A stretch of 64,000 nucleotides of DNA from Eubacteriales bacterium. GTDB taxonomy: Bacteria > Bacillota > Clostridia > Oscillospirales > CAG-272. How positions within the stretch are numbered: the first letter of the stretch is position 1; every line of letters starts with the position of its first letter. Positions 1 to 64,000 of this stretch are shown here, one piece after another. Where the stretch lies: positions 4,849 to 68,848 of the forward strand of contig JAZREL010000014.1 in assembly GCA_045660785.1 (NCBI GenBank), given 5' to 3'. Position numbers and translations under genes: made by a program. Below the pieces are notes generated by a model. That model did not search any database. It saw only the letters and a program-made list of their open reading frames with translations, and was not told the origin of the DNA.

Positions 1-534
1 GATTCTTTCACGCATAGCTTGAATTACATCTCCTGACGGAATTGTAATCGCGCTTATTGATTCAGCCGCTGCGCCCGACACGCTAATTAACGCATCGTAC
101 ATCTTTTTTTGGTCGTTATCGTAGAGATAAAATTCACTGTGGTTTGAGTCTATTTCGTATGCCCAGGTGCGTTGGAAATAGAGCTTTGCGTTTGGCTGGT
201 GCTTGCGCACGTAGCTTGCAAGGTTTTCAAGGTATGGCTGATAGGTGTCTGCCTTGCCTGAAAAATGGCTAACCTGCTGAAGTGTTACCACATCAAACTC
301 ATCACTCTTTATTGTGTCCTCCAAGGTTACGCAATTATCTGACCACTCTGTGCCGTTTATGCAAAGACCGTAGTCCCTGATGTTTCCCACCACGTTGTTC
401 CAATGTCTTTCGAGTGAGCAACCGCCTATTACCAAATTGACAGTTGATAGATCCTTGCCATATTCCTTTGCAAGTGTATGTAAAAATGCGTGTGCATCGT
501 CTGAAAAGCTGTTGCCTATTGATAAAATTTTCAT
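1..534 (-). CDS. SGNH/GDSL-like hydrolase (DUF4886-like), N-terminal part; runs off left edge
   Basis: Open-ended, so absent from the ORF track. The reverse strand from ATG at 534 reads MKILSIGNSFSDDAHAFLHTLAKEYGKDLSTVNLVIGGCSLERHW...QRTWAYE... with no stop to position 1. A GAGGGAG SD lies just upstream. The GNSFS block is like SGNH block I. Confidence 0.6.
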   Translation of the reverse strand, partial: MKILSIGNSFSDDAHAFLHTLAKEYGKDLSTVNLVIGGCSLERHWNNVVGNIRDYGLCINGTEWSDNCVTLEDTIKSDEFDVVTLQQVSHFSGKADTYQPYLENLASYVRKHQPNAKLYFQRTWAYEIDSNHSEFYLYDNDQKKMYDALISVSGAAAESISAITIPSGDVIQAMRERI

Positions 535-675
535 AACATTCTCCCTCGAAGTGATTTTTATTCAGTTTACCACGTTTTTTATGATTTTGCAAGGCAAGGA
601 GCGCAATTTTTGTTGAAAACTAAATTTGAGCGTGATATAATTAAGCTATAATCAAAATCAAATAGGAGTCCTCTA

Positions 676-1281
676 ATGAAAAACGTGTTTTTAATAGGCG
701 ATTCAATTAGGTTCGGCGCAACAGCCAATCCCGATTACCAAACGGAGAACAGCCCCGGCTACGGCATTTACGTCAAGGAAATGCTTAAGGACAAGGCGGT
801 TGTTTACGCGCCCGATGACAACTGCCGCTTTGTGCAGTACACCCTGCGCTACCTTTACGATTGGACAATGGGGATTGAGTGCGAAAAAATAGACGTAGTG
901 CATTGGAACAACGGCCTTTGGGACGTCCTGCGAATTAACGGGGACGAGCCACTAACGCCCATTGACGTATATGAACTAATGCTTGCGCGCGTTTATGATG
1001 CTCTAAAGAAGCTATTCCCTAATGCGAAAATCATTTTCGCCCTCTCTACCTCGGTTATTGAAAGCTGGGCAAGACCTGATTTTATGCGATACAACTCGGA
1101 AATTGAAAAATACAACGCAGCGGCAAGGGCGGTGCTTACAAAAAAGGGCGCTATTATAAACGATTTATACGCTGTCAGCTTGTCACTTGGCGAAAAATAC
1201 CACGCCGACTGGGTTCACTTTAATGACGAGGGCTCAAAAATACTTGCCGATGCGGTTGCCAAAAAAATACTTTCAATATAA
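676..1281 (+). CDS. SGNH/GDSL hydrolase-type esterase
   Basis: 201 aa. N-terminal FLIGDSIRFG (GDS block I) and C-terminal DWVHFN (DxxH block V). AGGAG SD precedes the ATG. Confidence 0.75.
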   Translation: MKNVFLIGDSIRFGATANPDYQTENSPGYGIYVKEMLKDKAVVYAPDDNCRFVQYTLRYLYDWTMGIECEKIDVVHWNNGLWDVLRINGDEPLTPIDVYELMLARVYDALKKLFPNAKIIFALSTSVIESWARPDFMRYNSEIEKYNAAARAVLTKKGAIINDLYAVSLSLGEKYHADWVHFNDEGSKILADAVAKKILSI

Positions 1282-1285
1282 TTAG

Positions 1286-1311
1286 AAAAGACACCGAGAG
1301 GTGTCTTTTTT
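1286..1311. terminator. Bidirectional rho-independent terminator
   Basis: AAAAGACACC-GAGA-GGTGTCTTTTTT hairpin with an A-run and a T-run, between convergent genes. Confidence 0.7.
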
Positions 1312-1314
1312 AGT

Positions 1315-2553
1315 TCAAGTATAATAAAATTTTTTCAAAAGCACAGAGTTGTACTTTTTTATTTCTTCTAGCATCTCGGAGTTAATCAACGCATCTTTGG
1401 TTAAATCCACTATTATATATGAGTCTTCAAAATCCAAAAATATAACGTTTATATCGTCGCACTTGTGCTTCATTATAACGTTATTCTTTCCACCCGTTGT
1501 AAATTCCAAATGCTTTTCGTTTTTTAGATATACAAGATTTCTGAAATCATCTATTGTTGCGGCGTCGCTTTTGTTTTGTGCCTTAGAAAACGGAACAATG
1601 TGGTGCAGCTGGTACCCTTCCGTTTTTTTGATTAAATGATGCTTAAAGTAATCGCTTTTTGCTTTTTCACCTCTTTTTGCTTTATCATCAAACAAGCCGT
1701 AATTTCCTGTATTAAGTATCAATTTGTTATTTTCCACCTTGAAATACGTGGAATTCGCCAAAAGACCAAAAATTTGTTGACTTTCATTTTTCCAATTACT
1801 ATAATCTCTTAACAACGTTTTATTGTTAATATGCTTTCTATTTTGTGGATTACAAAACGCCTTTAACAAAGAATCAACCCGAGCTTTTTCAAATGATGAC
1901 AGCCTTCTATATTCTATCAACAAGTCCAATTTGTCATTAAGATATATTCCGTCTCTATCGTCCGATAATATATACATATATTCCAAAATGTCAATGCTAT
2001 CTATTTCGTAGTCATTCAAATACAAAATTTCAACAAGCTCCGAGGCTGTATTTTTCGTCAAGACATCTATTCCATCAGTAAAAAGCTTTATTCTTTCAAA
2101 TGCACCTACTTCTGCATATTTCAGTCCAAGCTCGGACAGCGCAACGGAGCAAACAGACCCTCTGCCTTGATTTTCAAAAATTTTTTCTCCCTTTTTATCA
2201 AATCTGTTCAAAAAACCCATTCTTGCTATGTCAGGAAACGTGTTTTTCTTTATAGAGTTTATTGTTCCCTTTGATGTTTTTCTGTTAACCTCATCAACAA
2301 TTTGATAATATGTATGTGCTTGCGGTTGCAACGTTCCGTTGTCATCACCAATATGAATTTCGAATTTAGACCCTCCCGCAATATTATATATTGTCAAAAT
2401 CAAGCTACTGAAAAATTCATACGTTAGTCTATTATGCTGTGAGCATTGAAATCCTCTATAATCGCTAGAGCTTACTCTATCAATAATATAGCTAATGAAT
2501 CTATTCTTTGGAGCAACATCCCTAAGCTCTTGTAAATATTTATAGTCGTCCAA
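1315..2553 (-). CDS. Restriction endonuclease candidate with C-terminal HNH-like motif (R subunit of the adjacent two-methylase system)
   Basis: 412 aa, last gene of an overlapping M-M-R operon. TTG start with GGAGGA SD inside the upstream gene. The C-terminal segment QLHHIVPFSKAQNKSDAATIDDFRNLVYLKNEKHLEF fits an H-N-H spacing. No other recognisable domain. Very AT-rich. Confidence 0.55.
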   Translation of the reverse strand: MDDYKYLQELRDVAPKNRFISYIIDRVSSSDYRGFQCSQHNRLTYEFFSSLILTIYNIAGGSKFEIHIGDDNGTLQPQAHTYYQIVDEVNRKTSKGTINSIKKNTFPDIARMGFLNRFDKKGEKIFENQGRGSVCSVALSELGLKYAEVGAFERIKLFTDGIDVLTKNTASELVEILYLNDYEIDSIDILEYMYILSDDRDGIYLNDKLDLLIEYRRLSSFEKARVDSLLKAFCNPQNRKHINNKTLLRDYSNWKNESQQIFGLLANSTYFKVENNKLILNTGNYGLFDDKAKRGEKAKSDYFKHHLIKKTEGYQLHHIVPFSKAQNKSDAATIDDFRNLVYLKNEKHLEFTTGGKNNVIMKHKCDDINVIFLDFEDSYIIVDLTKDALINSEMLEEIKKYNSVLLKKFYYT

Positions 2554-3328
2554 TTTCTATTCCTCCGCTTTCTATGACCTCTAAGTATTTTTCGTTCAAC
2601 TCACATCCGACAAAATTTCTTTTTTGCCCTTTAGCAACAACACTCGTCATTCCCGAGCCGCTAAACAAATCCAAAACGATTGAGTTTTCATTACTGCTCG
2701 CCTTTACGATTCTTTCTATCATCTCATATGGCTTAACCGTTGGGTGCTTTAGCGCCCTAACCTTCCCATTCACCTTTTCCTTATGCCTTTGAGATGTTAT
2801 TTCCCAAACGTCATTACACAACTTTCCGTTTTCATTTGGAAACCAACGCTTTCCATTTTTGAGTATGCCTTTTTTTGCGGCGTGCGCCATTCTTTGCTTA
2901 GACTCATACGGTATTCTTATATCATCTGAATTGAATACATATTCATTTGTTTTGGTAAAAAACAGTATTGTTTCCTGAGCATTTACATACTTTCTTTTCG
3001 TGCTACTAAACCCATCTTTTTTATACCATGTTATCCAATTTCTATATTTGAGATCCTTGCTTCTCAAATAATTCAAAATTATCGCCGAATTGTATGCGGT
3101 GTTAAATACGTAAAGCGACGCATTGTTTTTCAGTTTTGGTATTACCTTATCAATCCAACCAAAGGTAAATTCAAAATATTTTTCCTCGCTCTCAAATGAA
3201 TCCCACTCACCCTTTTTTAGGTTGTATGGAGGATCTATTATCGCCAAATCGATACTTTCGTTTTCTAATTTATCTAAGAATTCAAAAACGTCAGCGTGGT
3301 AAACCTTATTAATTATCAAGTAGCTCAC
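2540..3328 (-). CDS. DNA methyltransferase, beta-class N6A/N4C family (DPPY motif)
   Basis: 262 aa. Motif IV IIDPPYNL near the N-terminus and motif I FSGSGMT near the C-terminus (beta permutation, ParB-less N6_N4_Mtase type). Overlaps the R gene by 14 nt. Start is GTG at 3328, or TTG 9 nt downstream. Confidence 0.85.
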   Translation of the reverse strand: MSYLIINKVYHADVFEFLDKLENESIDLAIIDPPYNLKKGEWDSFESEEKYFEFTFGWIDKVIPKLKNNASLYVFNTAYNSAIILNYLRSKDLKYRNWITWYKKDGFSSTKRKYVNAQETILFFTKTNEYVFNSDDIRIPYESKQRMAHAAKKGILKNGKRWFPNENGKLCNDVWEITSQRHKEKVNGKVRALKHPTVKPYEMIERIVKASSNENSIVLDLFSGSGMTSVVAKGQKRNFVGCELNEKYLEVIESGGIEIGRL

Positions 3329-4154
3329 CCCTCACTACCGTTTCAAGCTTTTCCTCTATTAACGGTCTGTAATTTTCATAAAGCTCATAGCCTATATAAT
3401 TTCTGTCGAGTTGTTTTGCAACCCTTAATGTTGTTCCACTTCCCGCAAACGGATCCAAAACCACATCGCCTACACAGCTGAACATTTTTATGCAACGGTA
3501 TGGAATTTCCTCCGGCATAATTGCCGAATGCTTGCCAAAGCCTAAATCCTTTTTATTTGGAATGGGTATATCCCAAATCTGCTTTGTAAACGTCAGCCAT
3601 TCCTCTTGCGTTAGTGCGCTTTTCTCTTTTTTCTTTTGAGCGGTATATTTCGGTTTTCCGTCCTTGACATAAACCGTTATAAATTCCGTTGTGTTTTGCG
3701 CATAAAAATTCCTCGGGAACGGATAACTTCCGAACATTAATTTTTTTGTTGAATTCGTTCTGTTCCAAATATACAGATCCAAAAGATACAGCTTTGTTTC
3801 TTTAAGAATAGACGCCTGAATACTACTTTGAATATCGAATATATCCCTATTATAATGGGTGCAGTAGTTTTTCTTTATCATTGGTAACAATGGAACATTT
3901 ATGCACAGCTTTCCGTTTGGCACAAGTACTCTTTCACACTCCTTCCAAACAGCGAGCAAAGCCCTAATATATTCATCGAAGGTTTCATACGCTCCAAGAT
4001 CGGATTCATTCGATAGCGAGTGCTTTTTTTCTTGATAGCCGTCCTTGGAATAATCCTTTATATTAAAATACGGTGGTGATGTTATTATTAAATCAACTGA
4101 TTCGTTTGGAATCTCAGCCATTTTTTCACACGATTTATAATAGACGCAGTTCAT
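3309..4154 (-). CDS. DNA methyltransferase, beta-class N4C/N6A family (SPPY motif)
   Basis: 281 aa. Motif IV ITSPPYFN and motif I DPFAGSGTT. Overlaps the downstream methylase by 20 nt. First gene of the operon. Confidence 0.85.
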   Translation of the reverse strand: MNCVYYKSCEKMAEIPNESVDLIITSPPYFNIKDYSKDGYQEKKHSLSNESDLGAYETFDEYIRALLAVWKECERVLVPNGKLCINVPLLPMIKKNYCTHYNRDIFDIQSSIQASILKETKLYLLDLYIWNRTNSTKKLMFGSYPFPRNFYAQNTTEFITVYVKDGKPKYTAQKKKEKSALTQEEWLTFTKQIWDIPIPNKKDLGFGKHSAIMPEEIPYRCIKMFSCVGDVVLDPFAGSGTTLRVAKQLDRNYIGYELYENYRPLIEEKLETVVRGELLDN

Positions 4155-4197
4155 TCTCTATCATCTGCCTTTTCATTTAGACTTTTTTATCATTATA

Positions 4198-4253
4198 ACG
4201 CAAATGCGTTGTATTGTCAACTCGTTTGCGTTTTATATTCTACGCATTTGCGT
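4198..4253. promoter_or_regulatory. Three operator-like boxes at exact 22-bp spacing (candidate C-boxes)
   Basis: ACGCAAATGCGT (4198), ACTCGTTTGCGT (4220) and ACGCATTTGCGT (4242). Boxes 1 and 3 are reverse complements of each other, and each is a 5-bp inverted repeat ACGCA-nn-TGCGT. They lie between the divergent methylase operon and the HTH gene, abutting a TATAAT at 4256. Confidence 0.45.
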
Positions 4254-4291
4254 ATTATAATAATATCAAAGAGTTAGAAAGGGGGATAAAT

Positions 4292-4591
4292 ATGAATATC
4301 AATAAAAAAATAATTGATTTGTGCAACGAGCGAGGATGGTCACTTTACGAATTGTCCTTGCGTTCGGGCATCACTCAATCCTCGCTAAATTCGATGATGA
4401 AAAGAGGAAATCCTCCTAAAATTGAAAATTTACACTGCATTTGCGATGCATTTGGAATTACACTCTCGCAATTTTTTCTCGAAGACGAAAAGCTTGAAAT
4501 ATTGAGCGCCAATGAAAAAAAGCTTGTTTCATTATTTAGAAAATTACCTGCTAAAAAGCAAAGCGCTTTGATTGATTTGATAGATAGGTAA
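4292..4591 (+). CDS. XRE-family helix-turn-helix protein, candidate R-M controller (C protein)
   Basis: 99 aa from the ATG with GAAAGGGGG SD (the track ORF starts 26 codons earlier). HTH region WSLYELSLRSGITQSSLNSMMKRGN. Divergent from the R-M operon. Confidence 0.65.
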   Translation: MNINKKIIDLCNERGWSLYELSLRSGITQSSLNSMMKRGNPPKIENLHCICDAFGITLSQFFLEDEKLEILSANEKKLVSLFRKLPAKKQSALIDLIDR

Positions 4592-4596
4592 AACAA

Positions 4597-4630
4597 AAGG
4601 GCACTACATAGCGCCCTTTAATTATTTTTA
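4597..4630 (+). terminator. Rho-independent terminator
   Basis: AAGGGC-actacatagc-GCCCTT stem followed by a T-rich tract. Confidence 0.55.
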
Positions 4631-4649
4631 GCTTAGATTAAAACGGTAA

Positions 4650-4678
4650 TTGACATTTATTTTCGATAGTAGTATACT
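4650..4678 (+). promoter_or_regulatory. Sigma-A type promoter for upp
   Basis: TTGACA, 17 nt, TATACT, about 35 nt upstream of the upp start. Confidence 0.6.
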
Positions 4679-4713
4679 AAATACGATAAAGCTTAAATCA
4701 AGGGAGACTCACA

Positions 4714-5355
4714 ATGAAGGATTACAAAAACGTAGTTATTTTTAACCATCCGCTCATAAGACATAAAATTGCAATTTTGCGCGACGAGAAAACAAGCATG
4801 AAGGAGTTTCGTGAGCTTGTTGAGGAAATCACCACGCTTATGACGTACGAAAGCTTAAAGGACGGCGTGCCTACCACTGAAATCGAGGTAAAAACTCCGC
4901 TTGAGGTATGCAAGCAAACGGTTGTTTCGGACAATTCGATAGCTATCGTGCCTATTTTGCGCGCAGGACTCGGTATGGTAAACGGCGTTCACGTCCTTTT
5001 CCCATCCGCAAGGGTTGGCCACATTGGAATGTGCAGAAACGAAGAAACCCTAAAGCCCGACACTTATTACTGCAAGCTCCCTGACGGAATTGAAAACAAG
5101 CTTGTTTTGGTTGTTGACCCTATGCTTGCAACGGGCGGCAGCGCATGTGATGCAATTCAGCTTTTGAAGGACCGCGGCTGCAAGCATATTAAATTTATGT
5201 CAATTATCGGCGCACCCGAGGGCGTTTCTCGCGTTGCAGAGGCGCACCCAGACGTTACCGTCTACGTGTCAACTCTTGACAGATGCCTGAACGAAAACGG
5301 CTACATCCTCCCCGGCCTTGGCGACGCGGGCGACCGCCTTTTCGGAACTAAATAA
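4714..5355 (+). CDS. upp: Uracil phosphoribosyltransferase
   Basis: 213 aa. N-terminal HPLIRHKIAILRDEKT, PRPP-binding loop LVVDPMLATGGS and C-terminal YILPGLGDAGDRLFGT. Confidence 0.95.
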   Translation: MKDYKNVVIFNHPLIRHKIAILRDEKTSMKEFRELVEEITTLMTYESLKDGVPTTEIEVKTPLEVCKQTVVSDNSIAIVPILRAGLGMVNGVHVLFPSARVGHIGMCRNEETLKPDTYYCKLPDGIENKLVLVVDPMLATGGSACDAIQLLKDRGCKHIKFMSIIGAPEGVSRVAEAHPDVTVYVSTLDRCLNENGYILPGLGDAGDRLFGTK

Positions 5356-5362
5356 TTAAATG

Positions 5363-5392
5363 AAAAAGGACGAGTCAAGCTCGTCCTTTTTT
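5363..5392 (+). terminator. Rho-independent terminator
   Basis: AGGACGAG-tcaag-CTCGTCCT followed by TTTTT. Confidence 0.8.
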
Positions 5393-5428
5393 CAGGGGAT
5401 TCTGTGCCATTGCAAGATTCCCGTTTTC

Positions 5429-6511
5429 TTATTTTTTGTCAAACTTCTCTAAGCTATCCCAGACGCCGAGCATATACATAATGCCAAGGGCGCGGTCGTA
5501 GAGGCCGTAGCCTGGGCGCACGCTTCCGGGGCCCTCTCCCCAAAGGTGTCTGCCGTGGTCGGGGCGGATGTAGCCCTTGAAGCCGCAGTCGTGGTACGCC
5601 TTCAAAATTTCCAAAATTCCTGTGTCGCCGTCACAGTCGCGGTGGCTTGCCTCGGAGAAATCTCTGTTTTCAAAGTGCTTTACGTTTCTGATATGTGCAA
5701 ACGCAATTCTGTCACAGTGCTTTCTTACAATATCGGCAACGTTGGTGTTTGGATTTGCATTCAAGCTACCCGAGCAAAGCGTGAGGCAGTTATATTCGTC
5801 GTCAACCATTTTAAGGAAGCGGTCAATGCTTGGCTCGTCAATAAGCAATCTTGGCAGACCGAAAATATCCCACGGTGGGTCATCCATATGAATTGCCATT
5901 TTAATATCGCACTCGCGGCAGGTTGGCATAATAGCTTCGAGGAAGTATTTTAGGTTTGCCCACAATTTTTCGTGGTCAACGCCCTCGTATGCCTTAAAAA
6001 GCTCGTCAAGGCGTGCCATACGCTCGGGCTCCCAACCCGGGAATGACATATTGTATTTCTCGGTAAAGTCGAGAATATATTTTGCCATAGCGTTATAGTC
6101 GTCTTGTATCATATTCTTTTCATAGAAAAGCGCGATTGAGCCATCCCCCACAGGATGGAAAAGATTGCTTCTTGTCCAGTCGAAGATAGGCATAAAGTTA
6201 TAGCAAATTACCTTAACACCGAATTTTGAAAGGTTTCTTATCGTGGTTTTATAGTTTTCAATGTATAAATCACGTGTTGGCAAGCCAATTTTAATATCGT
6301 CGTGCACGTTTACCGACTCAACAACGTCCATATTAAAGCCGTACTCGTCGAGCTGACGCTTAACCTCGGCAATTTCGTCTTGCTCCCATACCTCGCCGGG
6401 CATTTTGTGGTGAAGCGCCCAAACAATGCCGTCAACGCCGGGAATTTGCTTTATATCTGACAAGCTGATACGGTCATTTCCCTCACCGTACCATCTAAAG
6501 GTCATTTTCAT
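5429..6511 (-). CDS. uxuA: Mannonate dehydratase
   Basis: 360 aa. MKMTFRWYGEGNDRISLSDIKQIPG start and length are typical of UxuA. Confidence 0.9.
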   Translation of the reverse strand: MKMTFRWYGEGNDRISLSDIKQIPGVDGIVWALHHKMPGEVWEQDEIAEVKRQLDEYGFNMDVVESVNVHDDIKIGLPTRDLYIENYKTTIRNLSKFGVKVICYNFMPIFDWTRSNLFHPVGDGSIALFYEKNMIQDDYNAMAKYILDFTEKYNMSFPGWEPERMARLDELFKAYEGVDHEKLWANLKYFLEAIMPTCRECDIKMAIHMDDPPWDIFGLPRLLIDEPSIDRFLKMVDDEYNCLTLCSGSLNANPNTNVADIVRKHCDRIAFAHIRNVKHFENRDFSEASHRDCDGDTGILEILKAYHDCGFKGYIRPDHGRHLWGEGPGSVRPGYGLYDRALGIMYMLGVWDSLEKFDKK

Positions 6512-6692
6512 AAAATTTCCTCCATTTCAATTTTTCCTTCATTAGTATATCATATCTTAGGAAAAATTTCAACATTTGACAAAATACTTGACGAATAATT
6601 ATAAAAAAGAATAAAAAATACTACAAAAACGATTTAAAAAATTGTATAATATACTTAGCGATACGCTTTTATTAAATAAAAGGAGATTAAAA

Positions 6693-8264
6693 ATGAAAAA
6701 ACAACCAAAGCTTGACTCCTCCGGTTTTCGCAAATTCGGTATGCGCGACAAAATCGCATATGCGGCGGGCGACCTTGGCTGTAACATGAGCTTCTCACTC
6801 AAAAGCACGGTACAAACCTTCTGGCTTGTATTTATGATGATGGAAACAGGCCTGCTTTCAGCTCTTTTGATTCTCGTGCAAATTTGGGATGCAGTCAACG
6901 ACCCACTCATCGGCTCACTAATCGATGCCGACCACAGAAAATACAAGCACGGAAAATTCAAATCCTATATTTTCATAGGTGCTTGCGGCTTGCTTCTCGG
7001 CGGCGCGGCAGTTTTCCTCCCCTTCCCCGGCGCTCCAAAGCTTCTTAAGGCGGCTCTATTCATAGTTGGCTACGTTATTTGGCATGCATTCTACACAATT
7101 GCAAACGTGCCGTACGGCTCTATGCTTTCACTCGTTACAAAGGACGACGGTGAGCGCGCACAGCTCTCCACCTGGCGTTCAGTCGGCTCTATGATAGGAA
7201 ATATGCTTCCTATGATGATTCTCCCTGCTCTTATTTGGAGAAAGGTTACCGCGGGCGAATTTGCAGGACTTGTAGCCGAAAACAAAATCATCATCCCCGA
7301 GGGCTACTCACCCGACCAATTCCCGATAGACGAGGACGGCTTCGTTCTCAACCCGACAACGGGCGAAACGGTTGAGCTTTTGCTCGGCAACAGAGTTTTC
7401 TGGGTTGCTCTTATTATGGGCGTTCTCGGCTTCCTTTCATTTATGCTTATGCTAAAGCTTATCACCGTGCGCGTTGACGAAAACACAGTTAAGGCAAACG
7501 AGGGCGGCGGTGTTAAATTCAACATCTTCAAGGCGTTTGGCAAGTTTATGAGAAACCGCCCCGCAGTTGGCGCAACGGTTGCCGCTATGGGTATGTTCCT
7601 CGGTATGCAATCGGCAACAACGGCAAACACAATTATGTTTGCAACGCACTTTGGTATGGCTTCCCTTTCAGGTGTTGTACAAATTATCGGCTTCCTTCCG
7701 ATGTTTGCATTTATGCCATTCATCACTAAGATAGTAAAGAAATTCGGCAAAAAGGAATCAAGCGTTGTCGGCACTCTCGTTTCACTCGGCGGTGGCTTCA
7801 TTATGCTTATTTTCCCACTTATTCCACACAAAATCGCATCCTTGGTGGTTTACCTCATCGGACTTGTTTTCTTTGGCTTCGGTCTTGGCATTTACACCTG
7901 CGTTTCATGGGCGCTTATGGGTGACGCCATCGACTACAACGAATGGAAATTCGGCACTCGCGAGGAGGGCATGGTATATTCACTCCACTCCTTCTTCCGT
8001 AAGCTTGCACAGGGCGTTGGCCCATCCTTCGTGCTTTTGGTTATGGGTTGGCTCGGCTATGATTCAAAGCTTGGCACAATTCTTCAAACGGAGCAAACGG
8101 CAAAGAATATGTGTTGGCTCGTTGCAGGTCTTTACCTCTTTAGCGCGATTTTGCAATTTGTCGGTCTTGCGTTTATCTACAACCTCGACAAAAAGACGCT
8201 TTCCAAGATGACAAGCGAGCTAAATGCACGAAAAGCAGACACATCCCCCGAGATTTCAGAGTAA
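6693..8264 (+). CDS. Glycoside-pentoside-hexuronide (GPH):cation symporter
   Basis: Start moved to the ATG after AGGAG (17 codons into the track ORF). Has the GPH signature DAVNDPLIGSLID and about 12 hydrophobic segments. Confidence 0.85.
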   Translation: MKKQPKLDSSGFRKFGMRDKIAYAAGDLGCNMSFSLKSTVQTFWLVFMMMETGLLSALLILVQIWDAVNDPLIGSLIDADHRKYKHGKFKSYIFIGACGLLLGGAAVFLPFPGAPKLLKAALFIVGYVIWHAFYTIANVPYGSMLSLVTKDDGERAQLSTWRSVGSMIGNMLPMMILPALIWRKVTAGEFAGLVAENKIIIPEGYSPDQFPIDEDGFVLNPTTGETVELLLGNRVFWVALIMGVLGFLSFMLMLKLITVRVDENTVKANEGGGVKFNIFKAFGKFMRNRPAVGATVAAMGMFLGMQSATTANTIMFATHFGMASLSGVVQIIGFLPMFAFMPFITKIVKKFGKKESSVVGTLVSLGGGFIMLIFPLIPHKIASLVVYLIGLVFFGFGLGIYTCVSWALMGDAIDYNEWKFGTREEGMVYSLHSFFRKLAQGVGPSFVLLVMGWLGYDSKLGTILQTEQTAKNMCWLVAGLYLFSAILQFVGLAFIYNLDKKTLSKMTSELNARKADTSPEISE

Positions 8265-8291
8265 TTCGGGCGAAAACTAAGGAGAAAACAA

Positions 8292-10559
8292 ATGAGAAAT
8301 ATTCTTTCACTTAACGAAAATTGGCTTTTCGTTAAGAACACAAGCGATATAAATTCAAGCGAAGGCACCACGGTAAATTTACCGCACACGTGGAATAGCG
8401 AGGACGGCTACGACGGCGGAAACGACTATTTCCGCGGCTCTTGCCTTTACAAAAAAGCATTAAACAAGAGCGAGCTTCCAAGTGCTGACCTTTACTATCT
8501 TGAATTCAGAGGTGCAAACTCAAGCGCAGACGTTTACGCAGGCGGCAAGCATCTTTATCACCACGACGGCGGCTACTCTACCTTCAGAGTGAATATTACG
8601 GAGGAGCTTGGTGATGCAACGGAAATTTCCGTAATAGTTGACAACTCACCAAACGAGCAGGTTTACCCACAAATGGCGGACTTCACCTTCTACGGCGGTC
8701 TTTACCGTGACGTGAACCTTATTTGTGTAAGCACCTCTCACTTTGACCTCGACTACTACGGTGCGCCCGGCATTAAAATCACACCCCTTGTAAACGGACA
8801 AAATGCAACGGTTACCGTTGAAGCGTTTGTAAAAAACCTTCAAGACGGACAAACTCTTGCCTACACTATATACGACAAGGATGAAAACGAGCTATTAAGA
8901 AACGAAACAAGTGACCCTGTGTCTGTTTTTGAGATAGAAAACGTGCATCTTTGGCACGGACGCCGCGACCCGTACCTTTACTGCTGTGAGGTTGAAATTA
9001 TAGAAAACGGCGAAGTAATTGACAACGTTTGTCAGCGCTTTGGCTGTCGCAGCTTCAAAATCGACCCCGAAAACGGCTTTATATTAAACGGCGAGGAATA
9101 TCCCCTTCGCGGTGTGTCCCGTCACCAAGACAGATGGGGCTTTGGTAATGCTCTTCTTCCCGAGCATCACAGAGAGGATATAGACCTCATTATGGAGGTT
9201 GGCGCAACGACAATTCGTTTAGCGCACTATCAGCACGACCAATATTTTTACGACCTTTGCGACGAAAAGGGACTTGTGATTTGGGCGGAAATTCCGTACA
9301 TTTCAAGACATATGCCAGGCGGCAGAGAAAACACAATTTCTCAAATGAAGGAACTTATCTCGCAAAATTACAACCACCCCTGTATCGTTGTTTGGGGTCT
9401 TTCAAATGAAATTTCAATCGCGGGCTCAGACGGCGATCTTCTTGAAAACCACCGTATTCTTAACGACCTCGTGCACGAAATGGACAAAACACGCTTAACC
9501 ACTATTGCGGCGGTTTCGATGTGCAAAATGGACGACCCTTACCTACTTATTCCCGACGTTGTTTCGTATAACCACTATTTCGGCTGGTACGGCGGCGAAA
9601 CGTCAATGAACGGCCCTTGGTTTGACAAGTTCCACGCGATGCATCCAAATATTCCAATCGGCTGCTCCGAATACGGCTGCGAGGCGCTCAACTGGCACAC
9701 AAGCGACCCAAAGCAGGGTGACTACACCGAGGAATATCAAGCTTACTACCACGAGGAGCTAATTAAGCAGCTCTTTACAAGAAAATATTTGTGGGCAACC
9801 CACGTTTGGAATATGTTCGACTTTGGCGCGGACGCGCGTGCGCAGGGCGGCGAAAACGGACAAAACCACAAGGGTCTTGTCACAATGGACAGAAAATACA
9901 AAAAGGATGCGTTCTACGCTTACAAGGCGTGGCTCTCCGATGAGCCGTTTGTGCATCTTTGCGGCAAAAGATACGTTGACCGCGTTGAGGACGTAACTAA
10001 GGTTACCGTATATTCCAACCTTGACGAGGTTGAGCTTTTCGTAAACGGCGAAAGCATCGGCAAAAAAACCGCACCCGACCACTTCTTCTACTTTGACGTA
10101 CCAAACGTAGGAGAATCAACCATCGTTGCAAAAGCAGGCGAGCTTACCGACGAGGGCACAATTCGCAAGGTTGACGAAATGAACATGGACTACGTTCTTG
10201 TTGAAAAGGGCGCGGTGCTTAACTGGTTCGACGTCAACGCACCCGAGGGACGCTTCTCGCTTAACGATAAGCTTGGCGATATTATGAAGAGTGGGCGCGG
10301 CAAGCTTTGGTTCATACTTCTTGCACTTAAAATGAAGCGCAAAATGGACGCCAACAAGAAGAAAAAGAAGAAGGGCGAAAAGGGCGGCGGCTTCGACATC
10401 GACCTTAAATCGGGCAGCGGACTTATGGAAATGATGGGCAGCTTCACTGTGCTTCGCTTGGCAAGCATGCTCGGCATGGCAAACATCTCCTTCACCAAAG
10501 AAGAGCTTCTTAAGATGAACAGGAAGCTTAATAGAATTAGAAAGCCAAAGAAAAAATAA
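8292..10559 (+). CDS. Glycoside hydrolase family 2 (beta-glucuronidase/beta-galactosidase-like)
   Basis: 755 aa. N-terminal sugar-binding LNENWLF, acid/base WGLSNEIS and nucleophile region GCSEYGCEA. Lys-rich C-terminal tail. Confidence 0.8.
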   Translation: MRNILSLNENWLFVKNTSDINSSEGTTVNLPHTWNSEDGYDGGNDYFRGSCLYKKALNKSELPSADLYYLEFRGANSSADVYAGGKHLYHHDGGYSTFRVNITEELGDATEISVIVDNSPNEQVYPQMADFTFYGGLYRDVNLICVSTSHFDLDYYGAPGIKITPLVNGQNATVTVEAFVKNLQDGQTLAYTIYDKDENELLRNETSDPVSVFEIENVHLWHGRRDPYLYCCEVEIIENGEVIDNVCQRFGCRSFKIDPENGFILNGEEYPLRGVSRHQDRWGFGNALLPEHHREDIDLIMEVGATTIRLAHYQHDQYFYDLCDEKGLVIWAEIPYISRHMPGGRENTISQMKELISQNYNHPCIVVWGLSNEISIAGSDGDLLENHRILNDLVHEMDKTRLTTIAAVSMCKMDDPYLLIPDVVSYNHYFGWYGGETSMNGPWFDKFHAMHPNIPIGCSEYGCEALNWHTSDPKQGDYTEEYQAYYHEELIKQLFTRKYLWATHVWNMFDFGADARAQGGENGQNHKGLVTMDRKYKKDAFYAYKAWLSDEPFVHLCGKRYVDRVEDVTKVTVYSNLDEVELFVNGESIGKKTAPDHFFYFDVPNVGESTIVAKAGELTDEGTIRKVDEMNMDYVLVEKGAVLNWFDVNAPEGRFSLNDKLGDIMKSGRGKLWFILLALKMKRKMDANKKKKKKGEKGGGFDIDLKSGSGLMEMMGSFTVLRLASMLGMANISFTKEELLKMNRKLNRIRKPKKK

Positions 10560-10591
10560 ACCGAGGATGAAACATTAAGGCACAAATACAA

Positions 10592-10620
10592 ATGCCACAA
10601 CTGTCCGTTGTGGCATTTTG
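10592..10620 (+). terminator. Rho-independent terminator
   Basis: ATGCCACAAC-tgtcc-GTTGTGGCAT followed by TTTT. Confidence 0.75.
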
Positions 10621-10623
10621 CTA

Positions 10624-10652
10624 TTTACATACATATATTTATATGGTATAAT
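10624..10652 (+). promoter_or_regulatory. Sigma-A type promoter
   Basis: TTTACA, 17 nt, TATAAT with an upstream TG-like extension. Confidence 0.5.
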
Positions 10653-10673
10653 TTAGTAAAAGGTGGTGTTTTT

Positions 10674-10991
10674 ATGGAAAAATATGCATGGCGCGCAAAA
10701 ATTGTTGACGGCGCTTTGGAGGAATACGTAAGAAGACACGATGCGCTTTGGGACGAGATGAAAGAGGTGCTTAGCGAGGCGGGGATTGTCAACTACACAA
10801 TATGGAACGTTGGAAACGAGCTTTTTGGCTACTACGAATGCACAAAGGGCGTGGAGTTTGCCGCTAAGGTACAGGCAGAAAGCCCTGTGGTTGAGCGTTG
10901 GAATGAATATATGAAGGACATTTTGATTATGGAAATGGACCCTGAAACGGGCGCGCAGCCGAAATTAACTAAGGTTTTCAGCTTTAATTAA
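10674..10991 (+). CDS. L-rhamnose mutarotase family protein
   Basis: 105 aa from MEKYAW (the track ORF starts inside the terminator). The pattern YVRRHDALWDEM...NYTIW...ERWNEYM matches the RhaM/DUF718 fold family. Confidence 0.75.
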   Translation: MEKYAWRAKIVDGALEEYVRRHDALWDEMKEVLSEAGIVNYTIWNVGNELFGYYECTKGVEFAAKVQAESPVVERWNEYMKDILIMEMDPETGAQPKLTKVFSFN

Positions 10992-11049
10992 GCATAGGCA
11001 TATTTCGCGTTCGGTATAAAGGACATATACTTAAAAGGGAGAGACATAT

Positions 11050-11748
11050 ATGAGTGATATTTGGAGCTACATTGTAAATTTTGTAAATCAGTATATTATA
11101 GAGCTTAGCTGGATTTCTATAATTTTAAGAATGATTTTGGCGGTTTTGGTTGGCGGCGTTATCGGAAACGAAAGAGGCAGAAGCGGAAGCCCTGCGGGAC
11201 TTAGAACGCACATTCTCGTTTGCGTTGGCTCGGCAATGACCGCGCTTATCAGCGTTTTTATCGCCAAAAACGGCGGCTTTGAAGATATTGCAAGAATTCC
11301 TGCACAGGTTATTTCAGGCATCGGCTTCCTTGGCGCGGGAATGATTATTGTTAAGAAAAATAACGTAATCACAGGTCTTACCACGGCGGCAGGCATGTGG
11401 GCAACAGCAACGCTTGGTATTGCGCTTGGCTACGGCTTTTATCTTGGCGCACTTATCGGCACGGCGGCTTGCATTTTCACGGCGGCATTTTTGACACGCC
11501 TTGAGCGCCGCACAAAGAAATCAATTCATATTTACGCGGAAATTCGCGATGCAGAAAAGGCGGGCGCTATCACTGATGAAATTCGCACCTTGCTCGGCAA
11601 GGAAGCGCTCATCGAGGTTTCAAGCCCAAGAAGCGGAACAAACGGCAACGTAGGTCTTTACATTACGGTTAGTACACAAACCGCCGCACCGAACTGCCGT
11701 GAATATATCGAAAAAATCGACGGTATTTTCTTTGCAATTCTTCAGTAA
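11050..11748 (+). CDS. MgtC/SapB family membrane protein
   Basis: 232 aa. Conserved RMILAVLVGGVIGNERGRSGSPAGLRTHILV block. Confidence 0.85.
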   Translation: MSDIWSYIVNFVNQYIIELSWISIILRMILAVLVGGVIGNERGRSGSPAGLRTHILVCVGSAMTALISVFIAKNGGFEDIARIPAQVISGIGFLGAGMIIVKKNNVITGLTTAAGMWATATLGIALGYGFYLGALIGTAACIFTAAFLTRLERRTKKSIHIYAEIRDAEKAGAITDEIRTLLGKEALIEVSSPRSGTNGNVGLYITVSTQTAAPNCREYIEKIDGIFFAILQ

Positions 11749-11756
11749 AGGAGATA

Positions 11757-12290
11757 GTGATGGACAAGAACCAACCCAAGGTGAATTGGAAGGGCGGACT
11801 GCTCTACTTTCTTTTTACGCAAATAGAGGTGCTTGTCTCTGCTTTTTTTCTCACGTTTTTAATTTACCCGATAAGAATGGTTTTCGACGTGGGAATGACG
11901 CGCGATTTTTTAGAAGCCGGCTTGCTCATTATAATCGAGCTTGCAATTAGATTTTTCATCTTTTTCGCGCTTTTCAAAAATCAAAGACGTTTAACCTTCG
12001 GCTATTTTGCACAGGGATACGGAATTGCAGTTGGCATACGCTTTATCTTCTCGCTTGTAACGAGCTTTGCCGCATTTAGCGCAGGAATGGGAATTTTAAC
12101 GTTTGGCTCAGCTGTGGCGACCTATTTTACCGATAAGGAAATAAAATCGCTCACCGACGTGCCAACAATAATTTATATTATTGTTTTTATTCTTTTCGAG
12201 GCGCTTTCCCTGCTAATGGCAATTTTGGCAAGCCGCTTGACTGAAGCAAGGCGAGAAAAAGAAAGAAACGAGCTAATAAAAGGAAGATAA
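11757..12290 (+). CDS. Hypothetical multi-pass membrane protein
   Basis: 177 aa with 4-5 hydrophobic segments. Tightly packed in the operon. No recognisable motif. Confidence 0.45.
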   Translation: MMDKNQPKVNWKGGLLYFLFTQIEVLVSAFFLTFLIYPIRMVFDVGMTRDFLEAGLLIIIELAIRFFIFFALFKNQRRLTFGYFAQGYGIAVGIRFIFSLVTSFAAFSAGMGILTFGSAVATYFTDKEIKSLTDVPTIIYIIVFILFEALSLLMAILASRLTEARREKERNELIKGR

Positions 12291-12291
12291 A

Positions 12292-12933
12292 ATGAAAGTA
12301 ATTGATTTAACACACACCATAAGGGAAGATATGAATGTTTATCCCGGCACAGAGCAACCGAAATTGAACGTAGCAAACACACACGAGCTTGACGGCTTCA
12401 AGGAAACGTTAATTACGATGTTTTCACACACGGGCACACATATTGACCCACCGTTTCATATTTTCAAGAACGGCAAAACGCTTGACAGCTACGATGCGGA
12501 TGCATTTGTCGGTCGCGCATTGGTAATTGATTGCCGCGATTTAAAGCTGGGTGAGAAAATTGAGCTTTCACTCATTCAAAAGCAAGAAAAAGCGGCAGGG
12601 AGTGTCGAGTTTTTGCTGTTTTGCACAGGATTTGATAAGAAGTGGGGCACGGATAATTATTATGACAATTACCCCGTTTTATCACGTGAAGCACTTGAAT
12701 ATATCATAGAGAAAAAATACAAGGGCATCGGCTTCGACGTGATAGGACTTGACCCTATCGGCTCACTTGACCTTCACCGCTTGCTATTTGAGCAAAGCGA
12801 AATGATAAACATCGAAAATCTTAAAAATCTTGATTTATGCATCGGTGGAGCGTTTACTTTTGTTTGCCTTCCGCTAAAAATTGCTAATTCGGACGGTGCA
12901 AGCGCACGCGCGATTGCCATTATGGAGGACTAA
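12292..12933 (+). CDS. Cyclase family protein (kynurenine formamidase-like)
   Basis: 213 aa. HTGTHIDPPFH metal-binding motif. Confidence 0.8.
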   Translation: MKVIDLTHTIREDMNVYPGTEQPKLNVANTHELDGFKETLITMFSHTGTHIDPPFHIFKNGKTLDSYDADAFVGRALVIDCRDLKLGEKIELSLIQKQEKAAGSVEFLLFCTGFDKKWGTDNYYDNYPVLSREALEYIIEKKYKGIGFDVIGLDPIGSLDLHRLLFEQSEMINIENLKNLDLCIGGAFTFVCLPLKIANSDGASARAIAIMED

Positions 12934-12935
12934 AA

Positions 12936-13655
12936 ATGAACACGATAAAGATTGACAAAAAGCAGGTTAAGCTCATTGCGCACAGAGGACTTAGCGGCAT
13001 TGAGGTTGAAAACACAAACGCGGCGTTTGTTGCGGCAGGCAACCGCTCATATTACGGTATAGAAACAGACATTCACAGAACAAGTGACGGAAATTTTGTC
13101 ATCGGTCACGACGACAACTACAAAAGAATAGCCGGGGAGGAAATTTTCCTCGGTCAAAATACGCTTAGCGCGCTTCAAGAGGTAATTTTCTTCGACAAGG
13201 ACGGAAAAAAGGACAGAGTGGATCTTCGCCCAAGCCACCTTGAAAATTACTTAAAAATCGTAAAAAAATACGAAAAGCACGCGATTTTGGAGCTAAAATC
13301 CGACTTTAGCGACGAGGAAATAAGCAAAATCGTCGAGATAGTAAAAAGCTACGACTATCTTGAAAATACAACCTTCATTTCCTTTATTTACGATAATCTT
13401 GCAAAAATAAAGAAGCTTTTGCCAAACCAAAGCGCACAGTACCTGTTTTGGAAGGTGACAGACGAGGAAATAAACCGCCTTGTACGCGACAAAATCGACG
13501 TTGACGTTTGGTGCCGCGAGCTGACCCGTGAGCAAATCGAAGCTTGCCACAAAGCAGGCCTTACTGTCAACTGTTGGACTGTTGACACCATTGAGGAAGC
13601 CGACAAGCTTATCGAGTGGGGAATTGACTATATTACCACGAATATTTTGGAATAA
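12936..13655 (+). CDS. Glycerophosphodiester phosphodiesterase family protein
   Basis: 239 aa. IAHRG...ENT...GIETDIHRTSDGNFVIGHD motifs. Confidence 0.85.
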   Translation: MNTIKIDKKQVKLIAHRGLSGIEVENTNAAFVAAGNRSYYGIETDIHRTSDGNFVIGHDDNYKRIAGEEIFLGQNTLSALQEVIFFDKDGKKDRVDLRPSHLENYLKIVKKYEKHAILELKSDFSDEEISKIVEIVKSYDYLENTTFISFIYDNLAKIKKLLPNQSAQYLFWKVTDEEINRLVRDKIDVDVWCRELTREQIEACHKAGLTVNCWTVDTIEEADKLIEWGIDYITTNILE

Positions 13656-13727
13656 TCAAAAAGCCACCGTGCTTATCAGTAACGTTGAGCGAGTGTAGGA
13701 TGAAAGCTACACCTTATTTCTCTGCTT

Positions 13728-13774
13728 AAAAAACGCCTTTTCCCCATTTGGTTGGAGGGAAAAGGCGTTTTTTA
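13728..13774. terminator. Bidirectional rho-independent terminator
   Basis: ACGCCTTTTCCC...GGGAAAAGGCGT 12-bp stem flanked by an A-run and a T-run, between convergent genes. Confidence 0.8.
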
Positions 13775-13795
13775 TTTCTTTTGATGTGTTGCTTT

Positions 13796-14602
13796 TTATT
13801 CCGTCGGGGCTTTGCCGAAATGCTTTTTATAAAGGCGGTAAAAGGATGAGTAGTCATTGAAGCCGCATTCGTGGCACGCTTCGATAACGCCCAAGCCGTT
13901 TCTTAGCTTTTTGTTGAAAAGTATCAAGCGTTTTGCGGTTATGTAGCTATGTGGGGATTTTCCCGTTGATTTTTTGAAAACGCGCGAAACCTGCGAGGGG
14001 CTGATGTGCATTTTGCGCGCGATTTTTTCGATAGTTAAATCGCTTGTCAAATTTTCATTGACGTAGGAAATTATTTCAGCATCCGCGCCCTTTGTAGGGA
14101 GCTTTTTTTCCTTTATATTAAATGCGGAGTTAATACTTGATAGGAGCGAGGAAAGATTTGAAATTATAGCGTCGTTTTTATTAAAGGTACCACATTCGTT
14201 TATCATTTTTTCGATTTGTGCAAGCGCGCTGATAGAGCCAAGCTCACTTGATAAATACATATTCTCCTCGCCAAGTCCTCTTTTTTTGAAGGGGGATAAA
14301 AGCTCCATTGAAAACGGAGTGCCCGAAAAAAGACTGCCCGAAAAATTGATTACGTATCTTTCATATTCCGTGCTTTTATTTACTATAAGCTTGTGCGTTT
14401 CACTCGGTCGCATAAGCATAATTGCGCCCGACTTTAATTTATAGAGCGTGCCCTCAACGATATAGTCAACGTTGCCGCGCACCAAGCAAAAAATCTCGTA
14501 GCTATCGTGAATGTGCGATGGGAAATCACTGTCCCGAGGTGCTTCATCGATAGAATGAGAAAGGGAAAAGCCCTCTATTTCGATAGCGTTTAATACTGCC
14601 AT
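13796..14602 (-). CDS. AraC family transcriptional regulator (cupin + HTH)
   Basis: 268 aa. C-terminal dual HTH (SPSQVSRVFKK...GFNDYSSFYRLYKKHFG). Confidence 0.85.
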   Translation of the reverse strand: MAVLNAIEIEGFSLSHSIDEAPRDSDFPSHIHDSYEIFCLVRGNVDYIVEGTLYKLKSGAIMLMRPSETHKLIVNKSTEYERYVINFSGSLFSGTPFSMELLSPFKKRGLGEENMYLSSELGSISALAQIEKMINECGTFNKNDAIISNLSSLLSSINSAFNIKEKKLPTKGADAEIISYVNENLTSDLTIEKIARKMHISPSQVSRVFKKSTGKSPHSYITAKRLILFNKKLRNGLGVIEACHECGFNDYSSFYRLYKKHFGKAPTE

Positions 14603-14772
14603 TTTGCCCTCTCCTTATCATTTCTTATAAATACTCTATCACAATATGACAAGAAATACAATATAATTTGATAAAAAATACAATTGTATTGTAATTTCTT
14701 TTATTATATAATATAGAAAATGGGTGCGTTTTGCTTTTTTTGGTAGGTGTGCGCCCTTTTGGAGGAAACAAA

Positions 14773-15828
14773 ATGGATTTTTCTAAAATGCCCGACTTTT
14801 TTGCTGGCTCCCTTTCATCAAGGGAGGCGTGGGAGCAAAAAAGAACGGAATTAAAATCACTTATATTAAACGAGGAGTACGGCACGTTCCCCTCTCTTCC
14901 CTCTCCCTCTATTACGGTTGAGCGACAAGGCGTCAACTTTGCAGGCAAGGCGGATTGGGACCGCGTGAGCTTTGAATTTTCTCAAGGCGAAAGGACACAC
15001 ACGGTTGAAGCCGAGCTGATTTTGCTAAAAAACGAGCCGCTAAACAAGCCGCTCTTTATTTACATTGACTTTTCTAAGGAAACGCCTTCAAAATATTTAC
15101 CCGTTGAGGAAATTTTAGATAGCGGCTGTAACATTTTCAAGGTTTTCTATCAGGACGTAACAAGTGACGACGGGGATTTTGAAAACGGTCTTTGCGCGCT
15201 TGCCTCGGGCGGTGGCGAGATATACGGAAAAATTGCCGTATGGTCATATTTTTTAAGAATTATGGCAGACTATCTTTGTTCAATCGGCTACACGGGCACG
15301 CTTGCGGTTGCAGGACATTCTCGCCTTGGAAAAACCGCACTGCTTACCGCAGCTTACGACGAAAGATTTATGCTTGCTTGCGTAAACAACAGCGGCTGCG
15401 CGGGTGCGTCATTCTCGCGCTTTAAGGAAAATGGCGAGGAAACAATAAAGGACATTGTGGGCACGTTCCCATTCTGGTTCAAGAAAAAATTCCACTCGTA
15501 CGTAGATAACGAGGATGCCTTACCCTTTGACCAACATATGCTTCTTGCCTTGGTTGCGCCAAGGTGCGCACTTATCGGCTGTGCCGAGCTTGACTATTGG
15601 GCGGACAACGATGGCGCTTATCACTCTTGCCTGCTTGCAAGCGGCGCGTGGGGGGCTTACGGCAAGACGGGAATTTTCCCTGCGCCTCATTCATATAGCG
15701 AGCTGACAAAGGACAATCTATATCCAACGTTAATGGGGAAAGAGCTTGGCTACTTTATAAGAAGCGGCACACATTTCTTGTCCCGTTACGATTGGCAAAA
15801 ATACATAGAAAAAATAAAGGAGCTTTAA
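14773..15828 (+). CDS. Alpha/beta hydrolase, CE15 glucuronoyl-esterase-like
   Basis: Start at MDFSKM after GGAGG. Nucleophile elbow AGHSRLGKTAL resembles the CE15 G-x-S-R-x-G motif. PFDQHMLLALVAPR and a C-terminal GTH are also present. Confidence 0.5.
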   Translation: MDFSKMPDFFAGSLSSREAWEQKRTELKSLILNEEYGTFPSLPSPSITVERQGVNFAGKADWDRVSFEFSQGERTHTVEAELILLKNEPLNKPLFIYIDFSKETPSKYLPVEEILDSGCNIFKVFYQDVTSDDGDFENGLCALASGGGEIYGKIAVWSYFLRIMADYLCSIGYTGTLAVAGHSRLGKTALLTAAYDERFMLACVNNSGCAGASFSRFKENGEETIKDIVGTFPFWFKKKFHSYVDNEDALPFDQHMLLALVAPRCALIGCAELDYWADNDGAYHSCLLASGAWGAYGKTGIFPAPHSYSELTKDNLYPTLMGKELGYFIRSGTHFLSRYDWQKYIEKIKEL

Positions 15829-15829
15829 T

Positions 15830-16657
15830 ATGGGACTTCAAAATAAACTTGCAGTAATCACGGGCGCAGGCGGCGTACTCTGCTCTGCGTTTGCAAAATG
15901 CTTATCACGCGAGGGCGTGCGCGTTATGCTTCTCGATTTAAACTACGAGGCGGCAAAAGCGGTTCGCGATGAAATAATCAAGGACGGCGGAGTTGCCGAG
16001 GCATTTAAGTGCAACGTGCTTGAGCGCGAGTCAATCGAGGCGGCGCACAATGATATTCTAAGCAAATACGGAAAATGCGATATACTCTTAAACGGCGCTG
16101 GCGGAAATAATCCACGTGCAACGCTTGCAAAGGAATATTACGAAAAGGGTGACGAGAAGCTTGACGATATAAAGACGTTTTTCAACCTTCAGCCCAAGGA
16201 TTTCGGCTTCGTTTTCGACCTTAATTTAATGGGTACGCTTCTTCCAACTCAGGTTTTTGCCGCTGATATGCTTGAATGTGGCGGCACGGTTGTAAACGTA
16301 TCGTCAATGAACGCGTTCAGACCGCTTACAAAAATCCCTGCTTACTCCGCGGCAAAGAGTGCAGTTTCCAACTTCACAGAATGGCTTGCCGTTTATTTTG
16401 CAGGTGCAGGCATTCGCGTAAACGCGATAGCTCCCGGCTTCTTTGTAACCAAGCAAAACGAAGCACTTCTTTTCAAGGACGGAGTGCCAACACCAAGAAC
16501 GGAAAAGATTTTACGCGCAACGCCTATGGGACGCTTTGGCGAAGCCGAGGAGCTTTTCGGCGCACTTCTTTTCCTTGCAGACAATGAAAAATCAAGCTTT
16601 GTAACAGGCACAGTTATCCCCGTTGACGGCGGATTCAGTGCTTACTCGGGGGTATAA
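15830..16657 (+). CDS. SDR family oxidoreductase (D-mannonate oxidoreductase-like)
   Basis: 275 aa. TGAGGVL cofactor motif and Y-x3-K (YSAAK). Sits in a hexuronate locus. Confidence 0.7.
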   Translation: MGLQNKLAVITGAGGVLCSAFAKCLSREGVRVMLLDLNYEAAKAVRDEIIKDGGVAEAFKCNVLERESIEAAHNDILSKYGKCDILLNGAGGNNPRATLAKEYYEKGDEKLDDIKTFFNLQPKDFGFVFDLNLMGTLLPTQVFAADMLECGGTVVNVSSMNAFRPLTKIPAYSAAKSAVSNFTEWLAVYFAGAGIRVNAIAPGFFVTKQNEALLFKDGVPTPRTEKILRATPMGRFGEAEELFGALLFLADNEKSSFVTGTVIPVDGGFSAYSGV

Positions 16658-16658
16658 T

Positions 16659-17480
16659 ATGAGACTTTGTGGTTTTGCAGATGAAGCGGATAGCTTCCTT
16701 AAAGGACAGATTGCCGCACTTAACCGTAACCAAATGAAGCTTCTTGAAATAAGAGGCGTTGACGAGGAAAATATATCGGTTGTTAAAACGTCCAAGCTCG
16801 AAGAAATAAAAAAAGAGCTTGACGCGGCGGGAATTGGCGTATGGTCAATCGGCTCACCTATCGGAAAAGCTGACCCCTGTGTTGATTTTGAGGGTCACGT
16901 TGAAAAATTCAAGCACGTATGCGAGGCGGCAGAAATTCTCGGTGCTAAAAGAATCAGAATGTTCAGCTTCTTTACAAAGGATGAAAAGCTTGCACTTTCT
17001 TCAATTGAAAAGCTGCTTAAAATCACGCCGTCGGGCATTTTGCTTTGCCACGAAAACGAAAAGGGCATTTTCGGCGACGACTACCAAAGCTGCTTGAAAA
17101 TTCACAAAGCATTCCCTGAAATCAAAGCGGTTTTCGACCCTGCGAACTTCGTACAATGCGGCGTTGACACAAAAGCGGCGTGGGAAGCTCTTTTTCCCTA
17201 CGTTGACTATATGCACATCAAGGACGCGGCGAAAAACGGACAGGTTGTGCCGGCAGGACAAGGCATTGGCAACTTAAAATATCTTGTGGAAAATTATGCA
17301 AAAATGGGCGGTGAGGTTTTAACGCTTGAGCCGCACCTTATGGAATTTTACGGTCTTTGCGACCTTGAAAACGGTGAAAGCATGGCAAAAACGCCCATCT
17401 TTACCGACACAAACGTTGCATTTGATGCAGGTGCAAACGCGCTCAAAGCGTTGCTTGACGAGTTAAATTTAAAATATTAG
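16659..17480 (+). CDS. Sugar phosphate isomerase/epimerase (xylose isomerase-like TIM barrel)
   Basis: Start at the ATG 2 nt after the upstream stop (12 codons into the track ORF). Family-typical HIKD and LEPH blocks. Confidence 0.7.
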   Translation: MRLCGFADEADSFLKGQIAALNRNQMKLLEIRGVDEENISVVKTSKLEEIKKELDAAGIGVWSIGSPIGKADPCVDFEGHVEKFKHVCEAAEILGAKRIRMFSFFTKDEKLALSSIEKLLKITPSGILLCHENEKGIFGDDYQSCLKIHKAFPEIKAVFDPANFVQCGVDTKAAWEALFPYVDYMHIKDAAKNGQVVPAGQGIGNLKYLVENYAKMGGEVLTLEPHLMEFYGLCDLENGESMAKTPIFTDTNVAFDAGANALKALLDELNLKY

Positions 17481-17489
17481 AGGTAAATT

Positions 17490-18251
17490 ATGAAGCTTGG
17501 AGCACAATTTTATACTTTAAGAGATAAATGCAAGGACATAAAGTCCTTTGCTGATACACTTGCGCGCGTGGCTGAAATCGGCTTTACCGAGGTTCAAATT
17601 TCGGGCGTTTGCGCATATGAGCCCGAGTGGCTAAACGAAGAGTTAAAGAAAAACGGGCTCAGCTGTGTCCTTACACACTGGGGACCCGAGGACGTAAGAG
17701 ATAACACGCTTGAGGTTATTAAAAAGCACGAGGTTTTCGGATGTAAAAACATCGGCATCGGATGTATGCCGGGTTGGGTAAGCTGGGATAACTACGTTGC
17801 TTTTGCACGTGATTTTAAGGAGCCCGCAAAAATTATTGCACAAAACGGCGCAAAGCTCTTTTATCACAACCACGCGTTTGAATTTGCGCGCACACCCGAT
17901 GGCGAGCGCTACTTTGACAAAATCTTAAACGTGTTCACCCCTGAGGAGCTCAGCATTACGCTTGACACTTATTGGGCGGCGCTTGCAGGCGTTGACCTTT
18001 GCGACTTAATTCCAAGTCTTAAGGGCCGTCTTGAATGCGTGCACCTAAAGGACCTTGCGGTTGATGCCGAGAAAAATGCGCCTCGCATGGCAGTAGTTGG
18101 CGAGGGAAACATAAACTTTGAAAAGCTTCTTCCTCTTTTTGATGCAGCAGGCACGAAGCATTTGCTTATTGAGCAGGATGACACACAGGGCGAATGTCCG
18201 TTTGAATGCTTAAAGAGAAGCTACAAAAACTTGAAAGCGATGGGATTATAA
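17490..18251 (+). CDS. Sugar phosphate isomerase/epimerase (TIM barrel)
   Basis: 253 aa. YHNH...VHLKD...IEQD metal-ligand pattern. Confidence 0.7.
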   Translation: MKLGAQFYTLRDKCKDIKSFADTLARVAEIGFTEVQISGVCAYEPEWLNEELKKNGLSCVLTHWGPEDVRDNTLEVIKKHEVFGCKNIGIGCMPGWVSWDNYVAFARDFKEPAKIIAQNGAKLFYHNHAFEFARTPDGERYFDKILNVFTPEELSITLDTYWAALAGVDLCDLIPSLKGRLECVHLKDLAVDAEKNAPRMAVVGEGNINFEKLLPLFDAAGTKHLLIEQDDTQGECPFECLKRSYKNLKAMGL

Positions 18252-18252
18252 T

Positions 18253-19437
18253 ATGGAAAAAATTAAGCTTGGTATAATTGGATGCGGTAATATCGGAAAG
18301 GTACATACCGACAATATAATTGGTGGCAAATGCCCCGAGGTGGAGCTTACTGCCGTATGCGACCTTAAAAAGGAGCGCCTCGATGAAATTTTAGAAAAAG
18401 CGCCTGACGTGTCTGTATTTTACGATGCAGAGGAAATGATGGACTCAGGAAAGATTAACGCGGTTTTGGTTGCCGTGCCTCACTACGACCACCCAAAATT
18501 TGCAATTATGGCAATGAAAAAGGGACTTCACACCCTTATTGAAAAGCCCGCGGGCGTTTACACAAAGCAGGTTACCGAGATGAACGAGGTTGCAAAGGAT
18601 GCAAACGTGGTGTTCGGTATTATGATGAACCAACGTACAAACTGCATCTATCGCAAAATGCGCGAGATTGTAAAGAGCGGTGACCTTGGCGAAATTAAGC
18701 GCACAAGCTTAATTATCACCGACTGGTATAGACCTCAGGTTTATTATGATTCAGGCGACTGGCGTGCTACCTGGTCAGGCGAGGGCGGTGGCGTGCTTCT
18801 CAATCAATGCCCACACAACCTTGACCTTTGGCAATGGATTTGCGGTATGCCAACGAAAATTCACGCGAAATTACACTACGGCAAGTGGCACGACGTTGAA
18901 ATTGAGGACGACGTTAGCGCATACTGCGAGTATGCAAACGGCGCAACGGGCACCTTTGTTACCACAACGGGCGACACCCCCGGCACAAACCGCTTTGAAA
19001 TCACACTTGAAAAGGGCAAGCTTGTTGCCGAGGACGGAAAGCTTAAAATGTGGGTAAACGAAATGACCGAAAAGGAATTTTCACGTACCAACGAAAACCC
19101 ATTTGCAAGACCTAACTTTGAATTTAGCGAGGTTGAAACAGACGGCGAAAATCCACAGCACTCAGGCGTGCTTAACCAATTCGCAGATGCAATTTTACAC
19201 GGTGGCGAGCTTGTTGCACGTGGCGAGGAGGGCATAAACGGCCTTACCATTTCAAACGCGATGCACCTCTCCTCCTGGCTTGACAAGGAAATTGACCTCA
19301 CAACCTTCGACAGTGAGCTTTTCTATGAGGAATTAAAGAAGCGTATTGCAACCTCACGCCGTAAAAGCACGGTTAAAGAGGTTGGCACGGTTGATATGAA
19401 CGCTTCGTTCGTAAAAGACCACTATCATATGAAATAA
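18253..19437 (+). CDS. Gfo/Idh/MocA family oxidoreductase
   Basis: 394 aa. N-terminal Rossmann LGIIGCGNIGKVH and an EKP motif. Confidence 0.85.
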   Translation: MEKIKLGIIGCGNIGKVHTDNIIGGKCPEVELTAVCDLKKERLDEILEKAPDVSVFYDAEEMMDSGKINAVLVAVPHYDHPKFAIMAMKKGLHTLIEKPAGVYTKQVTEMNEVAKDANVVFGIMMNQRTNCIYRKMREIVKSGDLGEIKRTSLIITDWYRPQVYYDSGDWRATWSGEGGGVLLNQCPHNLDLWQWICGMPTKIHAKLHYGKWHDVEIEDDVSAYCEYANGATGTFVTTTGDTPGTNRFEITLEKGKLVAEDGKLKMWVNEMTEKEFSRTNENPFARPNFEFSEVETDGENPQHSGVLNQFADAILHGGELVARGEEGINGLTISNAMHLSSWLDKEIDLTTFDSELFYEELKKRIATSRRKSTVKEVGTVDMNASFVKDHYHMK

Positions 19438-19453
19438 TTTTGAATAAGCATTT

Positions 19454-19491
19454 AGGACGTGTCTAATTTAGACACGTCCTTGCATTTTTTT
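19454..19491 (+). terminator. Rho-independent terminator
   Basis: AGGACGTGTCTA-att-TAGACACGTCCT 12-bp stem followed by a T-run. Confidence 0.8.
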
Positions 19492-19533
19492 GCTTTCAAT
19501 GCGAAATGGCAGCCATTGTTAACACGGTATTCA

Positions 19534-19562
19534 TTGACAAATAGGTCTTTATTTGATATAAT
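19534..19562 (+). promoter_or_regulatory. Sigma-A type promoter
   Basis: TTGACA, 17 nt, TATAAT. Confidence 0.55.
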
Positions 19563-19620
19563 AGTAAAAACGGTGCGTTGGTTTCGCGCCTTAATATCGA
19601 TTAGACGAAAGGATTTACAT

Positions 19621-21291
19621 ATGAAAAAGAAAATTTTATCGCTTTTGCTTTGTCTTACTCTTTGTATTCCGCTTGCACTTGCCTCGTGCACAGTGCCTGA
19701 TTTGTGGCCACAAGAAGAGGAAAAGGAAAAGACGTTTTTTGACGAAATTTCGTGTCTTTGGGAAAACAAGGACAGCTATGACTCCGCAAGCTCCTTTGTT
19801 ACTGTGGGCACGGTTGCAAGCTCCAATGAAAAATTCGTTTATACGGTAGGACTTGACTATTCAGACGAAAGCATTGGATTGATTGTTGACAAAACACATT
19901 ATCGCGTTTACAACGTTGCAAGCGGCGCGCTTATTTTTGAGGATTCACTGCTTTTCGATATAAAATCACTTTCCTACACCTCAGAGAGCAAATCAATTGA
20001 CGTAACGCTTCTTGACAAAATGATTTGTGTTAAGAAAACCTCCACCGAAACAGGCGAGGAAACCGCTTATTTCTTTGACGAAAACGGAAAAGAGCTTCTT
20101 AAGACATCCGACACTGCTCTTACAAAAATTGACGAAAACAGAATAATACTCAACCACAAGCTATACGTTTTAGAAAACGGTGAGCTTAAAATGAAGAAGG
20201 ATTTGAACGACATTTCCCCTGCGTTTTACACCATTATCACCCAGCTTGCATGCTTTGGTGACAGATACGTATATTTAGACAAGGGCACAAGCACTATTTA
20301 CGTTTTTGACGAAAACTACAGCTTCCTTTATAAAAAAGCATTAAAACAGACACAGGGTGCCACATTTGCAGATGAACAGTACAAATATTTCACCCTTGCA
20401 AACGGTAACGTTCTTTTCCAAACAACCTACTCAGTTGGCAACTATTCCGTCGAGCTTGAGCCGTACACCTACGACTACATCTCGGGTGGCAAATGCTTCA
20501 AGCTTGATTCATATCTTTTAGATATAAGAACAGGCAATTACAAGGAAATTGAGCTTTCTTATATTTTGTCAACAGTTTTACCCGTTGAGGGCTCAAGCAC
20601 TAATATTTCTTTGCCATACGGCGCACAAAACATTGGCATCGGACAAAGAATTGACGCAAAGAAGCTTGTTAACACAGACGGCGCGCACTTTGCTTCCTTC
20701 CTCCTTTATAATAACGGTGGTGTGAGCGGATTGCCAAGCGTTGACGGCTCTGCTAATTTAACGGTTATCAGTGAGAACAGATTTATCGTAGAAAACGACT
20801 TTTTCGTTAAGGTTTATAACGAAAATGCGACGCTCATCGGTACACTCGACTCATACGAATATTGCAATGAGAAATTTATCGTAACGGGCAAGGAAATTTT
20901 GAGCCACAACCTTGAGGTTGTTTACTCACTTTCCGACAATAATGCCGCGGTTCTCGACGTAACCTCTGACTCCATTTTCGTTGTCGCATACGACAAGGAA
21001 GCCGGCATCTCAACTACGTACCTTATCACAGGCAGCGGTGAGCCAAAGGCAATAAGCAATGACGTTTCACTCTTTGTTTATGACAGCTTCTTTGTTGCCG
21101 AGGAAGAAAAAGACGGCGCTAGCAAGCTTGTAATATACAAGACAAACGGCGACGTGATTGGCGAATTTGCAATTGACGAGCACTCAGGCGTTGAATTTTG
21201 CCGCGAATACGATGGCTACGCAGTTATCGAAACCAAAAACATCGAAGGAAAAACGATGTATATAACCGTTTTCAAGACGGAAAAGGCGTAA
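19621..21291 (+). CDS. Hypothetical lipoprotein
   Basis: Start at MKKKILSLLLCLTLCIPLALASC (signal peptide plus lipobox LASC), 54 codons into the track ORF. No recognisable catalytic motif. Confidence 0.6.
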   Translation: MKKKILSLLLCLTLCIPLALASCTVPDLWPQEEEKEKTFFDEISCLWENKDSYDSASSFVTVGTVASSNEKFVYTVGLDYSDESIGLIVDKTHYRVYNVASGALIFEDSLLFDIKSLSYTSESKSIDVTLLDKMICVKKTSTETGEETAYFFDENGKELLKTSDTALTKIDENRIILNHKLYVLENGELKMKKDLNDISPAFYTIITQLACFGDRYVYLDKGTSTIYVFDENYSFLYKKALKQTQGATFADEQYKYFTLANGNVLFQTTYSVGNYSVELEPYTYDYISGGKCFKLDSYLLDIRTGNYKEIELSYILSTVLPVEGSSTNISLPYGAQNIGIGQRIDAKKLVNTDGAHFASFLLYNNGGVSGLPSVDGSANLTVISENRFIVENDFFVKVYNENATLIGTLDSYEYCNEKFIVTGKEILSHNLEVVYSLSDNNAAVLDVTSDSIFVVAYDKEAGISTTYLITGSGEPKAISNDVSLFVYDSFFVAEEEKDGASKLVIYKTNGDVIGEFAIDEHSGVEFCREYDGYAVIETKNIEGKTMYITVFKTEKA

Positions 21292-21311
21292 TAAAAACAC
21301 TTGAATAAAAT

Positions 21312-21340
21312 AAAAGAGCTTACCGCGGTAAGCTCTTTTT
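21312..21340. terminator. Bidirectional rho-independent terminator
   Basis: AAAAGAGCTTACC-GC-GGTAAGCTCTTTTT. Confidence 0.8.
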
Positions 21341-21346
21341 GTTTAA

Positions 21347-21937
21347 TTAAAAATTAAAAAATCCTGAAATTGAGTTTGTCACGAATGATATATCGTAGCC
21401 AAGCTCGGTAAGCACAAGGTACGCACCTTGCAGAACCACTGCAAGCGCACCGAAAATCACACAAAGTGTGAAAACTACGGTTAAAACGTAATTCTTCACC
21501 TTCATAAAGATAAATGAAAGGATTGTGAATATGCCGTAAACCTGAGATGCTTTAGGTTTCTTGGCTGACTGACAAACGGTGATAAGCACGCCAAAATACG
21601 GTGGGCAAAGGAGCGTGAGCATAAGTAAGAAAAAGTTTACTCTATCCTTGGATTTTGGGGCTTTTTCCGCCTTTTGCTCCTTTGGTGCTTTTTCTGCCTT
21701 TTGCTCCTTTGGTGCTTTTTCTTGTTTTGGTTGAGGGAGTGTCTGTTTTTTTGCGTTTTTCGCTTCCTTCTTTTCAAGCTTTTCCGCTTTTTTCTCCTCT
21801 TTTTTTGCATCCTTTTTCTTGACCGCAGGAACTACGGTAATCACGTTTGGCGCACCCTCCTCATCTTGAGTGGCGCCGCAAAAGGTGCAAAACTTTGCGC
21901 CGTTTTCTATTTCCTTGTTACATTTAATGCAATTCAT
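21347..21937 (-). CDS. Zinc-ribbon membrane protein with Lys/Glu-rich repeat linker
   Basis: 196 aa. N-terminal CxxC...CxxC ribbon (MNCIKCNKEIENGAKFCTFCG), APKEQKAEK repeats and C-terminal TM helices. Confidence 0.6.
   Translation of the reverse strand: MNCIKCNKEIENGAKFCTFCGATQDEEGAPNVITVVPAVKKKDAKKEEKKAEKLEKKEAKNAKKQTLPQPKQEKAPKEQKAEKAPKEQKAEKAPKSKDRVNFFLLMLTLLCPPYFGVLITVCQSAKKPKASQVYGIFTILSFIFMKVKNYVLTVVFTLCVIFGALAVVLQGAYLVLTELGYDISFVTNSISGFFNF
21660..21730 (-). repeat. In-frame 27-nt tandem repeat (2.6 copies)
   Basis: GCTTTTTC(C/T)GCCTTTTGCTCCTTTGGT occurs twice plus a partial third copy. It encodes the APKEQKAEK repeats. Confidence 0.8.
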
Positions 21938-21949
21938 AAAGCTACCTCC

Positions 21950-22330
21950 TTACGCCATAATCGCGGAGAGGTCAATCACACCCGCATAGTAAAGAGCGAC
22001 TACTACCGCCAAGGCAATAACTACCGTTAAGCAAACAAGTGCGACAATAAGTCTTGGAATAAACCATTTTAAGAACCACGGCAAAATTGCGCAAAGACCG
22101 TAAGCCCTTGCAGTGCGCGGTTGAATATCAATTTTTGAAGCCCACAAAACAAAGCCGAAAATCACGCCCTGCGGCACAAAAAGCGCAAGCAAAACGGTTA
22201 AAAACGCGATTGCACAATTTACGTGCTCGGGAATTTCAACGTTTTTGATTTTATTTTCCGTTTGGCAACCGCAGCTTGTGCAAATCACCGCTTCGTTATC
22301 AAGCTCCTTTTTACATTTTTGACAAATCAT
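21950..22330 (-). CDS. Zinc-ribbon membrane protein
   Basis: 126 aa. MICQKCKKELDNEAVICTSCG ribbon plus 3 TM segments. The TM region resembles that of the preceding gene. Confidence 0.6.
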   Translation of the reverse strand: MICQKCKKELDNEAVICTSCGCQTENKIKNVEIPEHVNCAIAFLTVLLALFVPQGVIFGFVLWASKIDIQPRTARAYGLCAILPWFLKWFIPRLIVALVCLTVVIALAVVVALYYAGVIDLSAIMA

Positions 22331-22451
22331 ATTTTTCTCTCCTCATATCCCTTCAAAAGGGCTTATAAAATTATTTTAGCACACCAAGGTATAATTGTCA
22401 AGGGTGGCTTTTTGTCAAAAAAGCGGTGCCGAGGTGGCACCGCAATGCTTA

Positions 22452-22811
22452 TTAACCGATAAATCTGTTTGTCAAAATAATTCCAGCTATAGTTACAACC
22501 GTCAGAATCACCGCGCTTACAACAATGGAAACGATAGAAAGAATTCTGCCAATTTTCACCCTTGGATTATATACCAAGGTTGTTTTATTATATAAGGAAT
22601 ACATAACGAGTGAAGCTATTGCAAAGGTATAATTCATGCTGGCAAGCGCGATAATTCCGGAAATAAAGCAAAGAAGGGAAAAAACCCTAACAGACGGGCA
22701 AAATTTCACGTCCTTTTTTAATTCCGCGGTTCTGGTAAGCGCACCGCCACAGCTTGGGCAATGGTTGAACCCTTCCTTTTCAAGCTTGTTTTTACAATAT
22801 GGACACTTCAT
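22452..22811 (-). CDS. Zinc-ribbon membrane protein
   Basis: Start at MKCPYCKNKL after AAGGAGAAGG (9 codons into the track ORF). CPYC...CPSC ribbon plus TM segments. A GCGGTGCC/GGCACCGC terminator lies downstream. Confidence 0.6.
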   Translation of the reverse strand: MKCPYCKNKLEKEGFNHCPSCGGALTRTAELKKDVKFCPSVRVFSLLCFISGIIALASMNYTFAIASLVMYSLYNKTTLVYNPRVKIGRILSIVSIVVSAVILTVVTIAGIILTNRFIG

Positions 22812-22945
22812 ATACCTTCTCCTTAAAGCTGCTTTCATTTGACATTATTTTACCACACGCGTGCGCGCTTGTCAACATAAAACTCCACTTTTAGAAAAAG
22901 AGGGCAACGGCAAAGCCGCCAAGCCCTCTTTCTGTAATTTTTAGT

Positions 22946-23338
22946 TTAGCCCTGGAAAAGTAATGCAAATAAAAAAGCGTAGACAATAACGTAATAAAGT
23001 ATTAGAGCTACGATAGCGAGCGCCCAGATGATAATTCCGATAACGCCGCATACAGAACCAACCTTAACCATTGTGTGTGATTCGCCTGCTTTTTTCTTGT
23101 ATAATGTTCCGGTAATCAAAGCGGCAATACCGCCGACAATTCCTAATCCCCAAATGATGGAGGCAATACCCGTTGCCATACAAATGATAGCAAGCACGAG
23201 TGGCTTTTTCTTTACCGGTGTCTTTATCTCTACGTAATCCGGTTCAACTTTTTCCTGCTCTTCCACCCTTGGCTCCTCGGGAGTGCAATTTGGGCAAGCT
23301 CCGTTTATAAGCTCAGTGCCACATTGTGAACAAAACAT
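22946..23338 (-). CDS. Zinc-ribbon membrane protein (DUF4190-like C-terminus)
   Basis: Start at MFCSQCG after AAAGGAGAG. CSQC...CPNC ribbon and Gly-rich TM pair. Confidence 0.6.
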   Translation of the reverse strand: MFCSQCGTELINGACPNCTPEEPRVEEQEKVEPDYVEIKTPVKKKPLVLAIICMATGIASIIWGLGIVGGIAALITGTLYKKKAGESHTMVKVGSVCGVIGIIIWALAIVALILYYVIVYAFLFALLFQG

Positions 23339-23433
23339 ATTTTTCTCTCCTTTCATACGTCAAACGACATATTTCTACTTTTATTTTATCACGGTACAGA
23401 CATTTTGTCAATATACTTGCAATTTGTTACAGC

Positions 23434-23505
23434 TTATAATTCTACCTCAAGCAGCTTGTCAAGCTCCGCGCTCTTTTCGCTTGAGTATAGGGGGAGGCGT
23501 ATATC
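23434..23505 (-). pseudogene. Displaced, recoded duplicate of the last 23 codons + stop of dapA
   Basis: Encodes DIRLPLYSSEKSAELDKLLEVEL*, versus ELRLPLSPTQKSAELDKLLEIEL* at the live dapA end. It lies downstream of the inserted element. Confidence 0.7.
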
Positions 23506-23602
23506 TTGCCTTCCCCAGTTAGGGGAAGGGGGACCGCAGTTGGGTGCTTGAAAACAAGCGGTGCGCGAAAACGCCTGCGGTGGATGAGGTGTATAATGCA
23601 TA
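23506..23602 (-). mobile_element. Solo-end palindromic mini-element (divergent member of the DUF559-cassette TIR family) inserted right after the dapA stop
   Basis: Outer palindrome CCTTCCCC-agtta-GGGGAAGG, then GGGGACCGCAGTTGGGTG and CTGCGGTGGATGAGGTGT. These parallel GGGGACCGCTTGCGGTGGAGGGATTGGTGTG of the full element at 40110. Confidence 0.5.
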
Positions 23603-24478
23603 TCAAAGCTCAATTTCGAGTAATTTGTCAAGCTCTGCGCTCTTCTGAGTCGGAGAAAGGGGGAGGCGTAGCTCGTTTTCCATAAAACCGAGGCGCGAAA
23701 GGAGATATTTTAGCGGCACGGGGTTGGTTTCACAAAAAAGTGATGATATAATTGGAGATAGCTCACGTTGGATTTTTAGCGAAATATCGACACGTCCCGC
23801 CACGAAATGAGTGCAAAGCTCGCGCATTTTTCTTGGCACAAGGTTTGAAGCAACCGAAACTACGCCATAGCCGCCAAGGGACAAATTCAGGTAGGTCATA
23901 TCGTCGTTGCCTGTGTAAATTGCGTATCTTTCGCCGTATAATCGGTGCAGCTCCTGCAAATAGCTCGCGTTTCCGCTTGCCTCCTTAACCGCGACTATAT
24001 TTTCCTCATCAATGAGCTTTCCGTAAACGGAAAGTGGGATTTGCGCGCCCGTTCTTGACGGCACGTTATATAAAATCAGCGGAAGCGGTGTGCTTTTTGC
24101 CACCTCCCTAAAGTGATTTACAAGCCCGTTTTCGTTTGGCTTATTGTAGTATGGCGAGACGCACAAAAGTGCATTTGCCCCCGAGGAGTGTGCGTTTTTG
24201 GCATATCTTACCGTGCTTTCGGTGCAGTTTGTGCCGACACCGACAACAAGGGGAATTCTTCCCTTTACTACCTCGCTTGAAAATTTTACTATTTCCTCGC
24301 GCTCACTCTCGCTAACCGTGGGTGCTTCCCCCGTTGTGCCGAGAACCACTATCGCGTCTGCGCCGTTTTCTATTTGATATTCTATTACGTGCCCAAGCGC
24401 TAAGCAGTCAACCTCGCCGCCCTTAAAGGGAGTGGGGAGCGCGGTGATAACGCCAAAGGGCAAAATATTCTTTTGCAT
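23603..24478 (-). CDS. dapA: 4-hydroxy-tetrahydrodipicolinate synthase
   Basis: 291 aa. GVITALPTPF, VLGTTGEAPT and YNVPSRTG motifs. Confidence 0.9.
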   Translation of the reverse strand: MQKNILPFGVITALPTPFKGGEVDCLALGHVIEYQIENGADAIVVLGTTGEAPTVSESEREEIVKFSSEVVKGRIPLVVGVGTNCTESTVRYAKNAHSSGANALLCVSPYYNKPNENGLVNHFREVAKSTPLPLILYNVPSRTGAQIPLSVYGKLIDEENIVAVKEASGNASYLQELHRLYGERYAIYTGNDDMTYLNLSLGGYGVVSVASNLVPRKMRELCTHFVAGRVDISLKIQRELSPIISSLFCETNPVPLKYLLSRLGFMENELRLPLSPTQKSAELDKLLEIEL

Positions 24479-24597
24479 ACAAATTCCTCCAAAATGTGAA
24501 AAAGTGTTGAAAATATTTTCTAAATGCTATATACTATATATGATATGCGCGTATATTGTATGCGCGCGCAATTTTTCACGCGGAAGGGGCGAACAAT

Positions 24598-25677
24598 ATG
24601 ATTAAAAATACCTTACCCGAAACCACGCTCAAGACGAGTGATTTCTACTACGATTTACCAAGTGAGCTTATCGCACAGACCCCTGCCACACCAAGGGACT
24701 CCTCGCGCCTTTTGGCACTTCGCGGGGACGGCACTATTGAAGATAAGCATTTTTACGATATAATTGACTATCTTAACGAGGGTGACACGCTCGTTATCAA
24801 CGACTCGCGCGTTATCCCTGCAAGAATTTTTGGCGAAAAGGTGCGCCAAGGTGAGTTTGAGGCAGCGCCATCGAAAATTGAAACCTTGCTTTTGAAGCAT
24901 CGCGGAAACGACGAGTGGGAGGTGCTTTTGCGCCCTGCCAAGAAAATCAAAATTGGCGGTAAAATCAAGTACGATTGCTCCCTTGAGGGCACAGTTGTTG
25001 ACGTTATCGAGGACGGCAACAGAATTGTAAAATTCGATTACGATAAAGAAAAATACACGAATATTTTCGAGGTTTTGGAGTTGGTTGGCTCCATGCCCCT
25101 TCCCCCATACATCACTGAAAAGCTTGAGGACAAAAACCGCTACCAAACTGTGTACGCGCGCGAAAACGGAAGCGCGGCGGCACCGACGGCAGGCCTTCAT
25201 TTCACCCCCGAGCTTCTTGAAAAAATAAAGGCGAAGGGTGTAGCTATCGTGCCCGTTATGCTCCACGTTGGGCTTGGCACGTTCCGCCCTGTTAAGGAAG
25301 AAAACATCACCGACCATATAATGCACGCGGAGTTTATCACGGTTAGCCCCGAGAGCGCGCGCATAATAAACGAGCGCAGAAAAAAGGGCGGACGCACCGT
25401 TGCCGTTGGCACAACCTCGTGCCGCACACTTGAAAGCGCCTCAAACGACGACGGCGAGGTTTTAGCCACCGCCGATTCAACTGAAATTTTTATTTACCCC
25501 GGATATAAGTTCAAGGCAGTTGATGCCTTGATTACAAACTTCCACTTGCCCGAAAGCACGCTTATTATGCTTATTTCAGCATTCCGCGGCAGGGAAAGAA
25601 TAATGGAGGCGTATCGTCACGCGGTTGCGGAAAAATACAGATTTTTCTCGTTTGGCGATGCAATGCTTTTAGAATAG
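24598..25677 (+). CDS. queA: S-adenosylmethionine:tRNA ribosyltransferase-isomerase
   Basis: Start at MIKNTLPE after GGAAGGGG. DFYYDLPSELIAQTP, PLPPYI and GLHFT motifs. Confidence 0.9.
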   Translation: MIKNTLPETTLKTSDFYYDLPSELIAQTPATPRDSSRLLALRGDGTIEDKHFYDIIDYLNEGDTLVINDSRVIPARIFGEKVRQGEFEAAPSKIETLLLKHRGNDEWEVLLRPAKKIKIGGKIKYDCSLEGTVVDVIEDGNRIVKFDYDKEKYTNIFEVLELVGSMPLPPYITEKLEDKNRYQTVYARENGSAAAPTAGLHFTPELLEKIKAKGVAIVPVMLHVGLGTFRPVKEENITDHIMHAEFITVSPESARIINERRKKGGRTVAVGTTSCRTLESASNDDGEVLATADSTEIFIYPGYKFKAVDALITNFHLPESTLIMLISAFRGRERIMEAYRHAVAEKYRFFSFGDAMLLE

Positions 25678-25696
25678 TTTAAAGGAGACGTGCCAA

Positions 25697-27289
25697 ATGG
25701 ACTTGATTGCAATTGTTGGGCCGACGGCGGTTGGCAAAACCGCGCTCGCACTTGCTTTGGCGAAAAGATATAACGGCGAGATTATCTCGTGCGATTCCAT
25801 GCAAATTTACAAGCATATGGACATTGGCACAGCTAAGCCGACAAAAAATGAGCAAGCAATTTGCCCTCACCACCTAATTGATATAAAGGAGCCAAACGAG
25901 GACTTTTCCTGTGCGGAATACGCCACCTTGGCACGTGAGGCAATTGAAGATATAAGGAGCCGCGGCAAGCTGCCTATTTTCTGTGGCGGCACGGGTCTTT
26001 ATCTTGACAGCGTTTTGAAAATTTCGTCATTTAGCGAAACACAGGTTGACGAAAGCTACCGCGCCGAGCTTGAAAAATTTGCAAGTGAAAACGGTGCTGA
26101 CGCGCTCCACGCGCTTCTCTCATCGGTTGACCCTGAAAGCGCCGAGGCAATTCACAAAAACAACCAAAAAAGAGTAATTCGCGCACTTGAAATATATAAG
26201 TGCACGGGTAAGAAAAAGAGCGAGCTTGACCGTCTTTCGCGTGAGCAGGAGCCGCCGTACGATGCCACGGTCTTTTTCCTAACCGCACGCGAGCGCGAGC
26301 TTCTCTATTCGCGAATTGAACAGCGCGTTGATATTATGCTTGACGAGGGGCTGGAAGCCGAGGCGAAATACCTTTGGGAAAACGAGCTTTTGAAGCCCGA
26401 ATATAATTCCTACGCGGCAATCGGCTACAAGGAGCTTATCCCTTATTTCAAGGGCGAAAAAACGCTTGAGGGGTGCATCTTAGACCTAAAGCTTGCCACG
26501 CGCCACTATGCAAAAAGACAGCTCACTTGGTTCTCGCGCGAGGAAAGCTATCATAAAATTTACATCGACGCAGAAAACGCATACGATTCCGCTTGCGCCA
26601 TAATCGACGGGCAAAAAAGCCCAAAGCAAAAAGCGATTGACGCGGGCTTTGACGAGGTTACAGATACCATTCGCCGCCTTGATCCAAATGGCAAGGTTTC
26701 GCTCCTTGCCGCAACAAAAATGCAGGATGCCAAGGACATAAACTACCTCATTTCCAAGGGAGTTAAGATTATTGGCGAAAACCGAGTAAACGAGCTGATT
26801 GAAAAATACGACTCGTACGATAAAAGTGCGGAGCTTCACTTTATCGGCACACTCCAAAAGAATAAGGTTAAATATATAATAGATAAGGTTTCCTTAATTC
26901 ACTCGCTCGATTCATATTCACTTGCCGAGGAAATCAGCAAGCGCGCAACCAAAATCGGCAAGGTAATGGACGTTTTGGTTGAGGTAAACAGCGGACGTGA
27001 GGAAAACAAGGGCGGCATTTTACCCGAGGACCTTTATAGCTTCCTTGCCTCACTCACCTCACTCTCAGGCGTGCGCGTGCGCGGACTTATGACAATGGCG
27101 CCAAGGTGCGAGAAAAAAGAGGACTACTTAAAATATTTTTCACTGACGAAGGAACTTTTCGATGCGCATTTCGGTGGCGACGAAAACGCGATTTTGTCAA
27201 TGGGAATGAGCGAAAGCTACGAGGAAGCAATTTTATCTGGAGCGACTCTTGTTCGAGTTGGCTCAAAAATATTTGGAAGGAGAAATTAA
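25697..27289 (+). CDS. miaA: tRNA dimethylallyltransferase fused to YggS/PLPBP-type PLP-binding domain
   Basis: Single 530-aa ORF. Residues about 1-300 are MiaA (IVGPTAVGKT P-loop, SCDSMQIYKHMDIGTAKP, YAKRQLTWF). Residues about 315-530 are YggS/YlmE (KIIGENRVNE, HFIGTLQKNK, GLMTMAP, LSMGMSESY, VRVGSKIFG). Confidence 0.85.
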   Translation: MDLIAIVGPTAVGKTALALALAKRYNGEIISCDSMQIYKHMDIGTAKPTKNEQAICPHHLIDIKEPNEDFSCAEYATLAREAIEDIRSRGKLPIFCGGTGLYLDSVLKISSFSETQVDESYRAELEKFASENGADALHALLSSVDPESAEAIHKNNQKRVIRALEIYKCTGKKKSELDRLSREQEPPYDATVFFLTARERELLYSRIEQRVDIMLDEGLEAEAKYLWENELLKPEYNSYAAIGYKELIPYFKGEKTLEGCILDLKLATRHYAKRQLTWFSREESYHKIYIDAENAYDSACAIIDGQKSPKQKAIDAGFDEVTDTIRRLDPNGKVSLLAATKMQDAKDINYLISKGVKIIGENRVNELIEKYDSYDKSAELHFIGTLQKNKVKYIIDKVSLIHSLDSYSLAEEISKRATKIGKVMDVLVEVNSGREENKGGILPEDLYSFLASLTSLSGVRVRGLMTMAPRCEKKEDYLKYFSLTKELFDAHFGGDENAILSMGMSESYEEAILSGATLVRVGSKIFGRRN

Positions 27290-27290
27290 A

Positions 27291-27686
27291 ATGGGACTTT
27301 TTGATATTTTTAAGAAAAAGAGGGTTGACACATTTGACGACGAGGATGACGAGCTTCAAGCCGAAAACGGTGGCAAGGAGCAAACGCCCGAGGTTGCAAT
27401 TGAGGGACAGGTTGAACTTAAAATTTGCAAGCCGAGAACCTTTGAGCAAGCACTTAGCGCAGTTGATTACCTCGTTTCGGGCAGAACCGTGCTATTAAAC
27501 CTTGAGGACATAGACCGTTCTCTCTACCGCAGAATTATCGACTTTATAAGCGGTGCGTCCTATGCGCTTGGCTTAACTATAAAAAAGGCAACGAACGATT
27601 CATACTTCATCGCACCTCGCGAGGTTGACGTTAGCGGCGAAATCTTCGACACGCCCGATGCCGACGAGGAATTTTTCACGATTTAA
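27291..27686 (+). CDS. sepF: Cell division protein SepF
   Basis: Start at MGLFDIFKKK after GGAAGGAG. The core VLLNLEDIDRSLYRRIIDFISGASYAL is typical of SepF. Confidence 0.85.
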   Translation: MGLFDIFKKKRVDTFDDEDDELQAENGGKEQTPEVAIEGQVELKICKPRTFEQALSAVDYLVSGRTVLLNLEDIDRSLYRRIIDFISGASYALGLTIKKATNDSYFIAPREVDVSGEIFDTPDADEEFFTI

Positions 27687-28002
27687 TTTGCCTGCAAGAA
27701 TAGCAAGGGCTTTAGAGGACGAGAAAAAAGTGCGAGCGAGCCGGCGTCGTCGTACTAATGTACGACAGAGGGCTTGGTCGCGATTAGAAAAGCAGAAAGG
27801 AGATTTTCTTTTTGAAAATCTCTACCTTAAAAGGTTCGGTGGCGTCTTGACCTGCGAACATAAAATTAAAATTGCTTTTCGTTTTAAGAGGTTCCCCGAA
27901 CCGAATAGGGGTCCTCAAAGCGAAGAATGAGCTTTGGGGTTCTCGTAGTTGAGGTTTTGGGGTTCACGTTTTTCGTGCTGTAAAGAACTTGAAAGGAGAA
28001 AA

Positions 28003-28290
28003 ATGGAATTTTTACAAATTATATGGTACTATTTAGGGCGAATGATTTTTTGGGCGCTTTCCCTTTTTCAAACGGTGCTTATCGTGCGCGCAATTCTTTC
28101 GTGGATCCCGCCCGTGCGCCGCTCGCGCTTCTTTTGGTTTCTTAACAAGATTACCGAGCCGTTTTTGCGCCCAATCCGAAACGTGCTATTCAAAATCAGT
28201 TGGATGCGCACAGTTCCCATTGATTTTTCATCTTTGATTTTATTTATAATCATTGACGTTGCAATGATGATGCTCAGCATCGTATTATAG
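28003..28290 (+). CDS. YggT family membrane protein
   Basis: Start at MEFLQ after GAAAGGAG. RAILSWIP...ITEPFLRPIR motif. Confidence 0.8.
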   Translation: MEFLQIIWYYLGRMIFWALSLFQTVLIVRAILSWIPPVRRSRFFWFLNKITEPFLRPIRNVLFKISWMRTVPIDFSSLILFIIIDVAMMMLSIVL

Positions 28291-28297
28291 GAGAAAA

Positions 28298-28957
28298 ATG
28301 CTTACTACTTTTATTTTAATCTTTATAATTGCGGGCGTAATTACGCTTGACCAAATTTCAAAGCTTTTGGTCGTTTGCTTTATGGATCTTAATCAAGGAG
28401 TTGAGATTTTGCCCGGACTTTTCCGCCTGCGCTACATCACCAACCCCGGTATGTCGTTTGGGCTTTTTGGCGAGGGTGACCAAAGATGGATTTTTATGGT
28501 TATTTCACCTATTGCGTTAATTGCCATTGCGGTTTATCTTTTCAAGTTTTCAAAGGACAAGCTTCCTATGAAAATAGGACTTGCGTTTATCTTTGGCGGC
28601 GGTCTTTCCAATATGATTGACCGTACCTTCTACGGTGATGCTATTTTCCACGGCGAGGTTATCGATATGTTTGACTTCTACGGAATTTGGCACGCAATTT
28701 TCAACGTGGCTGACTCTTTTGTTTGCATAGGAGCTGCGCTTGTGGTTCTGACCTTGATAGTTGAAATTTTCCTTGAAAAGAACGACGAAAAGAAAAAGGC
28801 CACAGCCAAGGCAGAGGAGCTAAACGCGAAGATGGCAGGCGGTGTTCAGCCAAGCGAGACAAAGCACATTGTTCTAGATGAAAACGATGATAAAAAAGAC
28901 GAAAAACAGACACTCCCCGAGGATTTTTCCGAAAGCAGAGAGGAAAAAGCGGAATGA
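28298..28957 (+). CDS. lspA: Signal peptidase II with charged C-terminal extension
   Basis: 219 aa. NPGMSFG, GGGLSNMIDR and FNVADSFI-like blocks. The last 60 aa or so are Lys/Glu/Asp rich. Confidence 0.85.
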   Translation: MLTTFILIFIIAGVITLDQISKLLVVCFMDLNQGVEILPGLFRLRYITNPGMSFGLFGEGDQRWIFMVISPIALIAIAVYLFKFSKDKLPMKIGLAFIFGGGLSNMIDRTFYGDAIFHGEVIDMFDFYGIWHAIFNVADSFVCIGAALVVLTLIVEIFLEKNDEKKKATAKAEELNAKMAGGVQPSETKHIVLDENDDKKDEKQTLPEDFSESREEKAE

Positions 28958-29868
28958 TTGCAGCTGAAAACGACGTAAAAAAACGGCTTGACCTTTTTGT
29001 TTCTGAGGTGTCGGGTGCAACGCGCTCGGGCGCACAGGTTTTAATAGACGACGGCTGTGTTTTGGTAAACGGCAAGGCAGAAAGCAAAAACTACCGCTTA
29101 CGTCTTGGCGACACCGTCGAGATAAATATGCCCGAGCCAAAGGAGCTTGAGGTTGAACCCGAGGATATCCCTTTAAACATCGTTTACGAGGATGACTCAA
29201 TAATTGTAATTAACAAGCCATCGGGCATGGTTGTGCATCCCGCAAACGGAAACGAAAGCGGCACGCTTGTAAACGCGCTTCTCTTTCACTGCAAGGATTC
29301 TCTTTCGGGCATAAACGGCGTTATTCGCCCGGGAATTGTCCACAGAATCGACAAGGACACAAGCGGACTTTTGGTTGTGGCAAAAACGGATGAGGCACAC
29401 GTTTTCCTCTCCTCACTTCTAAAGGACCACGGAATTAAAAGAGTTTATCACGCGATTTTGGCAGGACACTTAAAGGAAACGCGCGGCACAGTAAACGCAC
29501 CAATTGCGCGCCATCCCGTTGACAGAAAGAAAATGGCGGTGGTCAAGGGCGGCAAGGAAGCGGTGACACATTACACCGTGATGTGCGAATACCCCTCGTT
29601 TACGTATGCAAAAATGGAGCTTGAAACGGGCAGGACACACCAAATAAGAGTCCATATGAGCCATATAGGTCACCCAATTATAGGCGACACGGTCTATGGC
29701 GGCGGCAAAACTCCGTTTGAAAAAGCAAACGCTTCCCTTTTAGACGGACAAATCTTGCACGCGAAGGAGCTTTCCTTCCCTCACCCAAAAACGGGGGAAA
29801 TTATGAAATTTGAATGTGAGTTACCCGATAATTTCAAGGAGCTTCTGACCAGATTAGAAAATTTATAA
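28954..29868 (+). CDS. rluD: RluA/RluD family 23S rRNA pseudouridine synthase
   Basis: 304 aa. S4-like N-terminus, HRIDKDTSGLLVVAK catalytic motif and THQIRVH. Confidence 0.9.
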   Translation: MIAAENDVKKRLDLFVSEVSGATRSGAQVLIDDGCVLVNGKAESKNYRLRLGDTVEINMPEPKELEVEPEDIPLNIVYEDDSIIVINKPSGMVVHPANGNESGTLVNALLFHCKDSLSGINGVIRPGIVHRIDKDTSGLLVVAKTDEAHVFLSSLLKDHGIKRVYHAILAGHLKETRGTVNAPIARHPVDRKKMAVVKGGKEAVTHYTVMCEYPSFTYAKMELETGRTHQIRVHMSHIGHPIIGDTVYGGGKTPFEKANASLLDGQILHAKELSFPHPKTGEIMKFECELPDNFKELLTRLENL

Positions 29869-29874
29869 AACAGA

Positions 29875-29907
29875 AAAACGCGGCTCGCACGAGTCGCGTT
29901 TTCTTTG
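29875..29907 (+). terminator. Rho-independent terminator
   Basis: ACGCGGCTC-gcac-GAGTCGCGT (one mismatch) followed by a T-rich tract. Confidence 0.6.
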
Positions 29908-29943
29908 TTAATATCTTGAATTATAGACACAGGTAGGCACTTT

Positions 29944-30747
29944 TTATATTTTGGAGAAAAGGTCCAGTCCCGATTTTTTCAAAAACCACGTGATAAGGCG
30001 CGGTGCTTTGCTTGGGAAAATACGGTGAACAAGGTCAAGCGCGCACGCGTCCTTGCCAACCACTATTCTTCTCTTGCGCCTTCTTACACGGTTAACTATT
30101 TTGCGCGCAACTACATCCGCGTCCGCGCTGAACGAGCGCACTATACGTGCTTCCTTGCCCGAAATTTGTTGATTTTTCAATATATTAGTTCTTACAAAGC
30201 CGGGCATCACGCTTGAAAAGCGCACGTCCTGTCTTTCACAGCTGAGCGATAGTGTAAACGCGTTTAAGGCGCTCTTTGTCGCGGTGTACGTGCTAACGCC
30301 GCCAAATGGGCAAAGCGCAGCCGCACTTGAAACGTTTACAACTGCCCCACCCTCGGTAAGAATCGGCTCAAGCGCGCGATATGAATACGCGCAGGATAGA
30401 AAATTAAGCTTTACTATTCCTTCAAGCTCGTCTATTTCTGTCTTATCAAAGGATTTAAATTCAGGGAGCGCGCCTGCACAGTTAATAAGCGCATCAACCT
30501 TAATTCTGTTATTTACAAGATAGGAAAAAAGCTCGCCCCAGCCGTCTTTTGACGCCACGTCCAAGGGGTACGGTATAAAGCGGTCGCCAAGCTCCGCCCT
30601 TGCCGCTTGAAGCTTTTCCCATCCGCGGGCAATACCGATTATGCGCGCGCCGTATTTCTTTATCAGATGCGAGGCAATTGCTTTGCCTATACCGCTTGAA
30701 GCGCCGCTTATCACCACGGTTTTTCCTCGAAAATCCAACTTTTTCAT
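29944..30747 (-). CDS. SDR family oxidoreductase
   Basis: 267 aa. ISGASSGIG and Y-x3-K (YTATK). Confidence 0.8.
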   Translation of the reverse strand: MKKLDFRGKTVVISGASSGIGKAIASHLIKKYGARIIGIARGWEKLQAARAELGDRFIPYPLDVASKDGWGELFSYLVNNRIKVDALINCAGALPEFKSFDKTEIDELEGIVKLNFLSCAYSYRALEPILTEGGAVVNVSSAAALCPFGGVSTYTATKSALNAFTLSLSCERQDVRFSSVMPGFVRTNILKNQQISGKEARIVRSFSADADVVARKIVNRVRRRKRRIVVGKDACALDLVHRIFPSKAPRLITWFLKKSGLDLFSKI

Positions 30748-31454
30748 TTCGATTTTCCAACGCCTCCGCCAAGGAATCTTATCGCGCGCTCAGGCGCATC
30801 CTTTGAGTCATACCACGGCTCACTGTCGTAGCGGTAGTCGAATTTTTTGCAAAACCAACTAACGTCACCGACGGTTTTTTCAAGAAACTTGTTTTCAACC
30901 TCGCAAATATCCTTGTAAAACTCGTCATATTTACGCTTGTCAAGCTCCTTGCCTGCCACGTCGAGAAGCATTGCGTAGTGAGGGAGGCAAAAATATTTTT
31001 GCGCGCGGAGCTTTTCGCGAAATCCGCTTTCCTTATCGTAAAGAAGCACGACGGTTTCTATCATTTTTTCAAAATGGTTGTCAATTCGCTCACAAATAAA
31101 GCAGCTGTTTACTATCTTGTCTGCATTTTTGTAGCTTTTCTTTGCGCGCCCACCGAAAATAGCATCGAAAAATCCGCCGTTTAGCTTGCCTTTCACCTCA
31201 GGCAAATGGCTCTCTAAAATAAGTGCCAAGGAAAGGCGGTTGTTCTTTTCAAGCATCATTCTGAAGTGGTCACGGCAGAAGCCCTTTTCGTTCATCAATA
31301 TTCTAACGCTTGGCTCCATCATTGACGAGCCGAGCGACATATCAACCTCTTTTTTCTCAAGCGTATCGTAGATTTTGCAAAGTGGGCAATCGCATCCGCT
31401 CCTTTGGCACTCCTCAAACGCTTCGTTTACGGGAATTGTATAAATTTGTTCCAT
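30744..31454 (-). CDS. Conserved Cys-motif protein (DUF6062-like)
   Basis: Start at MEQIYTIP after AGAAAGG. CDCPLC, FCRDH, CFICE and FCLPH motifs. ATGA overlap with the downstream SDR gene. Confidence 0.45.
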   Translation of the reverse strand: MEQIYTIPVNEAFEECQRSGCDCPLCKIYDTLEKKEVDMSLGSSMMEPSVRILMNEKGFCRDHFRMMLEKNNRLSLALILESHLPEVKGKLNGGFFDAIFGGRAKKSYKNADKIVNSCFICERIDNHFEKMIETVVLLYDKESGFREKLRAQKYFCLPHYAMLLDVAGKELDKRKYDEFYKDICEVENKFLEKTVGDVSWFCKKFDYRYDSEPWYDSKDAPERAIRFLGGGVGKSK

Positions 31455-31495
31455 GTTTTCAACCTTTCTGTTTACCACATTCAATTGTGGCGCAC

Positions 31496-31524
31496 TTGAC
31501 TTAATTATATTATAATGGTATAAT
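31496..31524 (+). promoter_or_regulatory. Sigma-A type promoter
   Basis: TTGACT, 17 nt, TATAAT. Confidence 0.55.
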
Positions 31525-31559
31525 TATAAAAGTTCAAGAGTTTTTTGAAGGGGGATTTT

Positions 31560-32441
31560 ATGTACACCTTAAATGAATACGTAACGAGCGACGGCATACC
31601 CTACGTGCACGCGCAAGACATACCGCGCCTGAGTGTTTTCAAGACGTTTGATTGCGGTCAGTCCTTCCGCTTCGACCCTGTTTCGAGGTTTGGAAACGAG
31701 TGCGAGTTTGGCGGCGTTGCATTTGGAAAATACGTCGTTTTCGCGCAAAACCACGACACCGAAATTTACGTTTACGGCGCGACAAAAAACGATTTTGAAA
31801 AAATTTGGGCGCATTATCTTGCGCTCGATATTGACTACGAAGCAATTGACAGCCAAATTATTTCCACGGTTGACTCAGCCCATGCTAAGCTTGCCACGGA
31901 ATATTCAAGGGGAATAAGAATTTTAAGGCAGGAGCCGTGGGAGGCGCTTTGCTCATTTATCATCTCTCAAAATAATAACATACCCCGAATTAAGAAAATT
32001 ATAGCAGAAATTTCAAAAAAGTACGGGGACGTGGTTGATTTTGACGGTCAAGCATACAACGCCTTCCCATCCGCCGAGTCACTTTTCTTGGCAGGCGAGG
32101 CAGAAATTTTTGCACTGAAAACGGGCTTCCGCGCAAAGTACATTCACGATGCCGCATCAAAGGTGTCAAACGGTGAAATCTCACTTGATAAGGTAATGGA
32201 AAGCTCCTTTGAGGACGCGTTGGCACTCCTTTCAAAAATAAAAGGGGTTGGACCCAAGGTTGCCTCGTGCGCGCTCCTTTTCGGCTTTGGCAAAACCGAG
32301 GCGTTTCCAATCGACGTTTGGATCAAGCGCTCACTCGACGCGCATTTCGGCGGCAATTTAGACGTTGAAGCCCTTGGCGGCAGCGCGGGCATTTTCCAGC
32401 AATATCTATTTTATTACGAAAGATATAATCAAAACACTTGA
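31560..32441 (+). CDS. ogg: HhH-GPD DNA glycosylase (8-oxoguanine DNA glycosylase-like)
   Basis: Start at MYTLNEY after GAAGGGGG. FDCGQSFRF and the GVGPKVASCALLFG...PIDVW catalytic Lys/Asp pattern. Confidence 0.75.
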   Translation: MYTLNEYVTSDGIPYVHAQDIPRLSVFKTFDCGQSFRFDPVSRFGNECEFGGVAFGKYVVFAQNHDTEIYVYGATKNDFEKIWAHYLALDIDYEAIDSQIISTVDSAHAKLATEYSRGIRILRQEPWEALCSFIISQNNNIPRIKKIIAEISKKYGDVVDFDGQAYNAFPSAESLFLAGEAEIFALKTGFRAKYIHDAASKVSNGEISLDKVMESSFEDALALLSKIKGVGPKVASCALLFGFGKTEAFPIDVWIKRSLDAHFGGNLDVEALGGSAGIFQQYLFYYERYNQNT

Positions 32442-32466
32442 CTTAACTAATTCTTTGATATATAAT
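32438..32466 (+). promoter_or_regulatory. Sigma-A type promoter
   Basis: TTGACT (overlapping the ogg stop), 17 nt, TATAAT. Confidence 0.55.
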
Positions 32467-32499
32467 TTTATTGAAAATATTTATTAAAAGAGGTACTAT

Positions 32500-33525
32500 A
32501 TGAAAACAGTATGCTTTGGCGAAATTATGCTCCGCTTAAATCCGGCGGGATACACAAGATTTATTCAAACAGATACGTTTGGCGCAACCTACGGTGGCGG
32601 TGAAGCAAACGTTGCAGTTTCTCTTGCTAACTACGGCATTGATGCATCCTACGTTACAAAGCTTCCAAGCCACGAAATCGGTCAAAGCGCGGTTAACTCA
32701 CTCCGCAGATACGGCGTTGACACAAGCGACATCGTAAGAGGTGGCGAGCGCGTTGGTATTTACTACCTTGAAACAGGCGCATCACAAAGACCGTCAAAGG
32801 TTATTTACGACCGTGCATATTCAGCTATTGCTCTTGCAAAGAGAAGCGATTTTGATTGGGAAAAGATCCTCGACGGCGCAAATTGGTTCCACTTTACAGG
32901 CATCACTCCGGCACTCGGCGGTGAGCTTCCCGAAATTTGTATGGACGCACTTAAGGTTTGCCGCGAAAAGGGCATCACCACAAGTTGCGACCTTAACTAC
33001 CGCAAAAACCTTTGGTCAACAGAGGAAGCAGGCAAGGTTATGGGCGAGCTTATGAAGCTTGTTGACGTTTGCATTGCAAACGAGGAGGACGCTGAAAAGG
33101 TATTCGGCATTAAGGCAGAAAACACAGACGTTGACGCAGGCGTTGTTAACCACGAGGGCTACAAGAGCGTTGCATCACAGCTCTCTGCCCGTTTCGGCTT
33201 CAAGCGCGTTGCTATTACACTCCGTACAAGCATTTCGGCAAACGACAACGTTTGGGCGGCTATGCTCTATGATGCAAACGAAAACGAATACTATTTCTCA
33301 CGCTCATATAACATCCACATCGTTGACCGTGTTGGCGGCGGTGACTCATTCGGCGGCGGTCTTATCTACGCTTCCTTGATGAACAAGTCAAGCCAAGACG
33401 TTATCGAATTTGCAGTTGGGGCATCATGCCTCAAGCACACAATTATCGGTGACTATAACTTAGTTAGCGTAAAAGAGGTTGAAGGCCTCATCAAGGGCGG
33501 CGGCTCAGGACGCGTTCAAAGATAA
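32500..33525 (+). CDS. kdgK: 2-dehydro-3-deoxygluconokinase (PfkB family)
   Basis: 341 aa. FGEIMLRLNP, GGGEANVAV and DRVGGGDSF motifs. Confidence 0.85.
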   Translation: MKTVCFGEIMLRLNPAGYTRFIQTDTFGATYGGGEANVAVSLANYGIDASYVTKLPSHEIGQSAVNSLRRYGVDTSDIVRGGERVGIYYLETGASQRPSKVIYDRAYSAIALAKRSDFDWEKILDGANWFHFTGITPALGGELPEICMDALKVCREKGITTSCDLNYRKNLWSTEEAGKVMGELMKLVDVCIANEEDAEKVFGIKAENTDVDAGVVNHEGYKSVASQLSARFGFKRVAITLRTSISANDNVWAAMLYDANENEYYFSRSYNIHIVDRVGGGDSFGGGLIYASLMNKSSQDVIEFAVGASCLKHTIIGDYNLVSVKEVEGLIKGGGSGRVQR

Positions 33526-33591
33526 CTTCCAAGCTTAAGGACAATCCCTCCGTCAACTACGTTGACACCTCCCTTTGCACAAAGGAGGCAA
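33526..33591 (+). mobile_element. Solo-end palindromic mini-element (TIR-family member) inserted right after the kdgK stop
   Basis: CAATCCCTC + hairpin GTCAAC-tac-GTTGAC + CTCCCTTTGCACAAAGGAG. This has the same three-part architecture as the right TIR of the DUF559 cassette at 40482. Confidence 0.6.
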
Positions 33592-33621
33592 GGCGGCGGA
33601 AGCGGACGAGTTCAAAGATAA
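33592..33621 (+). pseudogene. Displaced, recoded duplicate of the last 9 codons + stop of kdgK
   Basis: GGC GGC GGA AGC GGA CGA GTT CAA AGA TAA, versus the live GGC GGC GGC TCA GGA CGC GTT CAA AGA TAA. There are 5 nt differences, all synonymous (including TCA/AGC Ser). Confidence 0.7.
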
Positions 33622-33633
33622 TTACATAAAATT

Positions 33634-33665
33634 AAGACACAGGGCTTGCCCTGTGTCTTTTTTTA
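33634..33665 (+). terminator. Rho-independent terminator (native kdgK terminator)
   Basis: AAGACACAGGG-cttg-CCCTGTGTCTT followed by TTTTTT. Confidence 0.8.
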
Positions 33666-33743
33666 CGGTTGTTCGTTAAGCAAAGCGTGAAAGAAGCAAA
33701 TAAAAAAACGCGCCCGCTATTGCAGGCACGCCTTTATCAAATA

Positions 33744-35117
33744 TTATCTTTCGTCCATTGGAACGTAGGTTTTACGCTCGCATACGTTTTCGTAGCCGGG
33801 ACGGATGATTTTGCCGTTTAGGAGCAATTCCTCGATACGGTGTGCGCTCCAGCCCGCAATTCTCGCAATTGCGAAAAGCGGTGTATAAAGCTCGGTTGGT
33901 AAATCAAGCATACTGTAAACAAAGCCACTATAGAAGTCAACGTTGGCGCTAACGCCCTTGTAAATTTTGCGCTCCTTGGCAATAACCTCAGGCGCGAGCT
34001 TTTCAATAAGCGCGCAAAGCTTGTATTCCTTTTCAAGTCCCTTTTCCTTGGAGAGCTTTTCAACCCACTCCTTGAAAACCTTAGCACGTGGGTCAGAAAG
34101 AGCATAAACGGCGTGACCCATACCGTAGATAAGTCCCTTGCCGTCAAATACCTCTTTTCTTAAAATCTTGGTGAGGTATTCCTTGATTTCGTCCTCGTTT
34201 GTGTAGTCCTTCAGGTTCTTTTTGATATTTTCAATCATTTCCACAACCTTGATGTTTGCGCCGCCGTGACGTGGACCCTTCAAGGAGCCGAGGGATGCCG
34301 CAATTGAGGAGTACGTATCTGTGCCCGATGAGGTAACAACGTGTGTTGTGAAGCTTGAGTTGTTTCCGCCGCCGTGCTCCGCGTGTAAAACGAGTGCAAG
34401 GTCGAGAATTTTTGCCTCAAGTGGAGTAAAGCTTGCATCCTTACGGAGCATATAAAGCAAGTTCTCCGCGATTGAAAGCGATGATTTTGGACGTCTTATG
34501 ATAAGACTTCTCTTCTTTTCGTTATATTCATAGCTTCTGTACGCGTAAACGGCAAGAAGCGGAAATTCGGAAATAAGCTGCAAGCATTGACGAAGCACGT
34601 TTGGAATTGAGGTGTCGTCTGCCTTATCGTCGTACGCGTAAAGAGTGAGCACGGAGCGCGCAAGAATATTCATCATATCCTTACCCGTTGCCTTCATAAT
34701 CGAGTCGCGCACGAAGTTCTTTGGAAGCGAGCGGTATTTTGTAAGAAGTGTGATAAATTCATCAAGCTCCTGCTTTGATGGAAGCTGACCGAACAAAAGA
34801 AGATAAATCGTTTCCTCAAAGCCAAAGCGGTCGTCGCTAAGGAAGCCGTTTACAAGGTCGTTGATGTTTACGCCACGGTAGAAAAGCTCACCGTCCTTCG
34901 GAATTCTTGTGCCGTCGGGCTGAACGTCAAAGGAGTTGATTTCGGAAATGGCGGTAAGTCCTGCAACGACGCCCTTACCGTTTACGTCACGTAGACCTCT
35001 TTTAACGTCAAACTTGATGTATTGCTCGGGCTCAATGGTTGTATTGGAAATGCACATATCAACGTATGAAATGTGCTGAGGTGTTACTTTAGTTAGTTCT
35101 TTTTTAGCGGTTGGCAT
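33744..35117 (-). CDS. Citrate synthase
   Basis: 457 aa. LHAEHGGGNNS, GPRHGGAN and MGHAVY motifs. Confidence 0.9.
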   Translation of the reverse strand: MPTAKKELTKVTPQHISYVDMCISNTTIEPEQYIKFDVKRGLRDVNGKGVVAGLTAISEINSFDVQPDGTRIPKDGELFYRGVNINDLVNGFLSDDRFGFEETIYLLLFGQLPSKQELDEFITLLTKYRSLPKNFVRDSIMKATGKDMMNILARSVLTLYAYDDKADDTSIPNVLRQCLQLISEFPLLAVYAYRSYEYNEKKRSLIIRRPKSSLSIAENLLYMLRKDASFTPLEAKILDLALVLHAEHGGGNNSSFTTHVVTSSGTDTYSSIAASLGSLKGPRHGGANIKVVEMIENIKKNLKDYTNEDEIKEYLTKILRKEVFDGKGLIYGMGHAVYALSDPRAKVFKEWVEKLSKEKGLEKEYKLCALIEKLAPEVIAKERKIYKGVSANVDFYSGFVYSMLDLPTELYTPLFAIARIAGWSAHRIEELLLNGKIIRPGYENVCERKTYVPMDER

Positions 35118-35299
35118 TGCTTGCCTCCTTTTGCGTGGATTGGTTTTGCCGATACGCTCGGCACGTCTTACTTTAGCGCTTTAACGCGTTAAAATGAAAA
35201 TATAGTCTATTCTATCATAGAATTGTGAATAAATTGTGAATTTTCAAAAATATTTTCAAAATTTTGCAATTTTTTATAAAATTCTAAAAAAGCCCGATA

Positions 35300-36028
35300 T
35301 CAAAGGGGCTTTTTAGAAATTTGCGAGTTGTTTCTCGGGTAAAGTGCGGGGGTATTTTTTGTCTTTTTTATAATAATAATCGTTCTGTCAAGAACCTCGG
35401 TGCCGTCGGTTAAAGTATATGTGTTAACGCTGTCAAGTGTGCCACCGAGCTTTTCTATTGCGATTTTTGCCTCGCTTATTTCCTCGGGCGCGGCTTGCGA
35501 TTTCATTGAAATGAACACACCGCCCACCTTAAGAAGCGGTAAGCAAAGCTCACAAAGGACGTTTAAGCGTGCAACCGCACGTGCAGTTACCACGTCAAAG
35601 CTTTGACGGTAATCCCCGTCCCTGCCAAGCTCCTCTGCGCGTCTACTTGAAACCGTCACGTTGTCAAGACCCAATAGCTGTGCAGTGCCTTCAACGTATT
35701 TTACCTTTTTTGCCACACTGTCAACGCCCAAAACAGACACGTCCCCGCGCAAAATAGCAATTACGAGCGAGGGGAAGCCACCGCCGCAGCCGATATCGCA
35801 AAGCTTTGCGCCCTTGGCAATATACGGAACACAAGCGCTTGAATCAACGAGGTGCTTCAAAATTACGCCGTCCTCGTCCTTTATCGCGGTTAGGTTAAGA
35901 TGCTCGTTAACCGATAGCATGTGAGAGGAGAGCTTTTGCAATATTTGCGCCTTTTCCTCTGTAATTATATTTTTGGTTGCTTCGTTTTTTTCGGCAACCC
36001 TTGTCAGCTTATTTACAAAATCGCTCAT
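35300..36028 (-). CDS. rsmG: 16S rRNA (guanine527-N7)-methyltransferase
   Basis: Start at the ATG overlapping the galK stop (TAATG). DIGCGGGFPS SAM motif, VTARAVA and a GidB-type length. Confidence 0.85.
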   Translation of the reverse strand: MSDFVNKLTRVAEKNEATKNIITEEKAQILQKLSSHMLSVNEHLNLTAIKDEDGVILKHLVDSSACVPYIAKGAKLCDIGCGGGFPSLVIAILRGDVSVLGVDSVAKKVKYVEGTAQLLGLDNVTVSSRRAEELGRDGDYRQSFDVVTARAVARLNVLCELCLPLLKVGGVFISMKSQAAPEEISEAKIAIEKLGGTLDSVNTYTLTDGTEVLDRTIIIIKKTKNTPALYPRNNSQISKKPL

Positions 36029-37308
36029 TAAAGTACTTTTATCGCTCCGTAGGGTCTGATGCGCAACACGTGACACGCGCCGCTGCCAAATGCGGAGTCA
36101 ATTGCGCGCTTATATTCCTCAACAAGCTCTACCTTTACAAACGCTTGGATTGTGCCTGCAAAGCCACCGCCGTGTACGCGGTATGCGCAGCGCTTACCAG
36201 AAAGGACGGAGTCAGTAATTGCAAGTGCCAAGGAAAGGCCCTGCTCTTGAACGTTTTTGGTTGTGAATACGTTTTGAAGATACATAAAGCTTGAGTTGCC
36301 CGACTTAATAACGAACTTAAGGAAGCCGTCAACGTCGCCTGCCTTAAGTGCGGCTGCCTGCTTTGCAACTCTATCGTTTTCGTTGAAGAAGTGGATTGCG
36401 CGCAAAATTGCACGGTCGCCACAGCTTTCTCTTAGCTCCTGCACGTTTTCAAGCACGTTTGCTTTGTCAAGCTGTCTTAAATATTCCTTGCCGAAATATT
36501 TTGCCACGCTCTTCATTTCGTAAGGAACTGAAGCGTAGTCATCGTTTAAGTCAGCGTGGTTGCCGCCCGTATTTACAATACAAAGCGCGTAGCCCGCACC
36601 GCTCAAATCAAACGGAATTTTTTCAATAACGGGGTTTTTGGTATCGTCAAAGTCAATATAAACGAAGCCGCCAACCGCGCAAGCCATTTGGTCCATAAGT
36701 CCGCAGGGCTTACCAAAGAAAACGTTTTCGGAATATTGCGCCATCTTTGCAATCTCCACGTTATCAACCGCGCCGTCGTTATAGAAATAGTTAAGGATGT
36801 TACCAACCATTACCTCAAAAGCGGCAGATGATGAAAGTCCTGAGCCCTTAAATACGTTTGAGGTGGTGTACGCACAGTAGCCGCCTGTTTTAGCGCCGTA
36901 GTTTTCAAAGGCGCGTGACATACCTGCAATAAGTGCGCTTGACTTAAAGTAGTCCGCCTTGTTTGGCTCCTTATAGGTGTTAATATCAACCGTATCCTCG
37001 TCAAAGCCCTTGCTCTTAATTCTAATCACGCCGTCGTCAGTCTTTGCTGCAAACGCAATTATATCAAGGTTGATTGAGCCCGCCATAACCTTACCGTGGT
37101 TGTGGTCTGTGTGGTTGCCCGAAAGCTCACTTCTGCCGGGAACGGAGAAGATTGACACCTCGGTATCACCGTAATTATCAAGGAATTCCTTAGCCGCGCG
37201 CACGTATCTTTCCCTTTGCGCGCTTACGTTTTCCTCGCCGTAAATATTTGCCAAAGAATTGTTTAATTCACCGTTTTCTATAAATTTAATAAGCTCATTG
37301 GTTTTCAT
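36028..37308 (-). CDS. galK: Galactokinase
   Basis: 426 aa. PGRSELSGNHTDHNHG galactokinase signature and GSGLSSSAA GHMP motif. Confidence 0.9.
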   Translation of the reverse strand: MKTNELIKFIENGELNNSLANIYGEENVSAQRERYVRAAKEFLDNYGDTEVSIFSVPGRSELSGNHTDHNHGKVMAGSINLDIIAFAAKTDDGVIRIKSKGFDEDTVDINTYKEPNKADYFKSSALIAGMSRAFENYGAKTGGYCAYTTSNVFKGSGLSSSAAFEVMVGNILNYFYNDGAVDNVEIAKMAQYSENVFFGKPCGLMDQMACAVGGFVYIDFDDTKNPVIEKIPFDLSGAGYALCIVNTGGNHADLNDDYASVPYEMKSVAKYFGKEYLRQLDKANVLENVQELRESCGDRAILRAIHFFNENDRVAKQAAALKAGDVDGFLKFVIKSGNSSFMYLQNVFTTKNVQEQGLSLALAITDSVLSGKRCAYRVHGGGFAGTIQAFVKVELVEEYKRAIDSAFGSGACHVLRIRPYGAIKVL

Positions 37309-38105
37309 TACTTAATATCTCCTTTGATTTTCAAAATTTCAACGCTTATCGGTTGATAGGTGCTTCTGTCAAGCTCAAACACCGCGCCGTTTAATTCTAT
37401 TTCGCCCTCGCTAAAATCGAATTTTGAGAGCATTTTTGTCTTTAATTTGTAAATTACGGCTTCCTTTTTTACGCCAAGGATGCTGTCCTGCGCGCCGCAC
37501 ATTCCAAGGTCGGTTATATATGCGCATTTGCCGTCTAAAATTTGTGCATCGTTTGTTTGCACGTGGGTGTGAGTACCGAATGCACAAGCAATTTTGTCAG
37601 AAAAGTTATATGCGATTGCTTTTTTCTCGCCCGTTGCCTCCGCGTGAATATCAAGCACACAAAAATCGTACTCGCCCTCGTTTCGTGCAAGCGCACGCTC
37701 AATTGCAGAAAAGGCAGACTCACTCGCGTCCATATAGGACTGTCCAAGCACGTTTAAAACAAGAATTTTTATTCCGTCAACCTTGATTATTGCATCGCCG
37801 TGACCGGGACACTCGCTTGGGTAATTAAGCGGACGAAGAATATACTCCTCATCGTCAAGATAGGAAAAAACACTGCTTTTTCTGAAAACGTGATTTCCCG
37901 TCGTGATTACGTCAACGCCTGAATCGAAAAGAGATTTGGCTGATGCCTTGTCAATTCCGTTTGGCTCCGCGGAGTTTTCGCCGTTTGCAATAACGAGATC
38001 CGCCCCTATACGTGAGCGCAAGCGCCAAAGATTTTTGCTAAGATACTCCGTTGCGCGTGGGCCGACGATATCGCCGATTGCTAAAATTTTGATTGAATTT
38101 TTCAA
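37308..38105 (-). CDS. ymdB: YmdB-type metallophosphoesterase (TIGR00282 family)
   Basis: 265 aa. ILAIGDIVG, NGENSA, GNH and DIHAEATGEK motifs. Its stop overlaps the galK start (TAATG). Confidence 0.85.
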   Translation of the reverse strand: MKNSIKILAIGDIVGPRATEYLSKNLWRLRSRIGADLVIANGENSAEPNGIDKASAKSLFDSGVDVITTGNHVFRKSSVFSYLDDEEYILRPLNYPSECPGHGDAIIKVDGIKILVLNVLGQSYMDASESAFSAIERALARNEGEYDFCVLDIHAEATGEKKAIAYNFSDKIACAFGTHTHVQTNDAQILDGKCAYITDLGMCGAQDSILGVKKEAVIYKLKTKMLSKFDFSEGEIELNGAVFELDRSTYQPISVEILKIKGDIK

Positions 38106-38233
38106 AATCAGTTTCTTTCTATGCTTCCTTGGGAAGACTTTTTTTAGATTTTTATTGAAATTTTTTCAATATAATTATATAATATAGTAAATAAGGCAAA
38201 ATTGCAAGTACTTTTGACAAATTAGGAGGAAGT

Positions 38234-40141
38234 ATGAAGGACGGATATATAAAGGTTAAATCAATCTCGCCGCGCACAGAGGTTGGCGGAGTTAGCTTTA
38301 ACAAGGAAGAAATCGTAAAGGAAATCAAAAGCGCAATCGGCCAGGGCGTAAAAATCCTCGTTTTTCCCGAGCTTACGTTAACGGGTAAGACGGCGGGTGA
38401 TATGGCTTACAGCGGCGTTATACTAAACGCTTGTGAAAAAGCGCTTCTAAACATCAAATTTGCGACACAGGGTAGCGATATTTTGGTTTTTGTCGGCGCT
38501 CCGCTTCAGTATAAGGGTGCATCCTATTCCTGCGCGGTTGCAATAAAATCGGGTGAGATTTTGGGCGTTGTGCCTAAGATTGGAAAAATGCCGTACTTTA
38601 AGGATTTTATAAAAATCGGTGACGAGAAATATCCGTTTGGCACGGATTTACTCTTTACCTGCAAGGAAATTAGTGACCTGACCATTGGCGTTGTCATCGG
38701 TGACGCCGTTGCAAATCCTTCACCGAAGGGATTTTTCCTTTGCGAAAACGGCGCAACAGTTATTGTTAACCTCTCGGGCAGCTACGAGCTTGTTTCGAGC
38801 GAGGAAATAAGACGCGCCGCGTTTGTTTCAAAGAGTTATGCCACGAGAAGTGCTTATATCGTTGCAAATCCAAGCGAGGACGAGTCAACGACGTCTAACG
38901 TTTATTCCGCTCATAATTTCATTGTGGAAAACGGTGATATTTTAGCGGAAAGCAAGCCGTTTGAGAAGAAAACAGGCGACTGTGTGTCTGAAATTGACGT
39001 TTCTTACCTTGCGGGCAAAAGAAATTCCGTCGGTGCGCGCGCCGAGGCAATAACGGACGTTTCCTTCTCTTTTAAGCTTGAAAAAACCACTCTTACAAGA
39101 AAAATTTCAAAAACACCTTTTTTTCCTGAAGGCAAGGAAGAACTCAAAAGGCACTGTGAAAAAATCCTCACAATGCAGTCACGCTCCCTTGCCAAAAGGT
39201 TGACTGCATCTTATTCCAAGGGAATGGTGCTTGGAATTTCGGGCGGCCTTGACTCCACTCTTGCCCTTCTTGCCTGCGTTAAGTGCGCGGACTATCTCGG
39301 TTGGGACAGAAAAACGGTCACCGCCATTACAATGCCCTGCTTTGGCACAACAAAGCGCACAAAATCAAACGCGACCGAGCTTTGCAAATCCCTTGGAGTT
39401 ACGCTTCGCGAAATAAACATCTTTGAAGCAACAAGGGTTCATTTCAAGGACATCGGACACGACGAAAACGACCATAGCGTAGTTTACGAAAATGCGCAAG
39501 CACGTGAGCGCACACAAATTTTAATGGACGTGGCTAATTCAATCGGCGCGCTTGTTATCGGCACGGGCGACCTTTCCGAGGTTGCACTCGGTTGGTCAAC
39601 CTACAACGGTGACCATATGTCGATGTATAATATAAATTCCGCCCTTCCAAAGACCTTAATCAGACACGTGGTCGAGCATTTTGCAAATATAAGCGACGAA
39701 AACGTGAAAGGAATTTTGCTTGATATTCTTGATACTCCCGTTTCCCCCGAGCTTCTTCCAGCCAAGGAAAACGGCGAAATTGAGCAAAAAACAGAGGACA
39801 TTGTCGGCCCATACGAGTTACACGATTTCTTTATTTACAATTTTGTAGGGCGCAAATTTGCCCCCTCAAAGATTTACCGCTTGGCGCTTTACGCCTTTGG
39901 TGGAAAATACGACGGCGACACCGTTTATAAATGGCTCACCGTATTTATCAAGCGCTTCTTTACTCAGCAGTTCAAGCGCTCCTGCTCACCTGACGGAATC
40001 AGAATCGGCTCAGTTTCCCTCTCAAAAAATGATTTTTCAATGGTAAGCGATTTTTCGTACAAATCATTTTTAGAGGAGTTAAATTCATGCCTCCCTTGTG
40101 CAAAGGGAGGGGGACCGCTTGCGGTGGAGGGATTGGTGTGA
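38234..40141 (+). CDS. nadE: Glutamine-dependent NAD+ synthetase, C-terminus replaced by read-through into an inserted element
   Basis: 635 aa. N-terminal nitrilase-like domain plus a synthetase domain (GISGGLDST, NAQARERT). The last 19 aa (SCLPCAKGGGPLAVEGLV and nearby residues) are encoded by the element's inverted repeat. The native ...EELNENK* ending survives in the displaced copy. Confidence 0.85.
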   Translation: MKDGYIKVKSISPRTEVGGVSFNKEEIVKEIKSAIGQGVKILVFPELTLTGKTAGDMAYSGVILNACEKALLNIKFATQGSDILVFVGAPLQYKGASYSCAVAIKSGEILGVVPKIGKMPYFKDFIKIGDEKYPFGTDLLFTCKEISDLTIGVVIGDAVANPSPKGFFLCENGATVIVNLSGSYELVSSEEIRRAAFVSKSYATRSAYIVANPSEDESTTSNVYSAHNFIVENGDILAESKPFEKKTGDCVSEIDVSYLAGKRNSVGARAEAITDVSFSFKLEKTTLTRKISKTPFFPEGKEELKRHCEKILTMQSRSLAKRLTASYSKGMVLGISGGLDSTLALLACVKCADYLGWDRKTVTAITMPCFGTTKRTKSNATELCKSLGVTLREINIFEATRVHFKDIGHDENDHSVVYENAQARERTQILMDVANSIGALVIGTGDLSEVALGWSTYNGDHMSMYNINSALPKTLIRHVVEHFANISDENVKGILLDILDTPVSPELLPAKENGEIEQKTEDIVGPYELHDFFIYNFVGRKFAPSKIYRLALYAFGGKYDGDTVYKWLTVFIKRFFTQQFKRSCSPDGIRIGSVSLSKNDFSMVSDFSYKSFLEELNSCLPCAKGGGPLAVEGLV

Positions 40142-40533
40142 ACAGACGTCACAACAAGCTACTCGTACCATTAGCAAAGAATCTTCGAAAAGATATGACG
40201 GATGAGGAAAAACACTTGTGGTATGATTTTTTGAGAACCTACCCTGTTCGCTTCATTCGCCAAAAAATAATAGACGGCTATATAGTAGATTTTTATTGTG
40301 CAAAAGCTAAATTGGTTATTGAGCTTGACGGTTCTCAACACGGCGAAGAAAAAAACGCAATAAAAGATTCTGCGCGCGATTTTGAACTCTCGAAATACGA
40401 CATAAAAGTCATAAGGATACCTAATCATAAAATTTGGAATAACTTTAAGGGCGTTTGCGAGTACATTGACTTTCAAGTTCTCCAATCCCTCAGTCAGCAT
40501 AGCTGACAGCTCCCTTTGCACAAGGGAGCCAAA
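40085..40533 (+). mobile_element. DUF559-nuclease cassette bounded by about 46-nt composite terminal inverted repeats
   Basis: Left end, 40091-40136: CTCCCTTGTGCAAAGGGAG + GGGGACCGCTTGCGGTG + GAGGGATTGG. Right end, 40482-40528: CCAATCCCTC + AGTCAGCATAGCTGACAG + CTCCCTTTGCACAAGGGAG. The outer 19-mer and inner 10-mer are exact reverse complements. The middle is a different hairpin in each end. Confidence 0.65.
40138..40506 (+). CDS. DUF559 domain endonuclease (Vsr/PD-(D/E)XK-like)
   Basis: 122 aa from GTG (VNRRHNKLLVPLAKNLRKDMTDEEKHLWYDFLR...YIVDFYCAKAKLVIELDGSQH...). The ATG at 40087 is an alternative start but lies inside the palindrome. The stop falls in the right-end hairpin. Confidence 0.75.
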   Translation: MNRRHNKLLVPLAKNLRKDMTDEEKHLWYDFLRTYPVRFIRQKIIDGYIVDFYCAKAKLVIELDGSQHGEEKNAIKDSARDFELSKYDIKVIRIPNHKIWNNFKGVCEYIDFQVLQSLSQHS

Positions 40534-40650
40534 TCCCGCTCACCTGACGGAGTTCGTATTGGCTCGGTTTCCCTCTCCAAGAACGACTTTAAAATGGCAA
40601 GTGACTTTTCATACAAATCATTTTTAGAGGAATTAAACGAAAATAAATAA
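40534..40650 (+). pseudogene. Displaced, recoded duplicate of the last about 37 codons + stop of nadE
   Basis: Encodes SPDGVRIGSVSLSKNDFKMASDFSYKSFLEELNENK*. Over the 33 codons shared with the live copy, 15 codons differ: 12 synonymously and 3 by replacement (I/V, S/K, V/A). Confidence 0.75.
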
Positions 40651-40666
40651 AAAGGAGAAAAACAAT

Positions 40667-41101
40667 ATGAAAGCATTACTTTTAAAAATTCCCGCATTAG
40701 TTGCAATTTGTTTGAGCTTGTTAAGCCTGTTGCTTGTTTTGTTTATGGTTATTTGCTCCGTAAACGAAAACCCTGCGGAGCAAGAAGGATTTTCGCCTTC
40801 ATTTACTTTTTGGATTTTTAGCATTTTGACCGCTCTTATTAGCATTATTTTTTTCTATGCCGACGGAGTTATGGCTATAGTAAACGCCATACGTAAAAAC
40901 AACGTTATTTTTAATATTATTTTTGCAATTGTTATATTTATCAGCCCTATTTTGCTATTTACGGTTGGTGCCTCAGATGGCAGAGGGTTTATAATATGGA
41001 ACGTTTATTACCTTGGGCTTTTATCGCTCGAAGCAGTTTCCATCATTTTTCTCATTAAAAAAATTCATAAAGAGAACCCCAAGCCTCAAATTTCGGCTTG
41101 A
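40667..41101 (+). CDS. Hypothetical 4-TM membrane protein
   Basis: 144 aa. AAAAGGAGAAA SD and four hydrophobic segments. Confidence 0.5.
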   Translation: MKALLLKIPALVAICLSLLSLLLVLFMVICSVNENPAEQEGFSPSFTFWIFSILTALISIIFFYADGVMAIVNAIRKNNVIFNIIFAIVIFISPILLFTVGASDGRGFIIWNVYYLGLLSLEAVSIIFLIKKIHKENPKPQISA

Positions 41102-41117
41102 GGACCCCTTGTCAAAC

Positions 41118-41157
41118 AAAAAAAGCCGATGAAATTTTCATCGGCTTTGATTTTTTA
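41118..41157. terminator. Bidirectional rho-independent terminator
   Basis: AGCCGATGAAAA/TTTTCATCGGCT 12-bp stem with A- and T-runs. Confidence 0.8.
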
Positions 41158-42558
41158 GTTACCTAAATCCTCAACGAAGAGCTCACGCACTGCGTTTGGA
41201 TCTTCCTTTGGCTTAGGATTGTTTCTTTCGGAGAGGAACTTTGTTGCAACCTGTGGGAAAAGCGCGTATGATAATACGTCCTCGTCGCATTTTGCAAGGT
41301 CCTTTGCCTCTTCTCTGTACTTATCAAGCTCGGGAGCGATAAGGTCTGCAGGGCGGCACTCGATAATCTCCTCGTCACCGATTGCCTTCTTTCTTACCTC
41401 CTCGTTAACCTCACCGGGAACACGTCCGTATTCACCCTTCAAAAGTCCCTTGGATTCCTTTGTTACCATCTTGTATCTCTCGCCTGAAAGCACGTTAAGT
41501 ACTGCCTGTGAGCCAACTATCTGGCTTGTAGGAGTAACAAGCGGTGGGTAACCGAAGTCCTTTCTAACTCTTGGCACTTCAGCAAGCACGTCGTAATACT
41601 TGTCCTCTGCCTTTGCTTGCTTAAGCTGTGAAATAAGGTTGGAAAGCATTCCGCCCGGTACTTGGTAAAGAAGTGTGTTAGGGTCAACGTTTAACACCTT
41701 GGGGTCAAGTGAGCCCTGCTCCTTGAGCTTTGCAGCAACACCGCGGAAGTGTGCGGCAACGTCGGAGAGCTTACCAAGGTCAATGCCTGTGTCGTATTCT
41801 GTGCCATTAAGTGTTGCTACCATCGCCTCTGTTGATGGCTGTGACGTGCCGTTTGCAAGAGGGGACAACGCTGTGTCGATAATATCAACGCCTGCTTGAA
41901 TAGCCATTAAGTACGTCATATCACCTGTACCTGTTGTGTTGTGGGTATGAAGGTGAATTGGAACCTTAATTTCCTTCTTAAGAGCGGAGATAAGCTCGAA
42001 TGCATCGTAAGGAAGGAGCAAGTTTGCCATATCCTTTACACAGATTGTGTCAGCGCCTCTGTTTTCAAGCTCCTTTGCGAGCTTTACAAAGTATTCAAGG
42101 TTGTGAACAGGGCTTTCTGTGTATGAAATAGCCGCTTCAACGTGTCCGCCGTATTTCTTTGTTGCCTTCATTGCCGCTTCAATGTTTCTTACGTCATTGA
42201 GCGCGTCGAAGATACGAACAACGTTGATACCGTTTTCGATTGATTTCTTTACAAACTCCTCAACAACGTCGTCTGCATAGTGCTTGTAGCCGAGCAAATT
42301 CTGTCCGCGAAGGAGCATTTGAAGTCTTGTATTTGGCATTGCGCGGCGAAGTGCACGAAGGCGCTCCCACGGGTCCTCGCCAAGGAAACGCATACAGGAG
42401 TCAAACGTTGCTCCGCCCCAACACTCGAGTGACCAATAGCCCGCCTCGTCAAGTGCCTTGCATGCAGGAAGCATATCCTCAATTCTCATTCTTGTTGCAG
42501 CTTGAGATTGATGCGCATCACGCAATATTGTATCTGTAATTAAAACCTTTTTAGCCAT
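41155..42558 (-). CDS. oadA: Oxaloacetate decarboxylase alpha chain (5S carboxyltransferase, no biotin domain)
   Basis: Start at MAKKVLITDT. ITDTILRDAHQS, ECWGGATFD and HLHTHNTTG motifs. Confidence 0.85.
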   Translation of the reverse strand: MAKKVLITDTILRDAHQSQAATRMRIEDMLPACKALDEAGYWSLECWGGATFDSCMRFLGEDPWERLRALRRAMPNTRLQMLLRGQNLLGYKHYADDVVEEFVKKSIENGINVVRIFDALNDVRNIEAAMKATKKYGGHVEAAISYTESPVHNLEYFVKLAKELENRGADTICVKDMANLLLPYDAFELISALKKEIKVPIHLHTHNTTGTGDMTYLMAIQAGVDIIDTALSPLANGTSQPSTEAMVATLNGTEYDTGIDLGKLSDVAAHFRGVAAKLKEQGSLDPKVLNVDPNTLLYQVPGGMLSNLISQLKQAKAEDKYYDVLAEVPRVRKDFGYPPLVTPTSQIVGSQAVLNVLSGERYKMVTKESKGLLKGEYGRVPGEVNEEVRKKAIGDEEIIECRPADLIAPELDKYREEAKDLAKCDEDVLSYALFPQVATKFLSERNNPKPKEDPNAVRELFVEDLGN

Positions 42559-42626
42559 TTTATTACCTTTCGTCAAGGCGCGCCCGTGGGAAACGCCCCA
42601 CGAGCCACCTTAATTATTTATTTATG

Positions 42627-44120
42627 TTAACCTACGAGTGAAATAAGTACGCCCGCTGCAATTGCAGAGCCGATAACGCCTGCAACGTTTGGTCCCATCG
42701 CGTGCATAAGAAGGAAGTTGCCCGGGTCTGCCTCTTGGCCAACCTTTTGTGAAACACGCGCCGCCATAGGAACGGCAGAAACACCTGCTGAGCCGATAAG
42801 CGGATTGATCTTTTTGCCCTTTGGCAAGAAGAGGTTGATAAACTTAGCAACAAGAACACCGCCTGCAGTAGCTACTGCGAATGCAACTACGCCCATAACG
42901 ATAATCTTGATTGTGTTGAAGGAGAGGAAGGTTGCAGCTGTTGCAGTTGCACCAACTGAAACTCCAAGGAAGATTGTTACAATATTCATAAGCTCGTTTT
43001 GAACTGTCTTTGAAAGACGCTCAGCAACGCCGCACTCACGGAGAAGGTTACCAAACATCAAGCAACCAACGAGTGCAACAGCATCAGGAACGAGAAGCGC
43101 AACGAATATAATAATTACAATCGGGAATATAATCTTTGCCTTCTTTGAAACGGGACGGAGTGAATCCATACGGATTTCTCTTTCCTTCTTTGTTGTAAGA
43201 AGCTTCATAATAGGTGGCTGAATTACAGGAACGAGCGCCATATATGAGTACGCCGCAACCGCAATTGGGCCAAGAAGCTCAGGAGCTAAGAGTGAGGTTA
43301 CAAAGATAGCTGTTGGGCCGTCTGCACCGCCGATAATACCTATCGATGCTGCCTCAGGTCCTGTAAAGCCAAGAGCGATAGCACCTGCAAACGTTGCGAA
43401 GATACCGATTTGGGCAGCCGCACCGAGAAGCAAGCTCTTCGGATTTGCAAGGAGTGGGCCGAAGTCTGTCATTGCGCCAACGCCGATAAAGATTAAGCAA
43501 GGATAAATGCCGAGCTTAACGCCAAGGTAAAGAATATCGATTAGACCAATAGATACCTTTGAGCCAAGGTTTTGAGCCATAAACTCGATAATATGTGAAT
43601 CGTCAACTATTGTATTAACGATTTCTTGAACAAAGCCGTTTTCAAATGAGCCGATAGCCGCCTTAAACGAGTCAAAGCTCCAGCTTGCAAAATCAGAGCC
43701 GAGCGCTTCAAGAAGTCTTGCCGCCTCGCTTGCAAACGCGCCGTCAACCAAATTGCCGTCAGCTATGTATTTAATTCCGTTGAAAATATTTTCGTTAATG
43801 CCGAGTTCAAATGCAATTTCCATGATTCTTTCAAGCGTAATTGCATTTCCGCCGATAAGATCCCATTGAATGTGTCCGCCGGCAAAGAAAACCTCGTGAT
43901 ATACACCGGCACCGGGCAAGTTTGTAAGAAGCATACCCGTTGCAATAGGTATAAGAAGCAATGGCTCGAACTTTTTAACAATGGCGAGGTAAAGAAGCAC
44001 GCAGGAGATAAGTATCATAATGATACCAAGCCAGCTTGCATTTCCTGTAAAATAGTTACCTACACCCGTGCTTTTCAAAAATCCGAGAAATGCTTCCCAT
44101 GTGTTTTTAAGCATTTCCAT
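42627..44120 (-). CDS. oadB: Sodium ion-translocating decarboxylase beta subunit
   Basis: 497 aa. KKFEPLLLIPI, GVGAMTDFGPLLANP, IIGGADGPTAI and GSAGVSAVPMAARV blocks. Confidence 0.9.
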   Translation of the reverse strand: MEMLKNTWEAFLGFLKSTGVGNYFTGNASWLGIIMILISCVLLYLAIVKKFEPLLLIPIATGMLLTNLPGAGVYHEVFFAGGHIQWDLIGGNAITLERIMEIAFELGINENIFNGIKYIADGNLVDGAFASEAARLLEALGSDFASWSFDSFKAAIGSFENGFVQEIVNTIVDDSHIIEFMAQNLGSKVSIGLIDILYLGVKLGIYPCLIFIGVGAMTDFGPLLANPKSLLLGAAAQIGIFATFAGAIALGFTGPEAASIGIIGGADGPTAIFVTSLLAPELLGPIAVAAYSYMALVPVIQPPIMKLLTTKKEREIRMDSLRPVSKKAKIIFPIVIIIFVALLVPDAVALVGCLMFGNLLRECGVAERLSKTVQNELMNIVTIFLGVSVGATATAATFLSFNTIKIIVMGVVAFAVATAGGVLVAKFINLFLPKGKKINPLIGSAGVSAVPMAARVSQKVGQEADPGNFLLMHAMGPNVAGVIGSAIAAGVLISLVG

Positions 44121-44140
44121 TGATGATGTGCCTCCTAATA

Positions 44141-44500
44141 TTAGTTAAGAGCACAAAGAGTAGCGCCTGAATCAACAGTTTGACCTGCTGCTACGTTTAC
44201 GCTTGCAACAGTAGCATCAGCAGGAGCCAAGATTTCGTTTTCCATCTTCATTGCTTCAAGAATCATCAAAACGTCGCCCTTCTTAACTGCTTGACCGTTT
44301 GATACGTTAACCTTCAAAATTGTACCTGGCATTGGAGCAGTAATTGTTTGTGCGCCCGCAGGAGCTGGAGCTGCCACAGGAGCTGCAGGAGCTGCTTGGG
44401 GTGCAGGAGCTGCCGCTGGTGCTTTGATATCTGCCTTATCAATTACCTCAATTGTGATTTCATAAACATTTCCGTTAACATTAACCTTATAAGCTTTCAT
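44141..44500 (-). CDS. Biotin carboxyl carrier protein of the decarboxylase
   Basis: 119 aa. Ala/Pro linker and EAMKMENEI biotinylation motif. Confidence 0.85.
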
Positions 44501-44520
44501 TTTATTTATTTCCTTTCAAA

Positions 44521-44841
44521 TTATAACTTTTTAAATGAGATTACGCGGATAGCGGAAATGTCCGTACCCTCTTCTTCAGCGATTGCCGCACATACTGCAG
44601 CTACAATTTCGCCACGGTTTTCAACCGCCACAGGTGCCACGGGTGCGCTTTGCACAGGTGCCTGCTCTTTTTGTGTTGGCTTTGCGCCTCTTTCAAGCAG
44701 CTTGTTGCAGATAAACGTCATAAGCTCAACAAGACCGATAATGCAGATAAGTCCAACGAAAACTACCGCAACACCAATCAAGCATACAATTGCCCAGTGA
44801 ATCTCGCCCTCTGCCGCAAACATAAACAATGATTTGTCCAT
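44521..44841 (-). CDS. oadG: OadG-like decarboxylase gamma subunit
   Basis: 106 aa with a single N-terminal TM. First gene of the operon. The C-terminal IAAVCAAIAEEEG pattern is typical of OadG. Confidence 0.65.
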   Translation of the reverse strand: MDKSLFMFAAEGEIHWAIVCLIGVAVVFVGLICIIGLVELMTFICNKLLERGAKPTQKEQAPVQSAPVAPVAVENRGEIVAAVCAAIAEEEGTDISAIRVISFKKL

Positions 44842-45059
44842 TTTTTCACTCCTTTTCGCTCTTTAGGCATAAGGGATTTTTTGAACAACCCCAAATTAAC
44901 CCATTTTACACTATTCTATCATAGTTTGTCAAAAAAGTAAAGTCATTATTATATAATAATGTAAAAATTTTTAGTATGCGCTTTTTTATTTACTTTTTTT
45001 GTGTAAGCATTTACATTCCTTTTTCTATATGATAAAATAAACTTAGGGAGGTGTTAACA

Positions 45060-45587
45060 TTGAATCATAAAACAGCATTAATTAAAAAAGTAATTTGTTT
45101 ATCGTTTGTTTTGATTTTTGTTCTTTCTCTTTGCTCCTGTGTTAATAGGTTCACAGTAAAGATTGACAGCCACGCGCACAGCTACGTTAAGGAATCGTTT
45201 TTATTTGAAAACAAAATAAAGGGCGCGGTTTATAAAAATCCCAATTTTAATGAAGGCGACCCCGACGACGAGGAATTCATTTGGAACGAGGAAGGTCCAA
45301 GCAAGCTCTATTTTATAATTGAGGACGAAAAAACGTATAGTGAAATTTTCACAGACGAGGCGCCAAGCGTTGATTTTGAAAAGAAAATGGTCATTTTGCT
45401 TATTTATTGGGACATGAATCCAAACTTAACTCATTATATAAGGAGCATAAAATTAAAAAATAACGAATTATCTGTTTCCTTATCATCTACAATCAGTTTT
45501 CGAACCGGTTCTACTTGGCCATACCCAAGATGCACCACTCTGACAATGAACAAAGCGGAAATTACAAACGTATATTTTGAAATTTAG
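45060..45587 (+). CDS. Hypothetical lipoprotein
   Basis: The track ORF starts at GTG 45051. TTG at 45060 has better spacing from AGGGAGG. Signal peptide with LSLCSC lipobox. AT-rich. Confidence 0.45.
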   Translation: MNHKTALIKKVICLSFVLIFVLSLCSCVNRFTVKIDSHAHSYVKESFLFENKIKGAVYKNPNFNEGDPDDEEFIWNEEGPSKLYFIIEDEKTYSEIFTDEAPSVDFEKKMVILLIYWDMNPNLTHYIRSIKLKNNELSVSLSSTISFRTGSTWPYPRCTTLTMNKAEITNVYFEI

Positions 45588-45627
45588 AGTGTTATTATAT
45601 AACGATTTAAAAAATTTTACCGTTTTT

Positions 45628-46056
45628 TCACAAGCTTTCTGCCAAATTTATTATTTTCAAGCTTTTCCTTCTCGCCCTTTCTACCCATTTGGCGGAATTT
45701 GATGTAGCATCGACCAAATATACCACTGCCACATTGGAATTTTTAATCATCCATTCGTTTCTTTTTGAAATCGCAAATTTAGGCAAAACACTCTCTTGCC
45801 CTTCGAGAAAAACCGTTTCCTCTTGATTTTCGCCAAGGGCGCGCTCGTCGATATATGACAAAACTATTCGATATTTTTTAATTTTATTTTCATTTTTCAA
45901 TTCTGCCAATACAGATTGAACCAAAAGGTCAAACGTACCGCTGTTTCCAACAAAAAAGCACTCGTAGCCATCCTTGGCTAAGCTTTCTATTGTTTCTTTT
46001 AGCTTTCCTTTTATCGAATATGGCGCGTTTCGATGTCCAAAAAATGTGCAGTTCAT
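45628..46056 (-). CDS. SLOG/DUF1273 family protein
   Basis: 142 aa. The N-terminal CTFFGHRN and VGNSGTFD pattern is typical of DUF1273 (YpsA-like SLOG) proteins. Confidence 0.55.
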   Translation of the reverse strand: MNCTFFGHRNAPYSIKGKLKETIESLAKDGYECFFVGNSGTFDLLVQSVLAELKNENKIKKYRIVLSYIDERALGENQEETVFLEGQESVLPKFAISKRNEWMIKNSNVAVVYLVDATSNSAKWVERARRKSLKIINLAESL

Positions 46057-46078
46057 TTTTCATCTCTCCTTGTTAAAT

Positions 46079-46152
46079 TTAGTATACTTGCTTTAAGTAT
46101 ACTAACAACATTATAGCACAAAATAATCTTAAAATATACTTATATTAAGATT
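46079..46152. promoter_or_regulatory. Two perfect inverted repeats in a divergent promoter region (candidate operators)
   Basis: TTAGTATACT-tgcttta-AGTATACTAA (46079-46105) and AATCTTAA-n12-TTAAGATT (46125-46152), between the SLOG gene and the RHH gene. Confidence 0.35.
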
Positions 46153-46158
46153 TTAGAG

Positions 46159-46350
46159 GTGCGCATGAGAAATAAAAATAACAAGCATTTGGGCATAGAG
46201 ATAGACCCCGAGCTTCACTATAAGCTGCATTATATTTCAAAATATTACGGACGAAGTGCAAACGGAGAAATTTTGTTTCTTATAAGACAAGCTATAAAAG
46301 ATTTTGAAAAGAGCGAGGGGGAAATAATCCCACCGCCAAAAGAAAACTAA
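46159..46350 (+). CDS. Arc/MetJ-type ribbon-helix-helix DNA-binding protein
   Basis: 63 aa. HLGIEIDPELHYKLHYISKYYGRSANGEILFLIRQAIKDFE fits a beta-strand/helix/helix RHH layout. Confidence 0.5.
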   Translation: MRMRNKNNKHLGIEIDPELHYKLHYISKYYGRSANGEILFLIRQAIKDFEKSEGEIIPPPKEN

Positions 46351-46388
46351 AAAATGCACGGCATTTCGCCGTGCATTTTATTATTTTC
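46349..46388. terminator. Bidirectional rho-independent terminator
   Basis: ATGCACGGC-atttc-GCCGTGCAT with flanking A- and T-runs. Confidence 0.7.
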
Positions 46389-46420
46389 GTAGGGTACGAC
46401 GCCCTCGGCGTACCGTTTTC

Positions 46421-46456
46421 TTATTTGTTAAGAAGTGTTTCAACAAGTGTGGGTGC
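46421..46456 (-). pseudogene. Displaced, recoded duplicate of the last 11 codons + stop of alaS
   Basis: Encodes APTLVETLLNK*, versus the live ALALVETLLSK*. 8 of 36 nt differ, including synonymous Leu recodings (CTC/CTT, TTG/CTT). Confidence 0.65.
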
Positions 46457-46538
46457 TTCTTTTCGCCTCCCTTGTGCAAAGGTGAGGTGGCACGACTTGT
46501 CGTGACGGAGGGATTGACCGTTTGCTTTAGCAATTATT
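46457..46538 (-). mobile_element. Solo-end palindromic mini-element (TIR-family member) inserted right after the alaS stop
   Basis: The plus strand reads CTCCCTTGTGCAAAGGTGAG + GTGGCACGACTTGTCGTGAC + GGAGGGATTG. This is the three-part TIR architecture, and its orientation relative to the host gene matches the kdgK copy. Confidence 0.6.
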
Positions 46539-49157
46539 TTATTTGCTCAAGAGTGTTTCAACAAGTGCAAGCGCATCGGCAATTTTGGAGATGTCCTTGC
46601 CGCCGCTCATTGCGCTGTCGGGGCGTCCGCCGCCCTTACCGCCTGTTACTGCGCTAACCTCGCCAAGGATTTTGCCTGCGTGTGCGCCGTTTTTAACTGC
46701 ACCCTTACCGCATACTGCGATAAAGTTGAGCTTTTCGCCTGAATGGATTGCAAATACAGCAACTGCGTTTTCGTCCTTGTCCTTGATTACGTCACCAAGT
46801 GAACGAACCGCGTCAGCACCCATATCACCAAGGTTTGCGGTGATAACGTTGAATGCGCCAACTGCTTTTGCGCTGCTGATTAAGTCGTTAACTCTTGATG
46901 AAGCCATCTTGGAGTTAAGAGATTCAATCTCGCGCTTGAGAGCTTTTATTTCCTCATTTACCGCGCCTGCACGCTTAGCAATATCGTTTACGTTTTGGCA
47001 CTTAAGCTCGCTTGATGCCTTTTCAAGGAGATTTTCCTTGTTTTCAAGGAGTGAAAGCACGCCGTAGCCCGTTGTCGCTTCAATTCTGCGCACGCCTGCC
47101 GCAACGCCAATCTCGGAAATAATCTTAAACATACCTGCCTTTGCGGTATTGTCAAGGTGAGTACCGCCACAAAGCTCGGTTGAATAGTCGCCCATTTTAA
47201 CCATACGTACAACCTTGCCGTACTTTTCTCCAAAGAGAGCCATTGCACCGTTTTTACGTGCGGTTTCAATATCTGTTTCGAGTGTTTCAACCACTGTGCC
47301 CGAAAGGATTGCCTCGTTTACAAGTGCTTCAACCTCTTTGATTTCGTCCTTTGTGAGTGCTTGGAAGTGTGTAAAGTCAAATCTGCCGATTCTTTCATCA
47401 ACGTATGAGCCCGCTTGCTCAACGTGTGTGCCGAGAACCTTGCGGAGTGCGGCTTGGAGCAAGTGAACGGATGAGTGGTTTCTTGCAATAGAAGCACGTC
47501 TTGCGCCGTCAACCTGGCAGTTGAGCGTGTCGCCAACCTTTACTGTGCCGCTTGCAATTTTACACATATGAATATATACGCCGTCTGATTTTTTGGTGTC
47601 AACAACCTCAATTTCAGCATTTTCGTTTGTAAGTGCGCCTGTGTCGCCAACCTGACCGCCGCCCTCACCGTAGAATGAGGTAGTGTCGAGAACAACGGAG
47701 CATTCGCCCTCGCTTACTTCGCTTACGCTTTCGCCGTTTTCGTCAATAATTGCGATAACCTTGCCGCTTGCTTGGAGCGTGGTGTAGCCCTCGAACACAG
47801 TCTTTGGAAGCTCCAAGGATTTTTCCTTGTCCTGCCAACCGCTAATGCTTGCACGTGCGCTTCTCGCTCTTTGCTTTTGCTCCTGCATAAGCGCTGTAAA
47901 CTTGTCCATATCGGTGCCAAGTCCGTTTTCCTCGGCAATTTCACGGGTTAAGTCAATTGGAAAGCCAAAGGTGTCGTAAAGCTTGAACGCGTCCGCGCCG
48001 TCAAGAGTATCCTTGCCGCTTTCCTTTGCTTCCTTAATAAGATTTTCAAGAATTGAAAGTCCTTGGTCGATGGTTGCGGCAAAGCGCTCCTCCTCAAGAG
48101 CAAGAACCTTTTTGATGTAGTCTGATTTTTCCTCAAGCTCGCGATAGCCATCCTTGCTTTCGCCAATTGCAACCTCGCACATTTCAACAAGGAATGCACG
48201 CTCAATTCCAAGGAGCTTACCGTGACGGCAAGCGCGGCGAATGATACGGCGAAGCACGTAGCCCCTGCCCTCGTTTGAAGGAATAACGCCGTCGGAAATC
48301 ATAAACATTGCGCTTCTTGTATGGTCGGTGATAACGCGGATTGAAATATCATCTGCGGCATCCTTGCCGTAGGTTTTGCCTGAAATTTCGCACACGGTGT
48401 CAAGGATTTTACGTACGGAGTCAACCTCGAACATATTGTCAACGTCCTGCATTACGCAAGCAAGACGCTCAAGACCCATACCTGTATCGATGTTCTTTTG
48501 TGCAAGCTCTGTATAGTTGCCTTGTCCGTCGTTGTTGAACTGTGAAAATACGTTGTTCCAAATTTCCATGTATCTGTCGCAGTCGCAGCCCGGCTTACAG
48601 TCGTCTGAGCCACAGCCGTGCTTAATTCCACGGTCAAAGTAAATTTCGGAGCAAGGGCCGCAAGGACCTGAGCCGTGCTCCCAGAAGTTATCTGCCTTAC
48701 CGAGGCGAACAACGTGCGCAGGGTTAACGCCGATTTTGTTTACCCAAATATCGTACGCTTCCTCGTCGTTTTCGTAAATTGACGGCCAAAGAAGCTCACC
48801 GGGGATTTCAAGTGTAACGGTTAAAAACTCCCAAGCAAACTGAATTGCCTCCTCCTTGAAGTAGTCACCGAAGCTGAAGTTGCCAAGCATTTCAAAGAAC
48901 GTGCCGTGGCGCGCGGTGTGACCAACTCTTTCAAGGTCAGGTGTTCTTATACACTTTTGGCAGGTGGTAACTCTCTTTGAAGGAGGCACAACCTCACCTG
49001 TAAAGAACTTTTTCATCGGAGCCATACCCGAGTTTATAAGAAGAAGGGATTTATCGTTGTTTGGAACGAGCGAAAAGCTGCCAAGACGAAGGTGTCCCTT
49101 GCTTTCAAAATAGGAAAGATATTTTTCTCTTAAATCGTTAAGTGATGTCCATTTCAT
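46539..49157 (-). CDS. alaS: Alanine--tRNA ligase
   Basis: Start at MKWTSLNDLREKYLSYFESKGH (18 codons into the track ORF). Class II motifs, editing domain and C-terminal DHHA1-like GGGRPD. Confidence 0.95.
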   Translation of the reverse strand: MKWTSLNDLREKYLSYFESKGHLRLGSFSLVPNNDKSLLLINSGMAPMKKFFTGEVVPPSKRVTTCQKCIRTPDLERVGHTARHGTFFEMLGNFSFGDYFKEEAIQFAWEFLTVTLEIPGELLWPSIYENDEEAYDIWVNKIGVNPAHVVRLGKADNFWEHGSGPCGPCSEIYFDRGIKHGCGSDDCKPGCDCDRYMEIWNNVFSQFNNDGQGNYTELAQKNIDTGMGLERLACVMQDVDNMFEVDSVRKILDTVCEISGKTYGKDAADDISIRVITDHTRSAMFMISDGVIPSNEGRGYVLRRIIRRACRHGKLLGIERAFLVEMCEVAIGESKDGYRELEEKSDYIKKVLALEEERFAATIDQGLSILENLIKEAKESGKDTLDGADAFKLYDTFGFPIDLTREIAEENGLGTDMDKFTALMQEQKQRARSARASISGWQDKEKSLELPKTVFEGYTTLQASGKVIAIIDENGESVSEVSEGECSVVLDTTSFYGEGGGQVGDTGALTNENAEIEVVDTKKSDGVYIHMCKIASGTVKVGDTLNCQVDGARRASIARNHSSVHLLQAALRKVLGTHVEQAGSYVDERIGRFDFTHFQALTKDEIKEVEALVNEAILSGTVVETLETDIETARKNGAMALFGEKYGKVVRMVKMGDYSTELCGGTHLDNTAKAGMFKIISEIGVAAGVRRIEATTGYGVLSLLENKENLLEKASSELKCQNVNDIAKRAGAVNEEIKALKREIESLNSKMASSRVNDLISSAKAVGAFNVITANLGDMGADAVRSLGDVIKDKDENAVAVFAIHSGEKLNFIAVCGKGAVKNGAHAGKILGEVSAVTGGKGGGRPDSAMSGGKDISKIADALALVETLLSK

Positions 49158-49307
49158 ATCAAAATCCTCACAATTTGACGTAAATATTATAAAACACATA
49201 CATTTTAGCATTATTATATAATTTTGTCAAGAATTATTTATAACTTGACAATCATTAGGTATCGGGGTATAATTTTAATGAGAAACAAAAGAAGGCAGGC
49301 AATTAAG

Positions 49308-49862
49308 ATGACAGATTTACTCACGCTTCAAAAAAGCTTCATTTTGGCGCACCTGAAGGCAGGCGACAAATGTGCCGATTTTACAATGGGCAACGGACAC
49401 GACACCGCATTTCTTTCCCAAACGGTTGGAGAAAACGGTCACGTTTGGGCGTTTGACATTCAAGCGGGCGCACTGACAAGCACAAAAAAGACGCTTGAGG
49501 CGGCGGGCTGTCCCGAAAACTACACCTTAATTAACGATTCGCACCACAACGCGAAAAACTATATTGACGGAAAAATCAAGGCAGGAATGTTCAACCTCGG
49601 ATATTTACCGGGAAGCGGAAACAAGGCCCTTACCACAAAAAGAGAAACCACCTTGCCTGCGGTTCAAGCGGCTATTGAGCTTCTTGATTCCGACGGAATT
49701 TTGCTTGTTGCGGTTTACCCGGGGCACGAGGAGGGATACCTCGAGGGGCTTATGCTTGAGGAATATTTCAAGACGGTCAGCCGCTTTGAGATGAGCATTT
49801 CGCGCTTTCAAATTATAAACTCACCAACCTCGCCTTATTTCTTTATCATCGAGAAAAAATAG
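49308..49862 (+). CDS. mnmM: tRNA (mnm5s2U34)-methyltransferase MnmM/YtqB family
   Basis: Start at MTDLLTLQ (28 codons into the track ORF). DFTMGNGHDT, GHVWAFDIQ, FNLGYLPGS and AVYPGHEEG blocks match the YtqB family. Confidence 0.75.
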   Translation: MTDLLTLQKSFILAHLKAGDKCADFTMGNGHDTAFLSQTVGENGHVWAFDIQAGALTSTKKTLEAAGCPENYTLINDSHHNAKNYIDGKIKAGMFNLGYLPGSGNKALTTKRETTLPAVQAAIELLDSDGILLVAVYPGHEEGYLEGLMLEEYFKTVSRFEMSISRFQIINSPTSPYFFIIEKK

Positions 49863-49922
49863 TAAAAAACAGACACTCCTTGGCACTTTTTTGATTTTCG
49901 CCAAGCAAAACGGAGGAATTTT

Positions 49923-51290
49923 ATGATAAACAAAACAGTTGCCGCCATCTCAACCGCACACGGCAAGGGCGGTGTTGCGATAATCAGAATAAGCGGCGAT
50001 GATGCACTTGTTATTGCTAAAAAAGTGATGAAGCTTCGCTCCTCGCTAATTGAGCCGCGCAAATCCTACTACGGTGAAATTTTGCGAAGCGGTGAGGTTA
50101 TCGACGACGGAATTTTAACCTACTATAAAGCTCCCCACTCCTTTACGGGTGAGGACACTTGCGAAATTTGCTGTCACGGCGGTCTTTACGTTACGGGCGC
50201 GGTGCTTGAGGCGGTACTTTCAGCAGGGGCAACCTTGGCAGGCGCGGGCGAATTTACAAAGCGCGCTTATATCAACGGCAAGCTGACGCTTTCGCGCGCC
50301 GAGGCGATAGGACAGGTAATTGATGCAAAAACAGATGCACAGCTTCGCCTTTCCTCCTCGCAGGCAAGAGGCACGCTTTCCCGCAAGATTGATACGATTC
50401 GAGAAGCTATTCTTAGCTGTATCTCACACGCATATGCAACAATTGACTACCCCGACGAGGACATTACGGAAATTGAAATTTCCGAGATTAATTCTTGCCT
50501 TGACACAGTAATAAACGAGTTAACCGCGCTCAAAAGCTCATACCACACGGGCCGTGCGGTTTGCGAGGGAATAAAAACCGCAATTATCGGCAAGCCAAAC
50601 GCGGGAAAAAGCTCCGTTTACAATATGCTCCTTGGTGAGGATTTGGCTATTGTCACAGATATTGCAGGCACAACGCGCGACGTTATCGAGCATACTGCAT
50701 CAGTTGGCGGCGTTACCCTTTCTCTTGCCGATACAGCAGGCATACGCGATGCACTTGACACCGTTGAAAAAATAGGAATTGAAAGAGCGCGCAAAAAGGT
50801 TGAAAGCTCCGAGCTGCTTTTGTGTGTTTTTGACTCCTCCGAGAAGGAAACCGACGAGGACGAGCTTATTTTAGAGCTTGCAAGCGGAAAAACCGCTATC
50901 GCAATAATAAATAAAACGGATAAGGAAAGCTCTCTTTCCGCCGAATTTCTTAGAAAGATTGAAGCGGTGTGCCAAAACGTTATCTATGCAAGTGCTAAGG
51001 ATGGCGTTGGCATGACCGAGCTTGAAAAGGTGCTAAGCGAAATGTACCGCCTTGGTGAAATCAACCTTTCCTCAGATGCGGTAATTGCAAATGCAAGACA
51101 GTTTGCCGCCACGGAATCAGCGCTTGAAAAAGCACTTGAAGCAAAAAGCGCACTTGCATTTGGCGAAACACCCGATATTATTTGCTTTTCACTTGAAAGC
51201 GCCCTTGGCGAGCTTAATATGATTGACAGACGCGAGGTTAGCGAGGAGGTTGTTTCGGCAATTTTCTCACGCTTCTGTGTTGGCAAGTAG
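49923..51290 (+). CDS. mnmE: tRNA modification GTPase MnmE
   Basis: 455 aa. GKGGVAIIRISG, GKPNAGKSS, DTAGIR, NKTD and C-terminal FCVGK. Confidence 0.95.
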   Translation: MINKTVAAISTAHGKGGVAIIRISGDDALVIAKKVMKLRSSLIEPRKSYYGEILRSGEVIDDGILTYYKAPHSFTGEDTCEICCHGGLYVTGAVLEAVLSAGATLAGAGEFTKRAYINGKLTLSRAEAIGQVIDAKTDAQLRLSSSQARGTLSRKIDTIREAILSCISHAYATIDYPDEDITEIEISEINSCLDTVINELTALKSSYHTGRAVCEGIKTAIIGKPNAGKSSVYNMLLGEDLAIVTDIAGTTRDVIEHTASVGGVTLSLADTAGIRDALDTVEKIGIERARKKVESSELLLCVFDSSEKETDEDELILELASGKTAIAIINKTDKESSLSAEFLRKIEAVCQNVIYASAKDGVGMTELEKVLSEMYRLGEINLSSDAVIANARQFAATESALEKALEAKSALAFGETPDIICFSLESALGELNMIDRREVSEEVVSAIFSRFCVGK

Positions 51291-51531
51291 TCGCGTTGCG
51301 ACATGAATTGTTGTTTCACAACATTAATTGCACATTTAGTGCATAAATTGTGCTTTGCACATGAATTGAAGCAAAGCTTCATAAATTACGTTTTCACGGC
51401 TTTAATTGACTAACGTCACAAATTATTACTCGCAACGTAAAATGCAACAGCGTTGCAATTCTTGCGTTTACGCAATTCATGACACAAAGTGTCAATTCAC
51501 GTCCGCAGGACAATTCATTCCTTAAAGGATT
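51290..51531 (+). repeat. Phased array of about 12 distinct mini-palindromes separated by a conserved CATNAATTG linker that inverts mid-array
   Basis: Forward linkers CAT(G/T/A)AATT(G/A) and CTTTAATTG are at 51302, 51322, 51342, 51360, 51380 and 51400. Reverse linkers CAATTC(T/A)(T/C)(G/T) are at 51456, 51473, 51493 and 51511. Between them lie hairpins such as GTCGC-gtt-GCGAC, GTTGT-ttc-ACAAC, GTGC-ttt-GCAC, GAAGC-aaa-GCTTC, GCAAC-agc-GTTGC, GACAC-aaa-GTGTC and GTCC-gca-GGAC. Confidence 0.75.
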
Positions 51532-51535
51532 TATT

Positions 51536-51865
51536 ATGGATACTAAAAGATTTACAAAAAACGATAACGGCTTTATTTGCGAAAATTGCGGACACGAGGT
51601 TTTGCCCCTTGGCTACACCTCTCGCAATCATTGTCCAAAATGTCTTGCCTCAAAGCACGTTGACATTTTACCGGGTGACAGACAAAACCCGTGTGGCGGC
51701 GTTATGGACGCGATAAAGGTAGAGCCCGACCCAAAAAAGGGCTACGTAATTATACATAAATGCCGCAAATGCGGTGAGATTAAGCGCAACAAGGCGGCGC
51801 ACGAGGCAAAAAATCAGCCCGACGATATAAAAAAGCTAATCAAGCTGACCGCAGGTGGATTTTAA
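51536..51865 (+). CDS. RNHCP domain-containing protein
   Basis: Start at MDTKRF (19 codons into the track ORF). CENCG...SRNHCPKCLASKHVD...CGG...CRKCG matches the RNHCP zinc-ribbon domain. Confidence 0.75.
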   Translation: MDTKRFTKNDNGFICENCGHEVLPLGYTSRNHCPKCLASKHVDILPGDRQNPCGGVMDAIKVEPDPKKGYVIIHKCRKCGEIKRNKAAHEAKNQPDDIKKLIKLTAGGF

Positions 51866-52764
51866 TGGATAAAAACCAAGCCATCCTACAAAAAAGCTGC
51901 ACCCTGTGTCCGAGAAACTGTAAAATTGACAGAAAAACCGCACGCGGTGTTTGCGGTGCACCTGAGGAAATTGTAGTTTCCAAAATAATGCTCCACAAGT
52001 GGGAGGAGCCGTGTATAAGCGGCAAAAACGGAAGCGGCGCAATCTTCTTTTCGGGCTGCCCCTTAAAATGTGTTTATTGTCAAAACAAGAAAATCAGCCA
52101 CGAATGTAACGGCAAGATAATGACCGTTTCCGAGCTTTGTGAGGCAATGCTTGATTTGCAAGCTCAAGGTGCGCACAATATAAATTTAGTCACCCCCACG
52201 CACTACTCGGACAAAATTACAGAAGCACTCTCACTTATCAAGGGTGAGCTTAAAATTCCCGTGGTTTATAACACCTCGGGCTATGAAAATGCATCGGAAA
52301 TTGAAAAAATAGCCGACCACGTGTCTGTTTTTCTATGTGATATTAAATATTTCTCCAGCGAAGCCTCGCAAAAATATTCTTTTGCAAACAACTACTATTC
52401 GGTGGCAAAGGAAGCGTTTGATACAATGCTAAAAGCAGTTGGCGCGCCGAAATACGACGAAAACGGGATGATGACAAGCGGCGTTATTTTGCGTCACCTT
52501 GTTTTGCCCTCCTTGCGCCGTGACTCAATTGCAATTTTCGAGGACGTTTCAAAAAGCTTTGACACCTCATCCTTCGTCCTTTCATTAATGAGCCAATACA
52601 CCCCCGAGTTTTGCGACGAAAACTTTCCCGAGCTTAAGCGAAAGCTTACCACGTTTGAATATAAAAGTGTGCTTTCCCGCGTAGAGGAGCTTGGCTTTAC
52701 GGGCTATATGCAGGATTTTTCCTCATCAACCTCGGCTTATACACCGAATTTTGACCAAAATTAA
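51865..52764 (+). CDS. Radical SAM protein, PflX-like (COG1313 type)
   Basis: 299 aa. CPLKCVYCQN radical-SAM cluster motif plus an N-terminal CTLCPRNC. TAATG overlap with the RNHCP gene. Confidence 0.8.
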   Translation: MDKNQAILQKSCTLCPRNCKIDRKTARGVCGAPEEIVVSKIMLHKWEEPCISGKNGSGAIFFSGCPLKCVYCQNKKISHECNGKIMTVSELCEAMLDLQAQGAHNINLVTPTHYSDKITEALSLIKGELKIPVVYNTSGYENASEIEKIADHVSVFLCDIKYFSSEASQKYSFANNYYSVAKEAFDTMLKAVGAPKYDENGMMTSGVILRHLVLPSLRRDSIAIFEDVSKSFDTSSFVLSLMSQYTPEFCDENFPELKRKLTTFEYKSVLSRVEELGFTGYMQDFSSSTSAYTPNFDQN

Positions 52765-52976
52765 ACAGCTAAGAGCATTTTGCAAGCGTGTTTTTGCAGA
52801 TGCTCTTTTATTTTTGTTATTTTATATAAATTTTATATTATATGTTGACAATTTTTTGTAATTGATGTATAATTAGTGTGTATCTTTGGCGACAAGTGCC
52901 AAAACCACCGTGCAGAATGCCGTGCTCGGCAGCTGAAATCGGTCTTTTTCAAGTTTGTTTTGATGGGAGAAAATTT

Positions 52977-55900
52977 ATGAAAAAGCTTCATTCTAAAATT
53001 CTTATTTCCGTGGCGGTTCTTGCTTTACTGCTCGTCACGGTATTCTCGATAAATATGTTTGCATCCGAGGAATACCTAAGGGTTACTTACGTGCACGGCG
53101 GTAAAACGTACAGTGACGTTTGCACTGTCGGCGGCTCGGTTACCTTACCAACTCCCGAAGCAAAGCTCGGCGGCGAGGTTTTCGGTTGGTATGACTCGAA
53201 CGGAAACTTCTACGAATGCGGCCAAACCTTCACCCCCTCAAAGAGCACAACGCTTTACTGCGCGGAGGGTGCGGAAATTTCACTCAGCGGCAGCTTGCTT
53301 CGTGCAGCTTCCTTGGGATATTCCTACGTTAAGCTGAATTCAAACATCACCGTTAACGAAACGATAAACCTCAAAAACGGTATGTTCTATATTGACTTAA
53401 ACGGTAACAACTTCTCTCTCAACACAGAAACAGACGGCTTTGTCGGCGAGGACTTCGGTCTTATTCTTGCTAACTCATCAAGCAAGAAAGCAACACTTAC
53501 CCACACAGCAGGCGGCGAGGCGGCATTCGCACTCAACTCCTTTGTTTCCGTTGCTCCCAACACTACTGCAAATTACCTTACATATACAATAGGTGAAAAC
53601 GTTGCCCTCTCGGAGAATATGAACCTTATCTCCGTTAAGACAAACATTTCAAGCTTTGAAAACGCACTCCGCTTGAACCTCTTTGGCGAGGTTACCTGCG
53701 GTAAGATTATCCGCGGTAACGGCTTAAACGGCGCGATTTTCGAGGTGTTTGACGGCGCGAAATTGACAACCGACTGCGAATATTTCTTCGAGGACGTTGG
53801 CACAACCGCTAAAACCGCGGCAACACTCCTTGTTCACGGCGGCTCGTTCTACTTAAACGGCTCAACAAGCTACGGCAAGGACACAAACATTTTTAAGGCA
53901 CTTATTTACGGCGGAAGCTACTCGGTTAACACAACATCATTCTTCCCGCTTGGCAACTACCGTTCAACCTACAACGCAACTACAAAGCTTTACGACTTCA
54001 CAAGCTGTCAGCACGAGGGTGCGCTTATTGAGCACTCACCCGACTGTACCTCGGACGTAACGCTTGACCACTTCTGCAAATATTGCGAAACAGTGTTTGA
54101 AAAACGCTACACAAACGGTGTCGGCCACTCATACACACCAAAGCTTACTCAAGAAATTATAAACACTCCCGAAAAAACAGAGCCGGGCTGCTACACCTTA
54201 ACATGTACAAAGTGTAACCACAAGACAACTCAGTACACATACCCGGACCCTGCAACAGTTTACGTTACCGTTGGCTTTATCAACGAGGACGGCAAGGAAG
54301 AGTATATGCGCTTCCCGTCAACCGACCTCTACTCATTCAACGGCACAAAGATTCTTTCCTTCTCTGCTGACGCGCTTTACTACGAGGTTGAAAGCGCAAG
54401 CGGTTGGATTACCGAAAAGAATATCCCACAAAAGAACGTATTTCACGTTGAAATTCCTCTTGGTGCAACGGATATTTACGGAGATTCAAGAAACGACACC
54501 CCAACGGGCGTTTTCCTAAGAAACGACCACTTAAAGAGCATTTCCTTCCCCGTTTCGGTAAAAAACATCAACAAATATGCATTTTCATCAATGCCAAACA
54601 TTGAAAAGCTTATCGGCCTTGAAAACATATCGGGTACAATTGCGGAATATGCATTCAAGCAGAGCGCTGACTCCAAGCTTATCATTGACAATATGACAGT
54701 CAACGCAAGCAGCATTGGCACAGAAGCGTTCAAAAACATAAGAATGACAACGCTCACCTTCACCTCAAACGTTCGCTCCATTTCTCAAGGCGCATTCGGA
54801 CTTGATTCGGGCGTGATTTCAAACATTGCGGAAATCTTCGTTGAGGAAAACAAGGTATATGAGGAAACAACCCTTTCAAGCGTATTCAGCACGTTAGGCA
54901 AATCCTGCTCGTCGGGACAGCAATTTGACGGACTTAATATCGTTTTCTTAAACCACAACTATATTGCCGAGTCAATCCCCGCAACGTGCGTGGATTACGG
55001 CTACGATTTGCTCACCTGTGACCGTTGCGGATACGAGGATAAGAGCCATTACACAGACACGCTTGCTCCGCACACATATCAGCCGTACATAAAGCCCGCA
55101 ACCTGCCAAGCACTTGGCTACGAGGGTGAAAAATGCGAGCTTTGCGAGCATATCAACGTTATAAACGACCTTTACTACGACTACAATAACCACTCCTTCA
55201 CACACAAGGAGGTTAAATTCCCTGAGGTTGAGGGCTACTCAATCTGCGTTGACCCATACTACACTCTCGGACAGTGCTTATGCGGCGCAATCGAGCCGGA
55301 CACACCCGCAAACAGAAGCGAGGTAATTCAACCTGACGGAAGCACCGACCACGCATGGAAGGAAACTGTAATCACTGAACAAACCTGCGGCACATGGGGT
55401 CTTAGCAAATACGACTGCTCTGTTTGTAAGCAAACAAGAACAGCTCCTACCGAGCCCGTTGGCGCACACACATGGCAATATTTCATCACAACCCCTGCAA
55501 CCTGTAAGGACGGCTCAAAGGGCTACGCGCTTTGTGCAGTCTGCAAGGACACAAGAGATACCACGTCACAAACTCCTGACCCTAACGGACACGTAAAGAA
55601 GGACGGTGACGAGGGTGAGCTTGTTCAAGAGGCAACAACTATTCACACCGGCTCAAGAAAATATTTCTGCGCACTTTGCGGCTACGAATTCTACGAGGAA
55701 ACTCCTGTGCTTGACGAAAGCACACAGCCAAACTTCGTTGAAAGAATGCTTGAGCGTGGCTTTGTCGGAATATTGATTCTTGTGGGAATTGGAATTCTGT
55801 TGATCCTCGGCGTTTTCCTTGTTGTCGGCGTTGTAATGACCGTTGTTCTCACCTTCAAGAAGAAAAAGAACAAGTCAAAGGGCTACAAATTCAAGTTCAA

Positions 55901-56231
55901 CACACTTAAGAACGGAAAAGAAATCGGCTCAGGCAAGACAATTCAAGAGCAGCTTGCAGAAATGCACATCTTGAACGAGGAGCCGGAGGAAGCAATCGAC
56001 CACACAGCTAACTTCTCAGCTTACATGGAAGCACTTAGCCAAGGCAACGATGCAACCGCTGAATTAAAGGTTACCGAAACGGACGATATAACAGACAGCG
56101 AAAGAGATGCTTCACTCCAAGCATACCTTGATGCCTTGAAGCAGGATTACTCCGCGACAAATCAAGATGCACCAAGCGACAGTGGCAAATCCTTAGCTGA
56201 AATGATGGACGACGCGGCACCTAAGTTCTAA
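52977..56231 (+). CDS. Large membrane-anchored surface protein with BspA-type leucine-rich repeats and Cys-rich modules
   Basis: Start at MKKLHSKILISVAVLALLLV (signal peptide), 33 codons into the track ORF. LRR-like segment at about aa 560-680. Repeated CxxC...H modules. C-terminal TM (FVGILILVGIGILLILGVFLVVGVVMTVVLTF) followed by KKKKNKSKG and an acidic tail. Confidence 0.65.
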   Translation: MKKLHSKILISVAVLALLLVTVFSINMFASEEYLRVTYVHGGKTYSDVCTVGGSVTLPTPEAKLGGEVFGWYDSNGNFYECGQTFTPSKSTTLYCAEGAEISLSGSLLRAASLGYSYVKLNSNITVNETINLKNGMFYIDLNGNNFSLNTETDGFVGEDFGLILANSSSKKATLTHTAGGEAAFALNSFVSVAPNTTANYLTYTIGENVALSENMNLISVKTNISSFENALRLNLFGEVTCGKIIRGNGLNGAIFEVFDGAKLTTDCEYFFEDVGTTAKTAATLLVHGGSFYLNGSTSYGKDTNIFKALIYGGSYSVNTTSFFPLGNYRSTYNATTKLYDFTSCQHEGALIEHSPDCTSDVTLDHFCKYCETVFEKRYTNGVGHSYTPKLTQEIINTPEKTEPGCYTLTCTKCNHKTTQYTYPDPATVYVTVGFINEDGKEEYMRFPSTDLYSFNGTKILSFSADALYYEVESASGWITEKNIPQKNVFHVEIPLGATDIYGDSRNDTPTGVFLRNDHLKSISFPVSVKNINKYAFSSMPNIEKLIGLENISGTIAEYAFKQSADSKLIIDNMTVNASSIGTEAFKNIRMTTLTFTSNVRSISQGAFGLDSGVISNIAEIFVEENKVYEETTLSSVFSTLGKSCSSGQQFDGLNIVFLNHNYIAESIPATCVDYGYDLLTCDRCGYEDKSHYTDTLAPHTYQPYIKPATCQALGYEGEKCELCEHINVINDLYYDYNNHSFTHKEVKFPEVEGYSICVDPYYTLGQCLCGAIEPDTPANRSEVIQPDGSTDHAWKETVITEQTCGTWGLSKYDCSVCKQTRTAPTEPVGAHTWQYFITTPATCKDGSKGYALCAVCKDTRDTTSQTPDPNGHVKKDGDEGELVQEATTIHTGSRKYFCALCGYEFYEETPVLDESTQPNFVERMLERGFVGILILVGIGILLILGVFLVVGVVMTVVLTFKKKKNKSKGYKFKFNTLKNGKEIGSGKTIQEQLAEMHILNEEPEEAIDHTANFSAYMEALSQGNDATAELKVTETDDITDSERDASLQAYLDALKQDYSATNQDAPSDSGKSLAEMMDDAAPKF

Positions 56232-56255
56232 TAGGGGTACACGATAACAAAATAC

Positions 56256-56288
56256 AAAAGGATGTCACTTCACGTGGCATCCTTTTTT
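56256..56288 (+). terminator. Rho-independent terminator
   Basis: GGATGTCAC-ttca-CGTGGCATCC (one mismatch) followed by TTTTTT. Confidence 0.6.
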
Positions 56289-56293
56289 AGTTA

Positions 56294-56324
56294 AAAAGAG
56301 AGAACGCGAGGTTCTCTCTTTTTA
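56294..56324 (-). terminator. Rho-independent terminator of the feo operon
   Basis: AGAGAGAAC-gcgag-GTTCTCTCT flanked by A- and T-runs. Confidence 0.7.
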
Positions 56325-56483
56325 TTATTTTTTGTTTTTGTGGCAAGCATCCTTAAATGCACATCCTGAGCATCCGCACGAGCAGGAGCTTTTGCCCTTT
56401 TTCTTATTAACAATCAAAATTGCAACGACCGCCGAAATAACCGCACTGAAAACGCCGAGTGCTATAATTGTCGGTAAATCCAT
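56325..56483 (-). CDS. FeoB-associated Cys-rich membrane protein
   Basis: Below the ORF-track size cut-off. The reverse strand encodes MDLPTIIALGVFSAVISAVVAILIVNKKKGKSSCSCGCSGCAFKDACHKNKK (52 aa): one TM plus a Cys cluster, directly downstream of feoB, with a GGAGTGAG SD. Confidence 0.75.
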   Translation of the reverse strand: MDLPTIIALGVFSAVISAVVAILIVNKKKGKSSCSCGCSGCAFKDACHKNKK

Positions 56484-56520
56484 AAAGCTCACTCCTTTGC
56501 TTGCGCTTGCCTATATAAGC

Positions 56521-58821
56521 TTACGCGTTTTTGTCTTCCTTTTTTGTAAAAATACGCTTGCAAGTGTCTGTAATTGAGAATTTTGTCGGTTTAAAGAGCA
56601 GGTATAAAAATACTGCCAAAACGATAAACGCGAGCACTGTCCAAATTGAGAACGAGCCCCATTTTATAAGCATCCCTATTTGGTACGTAACAAGGGAAGC
56701 GGCATATGCAAGTCCTGTCATATAACCAAGCGTTGCCCAAGTCCATTTTCTACTGTTCATTTCCGTTTTGATAGCGCCGATTGCCGCAAAGCACGGTGCG
56801 CAAAGAAGATTGAATATCATAAAGGACATTCCCTTAAGGAAGCTGCCGTCGAAAAATTCCTCCGCCGCGCCCTCAAGTCCGCCGTCTGCCATTGTGCCTA
56901 TTGCGCCGACTACCTCCTCCTTAGCAACTAAGCCAAGGATTGTTGCAACGCTTGCCTCCCAGCTGTCACCGAAGCCAAGCGGCTTGAACACAAGCGAAAT
57001 AAGCTCGCCAAGCACCTGTAAAATTGATTTTGAGGTGCAGCCGTCCTCGATAAAGTGAAGCCCTGTGTGCTCTGCTTTTTCAAAGCCGATTATATTTCCG
57101 TCCTCATCGTACACAAGGTGCGCGTGAACGCCGTTTTCAATATTGCCCTCCCCGTCGGTTACAAACGAGCCGTCCTCGTTTACCGAATACTCCTTGGAGT
57201 CGGAGCTTTCAAGAGATACGTTTTGTCCAACCCAAATAAGCACGCTTGCGATAAGAATAACCGTTCCTGCACGCTTTACAAAGCCCCAACCGCGGTCAAA
57301 GGTTGACTTAGCCACGTTTTTAGCCGCAGGCACGTGGTATTCGGGAAGCTCCATAACAAACGGTGACGGATGACCTGCAAACGCCTTAAATTTTTTAAGT
57401 ATAACGCCCGAGCAGATAACCGCCGCAATACCGATAAAGTACGCGCCCGTTGAAACAAGCGCACCGCGCCAGCCGCCGCCGAAAAGATATCCCGCAACGA
57501 ATGCAACGATAGGCATTTTTGCGGAGCATGGCACAAAGCCAGTTGTCATAATAGTGATTTTACGGTCATTTTGCTGCTCGATTGTACGGCTTGCCATAAT
57601 TCCCGGCACGCCGCAGCCCGAGGCAATAAGCATAGGGATAAAGGATTTGCCTGAAAGGCCAAAGCGTCTGAACACTCTGTCCATTATAAACGCAATACGC
57701 GACATATATCCGCAGTCCTCAAGCAAGGAAAGCAAGAAGAACAAAATGAGCATTTGAGGCACGAAGCCAAGCACCGCACCGACACCGCCGATTGCGCCGT
57801 CCGCAATTAAGCCGACAAGCCAAGGTGCAACGCCCCATTTTTCAAGCAAAGCGTGTGCGCCAGGAACAATCCATTCCCCAAAAAGCGTTTCGTTCATAAA
57901 GTCGGTAACGAAGCCGCCCACCGAGCCGATTGCAATAAAATAAACCGCAAACATAATAAGCGCGAAAAGCGGAATTGCCAAAAATCTGTTCGTTACTATT
58001 CTGTCTATTTTGTCAGACACCGACATTTTATCTCTGCCGGGTGTTTTCTTGTCAACTATCTTCGTTACGTAATCGTATCTTTCATTTGTGATTATGCCCT
58101 CGCTGTCGTCGTCAAGCGCTACTTCCACGCCCTTTATTACAGCTTCAATCTCTGCCCTTGATTTTTCCGAAAGGTCAATGTGTGCAGAAATCTCCTCATC
58201 TCTTTCAAAAAGCTTTACGCTGAGCCAACGAAGCTCATCCTCTTCTATGTATCCGCGAGAAATTGAGCGCTGAATTTTAGTGAGCGCTTCCTCAACCTTA
58301 GGTGAGAAAATGTGATGCTTAAAGCTCTTTTTATTCGATGAAATTTCAATTGCCTCAAGTGCAACCTCGCGAATTCCCTTGTTTTTAAGAGCGGATATTT
58401 CAATAACCTTACAGCCGATTTCCCTTGATATTTTATCAAGATTAAGCTTTACGCCTCTTTTCTCCAAAATATCCATAAAGTTAATGGCGATAACCATAGG
58501 AATACCGAAGTCGAGAAGCTGTGTTGTTAAATATAGGTTTCTTTCAAGGTTTGTGCCGTCAACAATGTTGATAATAGCGCTTGGATGCTCCTCAACAAGA
58601 TAGTTTCTTGCAACAATTTCCTCAGGTGTATATGGAGAAAGTGAATATACACCGGGCAAGTCGGTTAAAATAACCTCCTTGTTCCACTTTATTTTTCCTT
58701 CCTTCTTCTCAACGGTAACACCGGGCCAGTTTCCAACGTATTGGTTAGAGCCGGTGAGGGCGTTAAAAAGAGTTGTTTTACCCGAGTTGGGATTTCCAAC
58801 CAAAGCAATTTTAATTGACAT
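56521..58821 (-). CDS. feoB: Ferrous iron transporter B
   Basis: 766 aa. N-terminal G-domain GNPNSGKTTLFNALTG and DLPGVYSL, followed by a polytopic membrane domain. Confidence 0.95.
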   Translation of the reverse strand: MSIKIALVGNPNSGKTTLFNALTGSNQYVGNWPGVTVEKKEGKIKWNKEVILTDLPGVYSLSPYTPEEIVARNYLVEEHPSAIINIVDGTNLERNLYLTTQLLDFGIPMVIAINFMDILEKRGVKLNLDKISREIGCKVIEISALKNKGIREVALEAIEISSNKKSFKHHIFSPKVEEALTKIQRSISRGYIEEDELRWLSVKLFERDEEISAHIDLSEKSRAEIEAVIKGVEVALDDDSEGIITNERYDYVTKIVDKKTPGRDKMSVSDKIDRIVTNRFLAIPLFALIMFAVYFIAIGSVGGFVTDFMNETLFGEWIVPGAHALLEKWGVAPWLVGLIADGAIGGVGAVLGFVPQMLILFFLLSLLEDCGYMSRIAFIMDRVFRRFGLSGKSFIPMLIASGCGVPGIMASRTIEQQNDRKITIMTTGFVPCSAKMPIVAFVAGYLFGGGWRGALVSTGAYFIGIAAVICSGVILKKFKAFAGHPSPFVMELPEYHVPAAKNVAKSTFDRGWGFVKRAGTVILIASVLIWVGQNVSLESSDSKEYSVNEDGSFVTDGEGNIENGVHAHLVYDEDGNIIGFEKAEHTGLHFIEDGCTSKSILQVLGELISLVFKPLGFGDSWEASVATILGLVAKEEVVGAIGTMADGGLEGAAEEFFDGSFLKGMSFMIFNLLCAPCFAAIGAIKTEMNSRKWTWATLGYMTGLAYAASLVTYQIGMLIKWGSFSIWTVLAFIVLAVFLYLLFKPTKFSITDTCKRIFTKKEDKNA

Positions 58822-58853
58822 TTTTCCTCCAATGCGGCAAAATCAACCGCTAT

Positions 58854-59081
58854 TTAAGCTTGTTTCTCAACTATTATCATTTTTGCGTCTTCTTTTCTGA
58901 CGCTCAGTTCGTATCCGCGCACCGTTAATTCAAACGGATCGCCAAGTGGGGCAACCTTTCGTACGTAGATTTCAACACCCTTGGTAATTCCAAGGTCCAT
59001 AATGCGGCGGCGTATCGGGCCCTCGCCCTCAACCTTGATAACCTTGACAGTATCGCCGACTTTTGCATTCTTTAAGGTCAT
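58854..59081 (-). CDS. feoA: FeoA family protein
   Basis: 75 aa. SH3-like RRRIMDLGITKG motif. Confidence 0.85.
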   Translation of the reverse strand: MTLKNAKVGDTVKVIKVEGEGPIRRRIMDLGITKGVEIYVRKVAPLGDPFELTVRGYELSVRKEDAKMIIVEKQA

Positions 59082-59110
59082 TTTTCTCTCCTTTTAACAA
59101 CGCTTAAACG

Positions 59111-59128
59111 AGTTAGTCTTGACTAACT
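59111..59128. promoter_or_regulatory. Palindromic operator candidate upstream of feoA
   Basis: AGTTAGTC-TT-GACTAACT is a perfect 8-bp-arm inverted repeat about 30 nt upstream of feoA. A related half-site GCAGTTAGTTTAGC follows. It loosely resembles DtxR/IdeR-type TTAGG..CCTAA boxes. Confidence 0.4.
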
Positions 59129-59280
59129 TCGCAGTTAGTTTAGCATAACCACCTTGTTTTGTCAAGTATTTTTGTAAGATTTTTCAAATTTTTTTGTGCG
59201 GTAAAATCAATATCGGTTTTTGAAATTTGCCAATATAAAATATTATATTAAATATGTAGGGTTTTTAGAGCCGCCGCGCC

Positions 59281-59309
59281 TTGACAAAGAATTTTCAAGG
59301 CGGTATAAT
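59281..59309 (+). promoter_or_regulatory. Sigma-A type promoter for copA
   Basis: TTGACA, 17 nt, TATAAT. Confidence 0.6.
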
Positions 59310-59340
59310 CATAATAGAAGAAAATGAAGGGAGGGCTAAA

Positions 59341-61821
59341 ATGAAAAGGTTTAACGTCACGGGGATGAGCTGTGCCGCTTGCTCCGCACGTGTTGAAAAA
59401 GCGATTATGACAACCAAGGGCGTGACTGCCTGCTCGGTAAACCTTATCACGGGCGAGGCAACCGCTAAGGGTAATGCATCGAGCGAGGAAATAATCTTAT
59501 CGATTAAAAAAGCCGGCTACGGCGCAACTCTTTCAAACGATGAAGCGCTAAGCTTGACGCTTTTTACGGACAAGGAAACGCCTATTTTAAGAAAGCGCCT
59601 TATCATCTCGTCCTGCCTGCTTCTTTTCCTTATGTATTTTTCAATGGGCGCACACATCGGTATAATTCCGCAATTTTTGAGGGATAAGTATCTGATTTTG
59701 GCGTTTTTACAGCTTGCCTTCTCTCTTTCTATTTTAATAATAAATAGGAAGTTTTTTATAAACGGCGCAAAGGGTGCTGTCAAGCTCTCACCGAATATGG
59801 ACACGTTAGTTTCGCTTGGCTCGGGCATTTCGTTTGTTTACAGTGCGGTTATGCTCATTTTAATGTGCGCGCGCCGAGGGGATGCGGAGTTTTTGGAAAA
59901 AACACTTCACAAGGGCCTTTATTTTGAGTCCGCAGCTATGATTTTGGTGCTTATCACGCTTGGCAAAATGCTTGAATCAATCTCGAAAAGAAAAACGACA
60001 AGCGCGCTGAAAAATCTTATAAAAATGAAGCCGAAAACCGCCGTAATTTTAAAAGACGGCAAGGAGGAAACGGTTGACGCCTCCGAAATTAAAATCGGTG
60101 ACGAGTTTATCGTAAAGGCGGGCGCCATTACTCCCGTTGACGGAATCATCATAAGCGGTGAAGCATCGTTTGACGAGTCTTGTCTGACGGGCGAAAGCAT
60201 TCCTGCGGACAAATCAGTCGGCGCAAGAATTTACGCTTCCACCACCGTTAAATCGGGCTACGTCATCGCTCGTGCCGAGGAGATTGGCGAAAAGACCGCC
60301 ATTTCAAAAATAATCAAAACCGTATCGGATGCAATGACAACAAAGGCACCGATTGCAAGAATTGCAGACACAGTGTCGGGCTTTTTTGTTCCAACGGTTA
60401 TTTTAATTGCATTTATTTCATCGTTAATTTGGTTCATTTGCACACACGATTTTGCATATAGCTTGGAGCGCGGAATTTCCGTCCTTGTTATAAGCTGTCC
60501 TTGTGCGCTTGGACTTGCCACCCCCGTTGCAATAATGGTTGGCGGCGGCATAGGCGCAAAAAAGGGAATTTTATTCAAGGACGCGGGCAAGCTTGAGCTT
60601 CTTGGCAAGTGTGATTGGGTGCTTCTTGACAAAACAGGCACAATAACCGAAGGCGCACCCGAAATTACCGATATTATTCCACTGCAAGCAAGCGAAAACG
60701 AGCTTATTTCATACGCCTACACCCTTGAAAAAATGAGCGAGCATCCGCTTGCAACCGCTGTAAACGAATATGCAAGGAAAAACGATATAAAGCCGCTTGA
60801 AAGCATTGGCTTCAAAACCCTTTCGGGAAGCGGTGTTAGTGCCGAAATAAACGGCGAGGCCGTATTTGGCGCAAGCTACTCCTATACCGTTTCGCAAATC
60901 GGCGAAAGCAAGGAGCTAAAATCGCACTTCGAGCGCATTTCAAACGAGGGAAAAACGCCACTGTTTTTCGTAAAAAACGACACTCCCCTCGGTATAATTG
61001 CCGTGCGCGACAAAATCAAGGCAGACAGCAAGGATGCAATTTCCAAGCTAAAGGAAATGGGGCTTCACACCGTGATGCTGACAGGTGATAACGAAAAAAC
61101 CGCGTGGGCAATTGCAAAAAGCGTCGGTATAGATTACGTAATTGCAGAGGTAATGCCCGAGGGAAAAGCCGCCGAGGTTACAAGAGCAAAACCAAGTGGC
61201 AGCGTTATAATGGTTGGCGACGGAATTAACGACGCGCCCGCCTTGGCAACGGCCGACGTTGGCGTTGCAATTGGCGCGGGAGCTGACGTTGCAATAGATA
61301 CCGCCGACGTGGTGCTTGTAAAAAGCGCGCTTAGTGACCTTGTCACCGCAATAAAGCTTAGCCGTGCAACGCTTATAAACATTAAAGAAAACCTGTTTTG
61401 GGCGTTTATTTACAATATTATCGGTATTCCGCTTGCGGCAGGCGCGTTTATCGCGGTATCGGGCGGACACCTAACGCTCACCCCAATGCTTGGCGCGCTT
61501 TTGATGAGCTTTTCAAGCGTTAGCGTTGTTTTAAATGCACTGCGGCTTAATTTGTTTAACGAAAAAAAGAATTATAAACGAAGAAAAAAGAAATTAACCC
61601 CAAAGAAGGAGAAAAAGGAAATGAAAATTACGTTAAAGGTTGAAGGAATGATGTGCCCACACTGCGAGGCGCACGTAAAAAAAGCGCTTGAAGCAATCGA
61701 CGGTGTTGAAGCGGCAACGGCAAGCCACACAAGGGGCGAGGTTGAAATAACGCTTTCAAAGGATATTTCAATTGACACCTTAAAAAGCATCATTGTTCAA
61801 GAGGGCTACACCGTAAAATAA
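59341..61821 (+). CDS. copA: Copper-translocating P1B-type ATPase with N- and C-terminal HMA domains
   Basis: Start at MKRFNVTGMSCAAC after GGGAGGG. Contains CPC, DKTGT and GDGINDAP. An extra C-terminal HMA domain (MKITLKVEGMMCPHCEAHV) is in frame after a Lys-rich linker. Confidence 0.9.
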   Translation: MKRFNVTGMSCAACSARVEKAIMTTKGVTACSVNLITGEATAKGNASSEEIILSIKKAGYGATLSNDEALSLTLFTDKETPILRKRLIISSCLLLFLMYFSMGAHIGIIPQFLRDKYLILAFLQLAFSLSILIINRKFFINGAKGAVKLSPNMDTLVSLGSGISFVYSAVMLILMCARRGDAEFLEKTLHKGLYFESAAMILVLITLGKMLESISKRKTTSALKNLIKMKPKTAVILKDGKEETVDASEIKIGDEFIVKAGAITPVDGIIISGEASFDESCLTGESIPADKSVGARIYASTTVKSGYVIARAEEIGEKTAISKIIKTVSDAMTTKAPIARIADTVSGFFVPTVILIAFISSLIWFICTHDFAYSLERGISVLVISCPCALGLATPVAIMVGGGIGAKKGILFKDAGKLELLGKCDWVLLDKTGTITEGAPEITDIIPLQASENELISYAYTLEKMSEHPLATAVNEYARKNDIKPLESIGFKTLSGSGVSAEINGEAVFGASYSYTVSQIGESKELKSHFERISNEGKTPLFFVKNDTPLGIIAVRDKIKADSKDAISKLKEMGLHTVMLTGDNEKTAWAIAKSVGIDYVIAEVMPEGKAAEVTRAKPSGSVIMVGDGINDAPALATADVGVAIGAGADVAIDTADVVLVKSALSDLVTAIKLSRATLINIKENLFWAFIYNIIGIPLAAGAFIAVSGGHLTLTPMLGALLMSFSSVSVVLNALRLNLFNEKKNYKRRKKKLTPKKEKKEMKITLKVEGMMCPHCEAHVKKALEAIDGVEAATASHTRGEVEITLSKDISIDTLKSIIVQEGYTVK

Positions 61822-61826
61822 TATTT

Positions 61827-61858
61827 AAGCTCCCAAGCACGCGTTTGGGAGCTTTTTT
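61827..61858 (+). terminator. Rho-independent terminator
   Basis: AAGCTCCCAA-gcacgcgt-TTGGGAGCTT followed by TTTT. Confidence 0.8.
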
Positions 61859-61932
61859 GTTAAATTTCTACCAAAAATAGAGTAAAGCCGCCCATTCTCA
61901 CCACCCGTTGGGGTGGCGTGGGTTAATTTTAT

Positions 61933-61961
61933 TTGACAAAGTCAATATACTATGGTATAAT
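61933..61961 (+). promoter_or_regulatory. Sigma-A type promoter
   Basis: TTGACA, 17 nt, TATAAT (with an upstream TG). Confidence 0.6.
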
Positions 61962-61990
61962 TGAATTAATCTTACGAAGGGAGTGCGGAT

Positions 61991-62356
61991 ATGATTATTA
62001 AGGAATCGGCAGAAAACTATCTTGAAGCAATTTTAGTTATAAAAAATCAAAAGGGCTTTGTGCGCTCGATAGATATTGCAAATGAGCTTTCAGTTTCCAA
62101 GCCAAGCGTATCCGTGGCTATGAAAAACTTTCGTGAGGAGGGCTACATTACCGTTGACGAGGACGGAAGCATTGATTTGACCGAAAAGGGGCTTTTAATT
62201 GCAAGGCGTGTTTACGAAAGACACGAAATTATCGCCTCCGCGCTTGAAGCAATCGGCGTCAGCCGTGAAACCGCGCTTGATGACAGCTGTAAAATCGAGC
62301 ACGTTATCAGTGAGGAAAGCTTCCTCAAAATCAAGGAATTTCTAAATTCAAAATAA
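61991..62356 (+). CDS. DtxR/MntR family metal-dependent transcriptional regulator
   Basis: 121 aa. ENYLEAI, a winged HTH (IANELSVSKPSVSVAMKNF) and a RHE metal-site block. Confidence 0.85.
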   Translation: MIIKESAENYLEAILVIKNQKGFVRSIDIANELSVSKPSVSVAMKNFREEGYITVDEDGSIDLTEKGLLIARRVYERHEIIASALEAIGVSRETALDDSCKIEHVISEESFLKIKEFLNSK

Positions 62357-62406
62357 TGAGTGCATCCAAAGGATGTACGCTCAAAAATATAAAAAGGAGT
62401 GTTTTT

Positions 62407-63243
62407 ATGGACGAAATTATTAAAGCTAACCCCATCGAAAACGATGAAGCCGCTATCTCGCCACTTGACGAAACAGCTGGTTGCGACTGCTGTTGTGAGT
62501 GCGAAGCAAGCGATGAATCGTGTAGTGAGCAAACGACGGCAGAAACGGTTGTTTCGGTTAATAAGCTATTCAAGGATTACGGCAAGCTTATGGCATTAAA
62601 CGGCGTTGATTTAACGCTCACATCAGGCAAAATCGTTGGTCTTCTCGGCCCTAACGGAAGCGGAAAGACAACGCTTATTAAAATTCTTGCAGGTCTTTTG
62701 ACCGCAACGTATGGAGATGCAAAAATTTGCGGCAAGGAAATCGGCGAGGAAACAAAGGCGCTTGTTTCTTACCTTCCCGAGCGCCCTTATTTCAGCTCTT
62801 GGATGAAGGTTGAAGAGTGTCTTGACTTCTTTGGCGACTTTTATGCGGACTTTGACCGTGAGCTTGCTGAAAAGATGCTTGTTGACCTTGAAATTGACAA
62901 GACAAAGAAGCTCCGCACGCTCTCAAAGGGTACGCGTGAAAAGGTGCAGCTCATTCTCGTTATGTCAAGACGCGCAAAGCTTTATTTACTTGACGAGCCG
63001 ATTGCAGGCGTTGACCCGGCGGCACGTGACTACATTCTTGAAACAATTATTTCCGCATACAACAGAGAGGCAACCGTTGTTATCTCCACGCACTTAATTT
63101 CCGATATTGAAAACGTGCTTGACGAGTATATCTTCATTAAGCACGGCAACATTGTGGAATTCGGCAATGCAAAGAATTACGAGGAGAAAAACGGCGAAAC
63201 ACTCGATATGCACTTTAGGGAGGTGTTTAAGTATGTTCGGTAA
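62407..63243 (+). CDS. ABC transporter ATP-binding protein with Cys/acidic N-terminal extension
   Basis: Start after AAAAGGAG (17 codons into the track ORF). Walker A GPNGSGKTT, signature LSKGTREK and Walker B LYLLDEP. The N-terminal 45 aa or so contain GCDCCCECEASDESC. Confidence 0.85.
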   Translation: MDEIIKANPIENDEAAISPLDETAGCDCCCECEASDESCSEQTTAETVVSVNKLFKDYGKLMALNGVDLTLTSGKIVGLLGPNGSGKTTLIKILAGLLTATYGDAKICGKEIGEETKALVSYLPERPYFSSWMKVEECLDFFGDFYADFDRELAEKMLVDLEIDKTKKLRTLSKGTREKVQLILVMSRRAKLYLLDEPIAGVDPAARDYILETIISAYNREATVVISTHLISDIENVLDEYIFIKHGNIVEFGNAKNYEEKNGETLDMHFREVFKYVR

Positions 63244-64000
63244 GCTATTTAAATATGATATGAAATCGACAATGCGCGTTGGCTTGCCACTGCTTATCGC
63301 CGCGCTTGCACTTGTTGTTTTTGGAGTTTTGAACAATCTTTTCTCCGCATTTACACAGGATTTATCGCTTAAAATGACCGAATGGTTGGTTAACGGAACT
63401 ATTAACGAGCGCTTAGCCACCGTGCTTACAATTCTTATCACGCTGACCACGCTTATTTCCTCGTTCCTCCAATCAATCGGCTCAATGGTGCTTGCGGCAA
63501 CCTATATTGCAATGATAATTATCAATCTTGTAAACTTCTACAAGAACCTTATCACCGACGAGGGCTACCTTATGTTCACCTTGCCCGTACGTCCTATTGA
63601 AATTCTTTCATCAAAGGTTGTAAACGCGTGCATTTGGAACTTTGCCGCTTACGCAGTTGTGCTTGTTGGCTCACTCGTTCAAAGCTTGCCAACCTACATT
63701 CGTACAATTGCGCTTATAATTATTGCTAACAAGGATCTCGGCTTAGAGATTGATCTTTGGCCGATAATTCAAGAGGTATTTGGAGTATCGGGAATCAGCC
63801 CAATGCTTCTTGCCCTTATGATTGTGCTTGCAATTGCGGTTTCACTTTGCATCGTTATTGCAACACCCGTGTTTATGTTCTTCACAATTTACCTTGGCGG
63901 TGTTGTGGCAAAGAAGCACAAGCTTCTTGCAGGTGCGGGCTTCACGCTCCTTGGCTACGAGGTTTACACGATTATCGAAACGATAATTGTGTTCTTCACA
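63233..64000 (+). CDS. ABC transporter permease-like membrane protein (5' part; runs off right edge)
   Basis: Open-ended, so absent from the ORF track. ATG at 63233 after AGGGAGG, overlapping the upstream stop. Reads MFGKLFKYDMKSTMRVGLPLLIAALALVVFG... with no stop to 64000 and several hydrophobic segments. Confidence 0.6.
   Translation, partial: MFGKLFKYDMKSTMRVGLPLLIAALALVVFGVLNNLFSAFTQDLSLKMTEWLVNGTINERLATVLTILITLTTLISSFLQSIGSMVLAATYIAMIIINLVNFYKNLITDEGYLMFTLPVRPIEILSSKVVNACIWNFAAYAVVLVGSLVQSLPTYIRTIALIIIANKDLGLEIDLWPIIQEVFGVSGISPMLLALMIVLAIAVSLCIVIATPVFMFFTIYLGGVVAKKHKLLAGAGFTLLGYEVYTIIETIIVFFT

Follow-up and report, generated by a model that had tools for sequence, protein, structure and literature searches.

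The nadE gene in this stretch of DNA ends twice, with a small nuclease gene between the two endings, which raises the question of what the insert is and how it came to lie inside a housekeeping gene. The window is the whole stretch that was analyzed, 64,000 nucleotides of a Eubacteriales bacterium contig (JAZREL010000014.1). The ORFs between 37.3 and 44.1 kb are a YmdB-like gene, nadE, DUF559, a membrane ORF, OAD alpha, and OAD beta. All parts of the insert are read on the forward strand. The glutamine-dependent NAD synthase gene nadE (38234..40141; PF02540 E = 3.6e-28; 100% match to P0121) includes tail A (39980..40083), the translated copy of the nadE 3′ end (SPDGIRIG...FLEELN). It is followed by a left end (40088..40136), a DUF559 ORF of 369 nt (40138..40506; 122 aa, GTG start) for a predicted Vsr-fold PD-(D/E)XK nuclease, a right end (40482..40531), and tail B (40534..40650), an untranslated and recoded nadE tail with the native ending ...EELNENK and stop. 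The positions 39980–40083 and 40534–40637 form a direct repeat with 83% identity.

The two ends are inverted versions of one three-part design of ~46 nt, and both middle hairpins read as the earlier note wrote them. The left end consists of the palindrome CCTCCCTTGTGCAAAGGGAGG (40090–40110), the middle hairpin ACCGC-tt-GCGGT, and the inner 10-mer GAGGGATTGG (40127–40136), which has the Shine–Dalgarno sequence GGAGG inside it. The right end consists of CCAATCCCTC, the hairpin GTCAGC-ata-GCTGAC, and the palindrome GCTCCCTTTGCACAAGGGAGC, with the boundary directly after ...GGGAGCC. The outer and inner parts had been described as exact reverse complements between the ends, and the coordinates agree: the 19-mer CTCCCTTGTGCAAAGGGAG at 40091–40109 has its exact reverse complement at 40510–40528, and the inner 10-mer at 40127–40136 is exactly complementary to 40482–40491. 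The 19-mer had also been called a palindrome; the repeat stands, but the full palindrome does not, and the sequence forms a 7–8 bp stem with a 5-nt loop. A search of the window for the 19-mer with up to three mismatches returned five matches compared to 0.01 expected.

Both ends are also coding sequence. The left end encodes the last 18 nadE codons, and the nadE frame runs into the left repeat and acquires a foreign tail, as first noted, so that the product ends ...EELN-SCLPCAKGGGPLAVEGLV and stop. The nadE stop TGA (40139–40141) overlaps the DUF559 start codon, and the DUF559 C terminus, QSLSQHS and stop, is encoded within the right end. Since the left module supplies the Shine–Dalgarno sequence and the host ORF reads through to a stop that overlaps the nuclease start, the nuclease would be expressed by coupling to nadE.

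The two tails were compared over the 33 codons SPDG...ELN. The reported count of 15 differing codons was borne out, with 12 synonymous and 3 replacement differences; the description of all three replacements as conservative was not, as S/K is not a conservative change. The pooled pN/pS between the copies is 0.12, and a model in which tail A was constrained and tail B was neutral after an in-place duplication is rejected (P = 4e-8). This low ratio indicates that the tail copies come from different lineages in which both evolved as coding sequence, as had been proposed. Both nadE copies are 72–80% identical to the tails of six relatives, a comparison in which a close reference is absent and the nadE bodies of the nearest relatives are 82–84% identical. 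Codon usage gave −0.31 log units at nadE and weakly favored tail A as native at the pfkB site described below, where only three codons are available. The comparison of L136 with L137, which are only ~80% identical, hints that tail B is the resident type, and tail B of L136 looks like the ending found in an empty relative. Right junctions compared by eye (W, L134, L001, L003, L219, L136, and three solo sites) have no consistent target motif or microhomology. An AGCG repeat accounts for internal deletions in tail B, not for the joint.

Three further modules lie in the window. A solo module of the left-end type, read from inner motif to palindrome (33540..33589, forward), is located between the stop and 14-nt UTR of a pfkB-family kinase gene and a recoded copy of its tail. 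The kinase tail A (33496..33525, forward) encodes GGGSGRVQR and stop; tail B (33592..33621, forward), which precedes the terminator of the gene, differs from it at 5 nt (GGC/GGA, TCA/AGC, CGC/CGA) without any change to the nine residues or the stop. A second solo module of the left-end type (46465..46519, forward) lies downstream of the minus-strand gene alaS with its palindrome side toward the tail copy. The alaS tail A (46539..46574, minus) encodes ...ALALVETLLSK and stop, and tail B (46421..46456, minus) encodes APTLVETLLNK and stop and precedes a terminator hairpin. The third is a sister-family solo module downstream of dapA (DHDPS; 23508..23592, minus) that has the inner motif ACACCTCATCC, a long middle hairpin, and the palindrome CCTTCCCC-n5-GGGGAAGG (23509–23529, minus). 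It separates dapA tail A (RLPLSPTQKSAELDKLLEIEL and stop; 23603..23670, minus) from dapA tail B (RLPLYSSEKSAELDKLLEVEL and stop; 23434..23501, minus).

A module followed by a recoded tail copy is found at 4/4 module sites in the window (nadE, dapA, pfkB kinase, and alaS), and the best four tail copies among 59 window ORF ends are exactly these four sites. The dapA, pfkB, and alaS sites have no nuclease gene, and their modules belong to two families. Flank copies are 30–104 nt long and 72–100% identical with mostly synonymous differences, and the duplications diverge far more in their UTR portions than in their coding portions. The window solos sit directly 5′ of the intrinsic terminator of the host gene. 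The stretch marked in the earlier note takes in one of these four sites.

A local accident or an assembly artefact, in which a tandem duplication of the nadE tail trapped a small gene, has in its favor that the window holds only one full copy and that metagenome assemblies can misjoin repeats. However, the structure recurs in assemblies made independently from separate samples and sources (L001, L003, L134, L219, and L221), there are four sites in the window alone, and the tail copies differ mostly at synonymous sites. We regard this explanation as already refuted and give it almost no credence. Nor does an integrative-element model fit. There is no integrase within 3 kb on either side of the nadE element, which is 0.45 kb and has no tyrosine or serine recombinase. 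Phages and islands that target tRNA or tmRNA genes and carry a replacement 3′ gene end likewise have the gene 3′ end on both sides of the insert and leave the gene intact, but the inserts of the DUF559 family are only 0.05–0.45 kb, lack an integrase, and have a duplication without an identical core. Integron attC-like, integrase-att, and transposition target-site-duplication readings were rejected on the lack of a recombinase or transposase and the non-identity of the flank copies. Collections of phages and plasmids, searched by blastn, gave no match to the element that would point to a vector.

The module family extends well beyond this genome. The strict module pattern occurs in at least 120 genome stretches of gut and rumen Clostridia, and together with the four window sites this recurrence establishes the element with defined ends that the earlier note had suspected. 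It is not a curiosity of nadE but one autonomous copy in a huge REP/MITE-like family whose members mostly lack the ORF. A full element is a ~120-aa DUF559 gene framed by two inverted ~50-nt modules, each with an outer palindrome of 8-bp stem, a sequence-variable hairpin, and a conserved inner 10-mer. ORF-less solos and doublets predominate, and the ORF is present in only ~5/120 loci among the matches listed. Doublets without the ORF and single modules far outnumber full copies, a relationship that resembles that of MITEs or REP/REPINs to their parent genes. Neither an association of DUF559 with hairpin repeats nor this element family was found described in the literature searched.

The middle hairpin has 136 distinct sequences among 144 unique modules, and 128/144 of them form at least 5 bp, with a minimum free energy of −5.2 kcal/mol compared to −1.1 kcal/mol for shuffles. 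Pairing is kept while the sequence varies freely. The triloop is C(TNC)G in 55 of 85 cases, which is C(GNA)G on the other strand. GNA triloops are a hallmark of DNA hairpins rather than RNA hairpins. A reading of the middle hairpin as a UNCG/GNRA RNA tetraloop was rejected because the loops are mostly C(TNC)G triloops. Among 69 DUF559 loci, the flanking module families differ in palindrome and inner motif, and the two ends of one locus make a much better inverted repeat than ends taken from different loci (P = 6e-11). The modules thus co-vary with the nuclease, and the ends, not the host gene, point to being the partner of the protein.

Where the modules are found raises the idea of a domesticated REP-like system. 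Solos mostly adjoin gene 3′ ends, often between convergent genes, and DUF559 genes are often inside module arrays. The modules would then be host-beneficial 3′-end parts (terminator, mRNA stabilizer, or nucleoid sites) that a domesticated DUF559 nuclease keeps and spreads as RAYTs maintain REPINs, and the tail duplications would be incidental scars left at these sites by ordinary between-species homologous recombination. The position of the window solos just 5′ of an intrinsic terminator, the preservation of hairpin structure across 136 different sequences, and the single stable locus of P0075 on 24/24 contigs read also speak for this idea. However, an element that is present in some relatives, absent from others, and leaves footprints in a coding region seems selfish rather than useful, its copies in diverged hosts are 98% identical, the one-strand GNA triloop bias is that of a DNA hairpin, and the window has no Rfam family match. 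We consider domestication unlikely.

The protein was analyzed by profile searches, alignment, and structure prediction. It matches the PF04480 profile with 93.7 bits (cut-off 20.6; E = 7.8e-27), which confirms the DUF559 ORF, and gives a weak match of 49.9 bits to NCBIfam NF007294, below the cut-off of 218. Residues D51, E62, D64, and H68 are invariant in an alignment of 22 sequences and form the pattern D...ExD...H. Sequence matches to known structures are 3hrl (E = 8e-16) and 3r3p (E = 0.002). The structure model has moderate confidence (pLDDT 73); its top Foldseek match is the I-Bth0305I catalytic domain (TM 0.77 on target), and Vsr structures rank 13th and 18th. The conserved acidic and His residues and the matches to 3hrl, 3r3p, and Vsr support the predicted PD-(D/E)XK-type nuclease that had been proposed, and on the model the closest known fold appears to be that of a homing endonuclease, I-Bth0305I. 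The protein has no PF03852 match that would mark a Vsr endonuclease, and there is no methyltransferase among the neighboring ORFs. A Y1_Tnp domain (HUH Y1, IS200-like transposase) is absent from it in the profile search. The DUF559 protein profile is matched by 28,922 cluster representatives at 50% identity, and many close homologs are on contigs of only 0.5–2 kb.

The nadE alleles of relatives reveal how the site changes. One NadE clade contains 620-aa empty alleles (L135, L137, and others), 635-aa occupied alleles, and single-palindrome footprint alleles. Occupied NadE proteins gain 15–18 foreign residues and the footprint allele 8 residues. The alleles of L135 and L137 are truly empty and have a single nadE tail, and the empty alleles end in ENK and stop, as does the second tail that the earlier note had placed after the right repeat. 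That note had named two situations that would tell against it, a tandem tail in cassette-free relatives and ends unique to this site combined with an inactive protein, and neither was encountered. The nadE-linked DUF559 proteins form one clade of 74–82% identity confined to one NadE clade. The DUF559 proteins of c4701 and c6484 are 97% identical compared to 87% for NadE, and the NadE and DUF559 trees are partly incongruent, with c12332 placed differently in the two. The site combines two hallmarks of homing elements, presence/absence polymorphism at the same site and an element of more recent origin than its host gene or of a different history.

The boundaries of exchange are sharpest in L219 and L221. 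Their elements are 98–99% identical, compared to 91% for the last 55 nt of tail A, 77% for tail B, and 64–94% for the nadE body, and identity drops sharply directly after GGAGCCTT, at the right palindrome. Synteny between L140 and L141 also ends at the right palindrome. In L219/L221, the only recent exchange resolved, the element moved without tail A, and the event looks like a replacement inside an already duplicated scaffold rather than the colonization step proposed below. The two tails of L001 match exactly over 98 nt, which we take as probable gene conversion. Tail B of L134 runs on to a further left end, which hints at a tandem or circle junction. A comparison of the junctions in L001, L222, and L223 suggests an old origin for the duplication at nadE within subclades, which obliges us to assume that recombination has refreshed tail B repeatedly.

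These alleles could also be read as a classical gene-specific homing cassette, in which DUF559 cuts empty nadE near the insertion point, double-strand-break repair copies the element together with a recoded, cleavage-resistant tail A, and the displaced native end is left as tail B. This is the model of the earlier note and also that of the fungal ORFs described next. The single DUF559 clade with interspersed empty and occupied alleles, the I-Bth0305I-like fold, the ENK ending of tail B, and the likeness of the L136 tail B to an empty relative are all consistent with it, and its layout has a precedent that the earlier note did not name. In the mobile endonuclease ORFs (mORFs) of fungal mitochondria, a gene core is followed by an in-frame replacement C terminus, the endonuclease ORF, and the displaced native C terminus, as in atp6 of Allomyces macrogynus and atp6, atp9, cox2, and nad3 of Glomus; the C termini differ mostly at synonymous sites, the layout is read as between-species transfer, and the endonucleases reportedly drive mobility (PMC3630166). 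The nadE element shares the part order and the mostly synonymous tail differences, and the mORFs are its closest precedent. It differs in its location on a bacterial chromosome, a predicted Vsr/DUF559-fold nuclease instead of LAGLIDADG or GIY-YIG, inverted-repeat ends of composite hairpin design, a family rich in ORF-less solos and doublets that have the same tail duplication, and movement without the tail in the one resolved exchange.

Several of these points weaken a gene-specific cassette directly. The same architecture is present at dapA, pfkB, and alaS without a nuclease gene and with two module families, and the modules co-vary with the nuclease. Tail A is no resistant variant in L001, where it equals tail B, and it was left out of the L219/L221 exchange, which leaves the suggestion of a carried cleavage-resistant allele unsupported. 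I-Bth0305I, an EDxHD/Vsr-like homing endonuclease (PDB 3r3p), has the same catalytic fold as the DUF559 model, but its gene lies in a group I intron and the enzyme has an additional region for DNA binding (PMC3239194), whereas the 122-aa DUF559 protein is essentially the catalytic domain alone and the nadE element lacks an intron. No known structured RNA or intron family of Rfam reached the gathering score anywhere in the window, and intron, ribozyme, and riboswitch readings were dropped. We rate a homing cassette specific for nadE as improbable.

We lean instead, with some reserve, to the view that the nadE insert is an autonomous member of a very large REP/MITE-like family that carries its own Vsr-fold nuclease and spreads by host-gene-anchored recombination that displaces the resident tail. 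The nuclease would act on its own cognate modules folded as hairpins or cruciforms and may cut them at the outer edge of the palindrome or close to it. Transfer of the element between related genomes would rely on recombination within the conserved gene of the host and could take adjoining host sequence along or leave it behind, a step seen in part in the exchanges above. On the far side, where homology is lacking, the module end would be joined inside the gene tail of the recipient. The incoming tail would keep the gene intact and the resident tail would be displaced downstream, where it could act as a second, portable arm of homology and could also take part in gene conversion, excision, and tandem formation. 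Loss occurs by collapse of the two palindromes to the in-frame footprint seen in relatives, and recombination between the two tails may also remove the element and restore a clean empty site. Against this view, a flank copy was present at only 8/85 solos in a wide sample, and most had none.

This REP/MITE-like reading has parallels among known repeat systems. Like REP/REPIN–RAYT systems, it involves high-copy short palindromic modules at gene 3′ ends in singlets and inverted doublets, a protein gene flanked by cognate modules with protein and repeat families that co-vary, and module structure conserved more than sequence. In contrast to RAYTs, which are HUH Y1 enzymes, the protein is a predicted PD-(D/E)XK nuclease; the bipartite module combines a second hairpin of hypervariable sequence with a conserved 10-mer, and in their Clostridia hosts the insertions reach coding tails with long diverged flank duplications. 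Terminal inverted repeats and non-autonomous ORF-less derivatives are shared with MITE/TIR transposons, and the hairpin-forming ends suggest recognition of a folded single strand as for the subterminal hairpins of IS200/IS605. Unlike these elements, the DUF559 element has no DDE or HUH transposase, and unlike MITE/TIR transposons it has no short target-site duplication of fixed length, its family having flank copies of 30–104 nt that were diverged at birth. A broader claim is more doubtful: that a new class of mobile DNA exists in bacteria with DUF559 proteins as its dedicated nucleases. Such DNA would be nuclease-only, free of transposase or integrase, and have modules recognized as folded DNA; it would colonize the 3′ ends of essential genes and spread between species by recombination using the carried or displaced tail as a homology arm. 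A further possibility is a Vsr-like enzyme that corrects mismatches in extruded hairpins, which would explain how stems change freely yet stay paired.

DUF559 is a very large family of unknown function, and its link with cognate hairpin repeats and with mobility offers a role for it that can be tested. The elements of this family rewrite housekeeping C termini and leave pseudo-tails that annotation pipelines will miscall, and they mark points of between-species exchange. The short contigs of DUF559 homologs suggest that gut Clostridia assemblies break at the elements. If the proposed mechanism is true, bacteria have in them a counterpart to the mORFs of fungal mitochondria. They would also exemplify REP-like repeats served by a PD-(D/E)XK nuclease instead of an HUH enzyme, which is relevant to how, and by which enzymes, the numerous orphan palindromic repeats of bacterial genomes are moved.

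The nadE element is a DUF559 nuclease ORF framed by two inverted three-part ends, and every feature that the earlier note described for it was found in place. A palindrome search located the outer 19-mer CTCCCTTGTGCAAAGGGAG at 40091-40109 and its exact reverse complement at 40510-40528; at up to three mismatches the 19-mer has five matches in the window against 0.01 expected. The inner 10-mer GAGGGATTGG (40127-40136) is exactly complementary to 40482-40491. The two middle hairpins between these parts are unlike in sequence, yet both are paired. The 369-nt ORF (40138-40506) matches Pfam DUF559 with E = 7.8e-27, and the right end encodes the final residues of the nuclease, QSLSQ. The host gene, nadE (38234-40141), runs into the left end and terminates as ...EELN-SCLPCAKGGGPLAVEGLV*. 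Its tail is present twice, as direct repeats at 39980-40083 (tail A, translated) and 40534-40637 (tail B, untranslated) with 83% identity. Over 33 codons the copies show the 12 synonymous and 3 replacement differences counted previously, and the second copy ends in ENK*. The nadE tail also contains a 15-nt inverted repeat (40021-40035 and 40061-40075, 93% complementary, 25 nt apart), and the short tail-B forms of relatives start within its loop.

The left end carries signals that connect the two genes. As read from the sequence, GGAGG within the inner 10-mer lies 7 nt upstream of the DUF559 GTG start, and the nadE stop TGA shares 4 nt (GTGA, 40138-40141) with the DUF559 start codon. The 4-nt overlap (GTGA or TTGA) is also found at the loci of two relatives, L134 (4405-4408) and L001 (3001-3004). 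The overlap and the Shine-Dalgarno sequence in the inner 10-mer suggest that translation of the nuclease is coupled to that of nadE.

The protein profile matched 28,922 cluster representatives, and residues D51, E62, D64, and H68 are invariant in the alignment. The profile also matched PDB entries 3hrl (E = 8e-16) and 3r3p (E = 0.002), the latter being the catalytic domain of the homing endonuclease I-Bth0305I. An AlphaFold model (pLDDT 73) had 3r3p as its best structural match and 3hrl as its second, with Vsr and TnsA lower. A published survey places Vsr, DUF559, and that homing endonuclease in one clade (PMC3424549). These matches assign the element protein to the Vsr/DUF559 clade of nucleases. 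Many close DUF559 homologues (P0018-P0120) are on contigs of just 0.5-2 kb, suggesting that metagenome assemblies break at these repeats.

The palindrome search also located two solo modules, single ends with no nuclease gene, at a pfkB-family kinase gene (33540-33589) and at alaS (46465-46519). Each is immediately before the terminator hairpin of its host gene, with the stop codon and a short UTR of that gene on one side and a repeat of its last 9-11 codons, stop, and UTR on the other. The two kinase tails differ at five nucleotides, with a serine codon that is TCA in one and AGC in the other, and specify nine identical residues. A scan for a diverged downstream tail copy covered all 59 long-ORF ends in the window. 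The top scores were nadE (37.8), dapA (24.2), alaS (20.8), and the kinase (19.0), against a control maximum of 12. The dapA site (23434-23670, minus strand), absent from the earlier note, holds a solo of a sister family downstream of the gene, with its own inner motif ACACCTCATCC, the palindrome CCTTCCCC-n5-GGGGAAGG, and a very long middle hairpin. Thus, within the window there is a tail copy at each module site and a module at each tail copy. A lone palindrome, CTCCCTT-tcatc-AAGGGAG (14808-14826), lies within an ORF that begins at 14774, in the stretch coding for the N-terminus. No hairpin or inner motif was found adjacent to it, and it may be a chance occurrence or the in-frame footprint left by a lost element.

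The repeat ends are present well beyond nadE. A strict module pattern, searched in one-genome-per-species contigs, identified at least 120 stretches, and among the matches listed the hosts are nearly all gut or rumen Clostridia MAGs, such as Oscillospiraceae, Acutalibacteraceae, and Faecousia. There are two module types, equivalent to the right and left ends of the full element, with sharp boundaries at the inner AC|AATCCCTC and the outer GGGAG(CC/GC). Solos, which mostly adjoin gene 3' ends, or close inverted doublets are the majority, and a DUF559 ORF is present in about 5 of the 120 loci among the matches listed. The middle part is conserved as a structure: 136 distinct middle sequences occur among 144 unique modules, 128 of the 144 form a hairpin of at least 5 bp, and the minimum free energy is -5.2 kcal/mol compared to -1.1 for shuffles. 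The loop form C(TNC)G accounts for 55 of 85 triloops and corresponds to C(GNA)G on the opposite strand. GNA triloops with a C:G closing pair typify highly stable DNA hairpins, which hints that the relevant form may be the folded single strand.

At 69 metagenome loci, more distant DUF559 genes (48-67% identity) have flanking modules that share the three-part design and belong to different sequence families, and the gene is often within module arrays. Inverted-repeat pairing is far better between ends of the same locus than between ends of different loci (P = 6e-11). These data show that the DUF559 gene and its ends belong together and co-vary. In the wide sample of solos, a flank copy is detectable at 8 of 85 compared to 2 of 510 controls; tail B may have decayed at the others, or many insertions may be simple. 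At locus L147, the two flank copies, about 108 nt before and 38 nt after the DUF559 ORF, span the RBS and first codons of the downstream gene, so element-linked duplications are not confined to 3' tails.

The NadE relatives form a tight clade at 76-89% identity, with the next match at 57%, and their C-termini are of four kinds. The native allele ends ...EELDENK* (620 aa), the occupied allele ...EELD-SCLPCAKGGGPLVVEGLK* (635 aa), and a footprinted allele ...EELD-SSLPCAKEP*; a second-site occupied allele, two codons further on, ends EELDNN-ASLVQREGDR*. Many of the closest DUF559 homologues (74-82%) are on contigs that agree in length with those of the NadE matches of this clade, and those with fetched loci all adjoin nadE. 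The nadE DNA was compared in ten relatives. The earlier note had allowed that cassette-free relatives might already carry a duplicated tail; empty-site relatives were found (L135, L137) and have a single tail, so this is not the case there. The occupied sites L001, L003, L134, L219, and L221 all have the order tail, element, tail. In L134 (4797-4960), a second left end and the nuclease start come after tail B and lead to a run of N at a scaffold gap, an arrangement that is either a tandem array of element plus tail or the junction of an excised circle. L136 has a sister-family solo and a 17-codon tail copy. L222 and L223 have a single hybrid palindrome, made of the left half of the left end and the right-end terminus, followed by tail B, which is decaying in L222. 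The L222 junction equals that of L001 minus 69 nt deleted between AGCG repeats; short tail-B forms may thus have arisen from long ones, and within subclades the duplication is old. The interval between nadE and the oxaloacetate decarboxylase genes (window 40667-41101) is unlike in every relative compared (L001, L003, L134, L135): in the window it holds a membrane ORF without a Pfam match, whereas L003 and L135 have DUF1508 there, L134 has a GDSL lipase, and L001 has nothing.

The origin of the tail copies was evaluated by Nei-Gojobori counts pooled over eight pairs. There were 43.4 synonymous differences in 84.5 sites and 20.6 replacement differences in 335.5 sites (pN/pS = 0.12), which rejects two neutral copies (P = 5e-16). 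A local duplication with tail A constrained and tail B free to decay was also rejected on these pairs (P = 4e-8). Gene conversion between the tails is frequent (L001, L223, L134); in L001, 98 nt are identical and then 6 of the final 13 nt differ, a pattern that indicates conversion. Conversion alone does not yield the synonymous bias. In the duplications at solo sites, the coding portion is kept at the protein level and the UTR portion has diverged far more. These data bear out the earlier proposal that both copies evolved as functional gene ends in separate lineages; recombination then joined them.

The element has moved between genomes as a discrete unit. Between L219 and L221, nadE is 64-94% identical per 100-nt window, the element is 98-99% identical from palindrome to palindrome, compared to 91% for the final 55 nt of tail A and 77% for tail B; identity falls directly after GGAGCCTT. 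On their contigs (c6484 and c4701), DUF559 is 97% identical compared to 87% for NadE. In one further genome NadE is an outgroup and DUF559 is nested, and the NadE and DUF559 identity matrices correlate with r = 0.51 overall. L140 (1-1442) and L141 (1452-2893) carry an identical element and left flank (97% over 1442 nt), and all similarity ends about 33 nt past the ORF, at the right palindrome, exactly where synteny breaks. These breaks at the element end identify the outer boundary as a recombination point. In the sole recent exchange resolved, the element was replaced within an existing scaffold and tail A was left in place.

A mechanism can be proposed that is in part read from these sequence comparisons. 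The nuclease would recognize its own modules in folded form and cut at the outer palindrome. The conserved gene would anchor the recombination by which element-bearing DNA enters a related genome. Downstream of nadE the sequence varies among these relatives, so the far end would be joined at the module boundary, inside the tail of the recipient. The incoming tail would preserve a whole gene and the resident tail would be displaced, later providing a second arm of homology for onward transfer, gene conversion, and excision. Against this proposal, we did not detect a target motif or microhomology at the joints in junctions compared across the window and relatives, the resolved exchange left tail A in place, and few solos carry a flank copy.

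The element is not a TIR transposon, having neither a fixed identical target duplication nor a transposase, and it is not an intron, with no Rfam match. The earlier note likened it to integrative elements or homing cassettes; having no recombinase, it is not an integrase-driven element. The closest precedent for the layout is the mobile endonuclease ORFs of fungal mitochondria, in Allomyces atp6 and Glomus atp6, atp9, cox2, and nad3, where a gene core is followed by an inserted foreign C-terminus, the endonuclease ORF, and the displaced native C-terminus, the differences being mostly synonymous (PMC3630166). The closest repeat biology is that of REP/REPIN sequences and RAYT genes, although the protein here is a PD-(D/E)XK nuclease and that of the RAYT system is an HUH enzyme. 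Searches of literature outside subscription journals yielded no account that pairs DUF559 genes with cognate palindromic modules, and an earlier one is possible. The nadE copy is an autonomous member of a real, recurrent, and widespread element family, which we rate as a combination of REP/MITE-like repeats with an endonuclease cassette of the homing type that replaces gene tails.

Follow-up and report, generated by a model that had tools for sequence, protein, structure and literature searches.

The window analysed here, a stretch of DNA 64,000 nucleotides long, carries alaS, the gene for alanine-tRNA ligase, on its minus strand (46539-49157). As called in relatives, the gene encodes 872 amino acids, which is the length of alaS homologues, within an open frame that reaches 49211; the product matches Pfam tRNA-synt_2c (E 3e-197) as well as tRNA_SAD and DHHA1. 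The stop codon occupies 46539-46541, and the in-frame final 11 codons and stop (46539-46574, minus strand; C-terminus ALALVETLLSK) are termed tail A. An insert of exactly 82 nt (46457-46538) follows, and then a second gene end, tail B (46421-46456, minus strand), which reads APTLVETLLNK plus stop and is untranslated and lightly decayed. An earlier, sequence-only reading had described this succession of tail, insert and second tail. Our coordinates and sequence agree with it, as does our count of the differences between the tails: 8 of 36 nt, two leucine recodings included (ctc ttg vs ctt ctt). The L-to-P and A-to-T changes in tail B hit conserved residues.

The insert consists of a 22-nt spacer that separates the module from the stop codon of tail A (aataattgctaaagcaaacggt; 46517-46538, minus strand), a single 52-nt module with two hairpins (46465-46516, plus strand) and an 8-nt filler, gaaaagaa, that joins the module to tail B (46457-46464, minus strand). 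It contains neither an ORF nor a nuclease gene. The plus-strand sequence of the module is G-CCTCCCTTGTGCAAAGGTGAGG-TG-GCACGACTTGTCGTGAC-GGAGGGATTG. Its initial, conserved G is followed by hairpin 1 (46466-46487; CCTCCCTT-GTGCA-AAGGTGAGG, with a 1-nt bulge), by the variable hairpin 2 (46489-46506, with a G.A mismatch) and by the box GGAGGGATTG (46507-46516). In the filler, codons of the resident gene may persist in decayed form (the relative L001 has GE there); the spacer shows no relationship to that of L001, which is equivalent in position and 17 nt long.

Terminators had also been placed after the second tail. An intrinsic terminator of alaS is indeed present, as a bidirectional hairpin with a T-run (46351-46379, minus strand), but the first hairpin is a REP-like unit (46389-46414, plus strand; GTAG and the palindrome GGTACGACGCCCTCGGCGTACC), separate from the DUF559-associated module described below. 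This unit follows alaS in L001 as well, and L205 has a REP-like unit with compensatory changes and without a module. A Y1_Tnp gene adjoins the unit in relatives, scoring above the Pfam cutoff in L002 and L003 and below it in L001.

Two further occupied gene ends in the window

The alaS locus had been counted as the third with a host tail, an element and an alternate host tail, and both other loci bear this out. At the end of nadE lies a complete unit (40089-40530, plus strand), made up of a left module (40089-40135), a DUF559 gene (40138-40506) and an inverted right module (40483-40530). The nadE tail A (39980-40083, plus strand; 104 nt) is in frame and continues into the left module, the nadE product running 18 codons into it. 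Tail B (40534-40649, plus strand) comprises 104 nt with 83% identity to tail A plus the final codons ENK and a stop; the pair has a pS of 0.57 and a pN of 0.07. The DUF559 start codon GTG (40138-40140) shares two bases with the nadE stop TGA (40139-40141), and this GTGA overlap, which would couple the translation of nadE and DUF559, is found in both the window and L002. The box GGAGGGATTG of the left module doubles as the ribosome-binding site of DUF559, whose stop codon is held by the right module. Among orthologues of the right module, differences are confined to the hairpin-2 loop and 1 further nt, at a pS of ~0.75.

A single module also follows a kdgK-like kinase gene (32500-33525), at 33542-33589 on the minus strand. 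Here tail A (33496-33525) is separated from the module by a spacer (33526-33541), and tail B (33592-33621) encodes GGGSGRVQR plus stop. None of the kdgK inserts, in the window or in relatives, contains a nuclease gene. A single module could be a deletion derivative of the complete unit that retains the end of the DUF559 ORF; by eye, a weak likeness to that end is present in the kdgK spacer and absent from the alaS spacers.

The architecture of the module, two hairpins with conserved boxes, is the same at alaS, at kdgK and at both ends of the nadE unit. These loci show the complete form to be a ~450-bp cassette, in which a DUF559 endonuclease gene (Vsr-like, PD-(D/E)XK) lies between inverted two-hairpin modules. 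The module at alaS had been noted to have the same orientation relative to the host gene as at kdgK. This holds at the two-tail loci; for single modules in general, crude, naive ORF-based gene models gave no signal of a rule of orientation or of proximity to stop codons.

The module family and its nuclease

The hairpin-1 consensus occurs five times in the window, against an expectation of 0.01. We found more than 200 copies of the module in more than 120 contigs of Oscillospiraceae/Clostridia, from many species, and 104 copies in viral contigs among the matches listed; the consensus is G-SCYCCCTTGTGCAAAGGGRGS-hairpin 2-GAGGGATTG. A first set of 124 sources yielded 104 solo modules and 55 convergent pairs, 48 of them doublets without an ORF. 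These doublets (100-150 nt) have modules in common with the full units. Copies within one genome are not near-identical, and there are many subfamilies.

Both hairpins are maintained by compensatory change. Of the hairpin-1 copies, 102 have G-C and 89 have C-G as the outermost pair; at the third pair, 150 have T-A and 40 have C-G. Hairpin 2, the variable hairpin for which such changes had been suggested as a check, covaries too: 201 copies have 117 distinct stems, and at least 5 bp are paired in 89% of copies, vs 18% of shuffles and 31% when arms are swapped between copies. A strand asymmetry (G.T vs A.C) was considered as evidence for a single-stranded intermediate and rejected, as the excess in hairpin 1 comes from a position constrained by the search pattern; that in hairpin 2 (7 vs 0, p 0.016) is too weak to use.

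Several trivial identities can be set aside. The copy counts relative to shuffles, together with orthologous copies in independent assemblies, rule out chance or artefact. A coding repeat is ruled out by the 186 of 214 bacterial copies that have no long ORF through them; in GC-rich viral contigs, all six reading frames are open across the module, and calls that place it inside a gene are artefacts of crude gene models. No Rfam 15 covariance model matches at gathering score anywhere in the window, the hits around the insert being sub-threshold and due to chance, and we rejected a known RNA family since nothing matched. The 450-bp unit is likewise unmatched in the annotated phage and plasmid collections. 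The literature that we searched holds no description of the module family, no paper with the motif sequence and none that treats DUF559 as a mobile unit, although a screen of genes with flanking inverted repeats reports DUF559 as enriched (PMC9881135).

The nuclease encoded at nadE matches Pfam DUF559 (E 8e-27) and PDB entry 3HRL (E 1e-11), and has weak similarity (E 0.03) to 3R3P, the domain of the homing endonuclease I-Bth0305I. DUF559, Vsr and I-Bth0305I have been placed in one nuclease clade (PMC3424549). With ~120 aa (~122 aa), the protein is a catalytic core only, with no obvious sequence-specific DNA-binding domain. Its orthologues are under purifying selection (pN/pS 0.16-0.18). Loci totalling 887 kb contain six DUF559 genes, five of which lie between two modules; the viral contigs that carry 104 modules have zero DUF559 genes. 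One search returned at least 7799 relatives of DUF559 at E <= 1e-10 among 8000 scored candidates. To our knowledge, this very large protein family has no known function and is not a known transposase.

Occupied sites, empty sites and the two tails

The comparison with empty sites that had been advocated for such inserts could be made among relatives. The alaS site is occupied in the window, L001 and L208, and empty in L204, L003, L205 and L206/L207; L002 retains a relic. The kdgK site is occupied in the window and in L290-L293, and L294 has a single tail. Presence/absence polymorphism at a defined site of a conserved gene, a trait of homing genes, is therefore found at alaS and at kdgK. With this polymorphism and over 200 copies elsewhere, the proposal of a dispersed and variable element stands. 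At nadE, L207 has a footprint of loss, and footprints show deletion between both hairpin-1 copies.

The order of host tail, element and alternate tail also occurs in L001, L208, L080, L085, L120, L205 and L290-L293. The tail-B boundary at alaS is the same in the window, L001 and L208; that at kdgK is the same in the window, L290 and L293, though their modules differ. Between the window and L001, the alaS modules differ at 1 of 52 nt and the flanking tails by 19-26%. A second tail above the control threshold is present at 19 of 147 bacterial units and at 2 of 96 viral units; the two-tail arrangement is a subset of the copies, not a property of the element. Nor is alaS a general target, a possibility ruled out by 80 distant alaS 3′ ends from metagenomes, among which a single module lies nearby.

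In phages, filled and empty sites show the single module to be a discrete inserted unit, gained recently (the flanks are 94-98% identical). One clean filled/empty pair has a ~6-bp duplication (CGGTAA) and another has none. These sites qualify the earlier description of the alaS insert as a solo-end copy: it is a single-end copy of the nadE unit, but it need not be a leftover end.

The downstream tail had been taken for a recoded duplicate. A recoded tail does exist, but comparison with L204, the closest relative with an empty site, reverses the roles of the two tails: tail B is 3-4 nt and tail A 6-7 nt of 36 away from the single tail of L204, counts that, like all differences between such short tails, are small. 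On account of its match to L204, tail B is taken to be the resident tail. As judged by these distances, the comparison shows tail B to be of resident type and tail A to be a separate, diverged, in-frame newcomer. The A tails of kdgK group in a clade of their own, with serine encoded by TCN, and the B tails form another with the single tail of L294, with serine encoded by AGC; every difference among the B tails is synonymous (26 to 0). In all 5 comparisons with a functional single tail, B was the nearer of the two tails. Relative to resident-type tails, the recoded one is the in-frame tail A, for example in its serine codons at kdgK (TCN vs AGC) and in its Leu-Leu codons at alaS. Nine tail pairs taken together give a pS of 0.51 and a pN of 0.10, and the second tail is therefore not a neutrally decaying duplicate.

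These values bear on the strongest of the rival explanations, namely that a module or cassette enters at or just past the stop codon and duplicates 30-170 nt of the target, the copies then diverging in place. Widely staggered nicks by a nicking enzyme, or template switching of replication at the hairpins, are candidate routes. The geometry is exactly that of an element between two copies, tail B beginning directly at the right module, and the flanking repeats at two-tail loci are of variable length (30-170 nt). Identical or near-identical flanking repeats, some non-coding and some including part of the module, occur in L002 (115 nt), L066 (143 nt) and L289; the identical non-coding ones point to a duplication-generating step rather than import. 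Further, L085 and L205 have tandem arrays of tail, spacer and module, and the nadE tails A and B of one genome have lineage-specific codons in common, which could reflect in-situ duplication or gene conversion. However, divergence in place should give a ratio close to 0.5 and B tails with heavy damage, whereas the pS and pN observed are like those of orthologues. The closeness of tail B to functional single tails, the purely synonymous differences among kdgK B tails and the lack of a long duplication in the clean filled/empty pairs also speak against it. We regard this explanation as unlikely overall, although a long target duplication could still describe the founding two-tail event, with later exchange between lineages.

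The alaS insert as part of a proposed mobile element

In the reading that we favor, the alaS insert represents a mobile element associated with DUF559, in the form of one non-autonomous module that has a replacement tail and is gained and lost by recombination among lineages; we put its probability at roughly 0.5. In the occupied alaS allele, the module sits within the last ~13 codons of the gene, function being preserved by the allele's own in-frame tail A upstream of the module and the resident tail B being displaced into the 3′ untranslated region. Related lineages may exchange the arrangement by homologous recombination, within the gene body on one side and within the tail or the flank downstream on the other, a mode of spread that would resemble homing without an intron or an intein. 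Recombination between A and B would account for loss, and the recoding of tail A may protect the occupied allele from re-targeting or collapse. DUF559 could act in trans, for example from the copy at nadE ~6 kb away from the alaS insert, nicking or cutting the empty target or the module ends and so starting these events of spread and loss. Weighing against this reading, most modules have no second tail, clean insertions duplicate at most ~6 bp, viral modules occur without DUF559, the alaS and kdgK inserts are ORF-less, and no divergent co-conversion tract is visible upstream of alaS tail A.

Another possibility is that the module is a REP-like host or selfish repeat, moved by some other enzyme (e.g. 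a Y1/RAYT transposase) and serving in 3′ untranslated regions as a structure that stabilizes or terminates the mRNA. Recombination in the vicinity of hairpins would then have yielded the second tails by accident, and DUF559 would be no more than a frequent neighbor. The modules do behave as REP/REPIN-RAYT systems do in several respects. They are short, structured and palindromic, and lie scattered between genes, singly, as inverted doublets or in arrays, like REP, REPIN and BIME; inverted copies bracket a small nuclease gene, and repeats far outnumber enzyme genes (208 vs 6). They are under strong structural constraint, they are plentiful in phage contigs without DUF559, and a Y1_Tnp gene and a true REP-like hairpin adjoin alaS in relatives. 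But the modules lack the GTAG signature, which belongs to a different element, the neighboring hairpin at 46389-46414. The bracketed gene encodes a Vsr-like PD-(D/E)XK nuclease and not a Y1 (HUH) transposase: the Y1 gene is unbracketed, whereas DUF559 is bracketed in 5 of 6 cases. Unlike REP units, each module has two hairpins, one of them with a free stem sequence, and a subset lies in gene ends with a replacement tail; the clades of A and B tails would be left unexplained. We consider this explanation improbable.

Still less credible is the remnant of a site-specific integrative element, whose attP carried a copy of the gene end and which was mostly deleted to leave attL, a remnant and attR. 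Direct, imperfect repeats of a gene 3′ end around an insert are the classic att arrangement, the element-side copy keeping the gene intact; the tail-B boundary is constant in independent lineages at alaS and kdgK despite differing modules, and L001 gives a hint of the pattern in which A joins a native 5′ part to a foreign 3′ part and B the reverse. Yet no tyrosine or serine recombinase is encoded in or beside any insert examined, the inserts measure 82-450 bp with DUF559 as the sole gene of the largest form, the repeats vary from 30 to 170 nt, and the same modules insert elsewhere without an att-like repeat. A diversity-generating retroelement is ruled out, since the tails differ at all four bases, not specifically at adenines, and for the most part synonymously; no reverse transcriptase lies beside the loci examined, where the neighbors are YpsA-like and small unknown proteins, with Y1_Tnp in some relatives.

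The ORF-less doublets of 100-150 nt resemble MITEs in sharing their ends with an ORF-bearing unit, and one filled/empty pair has a target duplication of ~6 bp. Unlike MITEs, they have no known transposase family and no fixed-length target duplication, single ends insert alone, and copies in a genome are not near-identical.

Precedents for an endonuclease insert with a replacement tail are organellar. Free-standing homing endonuclease genes bring a foreign in-frame C-terminus to Allomyces atp6, Ophiostoma rps3 and Phlebia atp6/cox2 (PMC4019555). As at alaS, nadE and kdgK, a replacement tail lies upstream, followed by the insert and the displaced resident tail; the distribution among relatives is patchy, and the tails diverge as orthologues do. 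The organellar cases differ in using LAGLIDADG or GIY-YIG enzymes, and in having neither structured inverted-repeat ends nor abundant ORF-less derivatives; their inserts hold the endonuclease, whereas the alaS insert has no endonuclease gene. EDxHD/Vsr-like homing endonucleases such as I-Bth0305I share a superfamily clade with DUF559 and are likewise tied to insertions in conserved genes. Those enzymes reside in group I introns or between split inteins (“fractured genes”) and have an added DNA-binding domain (PMC3239194, PMC2677866), whereas the DUF559 protein here consists of the catalytic core alone and is accompanied by neither an intron nor an intein.

We suggest, tentatively, that these elements form an undescribed class of bacterial selfish DNA. 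In such a class, DUF559 cassettes with two-hairpin ends would colonize the coding 3′ ends of housekeeping genes (alaS, nadE, kdgK) without an intron or intein, the recoded tail would provide both function and immunity, sites would cycle between occupied and empty by recombination, and shed modules would spread in bacteria and phages. On the reading that we favor, an essential bacterial gene such as alaS can have its end taken over by selfish DNA and yet not be broken by it. If true, this would be a bacterial equivalent of the organellar “endonuclease plus spare C-terminus”, in which a conserved coding 3′ end is occupied without splicing, and it would assign a role to DUF559. A small nuclease that recognizes a defined hairpin module could also serve as a reagent.

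The modules have consequences for the handling of genome data as well. They extend the C-termini of host proteins, as at nadE, and the orphan gene ends mimic pseudogenes; the modules also serve as markers of recombination boundaries in the genomes of gut Clostridia and of their phages. Many DUF559 genes lie on contigs shorter than 1.5 kb, which suggests that the modules break metagenome assemblies.

The alaS insert and its module

The alaS gene lies on the minus strand of the window; its stop codon occupies positions 46539-46541, and its product (872 aa as called in relatives) finishes ...KIADALALVETLLSK*. Beyond the stop, in the direction of the gene, a 22-nt spacer (46517-46538) leads to a module of 52 nt (46465-46516), which 8 nt of filler separate from a second gene end, APTLVETLLNK* (46421-46456). 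We term the in-frame gene end 5' of a module tail A and the second one, 3' of it, tail B. At alaS the two are separated by exactly 82 nt and differ at 8 of 36 nt. A sequence-only reading had described this locus as a solo copy of an element followed by a recoded duplicate of the gene end. The arrangement can be read directly from the window, and the observation as a whole is confirmed; its interpretation is supported with the refinements detailed below.

The module consists of a conserved G, a first hairpin (SCYCCCTT-GTGCA-AAGGGRGS), a second hairpin of variable stem and an end box, GAGGGATTG. The window contains five matches to the hairpin-1 consensus, where shuffles would lead one to expect 0.01. 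A repeat search and direct reading located the same module at three further places: singly after a PfkB/kdgK-like kinase gene (33542-33589), and inverted at each end of a ~450-bp unit that occupies the end of nadE, the NAD synthase gene (40089-40530). Second gene tails are also found at kdgK (30 nt) and nadE (104 nt, 83% identical); thus, the order of host tail, element and alternate host tail does recur at three loci, as had been proposed.

The sole ORF of the nadE unit encodes a DUF559 protein (Pfam, E = 8e-27) that also matches 3HRL, an "endonuclease-like protein" (E = 1e-11), and, weakly, I-Bth0305I, an intron homing endonuclease, in its catalytic domain (E = 0.03). Vsr, DUF559 and I-Bth0305I constitute one clade in a survey of PD-(D/E)XK enzymes (PMC3424549). 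The gene, 6 kb from the alaS insert, is under purifying selection (pN/pS 0.16-0.18). The box of the left module is located 5-7 nt ahead of its start codon and thus doubles as a ribosome-binding site, and its stop codon sits within the right module. Further, the nadE frame continues for 18 codons inside the left module (..SCLPCAKGGGPLAVEGLV*), and the host stop and nuclease start overlap as GTGA (40136-40141 in the window, ~17570-17580 in the relative L002), which suggests that the nuclease may be translationally coupled to nadE.

A dispersed family under structural constraint

A scan of species-representative genomes matched at least 120 stretches; the sources of the matches listed are nearly all Oscillospiraceae, Faecousia, Eubacteriales and Clostridia gut MAGs. 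As the claim of an element copy implied, further copies exist beyond the window: a relaxed pattern finds at least 213 in 124 sources among the matches listed, and viral contigs hold 104 more in 600 kb, nearly all single. The listed copies group into 104 single modules, 48 inverted doublets without an ORF and 7 full units. The listed scan loci and the window (887 kb) contain 208 modules and six DUF559 genes, five of them between two modules; no DUF559 gene was found in the 600 kb of module-bearing viral contigs. This bracketing agrees with a screen in which DUF559 was enriched 14-fold among genes flanked by inverted repeats (PMC9881135), where the element itself is not described. No Rfam family matches the module, annotated phage and plasmid records yielded no match to the element, and the motif sequence was not found in the literature searched, in which the family appears to be undescribed.

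Some features of these loci deserve mention. All copies are on one strand in 15 of the 16 viral contigs (L209-L278) that have two or more modules. Close relatives of the DUF559 protein (protein matches P0122-P0240) are very often on contigs shorter than 1.5 kb, which suggests that module-bracketed units break metagenome assemblies. Variant module families with different hairpin-1 loops and end boxes (CTCCCCTAACAGGGGAG with GGAGGGGTTAA, CCTCCCTCCCCGAGGGAGG with GGAGAGGG, CCCCCTTTCAACAAGGGGG, GCTCCCTCATCAGAAGGAGC with TCTCTCCCTC) are frequently neighbours in arrays. Loci of this superfamily include L275 (13340-13560), L251, L222, L243, L284/L286 and L290-L294; many of the arrays run head to tail, and tandem slippage of a half hairpin (CTTTGCACAAGGGAGCC repeated) is seen at some.

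Covariation, which had been suggested as a check on the variable hairpin, is present in both hairpins. The outermost pair of hairpin 1 is G-C in 102 copies and C-G in 89, and the third is T-A in 150 and C-G in 40; an apparent strand asymmetry of this hairpin was an artefact of the search pattern, and hairpin 2 offers only a weak one, with seven G.T against no A.C. Hairpin 2 has 117 distinct stems among 201 distinct copies, yet 89% of copies form a stem of at least 5 bp, compared with 18% of shuffled sequence and 31% when arms are swapped between copies. Orthologous modules are also much better kept than their surroundings. Between the window and the occupied relative L001, the alaS module differs at 1 of 52 nt, and the tails on both sides differ by 19-26%. 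In the right module of nadE, changes between genomes are confined to the hairpin-2 loop and one base, with synonymous sites saturated; the left module carries a compensatory change (GGACCGC/GCGGT to GGACCAC/GTGGT).

Occupied sites, empty sites and the resident tail

Among relatives with 89-94% AlaS identity, the alaS site is polymorphic for presence and absence. Two are occupied: L001 has the same module and tail-B boundary with an unrelated spacer and a different tail A, and in L208 both module and tail B have decayed. L204 has a single tail followed by the terminator; L003, L205 and L206/L207 are likewise empty, and in L002 a relic of hairpin 1 behind the stop codon is all that remains. Pairwise, the window, L001 and L204 are roughly equidistant (89-90% nucleotide identity), and thus the site was gained or lost inside this tight group. 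Targeting does not extend to distant alaS genes, given one module in 342 kb of their loci. At kdgK, L290-L293 have both tails, with tail B at the same boundary, and between them a homologous spacer and a variant module; L294 has one tail.

These single tails reverse one part of the sequence-only reading: the duplicate tail is real, but the recoded copy is the upstream tail A, and the downstream tail B is the resident type. The L204 alaS tail is 3 of 36 nt from tail B of the window and 7 from tail A; from the L001 tails it differs by 4 nt (B) and 6 nt (A). At kdgK, serine is encoded by TCN throughout the A tails and by AGC throughout the B tails and in the single tail of L294; A tails cluster together, as do B tails with the functional single tail, and differences among B tails and between these and the single tail are all synonymous (26 to 0 over pairs). 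Because B is the nearer to the functional single tail in five of five comparisons, tail A represents a separate lineage. Nine A/B pairs from seven genomes give pS 0.51 and pN 0.10; if only the upstream copy were constrained while the duplicate decayed, a ratio near 0.5 and heavily damaged B tails would be expected. Nonetheless, some B tails have decayed (L to P and A to T at alaS in the window; worse in L208 and L207), and so B is not itself functional.

We consider it about an even chance that the alaS insert belongs to a DUF559-associated mobile element, as a non-autonomous single module equipped with a replacement tail and moved by recombination. The module would stay at the gene end along with that tail, and would be gained and lost among related lineages via homologous recombination, for which the DUF559 nuclease encoded 6 kb away is the likely initiator, presumably acting on the empty target or on the module ends. 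Tail A would travel with the occupied allele, its recoding perhaps affording immunity or stability, and tail B would be either freshly displaced or repeatedly refreshed through recombination with empty alleles. Such an element, its mechanism drawn from comparative inference, should interest mobile-DNA specialists; it is related to known kinds, namely REP/MITE-like repeats and endonuclease inserts with spare gene ends. In organelles, an endonuclease insert can bring a foreign in-frame C-terminus that takes the place of the resident end (PMC4019555). Host genes are affected in the same way at the two-tail loci, but the organellar cases involve another enzyme family and are without structured ends or abundant ORF-less derivatives. 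On the classification of the PD-(D/E)XK survey, Vsr-like homing endonucleases (PMC3239194, PMC2677866) belong to the same clade as the present nuclease.

Gain, loss and rival explanations

Three filled/empty pairs among the loci compared, none with a long duplication, demonstrate that one module alone can constitute a discrete insertion of recent date. In the first, ~70 nt have been inserted between a terminator and the ribosome-binding site of the following gene, with a direct repeat of ~6 bp (CGGTAA); the second is an exact 46-nt module between two neighbouring modules, duplication absent; in the third, a doublet begins at the conserved G directly after ...CTAAAAA. As for loss, nadE of L207 bears the footprint of a deletion between the two palindromic hairpin-1 copies: tail A is followed by one half of a hairpin, in frame, and then by tail B. 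The nadE tails B of L002 (17020-17200) and L003 (18610-18700) have the first ~20 nt of a left module in frame (peptide ends ..EELDSSLPCAKELDENK and ..EELNSCLTCAKGDTNK), which suggests that this site has been through a previous cycle of insertion and deletion.

Tail, spacer and module form tandem arrays in L085 and L205; the last, native tail of L085 encodes the same peptide in other codons. Flanking repeats are identical or nearly so in L002, L066 and L289, and some are non-coding. Overall, flanking repeats are enriched around bacterial units (19 of 147 above the 99th percentile of shifted controls) and absent in the viral set (2 of 96). A long target duplication at insertion would fit both the geometry and the identical repeats, and may have been the founding step; alone, it leaves the orthologue-like tail divergence and the A/B clades unexplained. 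The remnant of an integrase-type element accounts in part for the data, namely the geometry and fixed boundaries, but a recombinase is absent. REP/REPIN-RAYT systems are closest in organisation, and a repeat of REP type mobilised by a different enzyme would fit the dispersal and phage copies, but only in part, as the modules lack the defining GTAG and Y1 transposase and bracket DUF559 rather than the Y1 transposase seen near alaS in some relatives.

A separate REP-like hairpin, GTAG followed by the palindrome GGTACGACGCCCTCGGCGTACC, lies on the plus strand at 46389-46414, between alaS tail B and the intrinsic terminator (46351-46379). It recurs in L001 (~12745-12770) and L205 (~12635-12660), in the latter with compensatory changes (GGGACG...CGTCCC) and the DUF559 module absent. 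A Y1_Tnp gene (IS200/RAYT-type) adjoins the unit in L002 (25.5 bits) and L003 (28.8 bits; Pfam cutoff 23); the L001 match, at 19.2 bits, is under that cutoff, and in the window no Y1_Tnp gene lies beside the unit at alaS.

Other repeats occur in the window. A hairpin-1-like CTCCCTTTCATCAAGGGAG is in frame on the minus strand at 14808-14826, within the N-terminal region of ORF 14731-15828; hairpin 2 and end box are both absent, and the sequence is either a coincidence or the footprint of an old event, in frame like the one in L207 nadE. Four ~54-nt copies at 21897-23351, 390-530 nt apart, 67-76% identical to a reference copy and each terminating ...CATATTTTTCTCTCCT, have the appearance of gene starts in a tandem series of small minus-strand paralogues. 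Finally, two 38-nt arms (27907-27944 and 41072-41109) are 82% complementary to one another; each is itself hairpin-like (GAGAACCCCAA...GGACCCCT), and they may represent another dispersed hairpin repeat or shared terminators.

Follow-up and report, generated by a model that had tools for sequence, protein, structure and literature searches.

A spacer between mnmE and RNHCP is one copy of a dispersed hairpin-array family related to Gut-1 RNA and tied to IVP genes

Among described elements, the one closest to the array considered here is Gut-1 RNA (Rfam RF01706), introduced in 2010 as a free-standing sRNA of three hairpins, found in human-gut metagenomes only and given no function (Weinberg et al. 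2010, PMC2864571). A dyad layout, a link to IVP genes and a link to tRNA genes are not mentioned in that description (PMC2864571). In the 23S rRNA intervening sequences that encode IVP, and from which the PF05635 family takes its name, the gene lies within or is flanked by inverted repeats and is tied to stable-RNA genes. Integron attC sites and DGR target hairpins illustrate how a folded single strand can be recognised while the stem sequence is free and the strand matters. In DGRs, the target site combines a GC stem with a loop of the GNNA type, and the system employs Avd, a protein related to IVP. REP/BIME elements and REPINs are short palindromes dispersed in intergenic DNA, clustered in alternating or inverted orientation and variable between strains; REP/BIME elements are transcribed and affect mRNA stability. 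MITEs such as pneumococcal BOX and Neisseria Correia elements are small, non-coding and multi-copy, with inverted-repeat ends and variable internal modules, and a coding 'full' form exists alongside the commoner non-coding copies. In CRISPR arrays conserved and variable segments alternate regularly, repeating every few tens of nucleotides, and CsrB/RsmZ RNAs present a reiterated short protein-read motif on many small hairpins. Gut-1 is compared in detail with the array described below; the other elements broadly resemble this array, or the family to which it belongs, in the respects just given, and each departs from it in ways that we point out in turn.

The window, as we call the whole 64-kb stretch of DNA analysed, carries the array at 51290-51535, in the spacer between mnmE and RNHCP; a radical SAM gene and a gene for an LRR protein are the other neighbours. 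The sequence agrees with the mini-hairpin array that a preliminary description had read there. The spacer contains 11-12 G...C-closed mini-hairpins, whose stems differ in almost every unit, and linkers that are of the CATNAATTG type in the left half and of its reverse complement, CAATTCAYG, in the right half. The left half (51290..51425, + strand) consists of seven units, each a G..C hairpin and then a CATNAATTG-type linker; read on the minus strand it becomes hairpin-CAATTNATG, the 'L' orientation of the family (RTGAATTG + hairpin). Unit 1 (51290..51310) has the hairpin GTCGC-GTT-GCGAC (51290-51302), the first G of which is the final base of the mnmE stop codon TAG, and the linker CATGAATTG (51302-51310). 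It is followed on the same strand by unit 2 (51310..51330; GTTGT-TTC-ACAAC, linker CATTAATTG), unit 3 (51330..51350; GCAC-ATTTA-GTGC, linker CATAAATTG), unit 4 (51350..51368; GTGC-TTT-GCAC, again linker CATGAATTG) and unit 5 (51368..51388; GAAGC-AAA-GCTTC, linker CATAAATTA). The stem of unit 5 was found again in a related locus, L002, and in a phage contig, L015. The last two units of the left half are imperfect: unit 6 (51388..51408, + strand) has a degenerate hairpin, ACG-TTTTC-ACGG (51388-51399), before its linker CTTTAATTG, and unit 7 (51407..51425, + strand; TGAC-TAAC-GTCA) has a degenerate linker, ACAAATTA.

Unit orientation reverses across a degenerate centre, TTACTCGCAACGTAAAA (51426..51442), and the centre of the array contains TCGCAACG, which is able to pair with unit 1. 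Across the centre, positions 51415-51443 weakly resemble a promoter (GTCACA-17-TAAAAT, 9/12); divergent promoters as the purpose of the centre were rejected, the centre of canonical copies being only 13-20 nt long. The right half (51443..51519, + strand) is in the family 'R' orientation and comprises four hairpin + CAATTCNYG units, namely TGCAAC-AGC-GTTGCA / CAATTCTTG, GCGT-TT-ACGC / CAATTCATG, GACAC-AAA-GTGTC / CAATTCACG and GTCC-GCA-GGAC / CAATTCATT. A terminal palindrome, TCCTT-A-AAGGA (51519..51535, + strand), forms a fifth right-half unit and bears the Shine-Dalgarno (SD) motif AAGGA (51525-51529), which a 6-nt spacer separates from the RNHCP ATG at 51536. The array supplies the SD sequence of RNHCP. 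The unit description given earlier stands overall, except that unit 6 is degenerate and that most of the palindromes are one pair longer (TG...CA) than stated. The layout is CRISPR-like only in its regular alternation. Here it is a short linker of 7-9 nt that is conserved, and the variable segments pair with themselves. Each unit measures only some 20 nt, orientation flips midway and no cas genes lie nearby; a CRISPR array proper, with near-identical direct repeats of 23-50 nt and unique, non-palindromic spacers of similar length, was rejected for the window.

Such an arrangement is not expected by chance. Counting perfect, non-overlapping hairpins with a stem of at least 4 and a loop of 2-5, we found 11 in the array, as opposed to 4.4 +/- 1.6 (maximum 10) in 2000 dinucleotide shuffles, none of which reaches 11. 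The tetramer AATT occurs 11 times, with nine successive spacings of 17-21 nt (shuffles: mean 0.23, maximum 4). Dinucleotide shuffling had been named beforehand as the control on which the array could fail, and the shuffles fall far short of it in both hairpins and AATT periodicity. All five exact CATNAATTG matches in the 64-kb window lie within the array, and the combination of hairpin density with AATT periodicity is absent from every other 245-nt tile of the window. A second hairpin-rich tile at about 35100 proved to be an ordinary AT-rich promoter/terminator region. Tandem Repeats Finder run on the window left the array undetected and returned one trivial 11-nt row.

Several known kinds of site were considered and rejected. 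An oriC/DnaA-box region does not apply, as mnmE lies here outside the ori cluster, and the only trace of parS or Noc sites is a chance half-site. TIGR-Tas and type III toxin-antitoxin arrays were dismissed for lack of an associated gene and on account of the units, which pair with themselves and are not long enough. An iteron, operator or centromere array of the parC or omega-heptad kind, with identical sites at fixed helical phase, is a poor match in view of the variable spacing and the lack of a par- or rep-type gene. An intrinsic terminator or attenuator was set aside because no +strand site was found in 51000-51700.

At the Rfam gathering threshold (50 bits for RF01706) the whole window gave no match. 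A permissive search placed RF01706 on the minus strand at 51469-51538 with 24.4 bits (E about 0.01). The alignment covers all 77 model positions and keeps the three hairpins in register, with UGAAUU replacing the linker UGAAAU. Both Gut-1 and the window array thus have at least three hairpins with free, covarying stems and a conserved heptamer between them, and both come from gut bacteria; they differ in the linker itself, which is GUGAAAU in Gut-1 and RTGAATTG in the window. With a score of 24 bits against the gathering value of 50, the array is best described as a new linker 'dialect' of the Gut-1 architecture. Further arrays of this dialect are likewise missed by Rfam. Bona fide Gut-1 matches (54-74 bits) turned out to be the left halves of arrays upstream of IVP genes, and the 2010 seed alignment also contains the mirror-image half. 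In the literature, full-text searches with the linker 9-mers retrieved matches to primers only, and no functional work on Gut-1, IVP, TIGR02436 or HEPN/Avd was found.

The preliminary description did not recognise the array as a member of a large family with copies dispersed over many genomes. In the present analysis we defined this family as the RTGAATTG-dialect dyad hairpin array, and the window array has its linkers, its G...C segments folding end to end and its single flip of orientation. A scan of genome contigs with a three-linker pattern matched at least 120 stretches, and all loci examined were MAG or metagenome contigs. Among the matches listed, the dominant layout is LLLL-centre-RRRR, about four left and about four right units over some 280 nt; the hosts are almost all Oscillospiraceae, Acutalibacteraceae, Christensenellales or 'Scatosoma' MAGs from gut and rumen; and the location is almost always intergenic (between co-directional genes in 52 cases, convergent in 23 and divergent in 16). 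The orientation of the array relative to the flanking genes is free. Several arrays start at the preceding gene's stop codon, and many copies adjoin or contain terminator-like hairpins. Arrays also occur in consecutive intergenic gaps of phage contigs that encode terminase and portal proteins. These contigs were obtained after filtering by hairpin content and spacer diversity, as the first viral scan gave mainly ordinary tandem repeats, and no genes are common to the window and the array-bearing phage contigs. At the loci inspected, unrelated tandem repeats were excluded as an explanation of the arrays. One discrete 289-nt copy with sharp ends occurs on two different contigs of the same MAG at 95.8% identity. 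No target-site duplication was found at four junctions, nor at the mnmE/RNHCP site in comparison with empty sites, and no transposase, integrase or reverse transcriptase is present among the recurrent neighbour genes of the arrays. In these respects the family differs from MITEs, as it does in that the 'terminal inverted repeat' is reiterated about four times per arm, with hairpins between the copies.

Stem evolution was analysed in 92 distinct 13-nt inter-linker segments from many genomes, chosen irrespective of pairing. Of the cells in these segments 94% pair, compared with 60% after shuffling. For covariation the score reaches 0.81 vs 0.17 (none of 500 shuffles scores as high), and the three inner stem pairs use all four Watson-Crick types. 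The earlier proposal that the linker and the ability to fold are conserved while the stem sequence is free is thereby supported. Across the family there are 147 distinct stems, and end-anchored hairpins make up 85% of 635 segments. Differences between tandem copies fall mainly in loops, both in L243 (14/53 loop cells vs 5/128 stem cells) and in L001 (14/108 vs 1/202). The family unit can be written as a G...C-closed hairpin of 3-7 bp and free sequence, whose 3-4-nt loop is closed by a C-G pair, together with a conserved linker of 7-9 nt. Loops are GNA or GNNA with the C-G closing pair when read on the strand that has the hairpin ahead of CAATTCAY. This strand asymmetry reverses at the array centre, so that 'good' loops in both halves are never combined in one transcript. 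A comparison of G.U with A.C mismatches, aimed at which strand folds and whether this changes within the array, was underpowered, with 30 vs 17 on the R strand and only 13 informative cases in the IVP-oriented set. Given the covarying stems and the conservation of both linker and foldability, a single-stranded state is the best reading, in keeping with the RNA or ssDNA role suggested beforehand, and the hairpins presumably fold in this state in vivo. The array is in this like attC sites and DGR targets, but it has many small hairpins instead of one, and IVP is a stand-alone gene.

The sole recurrent neighbour gene family is IVP (12/120 loci, at a median distance of 40 nt, among the matches listed). 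Conversely, the dyad array lies directly upstream in 75 of the 80 IVP homologues that have enough upstream sequence, counted as at least three motif copies and typically about four forward and 3-4 reverse-complement ones. In one scan 549 relatives were counted. These data identify Gut-1 as one half of a dyad array, which in turn is the constant upstream partner of IVP genes. The adjoining gene encodes an Avd-like four-helix-bundle protein of 115-120 aa. Its median pI in this clade is 7.9, near neutral, whereas Avd is strongly basic, and the sole solved relative, 2RLD, is uncharacterised. Many array + IVP modules are located directly after tRNA genes, and in L198 and L122 the IVP ORF lies between opposed array arms. 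Linker dialects (RTGAATT, ATGAAAT, GTGAAAT, ATGATAT, GTGATAT, GCTAAAT, TGAAGTA) map onto IVP clades. Although identity between these clades is only 40-60% and their linkers differ, the architecture of about 4 + 4 units and the IVP-adjacent position are retained. The match of dialect and clade could also reflect mere co-inheritance of neighbours rather than recognition. Array-only copies outnumber array + IVP modules several-fold, and the window holds one of them: neither tblastn nor a profile HMM run on six frames found an IVP gene in the 64 kb, so the array is an orphan copy and not a complete module. Lacking IVP, lying outside rRNA and tRNA loci and having hairpin/linker arrays as arms instead of one long stem, it differs from the 23S intervening sequences. 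PADLOC, run on IVP, RNHCP and the radical-SAM protein, gave no defence-system match.

The mirror-image linker sets, present in every dialect, invite a reading at the duplex level, in which a multimer of IVP or another protein binds the two sets as an operator- or centromere-like array and the palindromes act as spacers or cruciforms. In L265, L270 and L269 the array is indeed upstream of the IVP promoter and abuts it in an operator-like position. The promoter between array and IVP in L265 is near-consensus, which leaves the array outside the IVP mRNA and weakens a purely RNA-level model. In L210 the IVP belongs to a different subfamily and has contiguous, inverted heptad repeats without hairpins on its flanks, and the free orientation relative to flanking genes also fits. 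Against this, unit length varies across the family from about 16 to 22 nt and tracks hairpin length, so linkers would share no helical face unless the hairpins were extruded. The strict 20-nt helical phasing that had been put forward in favour of operator or centromere sites is accordingly not upheld. Binding to duplex DNA also leaves the covarying stems, the G...C and C-G closing pairs and the strand-specific GNA/GNNA loops unexplained, and in the RTGAATT dialect the array is usually part of the transcript, with the SD on one side and the promoter or an upstream ORF on the other. On balance we regard this reading as rather unlikely.

About equally unlikely, in our judgement, is a REP/BIME-like bidirectional RNA element that acts as an exonuclease barrier or weak pause or termination site and insulates genes, with no specific protein partner. 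For either direction of transcription, the distal half would show stable hairpins, each with an A/U-rich heptamer after it. Stable loops on the hairpin-before-linker strand in both halves fit a device that works from either side, and so do the intergenic location in all gene arrangements, the terminator-like hairpins in or beside many copies and the arrays that begin at stop codons. This reading does not account for the tight, dialect-specific IVP linkage or for linker conservation within clades; in addition, the linkers do not qualify as U-tracts, and prediction gives no +strand terminator for the window. Unlike REP/BIME elements, whose stems are sequence-conserved within a genome and which are tied to the RAYT transposase, the arrays have free stems and a conserved linker, their only associated gene encodes a four-helix-bundle protein and no RAYT transposase is found among their recurrent neighbours, so that they cannot be classed as REP/BIME.

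What we consider probable is that the mnmE/RNHCP spacer represents an orphan copy, expanded to some extent, of a dispersed dyad hairpin-array element that belongs to the superfamily of which Gut-1 is the GUGAAAU-linker variant, has the RTGAATTG/CAATTCAY dialect and is read by a clade-specific factor.

The same junction was then compared in relatives, traced via the RNHCP protein; an exact look-up of the window protein itself returned no record. Close relatives and the window have 0, 5, 12 or about 33 units at the mnmE/RNHCP junction. In L001 the spacer is 720 nt long and holds about 33 units, including a 55-nt higher-order repeat of three units. In L002-5 it is about 115 nt long with five R-type units, and in L006 and L214 the spacer is absent and the stop and start codons of mnmE and RNHCP overlap. 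In a different lineage an unrelated IVP cassette occupies the junction. The SD-bearing last unit is common to the window and L002 and absent in L001. Large and rapid copy-number changes with higher-order tandem blocks, seen in L001, L238, L243 and L225, together with presence/absence polymorphism and the degenerate units of the window, might be taken to indicate a functionless selfish minisatellite, prone to slippage and tolerated in intergenic DNA, with palindromes kept by hairpin-templated (quasipalindrome) mutation and gene conversion instead of selection. Such a minisatellite would hardly keep its dyad and its place beside IVP across clades as divergent as those above, nor conserved closing pairs and strand-specific loop classes, and we find this explanation improbable.

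The explanation favoured in the preliminary description was a dedicated cis-regulatory multi-hairpin leader that controls translation of RNHCP and the radical-SAM gene, either by SD occlusion or through pairing of unit 1 with unit 8. Part of its basis holds. In 51000-51700 all four terminator-like candidates are on the minus strand; with no +strand terminator between mnmE and RNHCP, the array is predicted to be co-transcribed, as had been assumed. The +strand RNA of the window array folds with z = -4.0 relative to shuffles, and the minimum free energy structure contains all local hairpins plus the unit 1/unit 8 helix. The SD falls within the last palindrome, which is kept in L002. Neither partner of the unit 1/unit 8 helix, by contrast, is kept in relatives, and a locus-specific device is contradicted by the 0 (L006, L214), 5 (L002) or about 33 units (L001) in the same operon, by the unrelated IVP cassette at the junction in the other lineage and by the presence of the same element at more than 100 unrelated intergenic sites and in phages. 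We therefore consider a dedicated leader very unlikely. The window copy is probably of little consequence for the mnmE/RNHCP operon and, since its L and R linkers are degenerate and do not compensate each other, may be decaying.

According to the reading that we favour, an orphan copy of the dispersed element, the array would have landed in a permissive mnmE/RNHCP junction. The canonical element comprises about four units one way, a short centre and about four mirror-oriented units, and its complete form is a two-part module with the array directly upstream of the IVP gene. The junction in the window, 'AATTCAT-TCCTTAAAGGA-N7-ATG', has the same form as array/IVP-gene junctions such as 'AATTCAT-TCTAAAGGAG-N7-ATG' in L175. 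The hairpins would fold in single-stranded nucleic acid, at this locus presumably the mnmE-RNHCP transcript. Their role would be structural, keeping the linkers exposed at regular intervals so that a clade-specific factor can recognise them. The IVP protein is the best candidate for this reader, since the dialect of the linker differs from one IVP clade to the next. CsrB/RsmZ RNAs would be a parallel, though they are discrete genes with the GGA motif placed in loops, while the array has its motif between hairpins and is itself dyad-symmetric and dispersed. At this locus the array would have no dedicated regulatory role for the operon and would separate cistrons that overlap in relatives. Stable hairpins from the mnmE stop codon onwards would probably affect mRNA decay or translation only incidentally, like REP elements.

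Arrays of this kind break short-read assemblies and change length between strains, and they therefore matter for MAG quality and strain typing. The family also ties together two orphans: Gut-1 RNA, which Rfam lists with neither function nor organism, and the IVP / TIGR02436 'four helix bundle protein' family, a widespread family without a known role whose structure relates it to Avd of the DGRs. The link turns a vague motif into a testable protein/nucleic-acid pair. Tentatively, and with distinctly less confidence than we place in the orphan-copy reading, array and IVP may form an unrecognised two-component system. In it an Avd-like protein would read a clade-specific linker of 7-9 nt between sequence-free hairpins of a mirror-symmetric array with about 4 + 4 units, and the system would colonise gene ends, among them the 3' ends of tRNA operons, and shed array-only satellites, of which the window array would be one, to chromosomes and phages. 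If true, this would provide a function both for Gut-1, unexplained since 2010, and for the IVP family, named in the 1990s.

The 245-nt spacer between mnmE and the RNHCP gene (51290-51535) is organized as the preliminary description had it. The left half (51290-51425) consists of seven units, in each of which a CATNAATTG-type linker follows a short palindrome closed by G...C, and a degenerate centre (51426-51442) leads into a right half of four units with the reverse-complement linker CAATTCNYG. The terminal palindrome, TCCTT-A-AAGGA, indeed contains the RNHCP Shine-Dalgarno sequence (SD), 6 nt ahead of the ATG at 51536. Dinucleotide-preserving shuffling, the proposed check, left the array well outside expectation: it has 11 non-overlapping perfect hairpins (4.4 ± 1.6 in 2000 shuffles, none of which had 11) and 11 AATT motifs with nine successive spacings of 17-21 nt (shuffle mean 0.23, maximum 4). 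All five exact matches to CATNAATTG in the 64-kb window lie within the array. The gene neighbourhood comprises mnmE, the RNHCP-domain protein, a radical-SAM activase-like protein and an LRR surface protein. As initially suspected, no plus-strand terminator was found between mnmE and RNHCP, and the array is therefore part of an operon transcript; in its predicted plus-strand RNA fold all of the local hairpins form (z = -4.0 versus shuffles). A weak sigma-70-like match directed at RNHCP in the degenerate centre (51415-51443; GTCACA-17-TAAAAT, 9/12) is probably due to chance, or could give some independent RNHCP transcription.

The corresponding junctions of relatives, reached through RNHCP homologues, differ. 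In L001 (GCA_052836005.1; RNHCP 91%) a 720-nt spacer holds about 33 units, most of them in roughly nine repeats of a 55-nt block of three units, and in contigs L002-L005 (RNHCP 90%) a spacer of about 115 nt holds five units, all of the right-half type. There is no spacer in L006 (RNHCP 79%) and L214 (82%), the mnmE stop overlapping or abutting the RNHCP start. L210 (83%) carries a different insertion, a gene for an Avd-like four-helix-bundle protein (IVP) between inverted GCAGCCGCCAGCC-type heptad repeats, and L209, L211 and L213 (83%) carry remnants of it. The junction is therefore an insertion hot spot, of which the array is a recent and fast-changing occupant. Unit numbers of 0, 5 or about 33 at the same junction speak against the operon-specific role suggested initially. 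Empty sites have no SD of their own, and the right end of the window array (AATTCAT-TCCTTAAAGGA-N7-ATG) matches array/IVP junctions in form; the RNHCP ribosome-binding site was therefore either brought in by the element or evolved in it, on separation of two overlapping cistrons. The L210 junction (870-1515), from another lineage, holds a PF05635 gene (120 aa) of another IVP subfamily. This gene is flanked by inverted contiguous heptads, CAGCCGC/CAGCCGT... upstream and CTGGCGG/CTGACGG... downstream, each heptad array adjoining a hairpin, AAATAGCG-GTAA-CGCTATTT; thus, inverted arrays of short repeats also surround IVP genes of another subfamily, in this case with no hairpins as spacers. The four independent short-read (Logan) contigs L002-L005 share an identical first base, which lies 36 nt ahead of the mnmE stop and a little upstream of the array, consistent with assembly breaks from strain variation or repeats at the junction.

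A pattern of three phased linkers was searched for in viral contigs and in one genome per species. Viral contigs yielded true relatives, with differing hairpins between identical linkers, RTGAATTG units (L) on the left and CAATTCAY units (R) on the right, occupying successive intergenic gaps around terminase and portal genes. The portal genes are P22-like. L015 has arrays at 210-390, 2860-3030 and 4500-4780, and other array-bearing phage contigs are L048, L070, L072, L028/L040, L054/L084 and L037; none of these contigs has an IVP gene within the stretches covered. Some phage and bacterial copies share the stems GAAGC/GCTTC, GTCC/GGAC, GACAC/GTGTC and GAAATC/GATTTC. The genome scan, biased to one linker variant ('dialect'), returned at least 120 stretches, almost all from gut or rumen Clostridia MAGs. 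Among the matches listed, hosts include Oscillospiraceae, Acutalibacteraceae, Christensenellales and 'Ca. Scatosoma', and the dominant layout is LLLL-centre-RRRR (about 270-300 nt), with occasional arm expansions of up to 13 units and more than one copy at several loci. These arrays are nearly always intergenic (flanking genes co-directional in 52 cases, convergent in 23 and divergent in 16).

One MAG (CAMVNO01) carries a discrete 289-nt copy on two different contigs, 95.8% identical and with similarity stopping sharply at the element ends, and a third, more diverged copy in the opposite orientation. The copies lie at L092 604-891, L145 7688-7977 and L104 about 5075-5370; the repeat unit takes in a long terminator-like hairpin on either side (GAGGGTGTTCAGAAAC...GTTTTCGAACACCCTC and AGGGGMTGTTAAGAAA...TTTCTKAACAKCCCCT), and inter-copy changes fall mainly in hairpin loops. 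No target-site duplication was found at the array junctions inspected, and the recurrent neighbours of the matches listed include no transposase or integrase. Several variants were also seen. L098 has two mutually inverted arrays about 5 kb apart (1829-2140 and 6930-7263; 82.7% over 318 nt), and their similarity extends into the flanks, like arms of a large inverted repeat around a ~5-kb segment. R units precede L units in L191 (438-744), L108 (4185-4494), L205 (7618-7927) and L129 (2453-2707), around a ~50-nt core bracketed by TCCTGCAG...CTGCAGGA; the core may be a remainder after gene loss, as L122 has an IVP ORF at the equivalent position (RRRR-IVP-LLLL). In many RTGAATT-dialect arrays (L089, L090, L095, L175, L186, L202, L162 and L206) the centre is followed by a conserved non-palindromic unit, GGAGCGAAGCGAGAAATCATG, which contains GCGAAGC and confers polarity on the element. 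This unit is absent from the window copy and tandemly amplified at least five times in L225 (1000-1500 and downstream). At five orthologous rlmD-like methyltransferase-array-IVP loci (L175, L186, L103, L206 and L120) the methyltransferase stop TGA lies inside the first linker (cgACA-ATGAATTG), and in the window hairpin 1 overlaps the mnmE TAG; arrays therefore often start exactly at an ORF end.

Conservation of linker and foldability rather than stem sequence, as originally proposed, is borne out across the family. Among 635 inter-linker segments, 94% begin with G and end with C, and 85% fold end to end with at least three pairs, using 147 different stems. For 92 distinct 13-nt segments, selected on length alone, standard pairs make up 94.1% of cells; column shuffles give 60% and slid partners 21-42%. 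A covariation score of 0.81 compares with 0.17 in shuffles (as high in 0 of 500), and A-U, U-A, G-C and C-G are used about equally at the three inner pairs. The loop-closing pair of perfect hairpins is C-G in 84%. Viewed on whichever strand places the hairpin ahead of CAATTCAY, both halves have mostly GNA/RNA triloops and GNNA tetraloops, which means that the favoured strand changes over at the centre. This flip is confirmed by a second, independent set, oriented on the IVP gene and covering several dialects, in which the first loop base is T in 77 of 99 left-half hairpins and G or A in 75 of 93 right-half ones. Recent tandem duplicates differ from one another in their loops (14/53 loop versus 5/128 stem cells in L243, and 14/108 versus 1/202 in L001). 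Linker spacing varies (about 16-22 nt across the family) because unit length tracks hairpin length. This does not fit the 20-nt helical phasing first envisaged and argues against rigid B-DNA phasing and for folded-out hairpins.

All-against-all ORF clustering at the genome loci (at least 120) revealed, among the matches listed, a sole recurrent neighbour family. Its members, 115-120 aa long, match PF05635 (23S rRNA intervening sequence protein) as well as TIGR02436 ('four helix bundle protein'); they occur in 12 of 120 loci, with a median distance to the array of 40 nt. At ten of these the gene comes immediately after the complete array, with an SD and then the ATG downstream of the last CAATTCAT. 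The IVP ORF is within the array centre in L198, and between the R and L arms in L122. In the reverse search, with the IVP alignment as query, one viral locus showed two tandem GTGAAAT-dialect arrays upstream of IVP, and the best 80 of 549 metagenome relatives were kept. In the combined set with enough upstream sequence, which includes near-duplicates among several metagenome loci (e.g. L266-L275), 75 of 80 IVP loci contain a single short motif at least three times in the 400 nt upstream, typically as about four forward and 3-4 reverse-complement copies with hairpins between. The motif varies by locus (RTGAATT, ATGAAAT, GTGAAAT, ATGATAT, GTGATAT, GCTAAAT or TGAAGTA), and the dialects correspond cleanly to clades in the IVP tree. 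Nearly all sequences come from MAGs or metagenome contigs. Complete arrays are constantly associated with IVP genes, and dialect matches clade, a match that co-inheritance without recognition could also produce. The family has one solved relative (2RLD, uncharacterised), PADLOC gave no match for IVP, and this clade is near neutral in charge. As neither tblastn nor a profile HMM found an IVP gene in the 64-kb window, the array stands here as an orphan. Degeneracy in several of its linkers, together with the lack of mutual compensation between L and R linkers, suggests a drifting copy.

In permissive mode, Rfam aligned window 51469-51538 (minus strand) to the whole Gut-1 RNA model (RF01706) at 24.4 bits, the gathering score being 50. 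The Gut-1 consensus has three covarying hairpins with GUGAAAU between, and is the architecture of the window array with another linker. Gut-1 was described from human-gut metagenome sequence as probably an RNA and not cis-regulatory (PMC2864571); our literature search found no work on it later than 2010. The raw seed alignment contains a mirror-image half downstream, e.g. GUGAUAUU units then AAUAUCAC units, which passes without comment in that 2010 paper (PMC2864571). Against the Gut-1 model, arrays of GTGAAAT and related dialects reach 54-74 bits, the match always covering the left half on the IVP strand; Gut-1 is therefore half of an IVP-upstream array.

Modules (array plus adjacent IVP gene) of non-RTGAATT dialects usually follow a same-strand tRNA gene or cluster and its terminator, in the order tRNA, terminator, array, IVP. 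At least ten distinct tRNA contexts occur (Val, Ser, Arg, Asn, Thr-Tyr, Met, Gly, Cys and Gln among them), at L248, L250, L252, L255, L258, L265-L273, L275, L276, L280, L283, L286, L288, L291-L294 and L297, with the tRNA ending about 250 nt upstream of IVP (itself at about 1501). No tRNA was found beside RTGAATT-dialect modules. The position after tRNA genes echoes the 23S rRNA intervening sequences that gave the IVP family its name, and suggests that the module targets, or depends on, stable-RNA operon ends. L265 has an 11/12 TG-extended promoter between array and IVP; L202, L193 and L143 have a near-consensus promoter ahead of the array.

The window array, then, belongs to a dispersed family whose copy number changes rapidly and whose hairpins covary and have defined closing pairs. 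Conservation of the architecture across IVP clades makes a purely neutral minisatellite unlikely. The main protein-independent rival is a REP-like role, in which transcription from either side would run into stable hairpins in the distal half. C-GNA-G loops form very stable DNA mini-hairpins; this loop preference, the dyad symmetry, the loop-asymmetry flip and the arrays upstream of promoters keep a DNA-level role alive. Of RNA, ssDNA and extruded duplex, the candidate active forms, RNA is favoured at the window locus, RTGAATT-dialect arrays, the window's included, lying within transcripts. The hairpins would fold in single-stranded nucleic acid as sequence-free spacers displaying the linkers, which a clade-specific factor, with IVP the best candidate, would read; array-only copies may be satellites of the module.
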